Shown here: piece after piece, positions 1 through 64,000 of the stretch | Position numbering within the stretch: position 1 is the first letter of the stretch | Layout: each line of letters opens with the position of its first letter | Origin: Stegostoma tigrinum | Taxonomy: Eukaryota | NCBI RefSeq assembly: GCF_030684315.1 | Contig: NC_081367.1 | Span: forward strand, 44,303,853 to 44,367,852 | Direction of reading: 5' to 3' | DNA length: 64,000 nucleotides | The notes under the pieces: model-generated | The model's database searches: none | Seen by the model: only the letters and a program-made list of their open reading frames with translations | Told to the model about the DNA's origin: nothing | Translations under genes and position numbers: made by a program

Positions 1-320
1 GATGTTCACCTGCACATCTGCCAATGTGGTATATTGTATCCATTGTACTCGGTGTGGCTTCCTCTACATTGGGGAAACCAAGCGGAGGCTTGGTGACCGC
101 TTTGCGGAACACCTCCGCTCGGTTCGCAATAAACAATTGCACCTCCCAGTCGCCAACCATTTCAACTCCCCCTCCCATTCCTCAGATGACATGTCCATCA
201 TGGGCTTCCTGCAGTGCCACAATGATGCCACCCAAAGGTTGCAGGAACAGCAACTCATATTCCGCTTGGGAACCCTGCAGCCCAATGGTATCAATGTGGA
301 CTTCACAAGCTTAAAAACCT

Positions 321-437
321 CCCCTTCCCCCACTGCATCCCAAAACCAGCCCAGTTCTTCCCCTCCCCCCACTGCATCACAAAACCAGCCCAGCTCGTCC
401 CCTCCCCCAATTGCATCCCAAAACCAGCCCAGCCTGT
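321..437 (+). repeat. 39-bp tandem repeat, three copies, at the end of the PLE ORF
   Basis: Unit approximately cccctcccccactgcatcccaaaaccagcccagctcgtc; reads PPPTASQNQPSSS in frame. Confidence 0.85.
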
Positions 438-679
438 CCCCACTTTCCTAACCTGTTCTTCCTCTCACCCATCCCTTCCTCCCACCTCAAGCCACACCTC
501 CGTTCCTTACCTACCACCTCATCCCGCCTCCTTGACCTGTCTGTCTTCCCTGGACTGACCTATCCCCTCCCTACCTCCTCACCCATACTCTCCTCTCTAC
601 CTATCTTCTTCTCTCCATTTTCGGTCAGCCTCGCCTTCTCTCCCTATTTATTTCAGAACCCTCTCCCCATCCCCCTTTT

Positions 680-707
680 CTGATGAAGGGTCTAGACCCG
701 AAACGTC
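680..707 (+). ncRNA. Minimal type I hammerhead-ribozyme-like motif with intact core (PLE family A)
   Basis: CTGATGA-A-GGGT(CTAG)ACCC-GAAAC-GTC: conserved CUGANGA and GAAA boxes, a stem II, and a GUC cleavage triplet. Stem III is minimal (dimer type) and stem I is weak. Confidence 0.7.
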
Positions 708-758
708 AGCTTTTGTGCTCCTGAGATGCTGCTTGGCCTGCCGTGTTCATCTTGTTAT

Positions 759-805
759 CTTGGACAAAAGGGTCTGTTTCTGTTTTGTATGACTCTATGG
801 CTCTA
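759..805 (+). mobile_element. CR1/HER1-type 3' tail (host of the PLE insertion)
   Basis: ttggacaaaagggtctgtttctgttttgtatgactctatggctcta resembles the CR1 3' ends at about 14500, 25780 and 49075. Confidence 0.65.
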
Positions 806-2968
806 TTTCAGGTATACACGTTATTATTTGGTAGTTCAGGACTTGCTGAAAAAAGACACATTTTGTTGAATGTTTTCGCCTTACACTCATTAGACGGTGT
901 TTAATATTAGTTGTGACTCCAGCAATTGAATAATGTTTCTTACATAATCCTGAAGGTGCAAGGAATTACTCTGACAACCCATTTAAGATTATCAGTTTGT
1001 CTCATAAAGAGGTACAGTTGCATGTGCTGATTGTATACATTAACATGTAACAACGCATGTCAATACACTGGGTTCAACTTGGCAGTCAGAGAATTTTTCA
1101 CACAGGTCACCTGTTCAACTCAACAAATAGTTCATTTGATGTTTCATTTCTCAGGGCAGTGCCCTAACTAATCACAGTCAACTTGTCTGATTTAAAATTT
1201 CACAAATCCTAGCTTTTAACCTGTCAATTAGCACTGATGGGTGTATTCTTCATGGAAATTTTTCTGATAATTATATAAGATAGCCACAGCCCACTTGCCA
1301 ACCAATCTGCATTCTCCACCATGCAGTATAAATATTGGTTTTGTCCTTGAGTTTGTATTCTTGCAAATAGTCCTGATACGTATAAGGTGTAAAGCTTCAA
1401 CAAACATCTTTGTCAATTTTTTTCGAACAGCACTCAAGTTAGAGACTGCCCTTCTACCGTTTGCTGTAAATTATTAGCATGGACAGCTGTTGCGAATACA
1501 GCCAATAATTTTTCAGTTTGTCTGTCCTACTTCCTGCATCCTTTACGAACATTTTTCACCTTTTGAATGATGAATGGGTAAATTGCCTATGTAGTTTTAA
1601 CACAATTGACCTTTTGTCTTCTAAACTGCTGCCTCCTCATGTCAATAACACTTCTTTAATTATTATTAGCTTATGGAGCTTATCTTCCATTAAAGCACCC
1701 CAATTGCATAAATTAATTTCACAGACTTTTCCAATACAGAACTTTGTCATTTTCCATATCCAGCTTTTTCTGTTCACTTCATGAATTACTTATTTAATAG
1801 CAGTAATAGTTCTCTGGATACTATATCAGTACAAATCAAATGATTGTTTCCAGCTATTTTGTAACAAATGACAGTTTTTCTTAAAAAGATTTTAGTGTGT
1901 TTTCATTCCATATTCCGAAACTGGATGGAAATCTCAAATTCCTTAACTTTATTCCAATCCTTATTTCTCACTTCAGGCAGCATTTGCCAATGTGTTCCAC
2001 ATAGTGTAGATATGGACCCATTGCCAAATACTGCACAGTTGAAAGATTTTCCACCAATACATTCATCACTTGGCTGAAACTTCTTGTAACCAATACAATT
2101 CCCTATCTTTTGATCTATATTTCTATCTTTTTCCTCCTAATCCTCCATTTCATGTTATGGTTTAAAAACTTCATTATGCTGTTTGGAACAGTTGTTTTTT
2201 AAAATAGCAGGTTGGTATTTTGAATCACATTTTAATTGATTGACCAAACCCAAGCAGTTTCTGAGGTTCAGTTTTATATTGTAAATTCCAAATTCCCTTT
2301 GCTTCTCAAAGTTGTCAAAAGTATTTCAGTCTTCGTTTCTTTTATTTTACGTTAACTTTTCATGCTGTCTCCTGTTACCTGTATCGAGATGATCTCACCA
2401 GCCCATTAAAATTTTATCCTCTACCTTCCCTCTATTATAGCACATTGTAATTAATAGTCCTTTGAGACAATTATTTCTAGAGCCATCCTGCCTCTGTTCT
2501 TGTCCTGGGGCACTGATGGCACCTGAAAATTCAACTTTCAATTTATAAACACTGGTTGGATCAATCAATTCAAAGTTTATACCAATCAGATATACTGGAA
2601 AGTGCTTTATTTGTGGGCAGCAACCCTCATCCTTAGAAGTACATTAGTATTAGACAGACATGATATTTCCATTCATTTTTTTTCTCCCGATCCTTACCAC
2701 TGGGTGAGATTGAAATGTTAGTTCTGGATAATGAATAATTCCATTCTTTGCACACTCATCCACTGGGAGCAGATTTAGATTGCTCAGAATTAATTCCAAT
2801 TATAAATCATCCATTATCGGCATACTTTGTGCATAAGTTTGAAAACCTTTCCTAACTTTACTCCAAACAGAACATTAGATAAATAATGTGTAGATATTCT
2901 TTTCATTGACCTTGTAATAGTTTGGACATAACATAATGGAAAAATCAACAATATAACTAAATCTTTAT

Positions 2969-4440
2969 TAGAGTCATAGAATCATAAGGGTTTGTTTCCT
3001 TGCTGTGCCTCTATGTCCAACCAGCCCATGCTGAACATGACCACAAACTAAATTAGTTCCACCTGCCTGTGCTTGGCCCGTATCCCTCTAAACCTTTCTT
3101 ATTCATGTACTTAGCCAAATGTCTTTTAAATGTTGAAATTATACCTGTATCCATTACTTCCTCTGGAAGTTCATTCCACGCACAAACCCCTCTCTAGTTT
3201 TAAAAAAAAGTTGCCCCTCATGATTTAAAAAAAAACTTTCTCCTCTCACCTTAAAAATATGCCTCCTAACCTCAAAATCCCATCTGCCAAAATCCCATCT
3301 GCCATTCACCTTATCTGTGCCACCCATGATTTTATGAGCGTTAGTAAGGTCACCCCTCAACCTCCTATGATCCAGTGAAAAAGCTCCAGCCTCTCCTTTA
3401 TAACTCAAACCCTCCATTCCCAGTAACATCCTGGTAAATCTTTTCTGAACCCCGTCTAGCTTAATAATTTCATTCCTGTAACTGGAGAACCGAACTGGAC
3501 ACAGTATTCCCCAGAAGAGGCCTCATCAACATCCTGTACAACCTCAACATGATGTACCAACTCTGATAATCAAAGGTCTGAGCAATGAAGACAAGTGTGC
3601 TAAATGCCGCCTTAACTACCCTGACTGCACGTGATGCAAACTTCATCAGAACCTCTAGGCCTCTTTGTTCTACAACATGACCCAAGACTCCCGTTTTAAT
3701 TGTATAAGTCCTGCCCTTGTTTGTTTTACCAAAAAGTGATGCCAAGCATTTATCCAAATTAAATGCCATCTGCCACTCCTCAGCCCATTGACCCAATTGA
3801 TCAAGATCTCTTTGCAATCTTTGATTATCTTCTTCATTGTCCACTATACCACCAATTTTGGTATCTGTAAACTTACTAACCATGTCTTCCATATTCTCAT
3901 CTAAATCATTTATATGACAACAAAAGTAGACTCAGCACTGATCTCTGTAGAGCACCGCTGGTAACAGTCCTCCAATTGGAACAACAACCTTCCACCAACT
4001 CTTTGTCTCGTGCTGTGAAGCCAATTTTGTATCCAGGTTCACCGTGGATCCAAGTGGTCTCACTTTACTAATTGGTGTTCCAGGCAGAACTTTGTCAAAG
4101 GTTTTAGTAAAGTCCAAGTAAACAAAGTCCAATGCTCTGCCCTCATCAGTCTTCTTGGTTACTTACTCAAAAAACTCAATCAAGTTTGTGAGACACCATT
4201 TCCCTCTCACAAAACCGTGCTGACTATCCCTAATCATTCCTTGCCTCTCCAAGTGCCTGTAAATCATATCGTTCAGAATCATCTCCATCAACATACTGAC
4301 CATCTAAGTCAGACTCCCATGTCTATAGTTCCAAGCTTCTCCTTACTGCCTTCCTTAAATAAAGGCACAACATTAGCCACTCTCCAGTCATCTGGCACCT
4401 CACTCGTAATTATAGATGAACAAATATTTCTACCCCACAA
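2969..4440 (-). mobile_element. CR1 (HER1-like) LINE, 5'-truncated, decayed RT
   Basis: Minus-strand ORF fragments DFVYLDFTKTFDKV, SKFTDTKIGG..LQRDLDQLGQWAEEWQM.FN and RRLRGDL; microsatellite-like 3' tail near 2970. Confidence 0.9.
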
Positions 4441-5581
4441 TTGCCCTCTGGGTTTGCCAGATAACTATTAGCTTGTGCACGGGAGGGCTGAAATTTATCC
4501 CTGGGGTCTGGAGGTAAAAAGATTAGTGTTATTACTTATATTGCAAACTCATATTTAGTTTAATTGTTAATGTTTCATCGATACATTTATATGCCTGAAT
4601 CCAAGTTGTACATTCTTGAACGATGATGATCTAATCCACTCGGGACTCCCACCATGCAGTGTTAATAGTTTCAAATTTAATTTTTTTGATAGTCACAACA
4701 CAAAATGGTAAAAAGACTGCTGAAAGTTCAAAAACAGAATTTTTTCTGCAAATAAATGAAACAATAGGATTAATTGCATTGCTCTTTTGTAGACCTGACG
4801 AAGTGGGCCAAGCATCATCCATCAATACGCTGGTCCTGTGAAATAGGAAGGGGATCAAAAAATGTGGGTCTAACTTTAATATTTCCCTTAACATCTTTTG
4901 AACATCTCTCATTGATTACATACTATAAACTTCAGACAAAATGGAAATGCTGTCTAGATCGGAGTTCTGAAGATGGTTGGAAGAAAACAAACTTACATGA
5001 GAAATATTTGCTGGATAACCGCATTTTAGAAATCAACCTTTTCAGGATAGTGATATTAGTTTTTTTTTGTTGATTAGACTATTTTAAAATAACATTACCA
5101 CGCTAGCTTCATGCATTATAGTAAACCATGGATCAGTTGTTTAAGCTCTGAAGTTGCATTTTAAATTAGCTTTCCTGTACATCAAGTAAATTAGCACAAT
5201 GTAATTAAATTGTCATCACAATGACTGAGAAGAATTATCTTCCTCATTCACCAACATTTTCTACTGTGATATTTTGATATATTCTCAAAGGATGCCATAG
5301 ACCAGTCTTTTTTTCTCATATGCTGCATGTTATTTTAGTAACTCCCCAAAAAGAAAAATGGTACTTAAATCATTTTTATCATTTGAAGCAACACATAAGA
5401 GATACGTCAAATCTTGTTAATATCAACTTTTCTCAATGGATTCCAAATCATAGGGCAGTTTCCCAGTGCTTTTTATTTTTTGGATGACATTTTAAAAAAA
5501 AGACTATGACTCTTAATTTTATGATTTAAATATAAAACAGAACCTCTAAAACTGTTGCTTATGCAACCAGGCATTACAAAG

Positions 5582-5716
5582 CAGAGATAATGGGAACTGC
5601 AGATGCTGGAGAATCCGAGATAACAAAGTGTGGAGCTGGATGAACACTGCAGGCCAAGCAGCATCTCAGGAGCACAAAAGCTGACATTTCGGGCCTCGAC
5701 CCTTCACCTTGTTTTA
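5582..5716 (-). mobile_element. PLE family A tailed pLTR; inverted arm collapsed
   Basis: Reverse complement of the family A pLTR plus its tail (cagagataatgggaactgcagatgctggagaatcc). The hammerhead is cut inside CTGATGA and followed by a ccttgtt remnant of the opposite arm. Confidence 0.85.
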
Positions 5717-6477
5717 CCTTGAATTTTTATTTGGTAATTGCAAGCCCTCTTCACTCGGTGCTGATAGATATACAGCAACCCACAAAAACTGGCACAGCTC
5801 AAACTGACCAAATATTATAAATTATTTCAGCAATTTATGATTCAGTTTGAATAGTCAATGTAAATAATCATTATAGTTTACAAAGGTGATTCATCCTCAG
5901 AAATGCCATTTTTATTTCTCAGAAGTCTGTTTTGGTAATAAATTAATAGGGCATTTGTAGGTAAAACTGCAGTTCACCTGACACACCCAAGATAATTTCA
6001 CTTCAAGATATTGTCCCAATCAGTTGATAACTGAATCCTATGATTTTACTTGACATTTTGATGGGAAGAAAATGAAATCGGAAGACAAAGTTTCCTATAT
6101 TCAGACTGAACCTAGTAGGCATGTGACCACAAGCTTCAGAGACCATGTGATGATAATATATACCTGTTAACAATTAGTGAAATGTAACTGCTAAAAATAT
6201 TCCAAAATTATATTTAATGTACACATTTCTGCAAGTTTTAACTGTGAACATAATGAAAATGGCATGAGTAATCTGATTACCTAAACTAATGTTGCTGTCA
6301 AGCATGTTAGAAATATGACGTAATCATTCCTGTTGAAGGAAGTACAGCGAAGCAGAAAAATGCAACAAGGACCAGGTTTTAATTTTGGAGTTAATTCAAA
6401 ACCTTCGGTATTGTAGGAACTAAAGAAAGAAAAAACGAATATAAGTTCATAAATGTGCAAGGATAGCTACAAGTTAG

Positions 6478-6705
6478 AAAACAAACAGCCAGAATAAAAG
6501 AACATTTGAGAGCCTTTCATTCTGTGTGAAGAGCATGCTGTGGTTGAATTTTGGTCCTCATTGAAGACTTCCAATTCTGACAAAATATCTGAACAGCTGA
6601 ATAGCTAGCCCCACCTTCCTTTCTCTTCAGGTGCTGTGTAACCTGCTAAATGTTGCTGTTATTGTTTTTATTTCAGATTTGCCACATATGGAATATTTTT
6701 TGAGC
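6478..6705 (+). mobile_element. Old, degenerate PLE-derived fold-back element
   Basis: Right part ctcttcaggtgctgtgtaacctgctaaatgttgctgttattgtttttatttcagattt resembles the pLTR and tail of the 17.0-kb element. Confidence 0.45.
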
Positions 6706-7603
6706 TGCTTTGTGTTTGACAGAGCAGGAGACCCATTTGTGACCTAAACAACTTAAATACCCATTCATCTTTATTGTAAAACCTAAAGTAAAAGCCTGCA
6801 TTGGATCCTTTACCCATATCTCTTCAGTTTTACATAGGCTGCATTGTTGGAAATTGGCTCCATTTTGAAAGATTATTTACACCTGACTTAAATTTGTTAA
6901 TACAAATTGCATCCAATGGCATCTGTGTTTACACCAGCAATATAATGTCATTGATGTCTTACATATTTTCAGGAAAGGCAATGTTTTTGGTGCAAAGTAG
7001 TTTTCTCATTCTTTGGAAACAGTGTATCTATAAAGCACAAAGTAAGTATCAAGTTCTGGATACTTCTGAAGATCGTAGAGACTCTTCTATATTGCAAGGT
7101 TCTTTGAAAGAGCAATGGAGTCCAGTTCTACAACTCCGCTTTCTCCCTGAAACCCTCCAAATTAGTTTTCATGGAATATGCATTCATTTGCCTTTTACAA
7201 GTTCAAAAACAGCCAGGTTCTACTACCATTTCAAATAGTGTAGAATTTAACAACCCTCCATGTGACTTATTTCCTATTCATTTCCAGTCTAGTTTCTTTG
7301 CAATTTTTTAGTACTCATGCGATATGGGTATTGTTGGTTAGGCAAGCATTTTATTACACATCCCTAATTCCCCAAAGGGCAAGTAAGAGTCGACCACATT
7401 GTTCTGGGTCCGGACTCACATGTATTCCAGTCCAGGAAAGGATGGCTGATTCCTTTCCAAATGATATTAGTGAGCCAGATGGAGTTTTTTTTACAACAAT
7501 CAACAGCAGTTTCATGGCTAGTTTTCTATTATTTCTGTTCTTATTGAATTAAAATTTCACCTTTTAACAGGGTAGGATATTTACCTACATCCCCAAATTG
7601 TTA

Positions 7604-9042
7604 ATTAAAAACCACAAGAACTGCGGATGCTGTAATCAGGAACAAAAACAAAGTTGCTGGAGAAGTTCAGCAGGTCTGGTAGCATATGTGAAGGAAAAAA
7701 GAGTTAACATTTCAGGTCCACTGACCCTTCCTCAGAACTGATGATGGTTGGGAAAATGTCAGTTTTATGCAGAGAGTAGGGAGATGGGTGGGGTAGGTAG
7801 TAAACGATAGGATAGAGCCCAAAGAGAGAGAAGGAGCCCAAAGAGAGAGAAAGGCAGTTGGATGGACAAAGGAGTTGCTAACGATCAGGCTGGGAGAGTC
7901 AATGGTTACTGGGGACTGTTAGTGAGTAACAACAGGGGGAGTGTGATGGCAGGCTATGTGGTAACAAGGCCCGGTGTGTGGGGTAGGGGTTTGGGTCATG
8001 GGAGAGTTTAGGTCCTAAAATTATTGAATTCAATTTGAGTCAATAGGGCTGTTCCCTCCTGCAACAGTGATAGGGTTCCCCTTATCCTCACCTACCATCC
8101 CACCAGCACCCACATCCAGAAGATCATCAGACACCATTTCTGCCATCTCCAGTGAGATGCCACCATTAGACATACACTCCCCTCCCCTCCCTGGTCTGCC
8201 TTCTGGGACTGTTCCTTCCAGGACACCCTGGTCCACACTCCCTTCACCTCCTACACCCACCACAGGCCTGAGGTACCTTCCCCTGCGACTGCCGAAGGTG
8301 TAATATCTGCCCATTTACCTCCTCCCTCCCCAGTATCCAACGGCCCAAACATACCTTCCAAATGAAGCAACATTTTACCTGCGCTCCACAGAATTTAGCC
8401 TACTGCATTCACTGCTCACCGTGTGGTCTCCTCTATATCGGGGAAATGAAGTGTAGACTTGGCGACCGCTTTGCGGAACATCTATGTTCTGCTCGCAAAA
8501 GAAAAGCCCTGAACTACCTTTTGCCTGCCACTTCAATGCACCACCCTGTTCCCTGGCAACATCTATGTCTGGCTTGCTGCAGTGTTCCAGCGAAGCCCAA
8601 CGCCAGTTGGAGGAACAACACCTCATTTTCTGCTTGGGGACCCTACAGCCCTCCGGACTCAATATTGAGTTCAATAATTGAAGGCCTAAACTCTCCCATG
8701 TCCCAGCCCCCCACCCCATACACCAGGCCTTCTAACCACATAGCCTGCCACTACACACCCCCTGTTGTTAGTCACTAACAGTCCCCATTAACAACTATTC
8801 ACCCTTCCAGCCTGATCATTAGCAACTCCTTTATCTGTCCAACTATCTTTCTCTCTCTTTGGGCTCTATCCTATCATTTACTCCCTACCCACCCCCCTCC
8901 CTATTTTCTGCATATAATCTGACGATTTCCCGTCCACCATCAGTTCTGAGGAAGGGTCACCGGACCCAAAACATTAACTCTGTTTTTACCTTCACAGATG
9001 CTGCCAGATCTGCTGACCTTTTCCAGCAACTTTGTTTTTGTT
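7604..9042 (+). mobile_element. PLE family B fold-back insertion: ~400-bp inverted arms around a GIY-YIG remnant
   Basis: TSD cccaaattgtta at 7592-7603 and 9043-9054. The left arm (about 7604-8045, minus, tailed) is inverted relative to about 8655-9042. ORF 8362 reads FTCAPQNLAYCIHCSPCGLLYIGEMKCRLGDRFAEHL. Confidence 0.92.
7702..7739 (-). ncRNA. Hammerhead-like motif of PLE family B (antisense arm)
   Basis: The minus strand reads AGTT-CTGAGGA-A-GGGTC(AGTG)GACCT-GAAAT-GTT-AACT, and AGTT/AACT can form stem I. The plus-strand partner at about 8946-8975 has GAAA changed to AAAA. Confidence 0.55.
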
Positions 9043-9396
9043 CCCAAATTGTTAGCCCAAAGTTCTGGATTACTAGTCGGTAACATTACACTTACACTTC
9101 CTCTATCAATTGATCAATCCTATAACCTCCAGATATTGACTGACTTGTCAAAGGAAATAGTTTCTTTTCGATTGCTCAATAAAAACCTTTAATAATAAAA
9201 ACCTTCAATAAATTTGGAATATGTTAGGTTGCTCCAGTTTTGGTGCTTTTAGGAGAACAATAGCAAATTTTACTTCTGCACATCAGCAGCACTTTATTCC
9301 TGATATCACATAGATAAATAACCATTCCGAAATGCAGTGCTCAAATTTGTTCACAATACTCCAGCTGGGGCCTCATCTGTGATTCATAAAACATGA

Positions 9397-9482
9397 GACA
9401 ACAGTGTGGAGCTGGATGAACGCAGCAGGCCAGGTAGCATCAGAGGAGCAGGAAAATTGACGTTTCAGGTCAGGACCCTTCT
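9397..9482 (-). mobile_element. Solo PLE family A-like pLTR fragment
   Basis: gtgtggagctggatgaacgcagcaggcc...gacgtttcaggtcaggacccttc, flanked by the near-duplicate ttcataaaac(a/g)tga. Confidence 0.8.
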
Positions 9483-10357
9483 TCATAAAACGTGACCATG
9501 TTTTGTATTCAAAAACCAAATTTGTAAAAACAAACAAGTATTTCCTGTGCTGTTTTAAAAATCTCCTCAATTTGCTGTGACCCCTTGAATGACTCAGGAA
9601 TATATGCACTTGTACCTCTATTCTTGTACACTTAAAAATATCCCACTTAGATTATACTGGTGCTTCAAGTTGTTTCTTCTAAAGTACATCACTTCATACT
9701 TAATCAGTATTAAATTGCATCTGCCATGCACCTTCTGTTCCATCGGTCTGTTTATGTCCTGCTGGGCCTCCAACTATCCTACTGGCTATTTATTAGATTG
9801 TTGATTCTTATGTTTATCTGCACACTTTGAAATTGTACTTCTTCTATCCATTTTACTTTAATCGTCAGTTCCGCTCTGCTTGAAATAATCTTGAGGTATA
9901 GGGCATTTATCACAAAAATTAAAAATTTACATTTTTTTATGAACAATGCTCCTTCTCTGGTTGTAGTACATTTGTCAGAGACACAGCCTTTACAGCACAT
10001 TAGGCACTTTGATTCAAGCAAAGCAACTACCAATTTTTCAAATTGACAACAGCATTTCCATTCATGCTTCAGATGTCAGCATTTCAAAGGGGGAAATATC
10101 TCTTCTCCAACTGAGATTAAAGGTCATCAGACAAAGAAAGCCAGATGGAGGACAAGGCTGGTGCTTTTGTAACCAATCATAATCACTGTTTATTTTCATT
10201 TAGGTTATTCGCTGCATGAAATTTGATTGTGGAATGCTATGTGAAAGCAGTCAATACCTATAATTATCAACATCCCATTACCTGGTGCAGATCATCATTG
10301 TCCTATTACCTTAACTCTCTTCACAGATACTGCTTAACCTGCTGCGTATTTACAGTG

Positions 10358-10584
10358 ATAAGAGATAATGGGAACTGCAGATGCTTGAGAATCCAAGATA
10401 ACAAAGTGTGTAGCTGGATGAACACAGCAGGCCAAGGAGCATCTCAGGAGCACAAAAGCTGACGTTTCGGGCCTAGACCCTCCTTCAGCTCTGATGAAGA
10501 GTCTAGGCCCGAAGCGTCAGCTTTTGTGCTCCTGAGATGCTGCTTGGCCTGCTGTGTTCATCCAGCTACACGCTTTGTTATCAA
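10358..10584. mobile_element. PLE family A palindromic mini-element inserted into an older PLE pLTR
   Basis: TSD gtatttacagtg at 10346-10357 and 10585-10596. Two ~90-bp inverted arms meet at about 10489 and the tail is on the left. Both hammerhead cores are mutated. The host sequence ttaactctcttcacagatactgc...ttttctgttttattt is another PLE pLTR. Confidence 0.92.
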
Positions 10585-12789
10585 GTATTTACAGTGTTTT
10601 CTGTTTTATTTCGGTCTACCAAAAAAGCAGTATTATGCAGTTGATTATCTCTGATCTGGTTTCAGGTTTTAAATGCAGAAAATGTTTTAAGCTGGAAAGG
10701 CTAATTAAATTTTTGGTGTAAACTTAAAACTCAACTTTGATATCTTGTTTCAATGATTCACCTCATTTCGGTCCTTTTTGAAGCTATATAAATTTGTGGG
10801 AGCATAGTTTCCACACATAGGTTTTTGAATTATTTTGACTGGTAAATAGCTGAAAATGTTTACTGATAACAATGCAGCTGAGAAAACTAGGCATCTGGGG
10901 CTTGGGCAAACAGGATAGGCAACTGCCTATCTGCTAAACAAATCAAATTGAAACTATCAGCACACAGATTCAAGGACCTATAAAGTCAAATGGGTGAAGG
11001 TTTATTCAGGTGCAGAAAAGGAACTAACAAGAGAATGAGAGGATGGATTAAAAGCAGAGAAGTGACTCAGGAAAGAAGGTAAAAATAAATTTAATTTTTC
11101 TATGTTTATAATCACTATAGGAACCTGAGGGGATGAAACTTTGTCGTTAATTTTCAGTGCCATCAAGGATGTATAAAAGCAAATAACACTTGTCAATATC
11201 ATTGTAAATATCCTTCTAATAATGTGACAAGTTAATTTTCTGAGTTTAGTTCACATCTAAGGTGCAAATATGTTGCAATATTGATGCATTCCAAGAGACG
11301 CTGTTTTCGTGAGTATAATTGTGGTGTGATGTAACTCAAAAGACAATTATTGATCTTTGCGTTTAATGATGCATTTTATCCCTTGTCTGAAATTTCTGAA
11401 CCCTGTATGCATAGATAACAAGTGCAATTAGTGTCACTGTTATTTTTGCCAGCTAATTCTGGCTGATGGTGTTTGGCTGAAAACTAAATCAGCATGACTT
11501 TTATTGAGGTAATTATAGTTACCTCCAGCCTGACGTAAGTGTGGGACAGTGCTAGATGTGATATTGAGCTGGGTTATTGTGGATTATTGTAAATATTGGT
11601 GAAGTCTTGTAGGAGCCTTGAAGACGTGAGCTATGATGTGAATTTTGTGAAAAACCCAGCAAATCTTGTCTTGATGTTGCATCTTTTAACCAAGTTCCAG
11701 GCATTGAGACCAAGTTCTCACTAGGCAATGACGGTTTACCTATCAAGGAAAGGTGGTATGGCTTGTTAATGACATCATTGACTGCAGGTCTCTCCTCATC
11801 AATATGCACTTTTCTATCGTGTCACACAGCATGAGCAAACTAGACACTGAGAATTGTTGTCATGGAAGTGAGAAGGGTATCTGGTGACTTTAGCTTGCTG
11901 CTTACTGGGCACCAACTACCATTGCCTCAGGGCACAGCCCATGGGCACTGGCTGCACTCCATAACAACATGTCCACGGTTCTTTAACATGTGCCAGCCTC
12001 TGAGAACCTTCCTAGCATGTCTCTGATGCACTCACGGGATGCTTCCGCCCTCCAATGCTGCACTTGGGCTGTACCAGAAACTATCATTGTAATGTTGCAG
12101 CAATGACACTGTGCACTCAGGGACATATGCCCAACCCCTGGGCTGGACTAGGCTGCATCACCAGGGGGTTCACTTGCTCTCTTCACACTCAACTCTGAGC
12201 ATACTGAGTCTACCTGAATGCTCACGGCATCCCTGCCTCGCCTTGAGTTTCTGTGCTTAGAAAGAGACACCAGGCTCACTGTGCTAGAATATTGCCTTTC
12301 CATTTAGTGTAGATTCCATGCCAGGAAGATGCTTGTTGTTGTCATCAGTCCTCAGTCAAGGCAAAGGTGATAATCTTTGCTTGGGGATCCTGACACACTA
12401 CCTTAAGGGCATGGTCAGTCAGTCACTCACAGGGCAGTCAAAGTCAGGATCCTCCCCTCCTAAGGGCTGAGAGCTGAATTTTGGGCAGTTACCGTCCATC
12501 TTTATTCTTCGTGCCCTATTGTGAGGTGCTTTCCTTTCAGAATAAAGCCGAGGCAGGTATTACGAGAGATGAAAGTAGGTTGCATAGCTGTGACTGTCAG
12601 TGCAAGTGGGGAGGTATATCAACTGAGTGAATTAACAAAGCAGCTTGCCTGGTTTGTGGTGTCAGGTATTGGGGAAGATAAGATCAAATGGGGAAGATGT
12701 TGCAGGCAACAGTGAGATTGATAGAGCATGAGTTTAGCTAGGAGGTCAGTGTAGTAGCAGAGACAGAGTGAGGGACTGGAGAGAGCTCT

Positions 12790-12962
12790 CCTCCTTACCT
12801 TGCTGCATATTCCTCCAGATGGCTGAGACTGCACTGAATCTCAGTGGGCAACCTCAAACATGATCTGGTGCTGTGGCCACCCCAGTAGTACATTCTCTAC
12901 CGCAAGCACTATCTCTGCACCATCCTGTCTAGCAGGACCCCCTGATGCCTGTCCATAAAGTG
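12790..12962 (-). mobile_element. Possible decayed Myb/SANT-like ORF of a Harbinger/PIF-type DNA transposon, within a GC-richer block (~11.6-13.1 kb)
   Basis: The frameshifted pieces FMDRHQGVLLDRMVQR, PQHQIMFEVAH and SAVSAIWRNMQQ recall the Myb/SANT-like pattern F...E..VLL..V.....W.EVA..VNAVS..R...QC. No TIRs were seen. Confidence 0.35.
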
Positions 12963-13774
12963 GTGTGCCCTTCTCTGACATGTCCAGGTCAAATGTCAAG
13001 ACCACCACACAACAGCTCCAGACTAACGGACACAAGGATTCTGGGGTATCCTGGCAGTGATGCATTCTTCTGGGTATGGTGAGTGGTGGAGTCAAGCTAG
13101 TGTAAAAAGTATAGTAAAGATATAGTCATATTTCCATAACTACTTTTAGTTAGATAATGAAAGTAGTTATTTCTTTTCCATGAAGGAGCAAGGTGGTTTT
13201 AAAAACGGTTGAATTATAGAAGGCTTCAAAATGTTGGAAACAGCATCAGATAAAACGTCAAAAAGTAACAAATGCAAATGTGAGTATGCATGTTCCCACA
13301 CTGCACTTGTCTGCAAAATTGTCACGTTGGAGCATTAGGCCTACTCGGGCTTGTTGTATACCCTATAAACTGACACTACCAGGTAGTCTTTCTGGTCTTG
13401 TGCATTTGCTTACTATTATACAATTAGAAAAGAAAGAAAGTGGAAAGCAATAGCATAACCTTTAGTTTGTAAATAATATAGATTCATCAATATGTGATCT
13501 ATTTTAATAATTTTCAAACTAAAACTACTTTTAAAAAAAATCATCTAAAGCTCCGTTTCATGAAAGTTATCTTTCCAGAGGTCTGATTTTAAAGTCCCAC
13601 CACACACTATTTACTTCATGTTGAGCGTACTGCTCATCCCTCACTGAACGTCTTCCCCAAGTTCAAATAGAACCTTGAGATTCATTGAAAACAACTAATC
13701 AATGTCATGACACTGTTCTTTGGAAAGGTGAGCTTAAATTCAATATCACAAGTTAATGAGAATATAGGAACCAC

Positions 13775-14540
13775 TGACCAGAGAAGTGGCAGGTGTTGTT
13801 TAGTTTAGATAAATGCAAGGTAAGGCAAACCAGGGCAGGACTGATACAGTTAGTGGTAGGGCCTTGGAGAATGTTGTTGAACAGAGGCGCCTAGGTACAT
13901 GGGTGCATAGTTCTTTGAAAGTGGAATCATAGTTAGACAGGGTGGTGAAGAAGGCAGTTGGCACACTTGTCTTCATTGGTCAGAACATGTTGGTATGTTA
14001 CGCTGCAGCAACAAAAGACATTGGTAAGGCCAATATCAGAATATTGTTTACAGTTCTGTTGCACTGCTACAGGATGGATGTTATTCAACTTGAAAGAGTT
14101 CAGAAAATGTTTACAGGGATGTTGCTGGGACTGGAGGGTTTGAATTCTAAGGAGAAAATGGAGGGGCTGGGACTTTGTTCCCCAGGAATGTCGGAGGCTG
14201 AAAGGTGACGGTTACAGAAGTTTTTAAAGTCATGAAGGGCATGGATAGGGTGAATAGCCAAAATCTTTTTTCCGAGGATGGTGGAGTCCAAACTAGAGGG
14301 TGTGGCTTTAAGGTGAGAGGGGAAAGATTTAAAAGGGACCTAAGCGGCAACTTTACAGAGGGTGGTGCAGTACAGAATGAGCTGCCAGAGGAGAGGCAGA
14401 CACCTGTCCAAATGTCTTTTAAATGTTGTAATTGTATGTGAATAGGAAAGATTTAGAGGGGTATAGGCCAAATGGGAGTACTCAGTTTTGGATACCTGGT
14501 TGGCATGGACAAGTTGTTTCCGGGCTGTATAACTATATAA
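13775..14540 (+). mobile_element. CR1 (HER1-like) 3' fragment ending about 165 bp upstream of a CLCN2 exon
   Basis: Fragments LERVQKMFTGMLLGLEGL and EVFKVMKGMDRVNSQNLF..TRGCGFKVRGERFKRDL. Confidence 0.88.
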
Positions 14541-14704
14541 TTTCTTTATGCATTCTCTAAAAGGTAACAAAACAGCCTTTTCCATGTGTTTAATCATATT
14601 GTGTATTTCAGTATATTAAGCAAGTAGTGTGATCAGATTTAAAGATGCTTACACACAGCCCCCAGGAATTTACTTTAACATTGTATAATTGCTTGTTTCC
14701 ACAG

Positions 14705-14833
14705 CTCAGAAATGGATGTATGGTGGCCTAGAGCACAATGTTTTTCTGCAGTACTTGGCCTGGGTCACTTACCCTGTTGTTCTTATAACATTCTCAGCAG
14801 GATTTGTCCAGATCATTGCTCCTCAGGCTGTAG
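14705..14833 (+). CDS. CLCN2: ClC-2 chloride channel, internal coding exon (129 nt; equivalent to mammalian exon 4)
   Basis: Acceptor ttgtttccacag, donor G|gtatgt, phase 1/1. Translates (A)[42 protein letters not shown](G), matching the ClC-2 segment [20 protein letters not shown]. Missed by the ORF track. Confidence 0.96.
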
Positions 14834-15899
14834 GTATGTGCCACTTTTTATAATATTCATTATCTAAAACATGTTCATGATTGTGCACCAATCTAGCTTA
14901 GTATTAACCAGTTCTTTATTGTGATTTTCCTATAAATAATTTGAAATTATTTTGCATTGCACTAAATGTCTAATGTTAGATGTGATTCCATAACTGAGCA
15001 GCAATTGCTGAATAATCCTGAATGTGGTGATAGCTGGAGTAACCAACTTAGTATAATCGAGCTCTTTAACATGGCTTATTCACTCATGCTAGAAGCGAAA
15101 ATCATTTATATGCAAAGATTTGGTTACTACAAACAAATGGAATATTCTCAAGCCTCCCTTTTTTGCATTGCCCAGAAGCATGGGAAGATTATAGTTCCCC
15201 TTCCATTCTCCGAGTAAGATCTTGGCGATCACCAGAGGTGACTTGCCAACCAATACACACCACTTTTCTACTGCAGTATAAATTGTTGTGATAATTTGGC
15301 ATGTGGCATTCCATCAGTTGTCCTTGAAAAAAAGCTTTAAGAGCAACTTCAGTTTTCAGCACTATTCAAAATAGTTTGTACCTTCTTTGTTAATCAACAC
15401 AACCTTGTTACCCTCCGAGGCGGATTTCAGTTAGTTAGCATTTTCTTTTAAGATCTGAACTGCAAATGTAAATGGAGCAGTTTCTTGCCAAGTTATTAAT
15501 ACAGTATTTTGTACATTGTCTTAAAATAATTTCTAACACTGCAACAAGTTTCAAAACAGCTTTAATCTCATGTAGCATTGAGACATTGCTGAAATTGGGA
15601 AATTGCTGAATTCATCAAGCAACGTTATCCCATATAGATGATGCTAGTGAAGCCAATTTGGCTATTGTTTCAACCCATCTCGAACAAAACTAAGTTTTAT
15701 GTTATTCCTGGATTACCTTTGTTCACGATTCCATTAGTAGTGAGTGGTAACTCACTTGTCTAACTATGTATGTGCATTTCTTTTCAGGGCAACTGCTTTT
15801 TTCTTGTTGTAATTATACTGACATTTTCAGTTTGTTACAAAATAATATACAAAAGAAATCTTATTCTGTGGATAATTTAATTTGAAAACTGGTTGTAAT

Positions 15900-16329
15900 A
15901 AAGAAAGACTTTATTTTACAGCACATTTCAAGACCACCAGATGTCTCAAAGTACTTTGCAGCCAACTTGGTAGTTTTGAAACTGTTACTATTTAATACAG
16001 GAAAAGTGGCAAATAACAAGTGCAGAACAAACTCACAATTAGCAATGCGATAATGACTGGGTGATCTGGTTTTGTGATGTTGACTGAGGAATTAAACATT
16101 GGCCAAGACACTAGGGATAACTCCCTTGCTCTTCTTTTGAAGTAGTGCCATAAGATCCTTTACATTGAACCAAAGAGACAGATGGAGCCTAGGTTTAGCA
16201 GCCTGTCTGAAAAATGGCACCCTCTGTAGCGCACTAGAGTGTCAGCCTTGATTTTTGCATTAAATTCCAAGATTAGGATTTGGACGCAGTACCTTGTGGT
16301 TTAGAAGCGAGAATGGTACCAATTGAGCA
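15900..16329 (-). mobile_element. DeuSINE (SacSINE1/AmnSINE1-like), apparently full length
   Basis: The reverse complement shows a tRNA-like head (near 16260-16329), a Deu-domain-like core (taaaggatcttatggcactacttcaaaagaagagcaagggagttatccctagtgtcttggccaat) and a tail ending agtctttcttt. Confidence 0.75.
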
Positions 16330-17007
16330 TTCATTTGTCATTTTCACTCATTAAGAATTACGTCCATTCTTTTGATTTGATATTGGCCCAGTGATTGCTA
16401 CATTTATAATGGTAAGATAGTTGTTGCTGTTATTATATGGTAGAGCTGACAGAAACTTCTAAAGTACACTTGTGATGCAGTTAAAATATGGAGGTGCAGA
16501 AGTTGCTCTCAGACACCTGCTCCCCAATAAGCTCTGTTGTTAAAGTCATTACAGATAGAACTCATGTGGAGATCATTGCTTTACCTCAAATTTGGACTAA
16601 CTAAGCAGTGTTCTCACAGTGAAGACAAAAGCAAAACTTAGGCCTTATTCAATCAGAAATAACTTCTGTTTTTAATGGCACATTTGCAACAAGTATAGTC
16701 ATCCAACCACTTTGGCCTCAAGTTAGTATTAGAATTGCAAAATCTCCTTTCTTTAGAAAGAAGTTAACTTGCATGTTTTTATTTTTGTTTTTGTGCTTCT
16801 GTCTTAATCCTGATTTCTCTGTCCAACCCTTTACATAGCTTCCTATACATTACTTAAATGCAATTTTATGCTTTTTTAAACTTGTGATTTGCAGTCTTAT
16901 TAAGAACCCTGCAGTTTGATTGACTGATTAGTTTCTGTGCTGACAGATGCCAGTTCCCCTGTAGAGGGGGCGCATTGAATCAGATGCCTGCACAATAGTA
17001 ATTACAA

Positions 17008-17222
17008 CTGAAATAAAAACAGTGTTTGAGAAACTTAGCAGGGTAAAGGCAGCATCTGTGAAGAGAGAAAGAGTGTTAACATTTTGAGTCCAATAAAGTC
17101 ACTAGACACAAAATGTTAACTCTCTTTCTCTCTCCACAGATACTGCCTGACCTGCTGAGTTTCTCAAGCACATTCTGTTTTTATTTTTGATTACCAGCAT
17201 CTGCAATATTTTGCTTTTATTT
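17008..17222 (+). mobile_element. PLE family B-like palindromic mini-element with the hammerhead core deleted at the centre
   Basis: The inverted arms gcagcatctgtgaagagagaaagagtgttaacattttg and caaaatgttaactctctttctctctccacagatactgcc are followed on the right by the tail ccagcatctgcaatattttgctttt. Confidence 0.8.
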
Positions 17223-19049
17223 GATAAATTTCTATTGACAAGCAAGAAAATATTGCTGGGTAACTTCACAGAGTGAATAGCACAACCGATTATTTCTATG
17301 CACTCATGAAAATCTGGACAAGGATAACCAGTTGATTACATTTAAAAATGAAAGCATAAACAAATATCTGTTTGTATAAACTAATCTGCAATCTGTGAAT
17401 AATCTCAATATGACTCTGAACATGATTTTGGTGCTGACACAATTGAAGCAAATTCAGAATTAGTGTTACAAATCATGATTCAACTGGGAACTGCTACTGC
17501 TCCTCTCTCTTTGTACCAGAAAATGTTTGGCACATTGCCTTAAATAAAAATCAATACATAAAACTGAACACACTGTCTTGCCAATCCAAAAGAAAAACAC
17601 CTTGGACGTACAAAAATAAATTGATATTCCAATTGTACCCTGAAACTAAAAGTTGTTTGTTTAGTGTGTATAAATCTTAATAGCATGACCTATCACTATT
17701 CTGCCTCACCAACTTAACCATTTTGTTTTTAGAAAATGATAAATTGATCAATGTTAGCTGACAAGTTTCAGTGCCATGTCTTGTGACAACTTTATAAATA
17801 ATCAACGTGGGAACTTGGATGTTCTGAGTATCTGCTGGCAATCTAGTTAAACTTATTCGGGTGCATTTAATGTCATTCTGATACAGAATTAAATTGCCTT
17901 TACACAAGCTTGTCAGAATCTATTTATGAAGTGGGTCCGTGAGAAGTGGCATGTCAATGGGAACTGGGTTTGCATCATGACTTGTTGACCTCAGCTAATG
18001 CATTGCAGAATACCCCATTAAAAAGGGAGCTATGTCTTCCACAGGAAAAAAAAGTGAAAATTGGAGATAATCAACTCTTTGACTGTCTTTTAGTACTGAT
18101 TTACAGAAAGTACTTTGTAATGAGAATACAGGACAAGTCAGGTGTTTGTTCTGCCTTGATAAACCATAATTATTTGAAAAAATATGATGCATTGAAGTAA
18201 TGGAGGTACAAAAGTGTGGGATTCCAAGGTTGCATTGAAACACCATAAGAATCTTTACTGGGCAGAGTTTAAATAAAATAAACATGAGTGATAATCATGA
18301 AATAGATAAACTGAACAAGTAAGATGTTTCTTGGTGATATGAGCTTCCACCTTAAACTCAATCCAACAGACTTGTTCCAGTTTACTTGATTTATCACAGC
18401 CTTCCGTTCAATAGGCTTTAAATATAGTATATTCTGCATCTGGCAGGTGATCAAGGAGGTGGGCAAATTGAGGCCTTTAAGCTGTTGCTAGTTGACCACT
18501 AATTGCTGGCTGTTCGAGAGGTTCTACCATGGGCCTCCTTGCCCAGTTCATAATTTCTGAGGTGGTGAAAAGCAGGCCCAAAAGCAGTACACTGCTTAGC
18601 AAATCTCACGCTAGCTTCTTGGCTGAACAATTTATCCAAAACATATCTGCTCCAATTTTTACAAAAAACACTGCTATATATTTATGCTTCTCACCAGCTC
18701 AATGTGATAATTGCATCTGGAGATGTTGAACTAATGCAGAGGTTTCTAAGACTATTGTCAAAAAATTAGAGCTTAGTCAACAGAGAGATAAATGTTCCTC
18801 ATTCCACTACAATGCACCATTTGGATCCAAATGTTGATGTTAATAATCACTGAGAGATTACGAGCCTGGTTAATGTATTACTTCCTCCCTCTCCAGAGCA
18901 CCTTGCATTATCACTTTATCACTTTAGATTTCCCTTTGTTTACTTGTTCAATCACCGTAAACCTACAAGTCTTCCGTACTTTGTTCCATGTAGACCATAC
19001 ATCATAAACACAGCACATTGCCCTCCAAGCCACTCACCATTCTCACGTA

Positions 19050-19240
19050 GAACCAAATCACAGTTCCTTCACTGTCACTGTGTCAAAACTCAGAAACTTT
19101 TTTTCCTAACAGCAAGTGTCCTTGTAGCCTAAGGATTGCAGTGGTACAAGAAGACAAGTCACCACCACCTTCTCCAGGGCAATTAGAGGTGAACAATAAA
19201 TGCTGGCCAATAATGGCCACATCCCATTAACAAATGTAAA
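19050..19240 (+). mobile_element. 3' end of a CR1/L2-clade LINE (same family as 51.8-53.3 kb)
   Basis: caccaccaccttctccagggcaattagaggtgaacaataaatgctggcc matches 53210-53255. Confidence 0.65.
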
Positions 19241-22200
19241 GAAGCTAGAAATGACAAACTTTGAAAGAAAATATTATTTTAGAAGGAAATAGTGAATTTT
19301 CATAAAAGGACACAATTTCACTTAGCAAATCTCACACTGTTTTCTTGGCTGAGTAATTTATCTAAAAACATATCTGCTACTTTTTTTTTAAAAGAACACT
19401 GCCATTCGAACAGAATTCAGCATCAAGTTACATTTCAAAGCACAAGTTTGATGCTTTTGTTATCTGTTTGTCCTTATATCCAACTGCAACTGAACTACCA
19501 CACCCACCTTAGACGTTCTAAGCATCCTCCATCAAACTTCTGCAACTCGTGATCTGATCTGTAGTGTGTCTGACAGAATTGTCAAGAATGATGATCCATC
19601 ACTCGTTCCTGACTTATGTTGAAAATGAAGGCAAGACACCAACCATGTTGGCCATTGCACCACTTTTAATTTTTGGTGAATTTTAAACTAAATTGTGTGT
19701 GACTGTATTAAATCCAAAATCCAACTTCAGGTAAGTGAAGACTAAAATTAATGTGATGGTATTATTCCCATTTGAACATCTTCCCTAGATAGTGCTTCTG
19801 CTCTCTGATGGGGGGCACTGGAGAATGAATATAATTGTTTTGTATTTGTTGCTACAAGTTAATGAAGCAGAGCTGTGTGCAAGCACAAAGACATGAATGC
19901 CAATTATGCGTCTGACACACAGCACAAGAATGTTGCAAATTATTATTGGGTATGAATTCGATTTTTTTTTGGAATGTTGCCATTTTTGTTGCATTTTGTT
20001 AGTTCATTAATTGCAAATGCATAGCCATATTGCTTTCTAGCTGCTCTGACAGTGTGTGACTGATGAAGAATGACAGCTCAGGATCTTGCTCAAATAATGT
20101 ATTATTGATCCTATTTGGGAAAGAAATGAAAATTGAATCTTAATAATATAGTTTACGTGACTGATACAGAATGTTTCATCAAACAAGTGGTTAGATTAAC
20201 ATAGGTTCTGTGCAATATTAGCAAAACATGTTGACTAAATTCCAAATCCATTGAATAGTCTCCTGATAATTAGCTGCTGTATAAAATACAGGAAAACACC
20301 ACGCGCAGTTAGGTTTAATTACATAACTGTAAATTGAAAAGGAGAGCCTTAAGTGCTATAATTCTGAATTAAAAAACCAAAGAATCTGTAAATAATCAAC
20401 ATACACTAGGAGTAAAGACAGGTTATGATGTGGGCCCATCAACAGTTGTTAATAAGGGGTGCACGCCTATAATGTCATAACCTATTTTATTTTACTTTTT
20501 ATTGATGTTAATAGACCTAATTATGTGTTGGTTTTTAATTTGTTTTTCTGTGCTCACTTTTGATTAACATTATAATGGCATTTCTTTTGACGTACAGTTA
20601 CAAGAGTATTTTGTGCTGTTTCTTGCAAAGCTGCTCTGCCATCTTTAATATACTGAAAAGGGCTCAGGCATGACAAAGCTTTCTGATTGATTTCACCACA
20701 GGGCTTGGGTAAATTGAAACATTTCTTATTTATACCAAAATACAAAGACAAAGACTGACTAGGAATAGTCAGCATGGCTTTGGCATGAGTGATGGGAACC
20801 TAAGCAGTGGCTCTAAGTTAGCTAGAGTGAGAGCTTAATGAAAAAGAGACTCATGACCATAAATAAAAAGCCAGAAGCAGCTGAGCAGTGTCGCGCTAAG
20901 ATGAGTGGAAATCAAGTAGTGACAGAAAAAGAGAGAATGATTTAATGGCCATTACAGAACGTGGTTGTAATCTAGTCACTGCTGGGAGTTAAATACCCAG
21001 GGGTATCAGACTATTCATAAGTACAGACAGGAAGAAAAGGGAGGTGGTATAGTTCTGATATTTAAGGATGACATCAGGGTGGCAGTGAGAAATGATATAG
21101 GTTCCATGGACAAAACGTTTGAATCAATGTGGGTGGAAATGAGAAATAGTAAAGGGAAAACATCACTAATAGGCATAGTCCATTGGTCACCAAATAATAA
21201 CATCATAGTGGGCAGGCAATAAGCAAGAGAAAAAACTGATGCATGTAAAAATGGCATGGCAATTATCATGGGCGATCTTAATCCACATATTGATTGGTAA
21301 AACCAAGTTGGCCAAGACAGCCTTGAGGAGGAGTTCACTGAATCTGTGACAGTTTCCTCCAAACAGTATGTAATGGGCCCTATAAGGGAGCAAGTTATCC
21401 TAGATCTGATCCTGTGTAATGAGACAGGACTAATTAATGATCTCATAGTTAGGCATCCTCTCAGAAGGAGCGAGCACTCACTGTATGGTTGAATTTAAAA
21501 GATAAAATCCAATACCAGTTTGTTGTGCTTAAACAAAGGGCACTACAGTTGGATAAGGGAAGGAGTTGGTTAAGGTAGACTTGGATCAAAGACCGTAGGG
21601 TGGGACAATTGAAGAACAGTAGAGGACTTTCAAAGCAATTTTTCACAGAGCTCAACAAATGTATATACCAGTGAAAAGGAAGGACTGTAGGAAAAGGGAT
21701 ACTCAGCCATGAATAACTAAGGAAATAGAAGATGATATCAAACTGAAAGCTAGTGCATTCAAAGTGCCAAAGATTAGAGGGAAACTTGAGGATTGGGAAA
21801 TCTTTAAAGGCCAACGAAAAGCCGCAAAAAACGATTTAAAAAAAGGTAAGATAGATTATGAGAGTAAACTAGCTCAGAATATAAAAGCAGACAGCAAAAG
21901 TTTCTACAAATATATGAAACAAAGAAGAGTGGCTAAGGTAAACATTGGTCCTTTAGAGGAAGAGAAGGTGGATTTAATAATAGGAAGTGAGGAAATACTG
22001 AGGCATTAAACAGGTATTTTTCAGTTTTCACGGTGGAAGACACAAATAACATGCCAGTAATTGACAAGGAGGCTATGGCAGGTGAGGATATAGAAGCAAT
22101 CAATATCTAAAGAGGTAGTGCTGGGCAAGCTAATTAGCTTAAAGGTAGACAAGTCCCCTAGCCCTGATGGAATGCATCCCAGGGTATTAAAGGAGACAGT

Positions 22201-23656
22201 GGGGGAATAGCAAGTAGCAATAGCACTTGTTGTAATTTACCAAAATTCAGTGGACTGTGATGAGGTTCCGGCAGAGCAGGAAAACAGCAAAACTGATGCC
22301 ACATTTTTAAAAAGGAGGTAGACAAAAGGCAGATAACTAAAAGCCCATTAGCTTAACTTCTTGTGATAGGGAAAATGCTTGAATCTATTATCAATGAAGA
22401 AATAGCATGCCATCTGGATAGAAATTGTCCCATCGGGCAGATACAGCGTGTGTTCATGAAAGGCACATCATGTTTAAATAATTTACTGGAATTCTTTGAG
22501 GACTTTAAGTGCAGTGGATAATGGGGAACTGGTGAGTGTGGTGTATCTGGAAATCCACATGGCATTCGGCAAAGTGTGGCACGAAAGGTTGCTGTATGAC
22601 ATAAAGGTACACGGCGCTACAAGTAAAGTATTAGTATAAGTAGGGGATTGGTTAACTAACAGAAAGAAAAGAGTGGGGATAAATGGGTGTTTTTCTGAAT
22701 GATGATGAGTGGTCTATGGTGTCCCTCAGGGATCAATGTTGGGACCGCAATTGCTCACAATTTACAGAGAGATGATTTGGAGTTGGGGACCAAAGGTAGT
22801 GTGTCAAAGTTCATAGATGACACTAAGATAAGTGTTGCAGCGAAGTGTGCAGAGGACACTGAAAGTCCGCAAAGGGATATGGATGGGTTAAGTGAGTGGG
22901 CAAGTGTCTGGCAGATGGAGTATGATGTTGGTAAACGTAAGGTCATCCATTTTGGTAGGAATAACAGTCAGATGGACTATTATTTAAATGGTGAAAAAAT
23001 TTGCTGCTGTGCAGAGGGTATCCTTGTGCATGAATCACAAAATGTTGGTTTGCAAGGGCAGCGGTTAATTAAGAAAGAAAATGGAGTATTCCCCTTCATT
23101 GTGAGAGGGATGGAGTTTTAAAATAGCAGGGAGGGTATGCTGCAGCTGTTTAAGGTGCTGGTGAGGTCACAACTGGAGTACTGTGTTCAGTTTTAACATA
23201 GATAATAGAACAGTACAGCATAGGAATGGGCCCTTTGCCCCATGATTTTGTGTCAAATGAAACTAATTGCTTCTGCCTGCCATTGCTCCAAATCCTCCTA
23301 TCCCTTGCATATTCATGGTCTTATCTAAAAGTCCCTTAACTGTCCCTATTGTATCTGCCACCACCACCACTGCTGGCAGTACATTCGAGACTCCTACCAC
23401 TCTTTGTGCAAAAACCTTGCCCCTCACATCTCCTTTGGACTTTATCCCTCTAACTTTCAATGCATGCCCCTAGTATTAGACATATCAATTCTAGGACAAA
23501 GATTCTGACCGTCAAGCCTATCTATGCATCTCATTATTTCATGGACTTCTAAAATGTCTTCACTTAGCCTGCACACCTCAAGAGAAAACAAACTGAGTTT
23601 TCTAGCCTCTCCTTATAGCTCATACCCTCTAATCCAGGCAGCATCCTAGTAAATCT

Positions 23657-23889
23657 AGTATCAGAGATAATGGGAACTGCAGATGCTGGAGATTTACTAG
23701 GATAATAAAATGTGAGGCTGGATGAACACAGCAGGCCAAGCAGCATCTCAGGAGCACAAAAGCTGACGTTTCAGGCCTAGACCCTTCATCAGAGAGCTCT
23801 CTGATGAAGGGTCTAGGCCCGAAACGTCAGCTTTTGTGCTCCTGAGATGCTGCTTGGCCTGCTGTGTTCATCCAGCCTCACATTTTATT
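23657..23889. mobile_element. PLE family A palindromic mini-element, young
   Basis: TSD atcctagtaaatct at 23643-23656 and 23890-23903. The tail is on the left. The palindrome 23689-23904 has 108-bp arms, no spacer, and one mismatch (23773). Confidence 0.95.
23801..23828 (+). ncRNA. Hammerhead-like motif with intact core (mirror copy on the minus strand at 23765-23792)
   Basis: CTGATGA-A-GGGT(CTAG)GCCC-GAAAC-GTC. Confidence 0.7.
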
Positions 23890-24611
23890 ATCCTAGTAAA
23901 TCTCTTTGGCACCCTCTCCAAAGCCTCCACATCCTTCCTGTAATGTGGCAACCAGAACTGAATGCAATAATCTAAACGTGGCCTAACTAAAGCAACATGG
24001 CATCCTGACTCTTATACTGTGTACTCAGTTCCCAACCAGTAAAGGCAAGCATGCCATATGCCTTCTTTGCCACCCTATCTACTTGTGTGGCTGTTTTGGT
24101 TTTGCTGTCTATACTTGATAAAGGATCTTCTGGCTGTGGAGGAGATTCACTAGGTTGATTCCAGAGTGGAGATGATTGGCTTATGAGGAGAGATTGAGTA
24201 TGATCGTTGAAACATTAGAAGAATGAGGGTGGATCTTAGAGAAACTATGAAATTATGAAGGGAATAGGTAGGGTAGAAGCAAGGAGGTTGTTTCCACAGG
24301 TGGGTGAAACTAGAACTATGGGGCATAGTCTCAAAATGATTGGGAGCAGATTTGGGACTGATTTCAGGATTGTGAATTTGTGGAATTCCCCGACTATTGA
24401 AGCAGTTGGGGCTACCTTGTCGAACATTTTTAAAGTAAAATAGATTTTTGAACACTAAAGGAATTAATGGTGATGGTGAGCAGGCGCATAAGTAGAGCTG
24501 AATCCACAAAAAGATCAGCCACAGTCTTATTGAATTGCAGAGCATGCTCAAGAGGCCAGGTAACCCACTCCTGCTCCTATTCCTTACATTCTTATATTTG
24601 TGCGCCGTAAA

Positions 24612-25823
24612 TTGTCTCACAAGTTTGATTTAGTTTTTTCAAGGATGTGACCAAGAAGATAGGTGAGGGCAGAACAATAGACATTGCGTAAATTGACTTT
24701 AGTAAGGCCTTTTGACCGAGATCTACATGGTATACTGGTTAGTAAAGTTAGATCACATGGGATTCAGAAGAGCCTGCCAATTGGATACAAAATTATCTTG
24801 ACAGTAGGATACAGAGGGTTGTGGTGGAGGGTTGGTTTTTGGACTGGAGACCTGTGACCAGTAGTGTTCCGCAGGGATTGGTGTTGGGTCATTGTTGTTT
24901 GTCATTTATATAAACAATATGGATGAGATTATAGGAAGCATGGTTAGTGAGTTTGTGGATGACACCAAAATTGGTAGTATAGTAAACAGTGAAGAAGGTT
25001 ATCTAAGATTACAAAGGGATCTTAATCAATTGAGCCAATGGGCTGAGGAGTAGCAGATGGAATTTAATTTAGATATAGGTCAAGACTTGTTTTGTTAATG
25101 ATATGGCCCTGGGGAGTGTTGTAGAACGGAGAGACCTACAGTTTCAGGTGCATAGTTCATTAAAAGTTGCGTCACGGGTAGACAGAGTGGTAAAGAAAGT
25201 TTTTGGCATGCTTGCCTTCATTGTTCAGACCATTCAGTATAAGAGTTGGGATTCATCTTATGATTGTACAGGATGTTGGCAAGGCCACTTTTGGAGTACC
25301 ATGTATAGTTCTGGTTGCCGCACTATAGAAAGGATGTTATAAACTGGAGATGGTTCAGAAAAAGTTTACAAGGATGTTGCCAAGACTGGAGGGCTTGAGT
25401 TATGAGGAGGTGTTGAATAAGCTGGGACTTTTTTTCACTGGAATGTAGGAGGTTGAGGAGTGACCTTAGAGGTTTATAAAATCATTAAGGGCATAGATAA
25501 GGTGAGTAGCAAAAGTCTTTTCTCTCGGGTAGGCAAATTCAAAACTAGGAAGCATATTTTTAATGTAAGAGGAAAAGTGTTTAAAAGGTGCCTGAGGGGC
25601 AACTTTTTCATACAGAGGGTGATCTGTCTGTGGAATGAACTGCCAAAGTGGTAGATGCAGGAACAGTAATAACAATTAAAAGGCATTTGGACAGGTACAT
25701 CAATAGGAAAGATTTAGAAGGATATAGGCCTAATGCAGGTAAAAGGGACTAGTTTTGTTTGGGAAACTTGGACAATTTGGATTGAAGTGTCCGTTTCCAT
25801 GTTGTATGACTTGATGACTATGA
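24612..25823 (+). mobile_element. CR1 (HER1-like) RT 3' half
   Basis: gactttagtaaggcctttt (DFSKAF), tttgtggatgacaccaaaattgg (FVDDTKI), EVYKIIKGIDKV, and the tail tgttgtatgacttgatgactatga. Confidence 0.9.
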
Positions 25824-26044
25824 AATTTGGGACTCAAAAATCATGAGACGGGGTATTCTGTACAGTGTTACCTTCGCAATCCAATATTAGTAAGCTGAAA
25901 TGGCCTGCAGGAAGTTGTTCATTCTGAATACACCACCACTTACACCAGCTTAAAACCCAAGTTTGCTAAATGAAGTTTTTTTTTCCTGAGTTGGTAAACT
26001 GCACTTCATATTGACCAATGGTTAACTTCTTATTATCCAGATGT

Positions 26045-26240
26045 ATTTGTTGAAGCCTATCTGGTTCACAAATGTCCTTTAGGGAAGGAAACTGCCATAC
26101 TTCCCTGGTCTGGCTTACATGTGATTCCAGGCCCACAGCAGTGTGGCTGACTCTGATGCCCTCTAGGCATTTTGGGATGGGCACTAACTGCTGGTCCAGC
26201 CAATGACCCCGTCAGCCTGTGAATGAACTTTAAAAAAAAT
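26045..26240 (+). mobile_element. SINE 3' part
   Basis: aatgtcctttagggaaggaaactgccatacttccctggtctggcttacatgtgattccag, followed by a LINE-derived tail ending gtgaatgaactttaaaaaaaa. Confidence 0.65.
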
Positions 26241-27505
26241 GTATTTGGAGAGATAACCCGATTCTTTCCTAGTAATTAGCTTTGCAGTACTTGTAGATCT
26301 CTTAAAGTCTGATTTTGCTACATATTTCAATGATAAATAGTGCACTGTAAATTAGTATTTTACTTGTAGTCCATTGAATGCAACATCAAAGGGGAAAATT
26401 CTCCCCTTTGGGATTGATCTTTGCAGGGGCATTGGTTCTATCCTTTCTGTACTGTTGAACCGGATCTGAAATGTGCTTCTCAGTCATAGTTTGTTCCAGA
26501 TGCAGAAGTATATTCCAATAAGAGTCTGCTGGCATTAAGACGAAGCAGTAAGTGGCAAAAACAAGGAATGTAGGAAATCTGGGCTTGACTCCTGTGTCAC
26601 CAGCAGTGGGAGGAAGAAGAGGCGGTCCTGCTGAGGGCTAGGGGAGGAAATTCTCAGCTATGGTGCTAGTAGACTTTGCCATCTGAATATTTTTACCTTC
26701 TCTACTGAGACTGTGCCTATTTTGGACAGGATCAGCAAATCTTAATAGAAAGTTGCTGCAAGTAGCCATGGTAAATGAGGGGTTACGGTGATCGAGTAGA
26801 GGGATGCTGCTTGGAGGGTTGGTGCAGAGTTTTTAAAGTAAACCTCTTGGGTACAGTTGGCATGGTAGTTTACCTATTCTTTGCAGCTCTAAAAATAACT
26901 TTGTAATGCAACAAACATGTGTACGATCAACAAATCAGCTAAAATCATGGCTTGCCATTAGCACATTCTATCTTGCTCCAGTTGCTTTTCTTTTATACAT
27001 AATTGCTTGTTCTTAAATTGATGACTTACACATTGTACATAAATGTTATTCTACTCTCTACTTCAAAGCCATACATGTACCATTCAAGTGAATTATTTCT
27101 GCAATTAAACGTTCGAAATGTTGCAAAGTTGTAAAATGTACTTTCTTCCCCCACGCTAACAAAACAGCAACATTGCAGTAAAGTGGGTAACTGCAATTAT
27201 GTCATTGCGATTTGACAGCACACTTTGCAGTCATTTATGGTTTGGTCTTGTAGCCTAATAGGATCCATTATTGAGCAGTAAGACATAGCATTGCAGAACA
27301 CGCCTGCAGCAGACTAGCTAGGTGATGTTGTCACTTGCTGAGATGAATTCCTGTTAACTAGCATTAACTTTCACCAGGAATACCGCTATGTTTCTCTTCT
27401 ACCTTGATAAGCTGATCTGAATTTTTCTACATTAAAAATGCTGTTTAAAGGTCAGGAGTTGTATTTTTACCTCAATTAATGAATTACAGTTGGTGTTAGA
27501 AGTTC

Positions 27506-28006
27506 AAGTTGATTCTGCTATAACACATGTTCTGACAACACTAATTGCCTGTAACGTGACTGGCGACTAGGGGAGCACTATTTCTAAAATGCCAACTTGT
27601 GTTGGCTATAACACAATTCCGTTGGTGCCCGGAGGAGCATGCATCAACATCACGTGATTGTTTCACAGGCTTTGTCCTGAGCATGCTCAACATTAGCACT
27701 GAAAGAGTCTCGGCGCCAGCATCATATGATCAAATAAACAACATAGCAACTTCAAAACCTCCTCCACATCGAGTCATTTTGATATTTTTTCAAGGTAAGC
27801 TGTTAAATTTGCTTTTAGCCCATTATTAGCTATGAATTAAACATTTATTCAAAGTGTGTTATCCTTTGTGTTGGGCTTTTGAGAGATTTTTTTGGTGGCC
27901 TCCCCAACCCCATTTTTCCCATAGGCCCCATTATTTCTGTAGTGCAGTTTTCTACAACATGATGTTGCACAGGAACACAACTATTGTGTCATAGCAGAAC
28001 TGACTG
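27506..28006. mobile_element. Non-autonomous pogo/Tigger-like DNA transposon (MITE)
   Basis: Imperfect ~21-bp TIRs: aagttgattctgctataacac and gtgtcatagcagaactgactg (reverse complement cagtcagttctgctatgacac). The TA TSD is not intact. Confidence 0.5.
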
Positions 28007-28169
28007 CACTATCCTTATTATGGCAATGCCATAACTAAACTTACCAAATGGCTTCTCCAGAAAGAGGTGTGGAGCTAGGTAATTTGATTTCTTTGTCTTA
28101 TTTTTAATGAAAGAAATGTCAGAAAGGACACTGCGAGGCCTACCTGTTGATTGAATAATAAAATAGTTT

Positions 28170-29205
28170 TAAGGAGATCATGAGAATGATTGTTGAGGGA
28201 TGGGCAGCAGATGTTGCCTATGTGGATTTTGTTTAGGCACTTTATATGCCCCCTTATGAACTGGGATGAATTGGCTAGATGGGTACAAAGCTGGCTTGGC
28301 TATTGAAGACAGGGAGTAGCAGTGCATTTTAGAATGAAGATCAGTAGCTAGTGGTATTCCGCAGGGACCAGTGCTAGAACCTTTGTTGTTTGTAACATAT
28401 TCATAAATCATCTGGAGGAAAATGTAGGTGGCCTGCTGTGTAAGTTTGCAGATGACACCAAAATTGCTGGTGTTACAGATAGTGAGGACTGTTGTCAAAT
28501 GATAAAGTAGGATATAAATGGATTACAGATTTGGGCAGAGAAATGGTAGATGGATTTTAAACTAAACAAATGTGAAGGGACGCATTGTGGAAAATCAAAT
28601 TCCGGTGTGAATTTTGCAATAAATGGTCAACCCCTTAAAGCATTGTCATACAGAGGGATTTAGATGTACAGGTCCACAGATCTCTGAAAGTAGCAACACA
28701 AATGGATAAGATTGTCAAGAAGGCATGTAGTATGTGGATGCCTTGGACAGAGTGCAGGGAAAGCTTGCCAGGAAGTTGCCTGGTCTGAAGGATTTTAGTT
28801 ATGAGGATTGTTTTCATTGGAAAGGTGGAGGCTAAGTGGCAACCTGATAGGAGTCTACAAAATTAAGGTGCATAAATAGGGTGGATAACCAGTGGTCTTT
28901 TCCTAGAGTGGAAAGCTCAACTCACAAGAGAGCATAGGTTCAAGGTGAGAAGGGTAAGTGTAGGGGGGAAGTGTGGGGAAAATTTTTCAGAGAAGATGTT
29001 GGGTGCCTGGAACACACTGCCGGTGGAGGTGATGGAAGCAGATATGATGGCAAAATTTAAGGCATATCCTGATGGACACTTGAATGTGAGGTGAACAGAG
29101 GATTAGAAATTGTGTATGGGCGATACGGACCTAAATAAGGGCTAGGAATTGGTCAGGCTTGGTGGGCCAAAGAGACTGTTTCTGTGCTGCATTATATTGT
29201 ATTGG
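28170..29205 (+). mobile_element. CR1 RT 3' fragment with internal deletions
   Basis: gtggtattccgcagggaccagtgctag (SG.PQG.VL) and aagtttgcagatgacaccaaaatt (KFADDTKI). Confidence 0.85.
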
Positions 29206-29859
29206 AATCAATGATATCGCCTGTGATATAAACTTTCACAGATCTGGAAGTAAAGATTCTTGTGAAAGTTGACAAGTCAAGTATTGATCAGGTTGGTTTA
29301 GAAGTACCATAAATATGTAGTTGCATAGATAGTAAAAGAAGGCCCAGGGAACAAGGGAAATCATTAAACCCCAGAGCCAAATTATTCATAACTGTTATTA
29401 TGACACCAATTGTCTTTGCAGGGTCTGGAACACTTCCTCATGCTCAGGTCGTATTATAACGTGTCCATTTTGCGAGCATCAAATATGTGGGTGTTTCATC
29501 TCTTGTCCACAGACTATCCCCAATTTGTCCATTACTTTTTTTATTGATCTAGAAGATAAATCGGAATGGAAATTCCCTGATCATGCCCTAACAGTACTAA
29601 ACTGGGCTTGATGGAAGATGGATCAGAAAATTAGCATTGCAACGTAATAATGTCTAGTCTGTCCTCTGTTGGAAGCAAGATGAATCAACTCAGAGCAGGA
29701 CAATGAACGTGCAGAATACTTTTATTGAAAGCTTTCTGGCTTTCTTCTGCTACATTTTAGTCACTCCATTGACCAAGTCCCAGCTCCAAGCCCAGTTTGT
29801 AAAATTTCCTTTCTGAAGTGTGTTAACTTGATGACTAAAGAACCAAAGGGGGATGGTTG

Positions 29860-30207
29860 GGGCTAGATAGCATTGTAGTGGTCATGTTATTGCAGTAAAA
29901 ATTGAGAGATATAGCTTGAATACATTGGAAACATGAACACACGTTTCATCACATAATTAGTTATTTTTAATTTCTGTTAATGATTATGCAATATATAGTT
30001 GGTTTCAGCAATAGGACTATGAAACTAACACCTGAATGGTGGGGAATAAAATCATTTGATGTACTTTGGGGAAAGAAATCTGGCATCTTTACCTAGCCTG
30101 GCCCACATATGGCTCCAGACCTGCTGCAATGTAATTGACCCTGAACTATTGGGAATGGACAATAAATGCTGCCTGTCAGTGAAGTCCTCATCCTGTGAAT
30201 GAATTAT
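29860..30207 (+). mobile_element. Degenerate tRNA-headed SINE
   Basis: Head gcattgtagtggtcatgttattg; body and tail match 26045-26240. Confidence 0.55.
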
Positions 30208-31950
30208 AAGGAAGGAGAGACCCCTTGGGTGGAATTCCATGATGATGACACATAGAGAAATGTTTGCAGAAACATTTAGGCTGATACAATAGATAACTGT
30301 GGGAACAGGTGGGAGGACAGTCTTAAGGTAGACAGTGGAGGAGAGGCATTATAAGATGATGCTGTGGTTCCCTCCCCTGCTGAAAGCTACAATATTGAGG
30401 AGAATTGGGTGAGATAATTCACCAAGACTACATTCAGGAAAAAATGTTGTTCATGATGTTGGATATGAATACAGCTAAGGAAATTTAGATGAATAAGGTT
30501 TGAGATTCTTTATTTCAGCAATTCTGAGTTTCAAACAGGAACTCAGCACCCACTGCTTATGCCAGTGCAAGTATGGCTTTTCCAGTCTCTGATCTCACTG
30601 GTGTACACCAGGTATCTGTAAACTGCCTCAGTTCCTTGAACTTCCTCCTACACCCTTCAGCAATCCTTTTGTTGCGAGCCTAAGGGAGCAGTAGAGGGTT
30701 CCAGGAATGGAAAGTTGAAGCATGAGGAGTGAAAAAGTGCAGTAGAAGGGATAGGAAGGAATGTGAAAAGGGCAGCAGTAAAGTGAGATGGGAGAGAGAA
30801 ACGATAGTATTGTGTGTGCTTTTCTGTCTGTCCTTGACATACTGTTCTATAAATTGTCACAAATTTTATAAATGTATAAAATCCCAAAAAGACCACCAAG
30901 CCCAATTTGCTTGACTGACTGCTACCCCAGACTAAAGCATACTAAACCAGGTTTTCCTCAGTAACTGTAAAAATAATTCTATTTAATGTGCAAACTTTAT
31001 TATAACAAATACAGTGAAAGAAAATTCTAATGTATGCAACTGAAATGATACCCCTTCAAACACACACACAATCGTGTTTAACTCAGACAAAAGTCAAACT
31101 GTTTGTAAATATATTATGGATGGAAAAAGAATATAAATGATGTAAACAAAATTCTGAAGATCAGAAGTCCAGACCATGAAGCACAAAGTCCTTCTTTTAG
31201 TTTTCAGTCCTTTGGATTTTTGCAATGATGAGATGCTGTTGTCTGTTTAAAAATGGTGATGTGTTTCATGATCAGGAAAACACAAAACTTACAATACAAC
31301 ACAAAAATTACTGTGCTTCATCCTCATTCACTCACTGTACAATATTTGAACAATCCCCTGTCATTCACTTCCCAAATTCATGAACTGCATTAGTACAATT
31401 GCATTCTGCATACTGTCAGCCACTGTATTTGCTCTTTTGGCAATTTTAATAAAAATGGTTTAACAAGTAAATAGAAGATTCTTGAATTTTTAGTGTTCAA
31501 TTTCTGCACAAAAACAATTGGCTTACTATCTATATATTAGCATTTCTTTGCAACCATAACTGACATAGATTTCAAAACATTGAAGAGCCATGATAATCGT
31601 AAATCTCCTTTTATGCTGTAGAGTAATTCTTCTGATATTGATTTACTTCCTGAAAAAAGTATCGTACTGGCTTCTCTGTCCCCCAGTACATCATTTTGCT
31701 ATAAGGTGGCACCTATCCCCAAGTGACTAGTATCAACTGACATCTTAAAAGGTTTCATCAAGTTGGGGACAGCCAACACTGTTTCATTTATCAGGATTGC
31801 CTTCAGCTTCTCAAAGGCTGCTTGCCACTCTGCTGACTATACCATCATTGCCTGGTTTCATGACACATCTTCCAAAGGTACAGTTGTTATGCTGAGGTCA
31901 GACATGCACACTTCAGTAAAAACCCACATCTCCCAAAAACCTCATTATCT

Positions 31951-32691
31951 TGAGGTTGTAGACGTGATCGCTGAGCTGGTGGGTTTGTTTGTAAACATTT
32001 CATCACCTGCTAGGTAACATCCATCAGTGGTGGCTCCAGAGAAGCGTTGGTGTTATGTCCTGCTTGTTATTTGTATGTCTCAGTTCGCTGGGGTGTTTGG
32101 TCCCACTTCTGGTTCTGTTTCTCATTGGTTTGTACACAGGGTCTAATTGAATGTGTTTGTAAATGGAATTCTGGTTGGAATGCCAGGCCTCCAGGAATTC
32201 CCTGGCATGTCTCTGTTTGTCTTGTCTGATTATGGATGTGTTGTCCCAGTCGAATTCGTGTCCCTCGTTGTCAGTGTGTAGTGAGGCAAGTGTCTCTTGG
32301 TAGCTAATTGGTGTTCATGTATCCGTATTGTTAGTTTTCTTCCAGTTTGGCCTATGTAGTGTTTCTCACAGTCCTTGCATGGTATTTTGTATATTTACTG
32401 CTGTTTTGCTGGTTTTGAGTATGGGATCCTTCATGTTCATCAGTAGCTGTTGTAGGTTGGTTTTTGGTTTTTGGCTACCCTGATACCTAGGGGTCTGAGT
32501 AGTCTTGTGGTCATCTTTGAAATGTCCTTGATGTACGATGGGGTGATTAGTGAGTCTGGTTGTGTTGTGTCTTCCTGTTGTGGTCTGTTGTACCTAGCTG
32601 GGTGACGAAATGATTGCAACCAAACCCACCAGTTCGACGAGCATGTCTACAACCTCATCCGCAACCTGAGCTAAAAATCCTCTCAAACTTT
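31951..32691 (-). mobile_element. PLE family C fold-back insertion
   Basis: Flanked by aaacctcat(t/g)at. 31951-32590 is a minus-strand pLTR plus GIY-YIG remnant, homologous to about 48120-48745. 32591-32691 is a plus-strand truncated pLTR plus tail. Confidence 0.88.
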
Positions 32692-33099
32692 AAACCTCAT
32701 GATTTTCATTTTAGTATTAGGAATGGGGAAATCCACCAGAGCCTCCACCTTTGCTGTTACTGGCAATGCTTGCTCTTGCTTTATGATTTGTCCTCACTTT
32801 GAAAATTCACTTTTAGCAAGTTTGATTGCTAACCCAGATAACTGTGATTGTTTCGATAGGTCTTCAAGTTATTTCAGTTTTAACCAGTATTCCTGTCTAT
32901 TGCGACATTGTCTAAAATAAACTAAAGTTAGGAACTTCAGCCAAAACTATTAAATTTTTGGATTACGACTGAACATATTGAAATACAAATAGTATGACTT
33001 GATATTGATAGAATTCTTCTAGTGTTACAAAGGTGGATATCTCTTTAACCCATGATGGTCCTGGCACTTGACTACTTTTACAATATATCAACCATAGAC

Positions 33100-33530
33100 A
33101 ACATAAGATGTAGGAGCGGCAGTTAGCATTCAGCCCATCGAGTCTGCTCCTCCATTCAATGAGATTATGGCTGATCTGATCATTTTCAATATCTCATTCC
33201 AGCATTTTCTTCATAACCCTGATGCTCTTACTGATTTAAAAAGCTGTCCATCCTAGCCTCAAATATAATGACCCACCTCAACAGCTCGCTATTGTCAAGA
33301 ATGCCACCGATTCACTACCCTCCGAAGAAATGCCATGTCATCTCTGCCTTAAATGTGCGATCTCTGATTAGGCCTTTGATCTGAGAATCTCCCACTTGGG
33401 GAAAATAACCTTTCTACACTTACCCTGTCAAGGTATCAAAGTATCGTATATGTTTCAAGCAGTTCTCTTCTCGTTCCTCTATATTCCAAAGGTACAATCT
33501 ATTCAAACTCTCCTCATCAGACTGTGCTCC
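33100..33530 (-). mobile_element. CR1 3' fragment
   Basis: acataagatgtaggagcggcagttagcattcagcccatcgagtctgctcc matches the CR1 3' end at 40770-40830. Confidence 0.75.
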
Positions 33531-35051
33531 TTAGCAAGAAATGAAGCACTGTTGATCCTGTTGATACAATCTTTTAACAGAGGGATTGGGTTTGAATCTG
33601 TTTTTGCTAATGCATTTATTTTTTGTAAGCTATGCCAGAATCCGACTTAAATGCTAATGCTATTGGTAAACTTAGCTTCTGCGACCAGGCTCAAGCAACT
33701 TTACAGATATGTTAAAGAAGTCTGAAATTTGGATGGAATGGACTTTGTAAATCATTGCTAAGTCTTTAACTACCAGTGTAATGTAGTATATTCTCATTGT
33801 TCATTCAGAAATAAACACTTTGTGTTGACTGAATGTGTTCTAATATTTCAGGATGAGAAAATAATTTATGATTGTAAATTAATGAACTTTTGACACATCA
33901 GGGTAAATACTGGAATTCTGAGGAAGCATAGTGGAGTTGTCAGCAGCCTTTCTTTTACTGTATTTGCATTGACCGTAATGGTTATGTTAATAAAACACAT
34001 TGAATCCTGTCTGCGTCAAATGTTTTACCTCTGGTGGTAGTTGATAAGTGGAAAAACAAATTAAAACGTTAGGGTACATTGTGTATTTTTGTGTGCACGG
34101 TGAAATTATTCTCTAAGTATCAATGTTGATGCTAAAAATACATTGGTGGATCACTAAGCAAGTGATTACAGTAAATTCACACTTGATGATGGCAGTTATT
34201 AAGTTCCCATTGCAGATGGGCAGCTTACTCACTGCATTCTTTCTTTTTGAATTTGCTTCCTTGAAATGGAAATTTGCATTGTTGCAATTGAATGATCTCG
34301 ATATATTATATTTAAAATTTTATCAATGTGCAACAGTATGAGTTCACCATAACGATTGTGAACTGGATTGCAATTAAAATTCTCCTTTATTTTAGAGCTT
34401 TAAAAGCCAATGCATAAAGATAATGTGAAAAATCATGAAGGGCATATTGGGCAAGCTCTGTTCTGAGATTGTAATTTTTCCATCCCAAGTTTCCTTCAGG
34501 CCAGACAATACCATTCGCCCTGATGGTATCCATGCAAATTTATTACACTGGCTAATAGAACAGGCTACTGGCAGTACACAAAACACGGAAGATCTTTCTT
34601 AAAGCCTTTAGAGAGATCTGGATCAGTTCCTGAGATCTAGTTTAAGAATAGTGACAAAACTGGTCAGGCTGAATTTGGAAACAGAACCAAGATAGGGCAG
34701 AGTAGCTGAACAATGTATCGTATTGCGATCATAACCATGTGATAATCTTTGTATACAACTGTTTTTCAGTTGTGAAGACAAGGATTTGCATTGTTTGCTT
34801 TTGACTGTGCTCAAGATTTGGTAGGGTACCTGCATGGTTATTAAGGCCAATTTGTAGCCAGTAGAATCTGCTGCAAATAGCTCTTATGTGGGTATGCATA
34901 TGTAGTGGAACATGAAATACAAATAGCCCTCTTGCACACCTTCAGATGGCATTGATGAGACATTTCAGACCACTAATACTATTTGAAGACAACCTTTTGG
35001 AGATGATTTTATGCTTTATTTTTCTGTACTTTTGCCAAATGCTTATTATAG

Positions 35052-35309
<258 letters not shown>

Positions 35310-37377
35310 TAAAATTATTGATTTAAAAAGTGGATTGAGGACTGCAAGAATTAATTTCTCAATGTCTAGTGCCCTGTTCAATTGTGTTTGATTGAGGAGT
35401 AGATTGTTGGGACATAAACACATCCAAATATTTAAATAAGCCAATTGTTAAATAAATCAGTCCAATTATTAAAACTGTTAACCATATTGGTTTGAGACAA
35501 TGAGCGGGGAGAATGATTGACACATTCCAACATCTGCTAATATTTATGCATATGGATTTGGATATTTTCCCAGCTCTCTACATTTTTATGAAGCTATGAT
35601 AGTGTCCAAGTCCCCAGCCATCTGTATCCCAGGATATCCCTATCTGTTTACCCACTGACGTTTTAAAGCTGATTCTGTACATTGCCTGCATCAGGAAATG
35701 ATCTGAAAATTTAAAAGTTTCACAAAACGCTTCATTCTTTAAAGATAATGTAATTGGCATTCACTTACATTACTTAAAGCTACAGTTTCTCAGCAAGTAA
35801 AGGTATATTGTGAAACCTGCTGAGACATGGATTTTTGTCTGGTTCCTTTCCAGGCTATTAGATAGAAGCTAACATCTGCGGTTACTCAAAAACAGGGATC
35901 AATAGTATAATTTCCGAATTGCTTGAAGTATTACTCATTATCATGTCAGAAAGCACTTTGAAACTCATACAGAGAGACAAAAAAAAATTGGTGTTATGTT
36001 TGGAGGAGAAAAATACTGGGAAAATGGCAACAGCCTTAGGATTTGATAGGGTGTTAGTTTTGTTTCCCAATGTCTTCAGTTCTTTGCTGTTTTCCTCTGG
36101 GTTCTTACACCCCTTCACAGGAGGCACAAAGTGACCAGTGCACAAATTATAAAGTCTCCCTAGCTGTCTTATCAGTTAAAAACAGCAACAGTTCACAGCA
36201 GCTGATGGGGAAAAAGCAACTGGCTCTCTTCAGCTTCCGTTCATTACAGAAGAGAAGGAGACAAACCCTACCTCCCCCCTCCCCCCAACGCCATCTACCT
36301 TTCTGAAGTCAAAGAGCCTCTTCTTAAATCATTTACACTCACAAGTTGCTTAGCTACCCAGCAACCAATCAGTACTTTTATCAGGCTGATAACCTTTGGT
36401 ATCCATGAGTGTAAATGATTATACAAACCAATCATCAACATGTTGCCAGTAAAATCTATTTTTGTATATACACTTTTTCAATCTGTGCTATCAATTTGCA
36501 CTTTTCCCTACTGCTTGTGAAATAGCTATGTAAATATGCTGTGCAAAGAGCCTCAGTAACTTCCTCCCTCATTTTTTGTCCCAAAACCGTCTTTTGCCCA
36601 ATTCGATCCACAATCAAAAATAGAGTAAAATGAAAAAAATGTAGTCTTTGCAATGGATGAGCTGCCAACAGAAGTAGTCACAGAGATATCTTTAAGCCCG
36701 TCTTTAGATTATTTCTCTTTCAGTGTACATTATCAGGATTGTCATAGCAAAGCTCATTTCTGTTATAGTTAGTGCTAGCCATGCAAATATTGGCAGAATA
36801 CGGATATTATTATGCGATGATACAATTGGAGGAGAAGTAGGTTCTAATTTTCAGGTTCTTTGAAACTGAGGTGAGTAAGAACATTGGGGGAAGAAAGATA
36901 GGTAATGAGGAAGGTGCAAAAAATTGCATGTGTATCCTGCCACAGGATTTACATGCCACAGTAGATATGTTACTTTTCCCCCAGTGTTTAAAAATGCAAT
37001 GATTTCATCTTGACATCATGACAGAGGTACATTGGATGTTGGATGCTAACTTAGTTTTTTTCCCCAGAGGCACTGCATTATGTGTGATTGCAGTGATGAC
37101 ATCAGCTCTTAATTGTTCTGCTTCTTGAAGCTTCTAGGCAATCTCTAACATTATTTACTTCAATCAGTCAAAATCTTCTGATATAGATAGTTGTCTTCTT
37201 CATCTGAGTGATGTAATAAAGTCTGTTTTTTTTGGATGCTATCATTTAGCTACTCTAATATTATCAATTTCGGAGTGACTATTTAAAGAGAAACATCAAA
37301 TGAGAATGATCAGAAATACATATTTTTGTTCTTACTTTACTTTTTCATTGTGCCAAATTGCTACTGCTGTTTCTTGT

Positions 37378-37745
37378 CATAAGAACTAAGAGCAAAAGTA
37401 GACAGTTCAGCCTCTGGAGCTGAATCGTGGCTGATCTGAACTCCACTTTCCTGCCTGCAGACTATCTCCCTTTCACCCCTCAGGAGTTTAAGATCTGTAT
37501 ACCTCCTCCTTAAATTTACTCAATCTCCCAGCATCCAATGGACTCTTGGGGTAGTGAATTCCCCAGATTCACGATCCTTTTGAGAAAAGTAATTTCTCCT
37601 CAACTCTGTTTTAAATCTGCTATCCCTTATCCCAAAACTATGATCTCTTTCTAGATTGTCCCACAGGAGGAAACATCCTCTCTCTGTCTACTTTCTAATT
37701 CTCTTGAGAATTTATTTACCTTAATTATATCTCTCATTCTTCTAG
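37378..37745 (-). mobile_element. CR1 3' fragment
   Basis: cataagaactaagagcaaaagtagacagttcagcc...gtagtgaattccccagattc has the CR1 3'-end pattern. Confidence 0.7.
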
Positions 37746-37954
37746 TTACATTACATTCCTCTAATTATGGCTACTCTTTAAGCTTAAAACTCTGTGCATG
37801 ATCTCACCCTCTTATTCCACATGGTGTTACCTCATTGTCATTGTAGCTGGGACTTCATCAATGAAGCCCTTAAGGAGTAAGATAGCACTTAACCTGAATG
37901 AAATTGAAGAACTTGGTGAAATGGTACTCTGTGGAAAACTTAAGATGCCAGTTT

Positions 37955-38050
37955 GGTTGAAGAGTCACACCAGACTCAAAATCTAAAGTCAGCTTTTCTC
38001 TCTGCTCAGATGCTGTCAAACTTGTTGAGCTTCTCCAGCATTCTCTGTTA
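37955..38050 (+). mobile_element. Degenerate PLE pLTR fragment
   Basis: tctctctgctcagatgctgtcaaacttgttgagcttctccagcattctctgtt. Confidence 0.55.
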
Positions 38051-38059
38051 ATTGGCAAA

Positions 38060-38530
38060 CCAGTGAGGTTTTTCAAGGCTGTCACCAGCAGAATAGATAA
38101 GGGAAGCAGTGGATGTGCTGTACTTGGACTTTTAGAAGGCTTTTGGTAGGGTCCCCACACAGTAGGTTAGTAAACAAAATTAGAGCATGGCCTGGTATGG
38201 ATTGAGGGTTGAAATAAATAGGTCATTTTCATGTTAGTGGGCTATGACTGGTAGGATACTTAATGATTAGGCCCTAGCTATTTATAATCTGTATCAATAA
38301 TCTAGGTGTGGGTAGGCCTGCAAGCGTAATTTTCCAAGTTTGTGCATGATACAAAACTAGCCGGAGATATGATGACAATGCAAAGAGGATTTATTGGGAT
38401 ACGGACAGGTTGAGTGAGAGGGCAACAAATTGGCAGATGAAATACAAATAATTTGGATAAACTGAAGGTTATCTGTGGTACAGCAGGCTTGAATGGCTGA
38501 ATATCCTACATTTGCACCTTTGTTCCTAAT
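38060..38530 (+). mobile_element. Decayed CR1 RT fragment
   Basis: gtggatgtgctgtacttggacttttagaaggctttt (VDVLYLDF.KAF) and aagtttgtgcatgatacaaaa. Confidence 0.75.
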
Positions 38531-38719
38531 CTCACGGAGGTGTACGTGAGATTGTGGGATCCAGTTTCTATAAAGAAATTTTCATTGCTATAATGCTGAG
38601 ATACTGACCAGATGAGTAAGGCAGCAAGAACCAACTTACCAGAGGAAGATGGCCAACACAAAAGCAAAATATTGCGGATGATGGAAATCTGAAAAGAAAA
38701 GCGCAGAAGACTTTGTTAT

Positions 38720-39582
38720 CATGATTCTTTCCTGGGAATTGGATATTGCTGGCAAGGACACCGTATATTGCCCATGCCTAATTGTGCTTGAGGTGGCGTT
38801 GGTACTGCACAGCCACCTTGAGCCACTGCAGTCCATCCAGTGCCGGCATCCTTGCAGTGCTGTTGAGAAAAGTGTCCTAGGATTTGATCTCTCAGTTGTG
38901 GTGGAATGGTGTTCTAGTTTCAAGTTCGGTTGATGTGTGGCCTTGATGGGCATTTTTGGATATAACAGTGGTGTTTCCATGTATCTGCAGCTATTGTCCT
39001 TCTAGATGGTAGAGGTCTGTGTTGGAAAGGTGCTGTCAAAGGGGACTTAGTGAATTGCTGCACTGCATCAAGTACATATTGCTGCCACTGTGAATTTGTG
39101 GCATAGGGACCGAACATTTACTGTGGTGAATAGGTAGCTGGATTAACCATGGGAAATGTAGGGTTGCAAGGATAGGGAAAGATGGAATGGTCTCTGGGCA
39201 GTTGGTGTGGACTCAATAGGCCAAATAGCCTGCTTCCATACAGTAGGGATTCTAGGAAACCTCAAAATTCCCAGCTTCTGACCTGGTCATGTTGTCACTT
39301 TATTTATATAGCCAGTTCAGTTCAGTTTCTGGACAATGCAAACACCAGGGTGTTGATGGTGATGGTAACACCATTAAGTATTGAGGTGAGATGGATAGAT
39401 TCTCACTTGTTAGAAATCTTCATTACCTGATAATTGTAGGCCCATATGTTTCTTGTCACTTATTGGACTAAAATTAGATGTCTCCTAGGTCTTTTTAAAT
39501 ACTGGCATGTGGATGCTTCAGAGAATGATACTGAATGCTTTGCAATCATCAGCAAGCATCCCCACTTTGACCTTATGATGGA
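38720..39582 (-). mobile_element. CR1/L2-clade LINE 3' fragment, containing an HE1-like SINE 3' piece (~39135-39256, +)
   Basis: Homologous to 51840-52740 (for example ctattgtccttctagatgg and catccccactttgaccttatgatgga). Confidence 0.7.
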
Positions 39583-39584
39583 AA

Positions 39585-39705
39585 GAAGGTCGAGGCCTGA
39601 AACGTCAGCTTTCCTCCTCCTATGATGCTGCTTGGCCTGCTGTGTTCATGCAGCTCTACACCTTGTTATCTCAGATTCTCCAGCATGTACAGTTCCTAAT
39701 ATCTC
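39585..39705 (+). mobile_element. PLE family A tailed pLTR, truncated inside the hammerhead
   Basis: aaggtcgaggcctgaaacgtcagc...accttgttatctcagattctccagcatgtacagttcc; the CTGATGA box is absent. Confidence 0.85.
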
Positions 39706-40733
39706 ATGGTAAAGAACTCCACAGCTTTACCACCCTCCAATAATAAATACTAGTCATCATTGTCTTAAATGAGCAATTATTTATTCTGAGATTATGCTTC
39801 TGCCCCTATGTTGTTTGACAAGGGGAAACAACCTTCCTATATTTACCCCAGCAATCCCTTAAAAATGTAATAATATGTTTCAATACAATTGCCTGTCATT
39901 CTTCTAAATTCCAATGAGTACAGGCCACACTAGTCAATCTCTCCTGGTAAGAAAATCCTGCCAAAACCAGAATTAATCAAGTTAACCTTTTCTGGACTGT
40001 TTACTAATCCAGTGCAGCTTTCCATAGGTAAAGGGACCAAAACTGATCACAGTATTGCAGATGTACTCTGACTATTGCCTTGTATAGTTTTAGCAGGACT
40101 TCCTTTTTTTAAATCTATCCCCTTTGAAAGAAAGGCTGGCAGTCCGTTTTCCTCACCTGGAACTTGTAAATTCTAGCTCTTTGTGATTCATGTATAAAGA
40201 CTCCTGCATACCTCTGTGCTGCAGCTTTCTACAGTCTTTCTCAATTTAAATAATATTGAGCTCCTCTACTCTTCCTGCCAAAGTGTGTGATTTCCACTGA
40301 TCACAAGTTGTCATCCTGAAAATGCCCTTTTTTATCCCAACTCTCCCTTCTATTACTCAGCATAAGTAGCCTAGTGCGTGTTACCTTATCGAATGCCTTT
40401 CAGAAATCCAAATGTATTACATCCATACTGACTCTTTATCTAAAATGCTTGTTGTCTCCTCAAAGAATTCTAATAATTTATCAGACATGATTTTTGCTTC
40501 ATTAAGCCATGCTGACTCTGCTTGATTATGTTGTGCATTTCTAAATGATCTGCTATTATATCCCTTATAATAAACTAAGATTTTGCTCATGACAGATGTT
40601 AACCTAACTGGTCTATAATTTCCTGTTTTTTGTTTCCTTCCCTTTCTGAATTTGGATGTTAGATCTAATTCTCTGGTGCTTTTTCAGATTCAAGGATTCT
40701 TGGAAGATTACTACCAGTGCATCCATTGTCTCT
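39706..40733 (-). mobile_element. Older CR1 RT remnant; continues at about 44584-44660 beyond the younger CR1
   Basis: accttatcgaatgcctttcagaaatcc is the reverse complement of DF.KAFDKV. The sequence resumes with ataggatgtagttcattaggttcagggg at about 44595. Confidence 0.8.
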
Positions 40734-40759
40734 TACCCAAACCCTAAAACTAACTTTTT

Positions 40760-43700
40760 AGACTATAGACCATAAGACATAGGAGTGGAGGTAAGGCCAT
40801 TCGGCCCATCAAGTCCATTCTGCCATTTAAATCATGGCTGATGGGCATTTCAACTCCACTTCCCTGCACTCTCCCCATAGCCCTTGATTCCTCGTGAGGT
40901 TCAGAATTTGTCGATCTCTCTCTGCCTTGAAGGCATCTAGTGTCCTGCCTCCACTGCACTCCGTGGTAATAAATTCCATAAGCCCACCACTCTCTGGCTG
41001 AAGAAATGTCTCCTCATTTCTGTTTTAAATTTACCCCCTCGAATTCTAAGGCTGTGCCAACGGGTCCTAGTCTCCCTGCCTAACAGAAACAACTTCCCAG
41101 CGTCCACCCTTTCTAAACCATACGTTATCTTGTAAGTTTCTATTAGATCTCCCCTCAACTTTCTAAACTCTAATGAACACAATCCCAGGATTCTTAGCCG
41201 TTCATCATACGCTAAACCTACCATTCCAGGGATCATGCATGTGAATCTCTGTTGGACACGCTCCAGTGCCAGTATGTCCTTCCTGAGGTGTGGGGCCCAA
41301 AATTGGACACAGTATTCTAAATGGGGCCTAACTAGAGCTTTATAAAGTCTCAGAAGCACATCACTGCTTTTATATTTCCAACCCTCTTGAGATAAATGAC
41401 AACATTACATTCGCTTTCTTAATCACGGACTCTGCCTGCAAGTTAACTTTTAGAGAATCCTGGACCAACACTCCCAGATCCCTTTGTACTTCTGCTTTAC
41501 GAATTTTCTCACGTTTAGAAAGTAGTCCATGCCTGTATTCTTTTTTCCAAAGTGCAGAACCTCACATTTGTTCACGTTGAATTTCATCAGCCTTTCCTGG
41601 ACCACTCTCCTAAGCTGTCTAAATCTTTCTGCAGCTTCCCCACCTCCTCAGTACTACCTGCCTGTCCACCTATCTTGGTATCATCGACAAACTTCACCAG
41701 AATGTCCCCAGTCCCTTCATCCAGATCATTAATATATAAGGTGAACAGCTGCGGCCCCAACACTGAACCCTGCAGGACACCACTCGTCATTGGTTGCCAT
41801 TCTGAAAAAGAGCCTTTTATCTGACTCTCTGCCTTCTGTCAGACAGCTAATCCTCAAACCAAGCCAGTAGCTCACCTCAAACACCTGGGCCCTCACCTTG
41901 CTCAGCAGCCTCCCGTGAGGCACCGTATCCAAAGGCCTTTTGGAAGTCTAGATAGATAACATCCACTGGGTTTCCCTGGTCTAACCTACTTGTTACCTCA
42001 TCAAAGAATTCTAACAGGTTTGTCAGGCATGACCTCCCCTTACTAAATCCATGCTGACTTGTTCTAATCTGACCCTGCACTGCCAGGAATTTAGAAATCT
42101 CATCCTTAACAATGGATTCTAGAATTTTACCAACAACTGAGGTTAGGCTAATCGGCCTATAATTTTCCATCTTTTGCCTTGATCCTTTCTTAAACAAGGG
42201 GGTTACAACAGCAATTTTCCAATCATCTGGGACTTTCCCTGACTCCAGTGACTTTTGAAAGATCACAACCAACATCTCCACTATTTCCTCAGCCACCTCC
42301 CTCAGAACTCTGGGATGTAGCCCATTGGGGCCAGGAGCTTTATCAATTTTTAGACGTTTTAGCTTTCCTAACACTTTCCCTTTTGTAATGCCTACCATGC
42401 TCAACTCTGCCCCCTGACTCTCCCTAATTGTTGGCATCCTACTCATGTCTCCCACTGTGAAGACTGACGCAAAGTACTTATTAAGTTCTTCAGCTATTTC
42501 CTTATCTCCCATTACTAGCCTTCCAGCATCAATTTGGAGCAGCTCAATGTCTACTTTTGCCTCTCGTTTGTTTCTTATGTATTGAAAGAAGCTTTTACTA
42601 TCATTTCTAATATTACTAGCTAGCCTACCTTCATATTTGATCCTCTCCTTCCTTATTCTGTCTTTGTTATCCTCTGTTTGTTTTTGTAGCCTTCCCAATC
42701 TTCTGATTTCCCAGTGCTCTTGGCCACTTTATAGGCTGTCTCTTTTTTTTGATACATTTCCTGACTTCCTTTGTCAGCCATGGCTGTCTAATCTCACCCC
42801 GGATAATTTTTCTTTTCTTTGGGATGAACCTCTGTACTGTGTCCTCAATTACATCCAGAAACTCCTGCCATTGTTGTTCTACTGTCTTCCCCTCTAGGGT
42901 CTGCTTCCAGTCGATTTTCGTCAATTCCTCTCTCATGCCCCTGTAATTACCTTTATTTAACTGTAACACCATTACATCCATTTTGCCTTCTCTCTTCCCT
43001 TACTTTGAGATCTTTTATAAAGTCAGGCTCATTTCATAGCACTAAGTCCAGAATAGCCTGATCCCATGTGGGCTCTATCACAAGCTGTTCCAAAGAGCCA
43101 TCCTGTAAGCATTCCAAGAATTCCCTTTCTTTGGATCCACCAACAACATTATTCACCCAGTCCACCTGCATATTGAAGTCCCCCATGATCACCGTAACCC
43201 TGCCTTTCTGACATGCCGTATCTATTTCTCGGTGCATCTTGCGCCCCTGGTCCTGATCACTGTTAGGAGGTCTGTACATAACTCCCATTATGGTTTTTTT
43301 GCCTTTGTGGTTCCTCAACTCCACCCACACAGACTCCACATGCTCTGACCCTATGTCATTCAGTGTTGTAGATTTAATTTCATTTGTAACTAACAAGGCA
43401 ACCCTGCCCCCTCTGCCCACCTCCCTGTCTTTTCGATAAGTTGTGAGTCCTTGAATGTTTAACTGCCAGTCCTGAACTCCCTGCAACCATGTCTCTGTGA
43501 TGCCTGCCACATGGTAATCATTCAAGAGGATTTGTGCTGTTAATTCATCTACTTTGTTGCGAATACTACGAGAATTTAGATAAAGTGCCTTAATGCTAAC
43601 TTTCTTATCATTATTAGAGATATTGGGAAATCCTAAGATGTCTTAAGCTATCCTACCTTTTTGCTGTATTCCTAGTCTGCCTCGAGCTTAAACCCACCTG

Positions 43701-44573
43701 TGCACATGCTATCCTGTTGTTTATCTTTCCATTTAACTCCATACGCCCGGTCACTTTCACTTTCCCTTCCCGACTCAAAAGTTTAAAGTCCTCCTGACCA
43801 CCCTATTTATCCTTTTCGCTAGAACACTGGTTCCAGATCGGTTCAGGTGGAGACTGTCCCAACGGTACGGATCCCCCCCAGTTCCAAAACTGATGCCAAT
43901 GTCCCATGAAATGGAATCCCTCTTTCCCACACCAATCCCTTAGCCACATGTTTACTTCCCTAACTTTCTTATCCCTATGCCAATTGGCACGTGGCTCGGG
44001 CAGTAATCCAGAGATTATGACCCTTGAGGACCTGTACTTCAATTTCTTTCCTAGTGCTCCATTATCCCTGAACAGGTCCTCTACCCTAGCTTTGCCGATG
44101 TTGTTAGTCCCAACGTGGACCACAACAACTGGATCCTCCCCCTCCCACTCCAACATCCTTTCAAGCCGGTCGGAGATGTCCTGCACCCTGGCACCGGGCA
44201 GGCAACACACCATGCAGGACTCCTGATCCGGCTTGCATAGGATACTGTCTGTCCTCCTAATTATAGAATCCCCTATAACAACTACCTGTCTTTTTGCTCT
44301 CCCCTCTTGAATGGCCTTCTGCACCACGGTGCCATGGACAGCTGGCTCATCCTGTCCGCAGTCCTTTTCCTCATCCTTACAGGGAACAAGAATCTCATAC
44401 CTGTTGGTCAAGGGCAAGGGCTGAGGCTCCTGCACCCCTGAACTCAGAATCCCCCTACCTGCCTCACTTACAGTCACCCCTTGTCCCTGAACACTTTTTG
44501 AATTTGAATTGCTTAATCTACTGGGTGTGACTGCCTCCTGAAACAAAGTGTCCAGGTAACTCTCCCCCTCCCA
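40760..44573 (-). mobile_element. Young CR1 LINE, nearly full length and 5'-truncated within ORF1: ORF1 SGNH esterase, ORF2 APE endonuclease + RT (frameshifted)
   Basis: ORF1 (43803-44546): VVVIGDSIIR, CLPGARV, VVVHVGTNN. ORF2 pieces: AGITETWL, YRPPN, MGDFN, ENYRPISLTS, YLDFQKAF, QGSVLGP, KFVDDTK, LVRPHLEYCVQFW. The EN SDH motif is deleted near 43000. Confidence 0.96.
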
Positions 44574-44888
44574 GGGGAGAGTTTTTGTAATATCATAGGA
44601 TGTAGTTCATTAGGTTCAGGGGGCTTAGTGGCCTTTAGTCCCGTTAGATTCACTAATGCTTACGTTTAGCTATAGGTTTCAGTAGAGGGGCAGCTAGCTG
44701 AGGAAGTTGACAATGAAACTTCAATCCTTGTGTTGACTGTTCAAGACTGCTGCTTTTGCTTCTTGATGGGCAGTGGTGTTCTCAAGTATGCAACCAATGC
44801 TTTCTTGCCCCTCTCTCTGCCTCTCTCCCACTAACGGAGAGCGATACCTTTGGTCCTTTATACATATTTCTACAGCTATTATAGACAT

Positions 44889-44997
44889 TTTTAATCAACT
44901 TGTTCATGTATTATGACACGCTGCTGGAACAGGTGAGATGAACCTGGCATTCTGGTTCAGAGGTAAGGACACTGCAAGTGCATTGGAATTGCCCTAT
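44889..44997 (-). mobile_element. Short tRNA-derived SINE
   Basis: The reverse complement resembles 51298-51415 (gtgtccttacctctgaaccag...ttgattaaaa). Confidence 0.5.
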
Positions 44998-47230
44998 GGT
45001 CCTTTACAGGCTGTGGGTAATTATCTCATTCTCATCACAAAAAATGTGGACTGAGCAGGTTATGTAAATAGTAGAACATAAATGTACTTAGTACCCAGTA
45101 ATTTCTGAGAAATTGGTGCGCTTAAAATATACTTAGTATATTTGCTGTTTGCATGCTGTACTGCTTTACAAATGAAATGTTCCAACATATCCCCATCAGT
45201 GACATAATCTCAGATATAATTGACTTTTTGGAGTTCTACAAAGTGGCACTAAGTATGATTTTCATCTGCCAGAAGAGCGCTGAGAAGCATCAGCAAGTAG
45301 TCAATCAATTAATGGAGAAATTGGTTGAACTTTACAAGTCCATATGTATTGTTTGCAAATGTAATACAGCACGTCTTTGAAATGTGTGATTTTTGTGGGT
45401 TATAGCCTCTAATGGTTCCACTATCCAGGGTCAATGCAATTAAGTAATTGCAATTTGTCTTACTGTTGCTGAAATGAGTAAACAACATATGTTGTAACTC
45501 TAAAAATAGATAGGCTTTACCAGTTTTTAAATAATTTATCTTTCATAAAATTAGCTGTTTTGCCCACTTAGCCCATTTGCTGAGCATTACAGTACTAGAA
45601 ACATTTACGTCAATGGTGACAACTTATAGGCATCTGGTGTGTTGCATATTGTATAAGCTAGGAACAAAAGGTGCGGTTTTAATAGCAATAGCATGAAACA
45701 AGCAACTCCTAAATTCAAGCTCCATCAAAAAGATTTTCTCCTTTTAAAAGCCATTTTGTTTGACGTTTGTAGGAAGTAGACTTGAATACAAGAGAACCGG
45801 AGGAACCAAGAGTACAACTTAGGAATTTAACCTTTTGCTAAGTTGATTAACATTTAGGACTGGGTAGTTAGTGGGTTGATGGTCAAATAGCAGAAATGCA
45901 AATTCAGCAGATCTTCAATGATGCCAATAACGTAACTGCCTGACATACATTGAAATTAGCGTCCTTATTTACAAAAATATTATCAAATGTTGTAAATTAA
46001 GTTTGAATAAACAACATTTTATAGTCTCATTAAGAACATGATTAGCTATTTGGTCTGTCAAGTCTCCTTTGCCATTAAAGTACACCTTTTGGTGATGTGC
46101 ATGGAACTCCATTTACAGTTGTGTTTGTTCCATTGTACCTCTAGCAACAAAAGTCTGACCTGTCTTGACAGCACCAATGGTCTCATCATCTGTTTTTTAG
46201 GGAAAGAGAATTACACCTCTCCACCTCTGTTTCAAAACAAATCCTGATTTCCCTTTGGGCCTTTGCTGTTATTTTAAGATTATATCTCCCTGATCTTTAT
46301 TAGCTACCCCAGAGTGATTAATTTATCCATATCTGCCAGATCAAATCAGTTTAACATTTGTTTAAAAAGAAAACTCCTCGGAGGTATAGGCACTTATTTT
46401 TACTTCTCAGACCAACACAATACTCGCTGTACTCACCAACGTCCTGTACAACTCAGCATGACATCCCAACTCCTCTACTCAATGGTCTGAACAAAGAAGG
46501 CAACCATATTGAGGGCTTTTGCAAATTTGCAGAATGTATAGTGAGAAATTATTTAATTAGACTACCCATTATGCCCTTCGATTCATCCTATTTCAGCATC
46601 GAGCTTATGCATTGAACAAATGACTCAAGCCATTTTTACAACGTTGCTGGTGAGGCCAATCTTACAGTGTGGGAAACCAATGCAGATATTAGGCAGTGAA
46701 GTTGGATCAGTAGTAGGTAGGAGTTGGTACCCCCAGGGATATTTTCTCATCAGGGACACAGAGGAAAATGGGGAGATAATTTGACTGGTCGATTTCAAAC
46801 GTGAATTTGAGTGAAGGATGGAGCCAATTAAGACAAGGCAATTCCTTCATACTGTAGTGCATTCAAAAATAGCACTTGTATGAGCTACACAATCAGAAAT
46901 ATGCAAGGGATAAGAGGTTGATGAAATACTTAAATTACAGACTTTTAAAAAATGCTCAACTCTAACAAAAGCATATATATTAACTGAAGTAAAAGTGAAT
47001 ATAGGAGGTACAAGTTGGCCGTTTTGGAGTACTGTGTATTTCCTTCCTGTACCGTCCTATAGGAGGGATATTATTAAATTGGAGAGGGTTAAGAAAAGAT
47101 TTACAAGAATGTCTTTGGGATTGGAGGGTATGAGCATATAGCGAGAGGCTGAATAGGCAGGGCTTTTTATTCCCTAGAGCATTGGAGACTGAGGGATGAC
47201 CTATTGGAAGTTTATAAAATTATGAGGGGC

Positions 47231-47413
47231 ATGTGGTGATTGTACCAGCCTCCTCCACTTCCTCTGGCAGCTCATTCCATACACTCACCAACCTCTGCAT
47301 AAAAAGATTACCCCGCAGGTCCCTTTCTTACCTTAAACCCATGTCCTTTGGATTTGAACTCCCCCATCCGAGGAAAAAGACTTTGGCTATTTACCCTATC
47401 TATGCCCCTCATG
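47231..47413 (-). repeat. Inverted duplication of the host flank 48780-48962
   Basis: Colinear reverse complement of equal length (183 bp). Both copies share a private deletion (aaggtaagaaag.gacctg) relative to the CR1 copy at 14310-14345. Confidence 0.92.
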
Positions 47414-48779
47414 GTTTTCAAGAAGATTTGTAGTTCGAGTTGTGGATTTGATTGCAAATGTTTCGTCACCCTGCTAGGTAACGTCGTCAGTATGCCTCTG
47501 GTGAAGCGTCGGTGTTCTGTCCCATTTGTTAATTATATGCCCTTTTGGTGTGGTTGGTGCCCTGGTTTGCAATAAGGACACCACCATAGAACTACAAGAT
47601 CGGTGCTTCACAACACACATGACCTTCAATGACAGCATTGGAATAGCAATGGCATCCACAATATCAGGACTGATTGCAGAAGCAGTAATGCAGAGGTTAG
47701 AATGGACAGCACTTCCTGCTGTACAACCCAAATTTTGGGCCTGATATTAGATGACACCTTTGTGATTACTGAGCGCACAAAACTGGAAGAAACCCACTGA
47801 CACACAAACCACATCCTTGCCAGGATAACATTCATGAAAGAAGAAGAGAACAACGACCGATTACCCTTCCTGGGTGTAATGGTAGAGTGCAAAAGCAACA
47901 GGGAGCTCCAGATTAGCGGGTATAGAATGACTACACATACGGACCAAATACTCAATTACACTAGCAACCACTCCAACACCCACAAATGAAACTGCATCAG
48001 GACACTGTTCAAACAATATTTCGACAACCTGGAACTGAGCAAAGCAGAACAGGAACACTTGTACGAAGTCTTCAAAAGAAATGGCTACCCGAAAAGCACA
48101 ATCTGACGTTATCTCTGAAACAGACCACAACAGGAAGACACAACATGACCAGATTCACTAATCACCCTACCGTACATTAAGGACATTTCAGAGATGACCA
48201 CAAGACTACTCAGACTCCTAGGTATTAGAGTAGCCCACAAACCAACAATCACCCTACGACAGCTCCTGACGAATGTAAAGGATCCTGTACTCAAAACCGG
48301 CACAACTGGTATAATACACAAAATACCATGCAAGGACTGTGAGAAACATTAGGTAGGCCAAACTTGAAGAAAACTGACAATAAGGATACATGAACACCAA
48401 CTAGCCACTTGTCTCAAAACACATGGGCAATGAGGGACACGAATTTGCCTGGGACAGCACATCCATAATCGCACAAGCCAAACAGAGACATACCAGGGAG
48501 TTATTAAAGGCCTGGTATTCCAACCGGAACTCCATCAAGAAACACATTGAATCAGACCCTGTGTACAAACCGCTGAGAAACATGACCAGAAGTAATACCA
48601 ACCTCCCCAGCAAACCAAGGGATATAAATAACAAGCGGGATAAAACACCGATGCTTCACTGGAGATGCACCAACGATGTTACCTAGCAGGGTGGCGAAAC
48701 ATTTGCAACCAAATTCACTGGCTCGGTGAGCATGTCTGCAACCTCATTCATAACCTGAGCTACAAATCTTCTTGAAAAC
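47414..48779 (+). mobile_element. PLE family C: inverted pLTR (47414 to about 47555), then RT and GIY-YIG remnants, pLTR and tail
   Basis: RT remnants AMASTISGLIAEAVMQRLE, (Y)LDDTFVI, EEENNDRLPFLGV and HTDQILNY; EN C-terminus HEFAWDSTSII..RELLKAWYS. TSD atgaggggcat at 47222-47232 and 48781-48791. Confidence 0.93.
47456..47490 (-). ncRNA. Hammerhead-like motif of PLE family C
   Basis: The minus strand reads CTGACGA-C-GTTACC(TAGCAG)GGTGAC-GAAAC-ATT, with a 6-bp stem II. The plus-strand copy at about 48670-48705 has a broken CUGA box (ccaacga). Confidence 0.55.
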
Positions 48780-51297
48780 CATGAGGGGCATAGATAGGGT
48801 AAATAGCCAAAGTCTTTTTCCTCAGATGGGGGAGTTCAAATCTAGAGGACATGGGTTTAAGGTAAGAAAGAGACCTGAAGGGTAATCTTTTTACGCAGAG
48901 GTTGGTGAATGTATGGAATGAGCTGCCAGAGGAAGTAGTGGAGGCTGGTACAATTACAACATTTTAAAAGGCATCTGGCTAGGTGTATGATTCAAAAAGG
49001 TTTAGAGGGATATGGGCCAAATACTGCCAGATGGGACTGAATCAGATGGGGATGTCTGGTCAGCGTGAATGAGTTGGACTGAAGGGTCTGTTTCTGTGCT
49101 GTATGAAACTATTACTCTATTTCCTTCATTTTGGTTTATTCACACTAGCCATTTGCAGTAAATTAAAAGAAATCTTTTCTATGTGTATGCTTTCCATTAT
49201 AATTTTTCATATCAATATTTATAATAGAAACTCTTGATGTACAAATGAACAGGGACATTTATGCTGGATAAACATAGCCAGCTTTATCATTTTTATTACT
49301 GATGAGTATCATGAGCATCATTCAACAGCAGTATGCTACTTGAGTTCTGCATTTCTCAAAGTACTGGAAAGAACCAAATGTTCCACTGTAACCTTTCAGT
49401 GGAAGACATAATAGCATGATGCCGTTCAGTAGCTTCCTTAACATTTTCTGTTTTCTTCTGCGGTTGTTCCCAGGTCTTATGGGTGATGAACACAGCATGA
49501 AGACAAGATCATAAAGCCAACACAATAGGTTCAATCCCCATACTAGCTATCTATGTAGTTCACGGAGACCCGCTTCCTTATCTTACTCTGCGTTTTGGAT
49601 GCCCTCAAACCACATATGTAAACAATTGTTTCTCACTCAAGGGTAGAGGTTCCTTTGTCTACCAAGGCCTCATACTATACAAGCCTAAATCATATCTCTT
49701 GTCAGCTATGTTACAGCATTTTCCAGAATAGCCCACTTCACACTCTGCTCATATAGCAACAGCTTGGCTAGGCGAGTTTGCATGCTGCACCACTTGCAAC
49801 CAATGACCGGATGTTCTAATTCCCTGTTTCTTACGTATTTGTCTGCTATTGATTTTTTGCCAATGACTGGTTTGCCTCATTGCAACCTTTGAGAAAAGCC
49901 TTTTAATTTCCCAACATTCTGGATCAGCAGTGCAAACTCCATATATATTTTACGCATCTACTTTATGGAAGTAGCCACTTACCTGTGTTGCAGTTTCCTT
50001 TTATATTCTTTCCACAATAAAATGTGGCCTGATGATGTATGATTTCCTGTAACAAGCTGGCGTAATTGAGCTAGGAGACTTGTGTGCATAAAACCAATCA
50101 TGAGAACACCTTGCAATCTGACGAGTAGCATTAGCAATTTAGAAGTTTCAGTCTGCTAAAGTTGTAAAATTTCTGACATTATGGAACGTCTTCTGATTAA
50201 GAATGCACGATTAGACTAAATGTTAGCAAATACTGATCTTAACTGTTGGCTCATCATGAGATTTCAGAGAGTTCCAAAGCCTGGCTATGTTAATATTGAT
50301 CACGTGTATATAATGTTTAAACTTCATCACAAGCCTTCCATTTGTAAAACCAATAGAATGACTATTACTGTACAAATCCAGTAAATATCTTGGTGCAATT
50401 ATCTGCTGTAAAAAGCGAAAATTGCTTTTAATTTTTGATAATATTTATAGATCAGTTTGACAAAGAATATTTTGCAGTTTCAATGTGGAATAGAGTGATG
50501 GATATTGGGAGGTATTATTAAATGCAGGATCTCTTTTCCTATGATCTGTTTGCCAATTTTCATCAACTTACAAAAGTCAATGAGCCAGAACCATTTCCGA
50601 ATAACGTACTTCAGTCAAGCATCCTTTTAATGTTTATTTAATGCTCAATGACCTAAGTGAAAGAAGTTAAGTGAAAGAAGTTTGAATTTAAGCCTGTGTA
50701 TCGGTTTTGAGTAAGTTAACAGCCTCAATTTTCACTGCATTGAAGAGCCCCTCTGCAGCAAAAGTTAGAGTGTTAGAAATTCTGCCTCTGAACCATTTTT
50801 ATGTGTGTTTGGGTAATGTGCATTTTGCTAAGGCAGCTGTCCATTTCAATGATCAGCTGCTGGCATTTAAATTGGAGTTTGGAGTGCCTGCACCTGGAAC
50901 CAAGAGTGTGAAGCTGAGGTCAAATCGCAGCAGGCCTGTTCTCAGTACATTTCTCTGGGTAGGCTGGATACTCCTTTGGAAAGCTGAGCCAGCATGGTCA
51001 ATATGATCCCAGGGCGCACAGGGAATGGGATTCAGCGGTACTTTGGGAAAGGATCGGGTTCACATATATTTTGGGGGTTGGATTCAGAGATATTTTGGAA
51101 GGATGATTCATTGTTAACTGTGGAGAAAATTGTGTAAAATGTACATGATCTCTTGGAACCACTGGGAAGGGCCAGCCTATTGAGAAGCGTCTACAATGGG
51201 TCAGGTGCATCAGTCAGCCTAACCTTAAATTGAAGGGCAGGTAATTGATGGTATGGCTGAAGATGTTTAGGCTTAGGACACTGCCCTGGGGAGCTAA

Positions 51298-51415
51298 GGC
51301 TGTCTTGTGGTGCAGTGGTAGTGACCTTACCTCTGAGCTGGGAGACCCATGTTTAAGTACCACCTATTCCAGAGGGGTTAAACAACATCTATAAGCAGAT
51401 TGATTAGAAAATGTT
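51298..51415 (+). mobile_element. Short tRNA-derived SINE inserted in a LINE remnant (~51240-51700, minus)
   Basis: A-box-like tggtgcagtgg and degenerate B-box atgtttaagtacc. Confidence 0.55.
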
Positions 51416-51839
51416 GAAAATATCTACCCCGTGGTTCTCCTTAAGTCATTGACATTGAGCAAAGATGATTGGCCTTCAATAGCACAGTCATCTTTCTTTG
51501 TGCTAGCTCTGATTTTAACCAGTGGAAAATTCTCCCCATGATTCCCATTAATTATTAAATTTTGCTCTGGCTACTTGATGTCACACTTGAGCTGAATGCT
51601 ATCTTGATTTTAAAGGCCAGTCACTTCCAACCAAATCTCTTAAATTTAGTTCTTTGTCCATGTATAAACCATAACTTTTACTGTGCTCTGGACTTAAATG
51701 TTCTGTCATGAATACAGTGGTCATTTAAAATAAAGGAATTAGAGTGATATATCAGTTATTTTCACTAATTGTGCTAATGGAAGAATGGATATTATGTGCA
51801 AAGAAGCATGCCCTTTGAGCCTTTCGTTTTCTTTAATTT

Positions 51840-52885
51840 TTGTTCATTTGTTGGGTGTGAGATGTGGGTGTAGCTGGCTGGCTAGCATTTATTGCTCATT
51901 CCTAGTTGCCCTTGAGAAGGTGGTGGTGAGCTGACCTCTTGAACTGCTGCAGAGTACTTGCTGTGGCTTGACCCACAATGCCCTCAGGGAGGGAATTCCA
52001 GGATTTTGACCCAGTGATAGTAAAGGAATGATGATATATTTTCATGTCAGGATAGTGAGTGGATTGAAGGAGAACTTGAAGGTGGTGGTGTTCCCAGGTA
52101 TCTGCTGCCCTTGTCCTTCTAGATGGAAGCGGTCAAGTGTTTGGAAGGTGCTGACTGAGGATCTTTGAATTTCTGCAGTAGATCTTGTAGATAGTATGCA
52201 CTGCTGGAGAGAGTGGGCTCTTGTGGATGTGGTGCCAGTCAAGCAGGCTGGTTTGTCCTGGATGGAGTCAAACTTCTAGACTGTTGTTGGAACTGCAGCC
52301 AACCAGGCAAGTGGGTTGTATTCCATCACACTCCTGACTTGTTCCTTGTAGATTGTAGACACACTTTGGGGAGTCAGGAGGTGAGTTATTCATCTCAGTA
52401 TGCCTGCCCTCTCTCCTGCTGTTGCAACCGCTCTGTTTATATGATGAGTCCATTTGGGTTTCTGGTCAATGGTTATCCCAGGATGTTGAGAAAAGGGGAT
52501 TCAGTGATGGTAACATCATTGAATACCAAGGGGTATTGTTTCCCATTGGTGTAGTACTACACCATGGTCATGGCCTGGCATTTGTGTGACATGAATGCCA
52601 CTTGTCAGCCCAAGCCTGGATATTGGCCAGATCTCGTTGCATTTGAACATGGACTGCTTCAGTATCTGCGGAGTCACGAATGGTACTGAACATTGTTCAA
52701 TCATAAGTAAACATCCATACTTCTGACCTTACAAAGTAGGGAAGTTTATTGATGAAGCAGGTGCAGATGTTTGGGCCAAGGACACTACCCTGACGATCTC
52801 CTGCAGGGATGTCCGAGAGATGAGATGACTGACCTCCAACAATCCAACAACCAGCTTCCTATGTGCCAGTTGTGACTTCAGCCAC
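51840..52885 (-). mobile_element. CR1/L2-clade LINE 3' fragment
   Basis: 3' end (reverse complement) gctcaccaccaccttctcaagggcaactaggaatgagcaataaatgc, with decayed RT upstream. Confidence 0.75.
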
Positions 52886-52889
52886 CAGT

Positions 52890-53283
52890 TGGAAAAACAA
52901 CTTGCTGGATTGGTACCAAATCCACAAACATCCACTGCCTCCATCACCAATGCACAGTAGTAGCTGTGTCCACCGTCTACAAGATGCATTGCAAAAAACC
53001 CCCAGTTTAGACAGCACTTCCTGAGCCCATGACCACTCCCATCTAGAAGGATAAGGACAGAAGATCATGGGAATACCACCACTTTCACTAATCATCCTCA
53101 TTTGGAAATATGTCACTGTCATTGGGTCAAAATCTTGGGACTTGCTCCTTAATGCCATTGCGTGTCTACCTATGGCACATGGACTGCAGCAGTTCAAGGA
53201 GACAGCTTATCATCACCTCCTTAAGGCAACTAGGAACAGGCAATAAAAGCTGGCCCACACTCCATGAATGAATAAGTAAAAAA
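52890..53283 (+). mobile_element. Second copy of the same LINE 3' end, inverted relative to 51840-52260
   Basis: gcagcagttcaaggagacagcttatcatcacctccttaaggcaactaggaacaggcaataaaagctggc...atgaatgaataag. Confidence 0.75.
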
Positions 53284-53339
53284 TTGGAAATAATTAGCAC
53301 AATGCACTTTTTTAATGTATAGATTTGGCACAAAATTGA

Positions 53340-53747
<408 letters not shown>

Positions 53748-54254
53748 TGAACAGCCATTGTACACCATTCCTTACACACCTGCCCCTTTGTCTTTGTTTT
53801 AATTCACTGTCTTCCTTAGAACTTCTGCAAATAATAGTTTCTGAAATCCAAATGATGCTTTTTCAAAGGTGCTTTGGTAAAATATCAGGAAGATCTACAC
53901 AAAGTATGCAATCGCCATTAGAGCATGTCCTGGAGCAAGAGCATTTAGAGAACTGACCAGAGCATAGAGTACAAAAACAAAGAAGTTATGATTTTTTTAT
54001 AAAACTGTTGTAAGATTCGGAGGTTCGCTTTTTAACATTGCTTGTAAGACCTATGTCACTTACAATTATAGACTGAGTTTGAGTGTTATTTTAAACTAAC
54101 CCTGATTAGTTATAAGACCAATTCCAGGTACAAATTTTCAGTTTTAAAGATTTTATTAAGTTTGTCATAACCAGTATAAAATAAGTAATAGTTAATAAAT
54201 GCAATGGTTTTCACTTGATCCCCTTACTACACCATTTCATGATGCTGGTTGACT

Positions 54255-54535
54255 GGGGCACAGATCTCTCATTCTGTTCTCCTGACTGGGTAAAATCATT
54301 TCAAGCAACACATGATTTGGATCAAAAATGTGTTGTCTGAAAATTTGGTAGAGGCTGATTCAATAGTGACTTTAAAAACGGGATTAGATAATTATCTAAA
54401 GAGAAAAAGAATTGGAGGTCTACAGGGCAAAAACAGGAATGGATCTTGCTGTGTTACTCTCATAGAGAGCTGACAATGGCATAACGGGATGAATATCTTA
54501 TTTGTGTGTTGTCACCATTTTGTGATTCTAGGATT
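54255..54535 (+). mobile_element. Old CR1 3' fragment
   Basis: ggtagaggctgattcaatagtgactttaaaaacgggattagataattatct is a typical CR1 ORF2 end. Confidence 0.55.
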
Positions 54536-55299
54536 ATAGTTGGCAATTTTCAATCTGAGGAGGAAGGCATACCCTTCATATCCAAGGACAAACAAGTTAG
54601 TTGGCGTGCAGTGACATTCATTCAAGGAATGTGAGAAGAATTCTGAGAAATTTGGGTTGACCTCAACTATGACAAAGATTGAACCCTGTGCTGTTGGCAC
54701 CAGTCCGACCCACGCCAACTGCTGATGGTAGCAGACCCTTCCACATGCATACTGCATATCTAGAGCTACGGCTGGGGTTGGGAGTGGCTCCAATTCTTTC
54801 CTCATGTAGTTGATGACCGGAAATCTTTCCTGCTCTTACTCTTAGCATTGGTGTAGGCTGCAAAGATTTACAAGTTGTTGCTCAACCTATTTGGTCACCT
54901 TCGCCATCAGGTTGTGAACTTCAGATTCAGAAACATACCTCAAAACCATCAATCAATAATGACTAAACCCACTGTGAACCCTGCCTTCCACAAAATGCAT
55001 TTAAATGAAGAACACAATGTAATGTTGTCCTTGTTAAAACACTTACTGCTGTGGTCTTGGAATACCTCATGTTTCCAGATACAGTTCTTGATTTGGTTTA
55101 ATACATAGAATGAAAGGGATTGAAGCAGGCCAATAGGACTTCATAGAGTCTGTGTCAGGCTGAAAGTGGAGAGTAACAACCTGGAAGAATATCAATCCAG
55201 CTGTGTTCATAGTAAAAGTTGATATTTCTGCAGAGGTACAAGCATATCAACCACTCGTGGAAACATTGGGTTAAATGAAGAAAGGTCTACGAACATTGG

Positions 55300-55951
55300 G
55301 GTCTATGGGTGTGGGGCTGGAAAAGCACAGTAGGTCAGACAGCATCAGAGGCACAGGGTAGTCAATGTTGACTAGGAGTAGGAAAATGGACAGGTCAGGC
55401 CAGGCCAGGTCAGGTCAGGGAGGTGAGGAGGAGGGGGTGAGCTGGACATGATAAGGCTGGGGGAGAAGCTGGTGAAGTCAATGTTGAGGCCATGGGTTTA
55501 AGCTCTCAAGGCGAAATATCAGGTGTTCGTCCTCCAGTTATGTTTGGCCTCACTCTGACAGTGGAGGAGGCCAAGGATGGACATATCATCAGGGGAATAG
55601 GAGGGGGATTTAAAATGGTTGGGAACCAGAAGATCAGGTTTGTTGATGCATGTAGACCTGACCTAACCCATCCGTCTTCATACTCAACTGTCTGCTCCAC
55701 CATTCCCACGGACCAATGACAATAACTGCATCCACCTATCACCATCTCTTCTACCCTTCTCCCCAACCCCACCCCCAGCAGCCACCCCCTCCCTCTTTTT
55801 ATTTCTGGGCTCCCTTCGCCTCCCCAGCCCTAATAAAGGGTTTTGGCCTGAAACTGTGACTTTACTGCTCCTCTGCTGTCTGACCTATGCTTTTCCAGTC
55901 TCATACCTATAGATTCTGGCTTCCAACATCAGCAGTCCTTATACCCTTTAG
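55300..55951. mobile_element. PLE (family A-related) fold-back insertion, decayed
   Basis: TSD gaacattgg at 55291-55299 and 55952-55960. The left arm ggctggaaaagcacagtaggtcagacagca is inverted to tgctgtctgacctatgcttttccagtc. A minus-strand GIY-YIG end lies at about 55480-55640. A decayed hammerhead (ctaataaaggggttttggcctgaaac) and the tail are on the right. Confidence 0.8.
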
Positions 55952-58144
55952 GAACATTGGAACAGGAGTCGGTCATGCAGCCTATCAGGCTTGCTGATCC
56001 ATCTGTAAAGAGTGGAACCTAAATCGGATTGACCGATCGATACAAGTTAAAATTCAATTAATTTTAGCCTTTAATCTTTAAGTTCAAGATTCAATGCAAG
56101 GAAAATGCAATTTAATGCCTGTTAAATAATAGCAAAAAGGCATGAGCAAATCAGCAGTCATTACAGTGATTAACTATTGTACTGGAAGTAAAACAAATTT
56201 TATTTTACCAATGTGGAACAGGACTCATTGGGATTATTTCAGTGTGTGAAATGCTTGAACAGGTCAAACTTCCAAAAAGCCTACAAGAAAATACATTTAC
56301 TGACAATGCATCAACCCTATAAATAAAATGTAATTATTTCATTTATATGGCTTGTCAAAAAGAATGCTTATTCAGAACTTTTCAGCAGAGACTGCAAAAT
56401 TGATAGTGCTGTGTATCAAGCTCTAGGATAGTGTTGCTTGGCTACAGCAAGTTAGGATCAGATGATTCTCTAGTTTAATATTTGTTTGCACAGTGATTGT
56501 GAAATTGCATCACAGTATCTTAATTTAGCAAAAGTAACCTGCTGCTTACATGTAACATCTCGACAGACTCCAAGAACTCCTTTAGAGTGTTGTACTTATT
56601 CAGTTTTGTATAATTGCCCAGTTTTAATTGCAAAGCTGCAATTTTCAAGTGTTGTATTGGTGGACTTGCTGGTATCAACATTTCATTAAACTTCTGTTAC
56701 TGCTTTCTCTTTTTTATGCTAGAATTGAGAATTGACAGGATATGGTCATTAGAACCAAATAAATAGAATATATGAAATCGTGTTTTTGTTTTAACCGGTT
56801 TCAATGCCTGGAAAGAACTCAAAATCTGAGCCATGGGGAGTGAGTGCATTTTCTGAATGAAAGGCTGCCTAGGTTTCCGAGATCACTTTCTCTCCTCCTA
56901 ATAGCACTTAATATTTCCTTCTACATAACAAAACAAAGCTTCAATATGATTAATTACTGTAACAGTGTGCTCTAATTTGTCCTCTTTTGGTTGACAAATA
57001 GTGGCACCAACTGCTAATTTTAATCTTTTTTTTGAAGGTGATAAAATGTACTTCAACACCTGCTTTATGCTGGTATTAAAATAAATGTAAGAATGAATTG
57101 TTCATCGTAGACATTAAATCGCAAATTTTAATGGGGAAAATCTGGATGACTGCGTTCAATTAAATCTGCCAAACTGCAATTTCATTATGTACAAAGGATT
57201 CTGATTTTATAACAACCAAAGCTTACTGAATTTATCAATAAGTGGCAAAGGAAAAATTGAAACTTCGATTCACTGCCATGTCTATTGATAAGGCAAGCTG
57301 AATTACTGAGGGATTTAACTGAACTTAGCCTAAGCTAATTTGGGAAGGATATTATTCTGTGCACTTTAACAATGTCTGATTGAGATGCAAGCAGAAACGT
57401 TTAGAAGTGTAAAAAATGTTAAATATGTAAATATAGAAGAAAAAGCACTTCAATCTTTGCCACTGCATGAGTGCTGTATGCAGCTGACCAGTTGTTGGAT
57501 TATGCAAGAGTAGCTCAGCCCGGTGTGTCAGCAGTGACCTTCCATGTATATTAAATGACATTTTAATAAAGGGTATAGTTCTGTTCTGCATTTTTAGTAG
57601 GAATATCACTTTGCCTTTCCCAGTATTTGATGTGATTTTGGAATTTCTACACTTGTTTTGTTGATAACCACTGCCAAAGTTATGCTTGGCAAAGACTAGC
57701 CATAAAATTTGATAAGTGGTACAAATAACAGCTTATGCTTTTCCACCAGGGTTTTCATCACAGTCATTGCAGAAGGCCAGGACTGATCCCACAGAAATTC
57801 TACTCTATAGATAATACTATTTAGCATCACTTTGTAGAATTGTGAGCAGTCAATCAGTGCTTGAAATCAATGGATTGCAAATCCAAAACCACAAGACCAT
57901 CATAAACAAAATCTAATTTGTTTCCTTGGAATTAATATCTTGGAATTTGGAATAATATTAATCATCATGAATCATATTACTAATTTACAGTCATAAATTT
58001 AAATTAATTTTAAAAAGTAGCTTCTGATCGATATGTTCCTTAGCAACTCTTTATTTTAATAATAAAGATTCATCCAGGAACACACATGGGTTTTTCTACC
58101 TACAATCTGAAGAATGAGTATTTTGTAAACTAAGCATCTATCTT

Positions 58145-58369
58145 CCATTAGCAACTCCTTTGTCCGTCCAACTGTCTTTCCCTCTCTTTGGGCTCTATCC
58201 TGTCGTTAACTCCCTACTGCACCCACCTCCCTATTTTCTGCATATAAATTGATGTTTTTCAAAAAAAAGTTCTGAGGAAGGGTCACCAGATCCAAAACGT
58301 TAATTCTGTTTTCTCCTCCACAGATGCTGCCAGACTTGCTGAGCTTTTCCAGCAACTTTGTTTTTGTTC
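58145..58369 (+). mobile_element. Solo PLE family B 3' UTR + untailed pLTR
   Basis: Homologous to 8817-9042. TSD catctatctt at 58135-58144 and 58370-58379. The hammerhead gttctgaggaagggtcaccagatccaaaacgtt has its GAAA box mutated. Confidence 0.88.
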
Positions 58370-61300
58370 CATCTATCTTTCCCGTTGATACTATATCTCA
58401 ACTGTCCATCTATTTTTTAAAATATACCTAGCGCTGTCCATCAATATGTGAAGTCTGAACAGGAGCAGAAGGGGGCCATTCAGCCAATCAAGTCTACTGT
58501 GCCTTTTAATGAGATCACGGCAGATCTGATAATCCTCAACATCACTTTTTCCTGCTGTTTCCCTGTAACCCTTGATTCGCATAATGATTAAAAATCTATC
58601 GATCTCAACCTGAAATATATTTAGTGACCTAGCTTTGACAGCCCTCAACACTGGCAAAGATTTCCTCAGATTCAGTACCCTCTGAATGGAAATAAATTCT
58701 CTTCATCTGGTCTGAAATGTGTAACCCCTTATTCTAAGAATATGCCTTCTGATCTTGGACTCTCCCATGGGGAAAAACAATTGTGCTGCATCTACATTGT
58801 CAATTCGCCTAAGAATCTTGTATGTTTCAATAAGGCCGCCTCTCATTCTTCTAAATTCCAGCATGTACAGGTCAAACCTACTCAACCTGTTTTCATAAGA
58901 CTGTTGTTTAATATCTGATATCAGCTGAATGAATCTTCTCTGGACTATTTCCGATGCCAGTATATTTCTCCTCAGTAAAGGGGCCCAACTGTGGTCTGAA
59001 TAATGCTTCATATTGTTTTAACAAAACCTCCCAGATTTGGTACTCCATTCCCTTTGGCTTCCGTATTACCCATTGGACTTAGATGATAGCTTTTTGTGAT
59101 TCATGGACCAGGGCTCCCAAATCCCTCTGTTCAGTAGCTTCCTACAGTTTTTCTCCAGTTAAACAAATTTCAGCCCCTTGATTTTTTTTTTCCCTGCCAA
59201 AATGCATCGCTTCACACTTTTCCAATTATATTCTGTCTACCAAATTTTTGCCTACTCGCTTAACATGTCTATACCACCCTGCAGACTCTAAAATCCTCAC
59301 CACTTTCCTTCTTGCCTATTTTTATGTCAGCTGCAAACATGGCAACAGTGCATTCACTTTCTTCATCCAAGTTATTAGCATATTTTATAAATAATTGTGG
59401 CTCCAGCACTGATCCCTGCAGTATTTTGCTAGTCATAGGTTGCCATCATGAAAATTCCCTCCCCTGTACTAACTTAGTCTTCTATTACTTAGACAGTCCT
59501 CTATCCATGCTAATATCTGAATCGAACACCATGGGCTCTTGAGTTGCCTAATGAATGGTATCTTATTAAATGCCCTCTCATAATCCAACAAGTTGCATCT
59601 TCTGCTTCCTTTTTGTCTACCCTGCTTATTAACTCTTCAAAGATTTTTAGTAAATGTGTCCGGCATGATTTCCCTGGCATGAAGCCACGTTGACTTTGCT
59701 TGATCAGATGACGTATTTCTAAATTCTCTATTATTACATCCTTCACGATAGACTGTAACATTACACAAAAACAGATGTTAAGCTAGTTGACTTATAGGTA
59801 ACTGGTTTTTGCCTCCTTCCCTTTTTAAATAAATATGTTACACTGTCAATTTCCAATCCTCACTTTTCCAGAATCGAAGGTCTCATGGACCATTGCTGCC
59901 ATTTTATTGCTGTAGTTACTTCCTTTAATATCTTGGAATGCATCTTATGAGCTCCAGGGTGTTTATTAGTCTTTAGCCCTGTTAGTTTCCTTTGTACTTT
60001 TTCCCTACTGATAGGTATTGTAACTATTTCCTTTCTTCCTTTTGCCCCTTGTTTGGATAATTTTGAAACATTATTAGTGTCTTTACTGTGAAGACTGATG
60101 CAATGTATTTATTCATGTCCTCTGCCATTTCTTAATTCCCCGTTATTGTTTCCCCAGCCTCACTCTCTAATAAGTTCACTTTGGCTTCTCACTTTTCCTT
60201 TTTATATGTTTAAGGGAGCTCTTGCAGTTCATCTTGATATTACTTGTAAGTTTACCATCAAAGTTGATTTTCTCCCACTTTATTATTTTTCTGATTTATG
60301 TTAGGTTGGTTTTAAATCTTTCCGAATTCTATGGCTTACTATTAATCTTTGTCACATTATAGGTCTTTTTTTTGCAGTTTCGTGCTATCTTTAACTATCT
60401 TGGTTAACCACAATTGGCTTATCCCCTTCCTAGGGGATGTCCTTCGTCCCCGTCCTTCGTCCCCATCCATCTGTCATTCTCATCAGAACATATTGTTGTT
60501 ATGAAGCATGAACTATTTTCATAAACATCTGCTTTGTTCTTCAATCGTCTTTGCTGCTAAATTCCTTTCTCAGTCCACTCCAGACAGTTCTTCCTTCATT
60601 CCTTTGTAATTTAAACTTAGCACAGTTGTTTCTGACCCAGGTTCCTCCCATTCAAACTGAGTGCAAAATTCCACCATTTTATGGTCACTGTTTCCTAGGA
60701 GAACTTTTACTTTGACATCATTTATTAAATCTGTTTCATTACATATTAGTAGCTCAAAATAGCTACTATTAGGAGGCCAATAGATTACTTCAACCAGTAT
60801 CTTCTTTCTGATTTTATTTATAACCTCCAGCAAGATGGATTCTAAATCTTACAATTCAACATCCTACTTATTGTATTTGGTCCATCCTGCACCAACAGTG
60901 TACCCAACACCTTTCCTCCTGCTTGTTCTTTCAGAAAGTCACATATCCCTGAGTAATTCTAGATTTTTGATCTCCTTGAAGCCTTGTCTCTCTTATCGCT
61001 GTGAGATCATACCCATTATGAGCTTTCTTCCAAATATTACATGCATTGGATTAAAGAACCATTAAGTTTGCCCTTTTTAAACTGTTACTTCCCCTTTTGA
61101 CTCTTGCTATTTTTCTATTTTTGTCTCATCTGTACCTTCCTGTTCTACTCTGGGTATCGATATCCAAATAGTTGCCCTGCAATATTGTCATGCCCTCTTG
61201 CTTATATTTCACTTCTGTTCTAATTATTTTAAAGTACTGTCTACGTCCTTAGTTACACTCAATATACCTGGACCCTGAATTGTACTGTTCCCAGTACATT

Positions 61301-62063
61301 TCAAGGGAAACCTGTCCCATTGGAACGGCTCCTTTCTGCTGCAGTACGGGTCCCAGCACCCCATGAGCTGAAATCCATTTCAATTTTTGTACCACGCAAT
61401 TAACTCTTTGACGTTATTCATCTTGTGTCCACAGCTCTGGCCACATTGCAGAAATTATTATCTTGGAGTTTTGCTTTTCAGTTCAGCTCCTAACCGTTCA
61501 AAGTCTTGCAGCAAAACTTCCATAGTCATACCAATGTTGTTGCTGCTAACAATGTTGTTGCTCCTTCCCTCCCAGTCTGAGCTCTTCTCCAGCCCTGAGG
61601 AGATGGCACTGGACAGTCAACACAGCCTACAGGACATTTGCTACTGCTGCAAATAATACTCTCCATCCTCTTAGTTACACTATTCCCTACCATAACTATA
61701 TTCTTATTTTCCCCTTCCCTCCACTTGTATGCTCACTGTACCAAGGTGCCATGGTCAGTTTGCTCATTCTCTCTACAGCCCCCATTCTCATCCCTGAAGC
61801 TTACAAGGACCTCATACCTGTTTGACAATTGCAAGGGCCAACGTACCTTAATTTTAACCCATCGAGTGCATATAGCTGACCTACCTGCAGTCACACCCTC
61901 CTGTCCCTGATCGCAGGTAAATTTTGAATTACTCAGTCTCAGTTTTATGACTACCCTCTGGACCAACATTTCCACGCAACCTTCCCTGTGGCACAATGTC
62001 TGCAGCTCAGATTCCAGCTCTTCATTTCTGATCTGGAGTTCCTTGAGCTGCACACACTTAACT

Positions 62064-62206
62064 ACAATAATGAAATGTGAGGCTGGATGAACACAGCAGG
62101 CCCAGCAGCATCTCAGGAGCACAAAAGCTGACGTTTCGGGCCTAGACCCTTCATCAGACCCTTCATTCTTGGATTCTCCAGCATCTGCAGTTCCCATTAT
62201 CACTCT
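62064..62206. mobile_element. PLE family A mini-element with a collapsed sense arm, inserted in CR1 ORF1
   Basis: TSD cacacacttaact at 62051-62063 and 62207-62219. A minus-strand pLTR (62064-62157) is followed by an 11-bp duplicate agacccttcat and then the plus-strand tail. Confidence 0.93.
62130..62157 (-). ncRNA. Hammerhead-like motif with intact core (antisense to CLCN2)
   Basis: The minus strand reads CTGATGA-A-GGGT(CTAG)GCCC-GAAAC-GTC. Confidence 0.7.
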
Positions 62207-62861
62207 CACACACTTAACTGCAGATGTGTTTGTTCTGGTTCACATTGGTGTCCAGCAGCTTCCTCATGCTGCAGCAACAACGCATCACTCATCCTGCCAG
62301 CACTATTGTATTTGATTTACCTTCGAAATGAATGACTTCATTGTAATGATTTTTTTAACAAACCAGAAAGAGGAAGAAATAGCACCACAATCAGTCTAAA
62401 CTGTGAGCAGTTTTTTTTTAGAACACAGAAGAAAACGTTGAAGACTGAAACACAAACTGAAGACCTTGCTGTTACTTTGGGACTAGAAATATTCATCAAT
62501 CCTCTTCACTTTTCAGCTGGTTTTCCTGCAATTGTGCCACACTATGGGCTGTAGTTCACACTTCAAGTCGGCCTCTTGACCCACACCTTTAATCCTTTCT
62601 CACTCAGCTCTTGGTCTGGAGAGTTTACTTCTTGCAGTAGATCTGAGTAAGAGTACCTCTGTTCCCCTTTGTACCAGATTTCAGTGGACAATCAAAACCT
62701 TGGTCAAGCAAGTAGCTTTTGCATTTAATCTTAAATGAGGGGACAGGAGTAAAGTGCAAAAGATGGAGGAAGGAATCCTGGAATGGGGGGCTTGAGCCTT
62801 TCTGATTCTTTGTTCTGGCCCTTGTTTATTTGTGTTTACAACCGTAACAAGATACGCCGCC

Positions 62862-64000
62862 AGTGACAAATACACAAAATGCTGGAGAAGCTTGTCAGAC
62901 AGCATATGTGGAGAGAAACAGAGTTAACAACTTGAGTCAGGTATGACTGTTCTTCCAACCCACTATTTGTATTGCAAGGTTGGATCAGAAGTGACAGAGG
63001 CTGAGAAACTGGCAGAATGAAATAGAATCCTTACAGAAAGCAGGGTGTGAGTAAGTCTAGTCAAGGCACCTACTAGAATAGGTAAGTTGTAATGGATAAA
63101 AGTGTACAGCCTAGCTTGAGAAATGGAAACGGAATAATCATGTGAGGGAACAGTCCGTGACTGATGAGAGAAGGATGGAATTTGGATGCAAAATCCATGA
63201 GTTCTTCTAATTCTGAATGAGGGAAGAAAGCATCACAGACGATGATCTGATCATATTGGAGAAAGAGGTGTGGTAGGAAGCCCTGAATAGGACTGGAGTA
63301 AGGAATGTTTCCCCTTCCCCTACAAAGGGGCAGGCATAACTGGGACCCCAGATGGGTACTATTTACTCGGAGAATGTGAGATAAATTCAAGGAGAAATTG
63401 TTCAAAGTGAAGATCAGCTCGGGCAGGTGAGGGAAGGTGATAGTGAATAAGGACCATTCATGCCTTCTCTCCAGGAAGAAATGAAGAGATATTGGATTAT
63501 CCTGATGGAGGATGAATGTGTAGAAGGGATTACATGTCCATGGTGAAGAGGAGGAGGCTGAGGCCAGGAAACTGGAAGTAGCAGAATCGACATAAAACAT
63601 CAGAAGAATCTGAACGTAAATGGAAAGAGATTGGATAAGAATAAACATAGAGTGAGTCAAGATAGAAATAAATAAGCTCAGTGTGGCAGAAATTGAAATT
63701 GGACAGACAAGTGACCAGAGGTGGGTTCTAGATGGAAGGAGGTATCAGAGACAGATGAAAAAGCTCAGTAGAACAAAGGCAAGATTTCTGCCTAATAAAC
63801 AGGAACGGAGAGGAAGGTGATGGGAAAAGAATCATTGTCAAGCTGTACCTGCAAGTCATTGAGATGGGGACATAAATATATAATCTGAGTCAAACAAAGA
63901 AACAAAGAAAGAGTCCTTTAGTGAACACAGATTACTCAGCATCAGAGTGTGGAAGGCCAGAGGGTATGGTGGATTAGGTTGAATAGAGTTTTATGTGGTT
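62862..64000 (-). mobile_element. Decayed PLE: pLTR remnant (62862-62956) joined to an RT remnant that runs off the window
   Basis: ORF 63073-63660 contains LHFFLERR, ELIFTLNNFSLN, PHLFLQYD.II and FASKFHPSL, typical of PLE RT. The reverse complement near 63000-63040 gives CKDSISFCQFL. Confidence 0.82.

Follow-up and report, generated by a model that had tools for sequence, protein, structure and literature searches.

A Penelope insertion in Stegostoma tigrinum whose inverted arm continues into a copy of the downstream host flank

The window, which is the whole stretch of 64,000 nucleotides of Stegostoma tigrinum DNA that was analyzed (contig NC_081367.1), contains a host repeat, presumably of the CR1 type, that is interrupted by a Penelope insertion. 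The parts of the locus are as follows (positions in the window, strand in brackets).

47057..47232 (+): host repeat, portion upstream of the insertion, collinear with sister copies and resuming at 48780-49103
47221..47232 (+): left target-site duplication (TSD), 12 bp, 11/12 matching the right copy (TSDs in the family are about 12 bp long)
47231..47413 (-): downstream host flank 48780-48962 together with the right TSD, copied in inverted orientation; 12/183 mismatches, 18 common differences and a common 14-bp deletion
47414..47447 (-): the 34-bp Penelope tail (48746-48779) in inverted orientation, 5/34 mismatches
47448..47558 (-): old inverted pseudo-LTR arm (copy of 48597-48712), 21/111 mismatches, with 33 bp missing between arm and tail
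47559..47569 (+): 11-nt linker at the arm/forward junction, not seen before 47570 in those sister copies whose sequence extends that far
47570..48590 (+): 5'-truncated, frameshifted ORF remnant with the C-terminal part of the reverse transcriptase (RT) and a GIY-YIG-like endonuclease, based on motifs in the frame as read
48590..48745 (+): forward pseudo-LTR (start approximate), from an alignment of 30 copies; sister arms begin at its 3' end
48746..48779 (+): forward tail, 34 bp, the 3' end of the element, based on genome matches of the tail pattern
48780..48791 (+): right TSD, from the sequence and the sister host repeats
48780..49103 (+): host repeat, downstream part, of which 48780-48962 is the template of the inverted copy

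The decayed frame of the ORF remnant shows DDTF and GIIHKIPC..C...VGQT.R.L..RI.EH, which we take to be motifs of an RT and a GIY-YIG-like endonuclease. An Atlas lead (0.91) connects the remnant with GIY-YIG and HTH_animal clusters, in which 10% of the members carry PF01541 and 18% carry PF26215; Pfam itself yields no match at E ≤ 0.1. No Rfam match for a hammerhead ribozyme was obtained on the decayed copy at E ≤ 5, and a phage tblastn search yielded nothing useful. Across the 3.2-Gb genome, the 23-nt tail pattern is matched exactly 446 times, and a control 0 times. The insertion is old: the best identity among scored sisters is 86-87%, with none above 87%, and 13 of the 36 CpG sites are kept, against a median of 24%. 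Traits of the Penelope family are present in the form of the adjacent inverted pseudo-LTR arm (47448-47558), the 34-bp tail and the TSD (11/12 bp). Endonuclease-bearing Penelope-like insertions are described, in the available text of the sources, as an inverted 5'-truncated copy with a TSD and a one-sided tail of 30-40 bp (PMC3846280; PMC8557442), and the forward remnant, adjacent inverted pseudo-LTR arm, 12-bp TSD and 34-bp tail found here agree with that description. In contrast to the published elements, as far as those texts describe them, the tail is found at both ends and the arm runs 183 bp into host DNA.

The layout proposed in the initial annotation is borne out, as 47231-47413 is the reverse complement of 48780-48962 with 0 gaps and 12 mismatches in 183 positions. 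The inverted repeat had also been described as unbroken through the element/host junction; the match indeed crosses this junction (47413/47414) and continues through the tail, but 34 nt further in a segment of 33 bp (48713-48745) is absent. The full arm is composed of the reverse complement of 48962-48746 followed by that of 48712-48597. Another parse, with the deletion junction at 48724/48757, was rejected as it requires more changes than the parse used. The five mismatches of the inverted tail all fall within 48748-48759, with none in 48760-48779, and the inverted pseudo-LTR arm (47448-47558) has no non-CpG change in common with the forward copy. The TSD is ATGAGGGGCAT at 47222-47232 and 48781-48791, or alternatively 12 bp of which one is mismatched. 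In all six sister copies aligned, the host repeat runs collinearly through the TSD, and the sister host repeats show one TSD copy. The inverted flank copy is thus enclosed by the TSD of the insertion, and inspection of its outer (left) junction confirms that it is joined through an overlap of AT only. At the other end of the arm, the linker at 47559-47569 may be a re-copy of the arm's own reverse complement of 48611-48621, which it resembles.

The inverted host piece had been attributed to this locus, as opposed to an independent CR1 insertion, and this is supported by comparison with other host-repeat copies (5821 candidates, of which 40 were scored for identity and 28 others were used to build a majority). 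The two 183-bp copies have 18 differences from this majority in common, together with a deletion of 14 bp. Many of the 18 lie on variable columns and about eight are rare among the other copies. The boundaries of the deletion occur in none of the 28 other copies, and the inverted piece is not closer to any other of the 40 scored copies, the best reaching 84% identity against 93% for the pair. The shared differences and the shared deletion therefore identify this locus as the template, and, with the match across the junction, they uphold the view that the template was DNA in which element and target were already joined and not ordinary element RNA. These sequence comparisons support a model in which the flank piece was copied from this locus after the insertion had joined its target. 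Short-read contigs of organism D, whose reads may be the assembly's own source, agree with 0 differences in each of four segments: 47271-47399 in the left copy, 48794-48924 in the right copy, 47404-47476 across the deletion junction and 47502-47683 across the arm/forward junction. Among the contigs listed, none bridges the outer junction at 47231. Contigs of organism A cover 46700-47080 (20 differences) and 49077-49386 (14 differences), at about 5% divergence, with the inner junctions unbridged among the contigs listed, and those of organisms B and C hold only repeat-like pieces.

Equal divergence of the host-derived and element-derived parts of the arm had been put forward as the mark of a single event. 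The divergence is unequal, at 12/183 in the host part versus 26/145 in the Penelope part (Fisher p = 0.0017), and likewise at non-CpG sites (7/173 versus 19/125, Fisher p = 0.0013). From the arm rates by site class, 30-33 differences are expected in the host part, compared to the 12 that are seen (P ~1e-4 or lower), and a change point lies at 48759 (12/203 versus 26/125, permutation p = 0.0015). Taken separately, G/C sites differ strongly (3/78 versus 13/53, p = 0.0006) and A/T sites do not differ significantly (4/95 versus 6/72, p = 0.33). Several controls give the rates at which insertions of this family have aged. The TSD pairs of 41 sisters, with a TSD of about 12 bp, have a maximum-likelihood mismatch of 0.17 (interval about 0.14-0.21), and at non-CpG sites the terminal arms of sisters are 15.7% divergent within the ORF and 16.6% within the pseudo-LTR. 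One out of 38 ORF arm parts lies at or below 6.6% divergence. Thirteen unselected copies of the host repeat show an even rate along 197 columns, without a slow region. Composition or CpG content as the cause of the unequal divergence is rejected by the site-class tests and by the TSD, ORF and host-repeat controls; strand-specific editing of cDNA is rejected as well, as C>T and G>A are found in both arms.

Marginal log-likelihoods were -63.6 for a model in which the whole arm is old, -56.9 for a uniformly young block, -56.4 for a conversion tract and -54.8 for an old tail stub plus a young block. Relative to the models with a younger block, the all-old model loses about 7-9 log units and is rejected; the remaining three are not separated by the mismatch pattern. 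The edges of the block look old, with five differences in the first 14 nt of the copied tail and four in the outermost 26 nt. The flank copy is thus younger than the inverted pseudo-LTR arm, a result that later gene conversion would equally give.

To place the locus within its family, we consider a survey of sister copies that comprises 257 records, representing 256 distinct insertions, from a pool of at least 446 exact tail matches. In 58 records the upstream coverage was only 1.5-1.7 kb, so that distant arms may be missed. Arms scoring at least 70 are present in 138 of the 257 records. Of these arms, 100 start at 48738-48756 and are tail-less, 29 are shorter and nine are longer, the nine consisting of three cases of tandem element sequence, five of alignment noise and one distant tail piece. 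The block added at the present locus ends exactly at this normal arm start of the family, 48746. A scan for arms that extend through the tail into their own flank, as the initial annotation had suggested, found none among the 257 records, and therefore DNA fold-back is not the normal route by which the family obtains its arms. Flank-like matches in L012, L020, L086 and L104 were rejected as a separate palindromic repeat, those in L193, L220 and L196 as dispersed repeats, and L021 and the long arms of L008, L123 and L178 as element sequence in tandem.

Several old sisters carry inverted element copies that are younger than the insertion, namely L146 (294 bp, 3.7%), L223 (236 bp, 0%) and L289 (833 bp, 0.1%), beside ordinary arms that are 16-21% divergent; none of these young copies is at an arm/TSD edge. 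The young copy of L289 could also be an assembly effect. L201, with an inverted copy of 201 bp at 8%, is a less clear case. Most of the young inverted pairs in the background scan were discounted as pairs of young repeats. With respect to gene conversion, a tract resembling conversion lies between the ordinary arms of L193 (30/142 versus 16/270), the one clear example among 69 arm pairs. Eight of the 69 pairs have p ≤ 0.025, which is above chance, and weaker conversion tracts may be present in sister arm pairs. L137 and L175, with arms at 4-5%, were rejected as cases of conversion, since they look like a younger subfamily. Finally, within the insertion of L234 lies a stretch of unique flank (+102 to +319) in inverted copy, whose divergence is on a par with that of the inverted Penelope piece of L234 (28/214 versus 25/193); this flank copy does not adjoin the tail, and a TSD could not be found for L234.

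As the flank copy is far less mutated than the mirror arm, it most likely results from a later slip of DNA repair or copying, and on balance we favor, with modest assurance, an ordinary inverted-arm insertion of which the arm was extended later by homology-guided repair or template switching. In this scenario, the usual insertion would come first, with both cut ends priming on element RNA, and would give the order TSD, tail-less arm, forward copy, tail, TSD. Later, at perhaps 30-50% of the age of the insertion, a break or stall would occur at the outer edge of the arm, and the arm end would pair with the forward pseudo-LTR 1.1-1.3 kb away. Synthesis would then pass the end of the homology and proceed through the tail, the TSD and the flank up to 48962, after which the new end would be rejoined to the left TSD via the 2-base overlap; 33 bp of the old arm would be lost at the extension or separately. 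In favor of this history, the added block is young, it ends at the family arm start, and younger inverted copies are known in sisters. Against it, a single integration event accounts directly for the position of the junction, which coincides exactly with the end of a full-length TSD and retains no clear remnant of the old arm. Moreover, the pattern of old edges and a young middle fits conversion, and a homology-guided switch does not by itself need the loss of 33 bp. The surviving junction at the TSD edge would be explained if deeper breaks in the arm are repaired as plain conversion.

The initial annotation had seen in the locus a fold-back or template-switch step of Penelope integration itself. 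The unequal divergence, the poorer fit of the all-old model and the absence of such arms from the 257 sister records speak against this; an integration-time origin survives only if later gene conversion is added. In that form it is a possible, if doubtful, alternative to later extension: at integration, a cDNA end would copy the pseudo-LTR, the tail, the TSD and 183 bp of flank, with the snapped-back first cDNA end joining the other cut end, and a much later conversion tract would homogenize most of the 217-bp block. Such a history accommodates the junction exactly at the TSD end, the tail within the arm, unlike ordinary arms, and the old-looking edges, the best-fit tract being 48760-48936. 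Snap-back or foldback at insertion is moreover reported, in the available text, for R2 (PMC11371274) and L1 (PMC10191854). The conversion-like tract of L193 (30/142 versus 16/270) and the insertion-age inverted flank piece of L234 (28/214 versus 25/193) indicate that both steps occur in the family, with the reservation that the L234 piece is non-contiguous and that no TSD was found for it. Nevertheless, two rare events are needed (0/257 contiguous flank arms and one clear tract in 69 arm pairs), and the loss of 33 bp ending exactly at the family arm start becomes a coincidence; it is in view of these two rare events and the coincidental deletion edge that, as a matter of judgement, we give later extension the greater weight.

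The single integration event without later change, as first proposed, would be the simplest account of the TSD-bounded layout, the low host divergence then being due to chance or composition, for which the A/T sites alone leave room (p = 0.33). It is nevertheless highly improbable given the log-likelihood of -63.6 versus -54.8 to -56.9, the G/C sites (3/78 versus 13/53, p = 0.0006) and the rates given by the TSD and ORF controls. Slightly less improbable is a later RNA-templated event, in which a read-through transcript of this locus, with tail and flank, served as template for an active Penelope enzyme or for repair, the primer being the end of the left TSD. In its favor, the copy postdates the insertion, its orientation fits priming at the 3' terminus of the left flank as in ordinary arms, and the enzyme is described in the available text as cutting its own pseudo-LTR and both strands in vitro (PMC11167929); however, there is no second TSD, and the start would lie in host sequence, at neither of the family start sites. 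We give hardly any credence to an independent host-repeat insertion beside the arm or to an assembly error. In their favor, the host repeat is very common (5821 candidates), assemblies can be disturbed by inverted Penelope structures according to the available text of PMC8557442, and no contig among those listed bridges the outer junction. Against an independent insertion stand the common deletion, the 18 common differences and the match that crosses the element/host junction; against an assembly error, the two copies are 6.6% apart and both are found with 0 differences in short-read contigs.

In one-sided invasion repair, an inverted repeat is extended by reverse-complement copying and the new end returns via microhomology. 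Later extension of the arm would resemble the local template switching at inverted repeats that is established under a four-point model (Loytynoja and Goldman, 2017; PMC5453318), in that a pre-existing inverted repeat is extended by reverse-complement copying with a microhomology return. In contrast to such switching, which in the available text mostly involves tens of bases, 217 bp are copied here from 1.3-1.7 kb away and the repeat is supplied by a retroelement. For L1, short foldback inversions at the target site are reported for 3+1 events, about 0.4% of somatic insertions, at 52-220 bp (Nam et al., 2023; PMC10191854), and insertions for which nearby genomic DNA served as template have been described (PMC11702581); judged from what is accessible of these sources, the locus, like them, combines a retrotransposon insertion with a short inverted stretch copied from the target DNA, of similar size and similar rarity. 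For R2, cDNA snap-back junctions onto cDNA or target are reported (Zhang et al., 2024; PMC11371274), which is comparable in that a DNA end primes on cDNA or nearby target DNA and leaves antisense sequence at the 5' junction. R2 differs in that, as far as the accessible text goes, the snap-back is seen at insertion in an engineered system, so that a later step is unnecessary. Our literature searches, with most subscription journals outside their scope, returned no paper on a Penelope arm that extends into the host flank.

Under either history the locus is real, rare and of a known kind, and it provides no evidence for routine fold-back in Penelope integration. How Penelope builds its inverted ends is still open in the available text of PMC8557442 and PMC11167929; the locus does not settle this, and the survey bears on the question. 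The Penelope enzyme has two RT start sites, the stretch between which corresponds to the tail (PMC11167929), and the sister arms begin 33 bp before the tail end, as that text would predict. Such a fixed arm start is in keeping with two start sites on the RNA, not with a general rule of DNA fold-back. It is conceivable, as a tentative reading, that the new DNA made during Penelope integration occasionally folds back across its 3' junction, so that downstream host DNA is duplicated within the TSD, the palindrome being refreshed later by conversion. If so, this would happen in well under 1-2% of insertions, with L234 as a second, discontinuous outcome of that step, and Penelope integration would gain a rare host-duplicating product comparable to those of L1 and R2. 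Old inverted arms continue to be remodelled, as seen from younger inverted copies in at least 3 of the 257 records and from a conversion-like tract in one of the 69 arm pairs, and therefore fossils not dated part by part can mislead when they are read as integration intermediates.

Among the loci compared here, the best candidate for capture of host flank at the time of integration is L234, a sister locus of the same Penelope family: an inverted copy of the unique downstream flank lies within the insertion, and its divergence is the same as that of the element's own inverted piece. No TSD was found for this insertion.

Repeats at sister loci (signed coordinates are relative to the tail end; +, downstream flank)
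L234 (G000:C10:101703493-101708993), -963..-746 vs +102..+319, inverted, flank copy
L147, 1965-2029 vs 2800-2864, direct, 65 bp, 100% identity
L216, tail vs +1209..+1235, inverted, 27 bp, 100% identity, spanning the tail junction
L146, 3493-3786 vs 4139-4432, inverted copy of element sequence
L223, -1825..-1590 vs -751..-516, inverted copy of element sequence
L289, -4000..-3168 vs -2489..-1658, inverted copy of element sequence
L193, -1843..-1432 vs -443..-32, ordinary arms
L120, 6165-6364 vs 6719-6918, inverted repeat, 200 bp, 99.5% identical
L006 and L007, G000:C4:30948141-30952985, opposite orientation, identical element 3' ends and flanks

At L147 and L216, the element's own downstream flank holds fully identical copies of short pieces of the old element. 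L146, L223 and L289 are likewise old insertions, containing young inverted element copies (0-3.7% diverged); the L146 copy is bounded by directly duplicated sequence of ~17 bp, and next to the L223 copy lies an insert that arrived later and has a long direct duplication. Between the arms of L193, which are 1 kb apart, divergence falls sharply (from 30/142 to 16/270), a step likely due to gene conversion.

The inverted repeat of L120 had no match in the other fetched loci. The L006/L007 copies, separated by 4.7 kb, may have arisen by inverted duplication in the very recent past or else reflect an artefact of the assembly. A palindromic repeat from a separate family, abundant and often found within or adjoining these insertions (L012, L020, L086, L104, L234), imitates flank copies.

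L137 and L175 share the family tail and have arms diverged by 4-5% and near-perfect TSDs; they appear to belong to a younger Penelope subfamily. In the window insertion, the arm/forward junction carries a templated-looking 11-nt linker (47559-47569), which we take to resemble polymerase-theta-type end joining.
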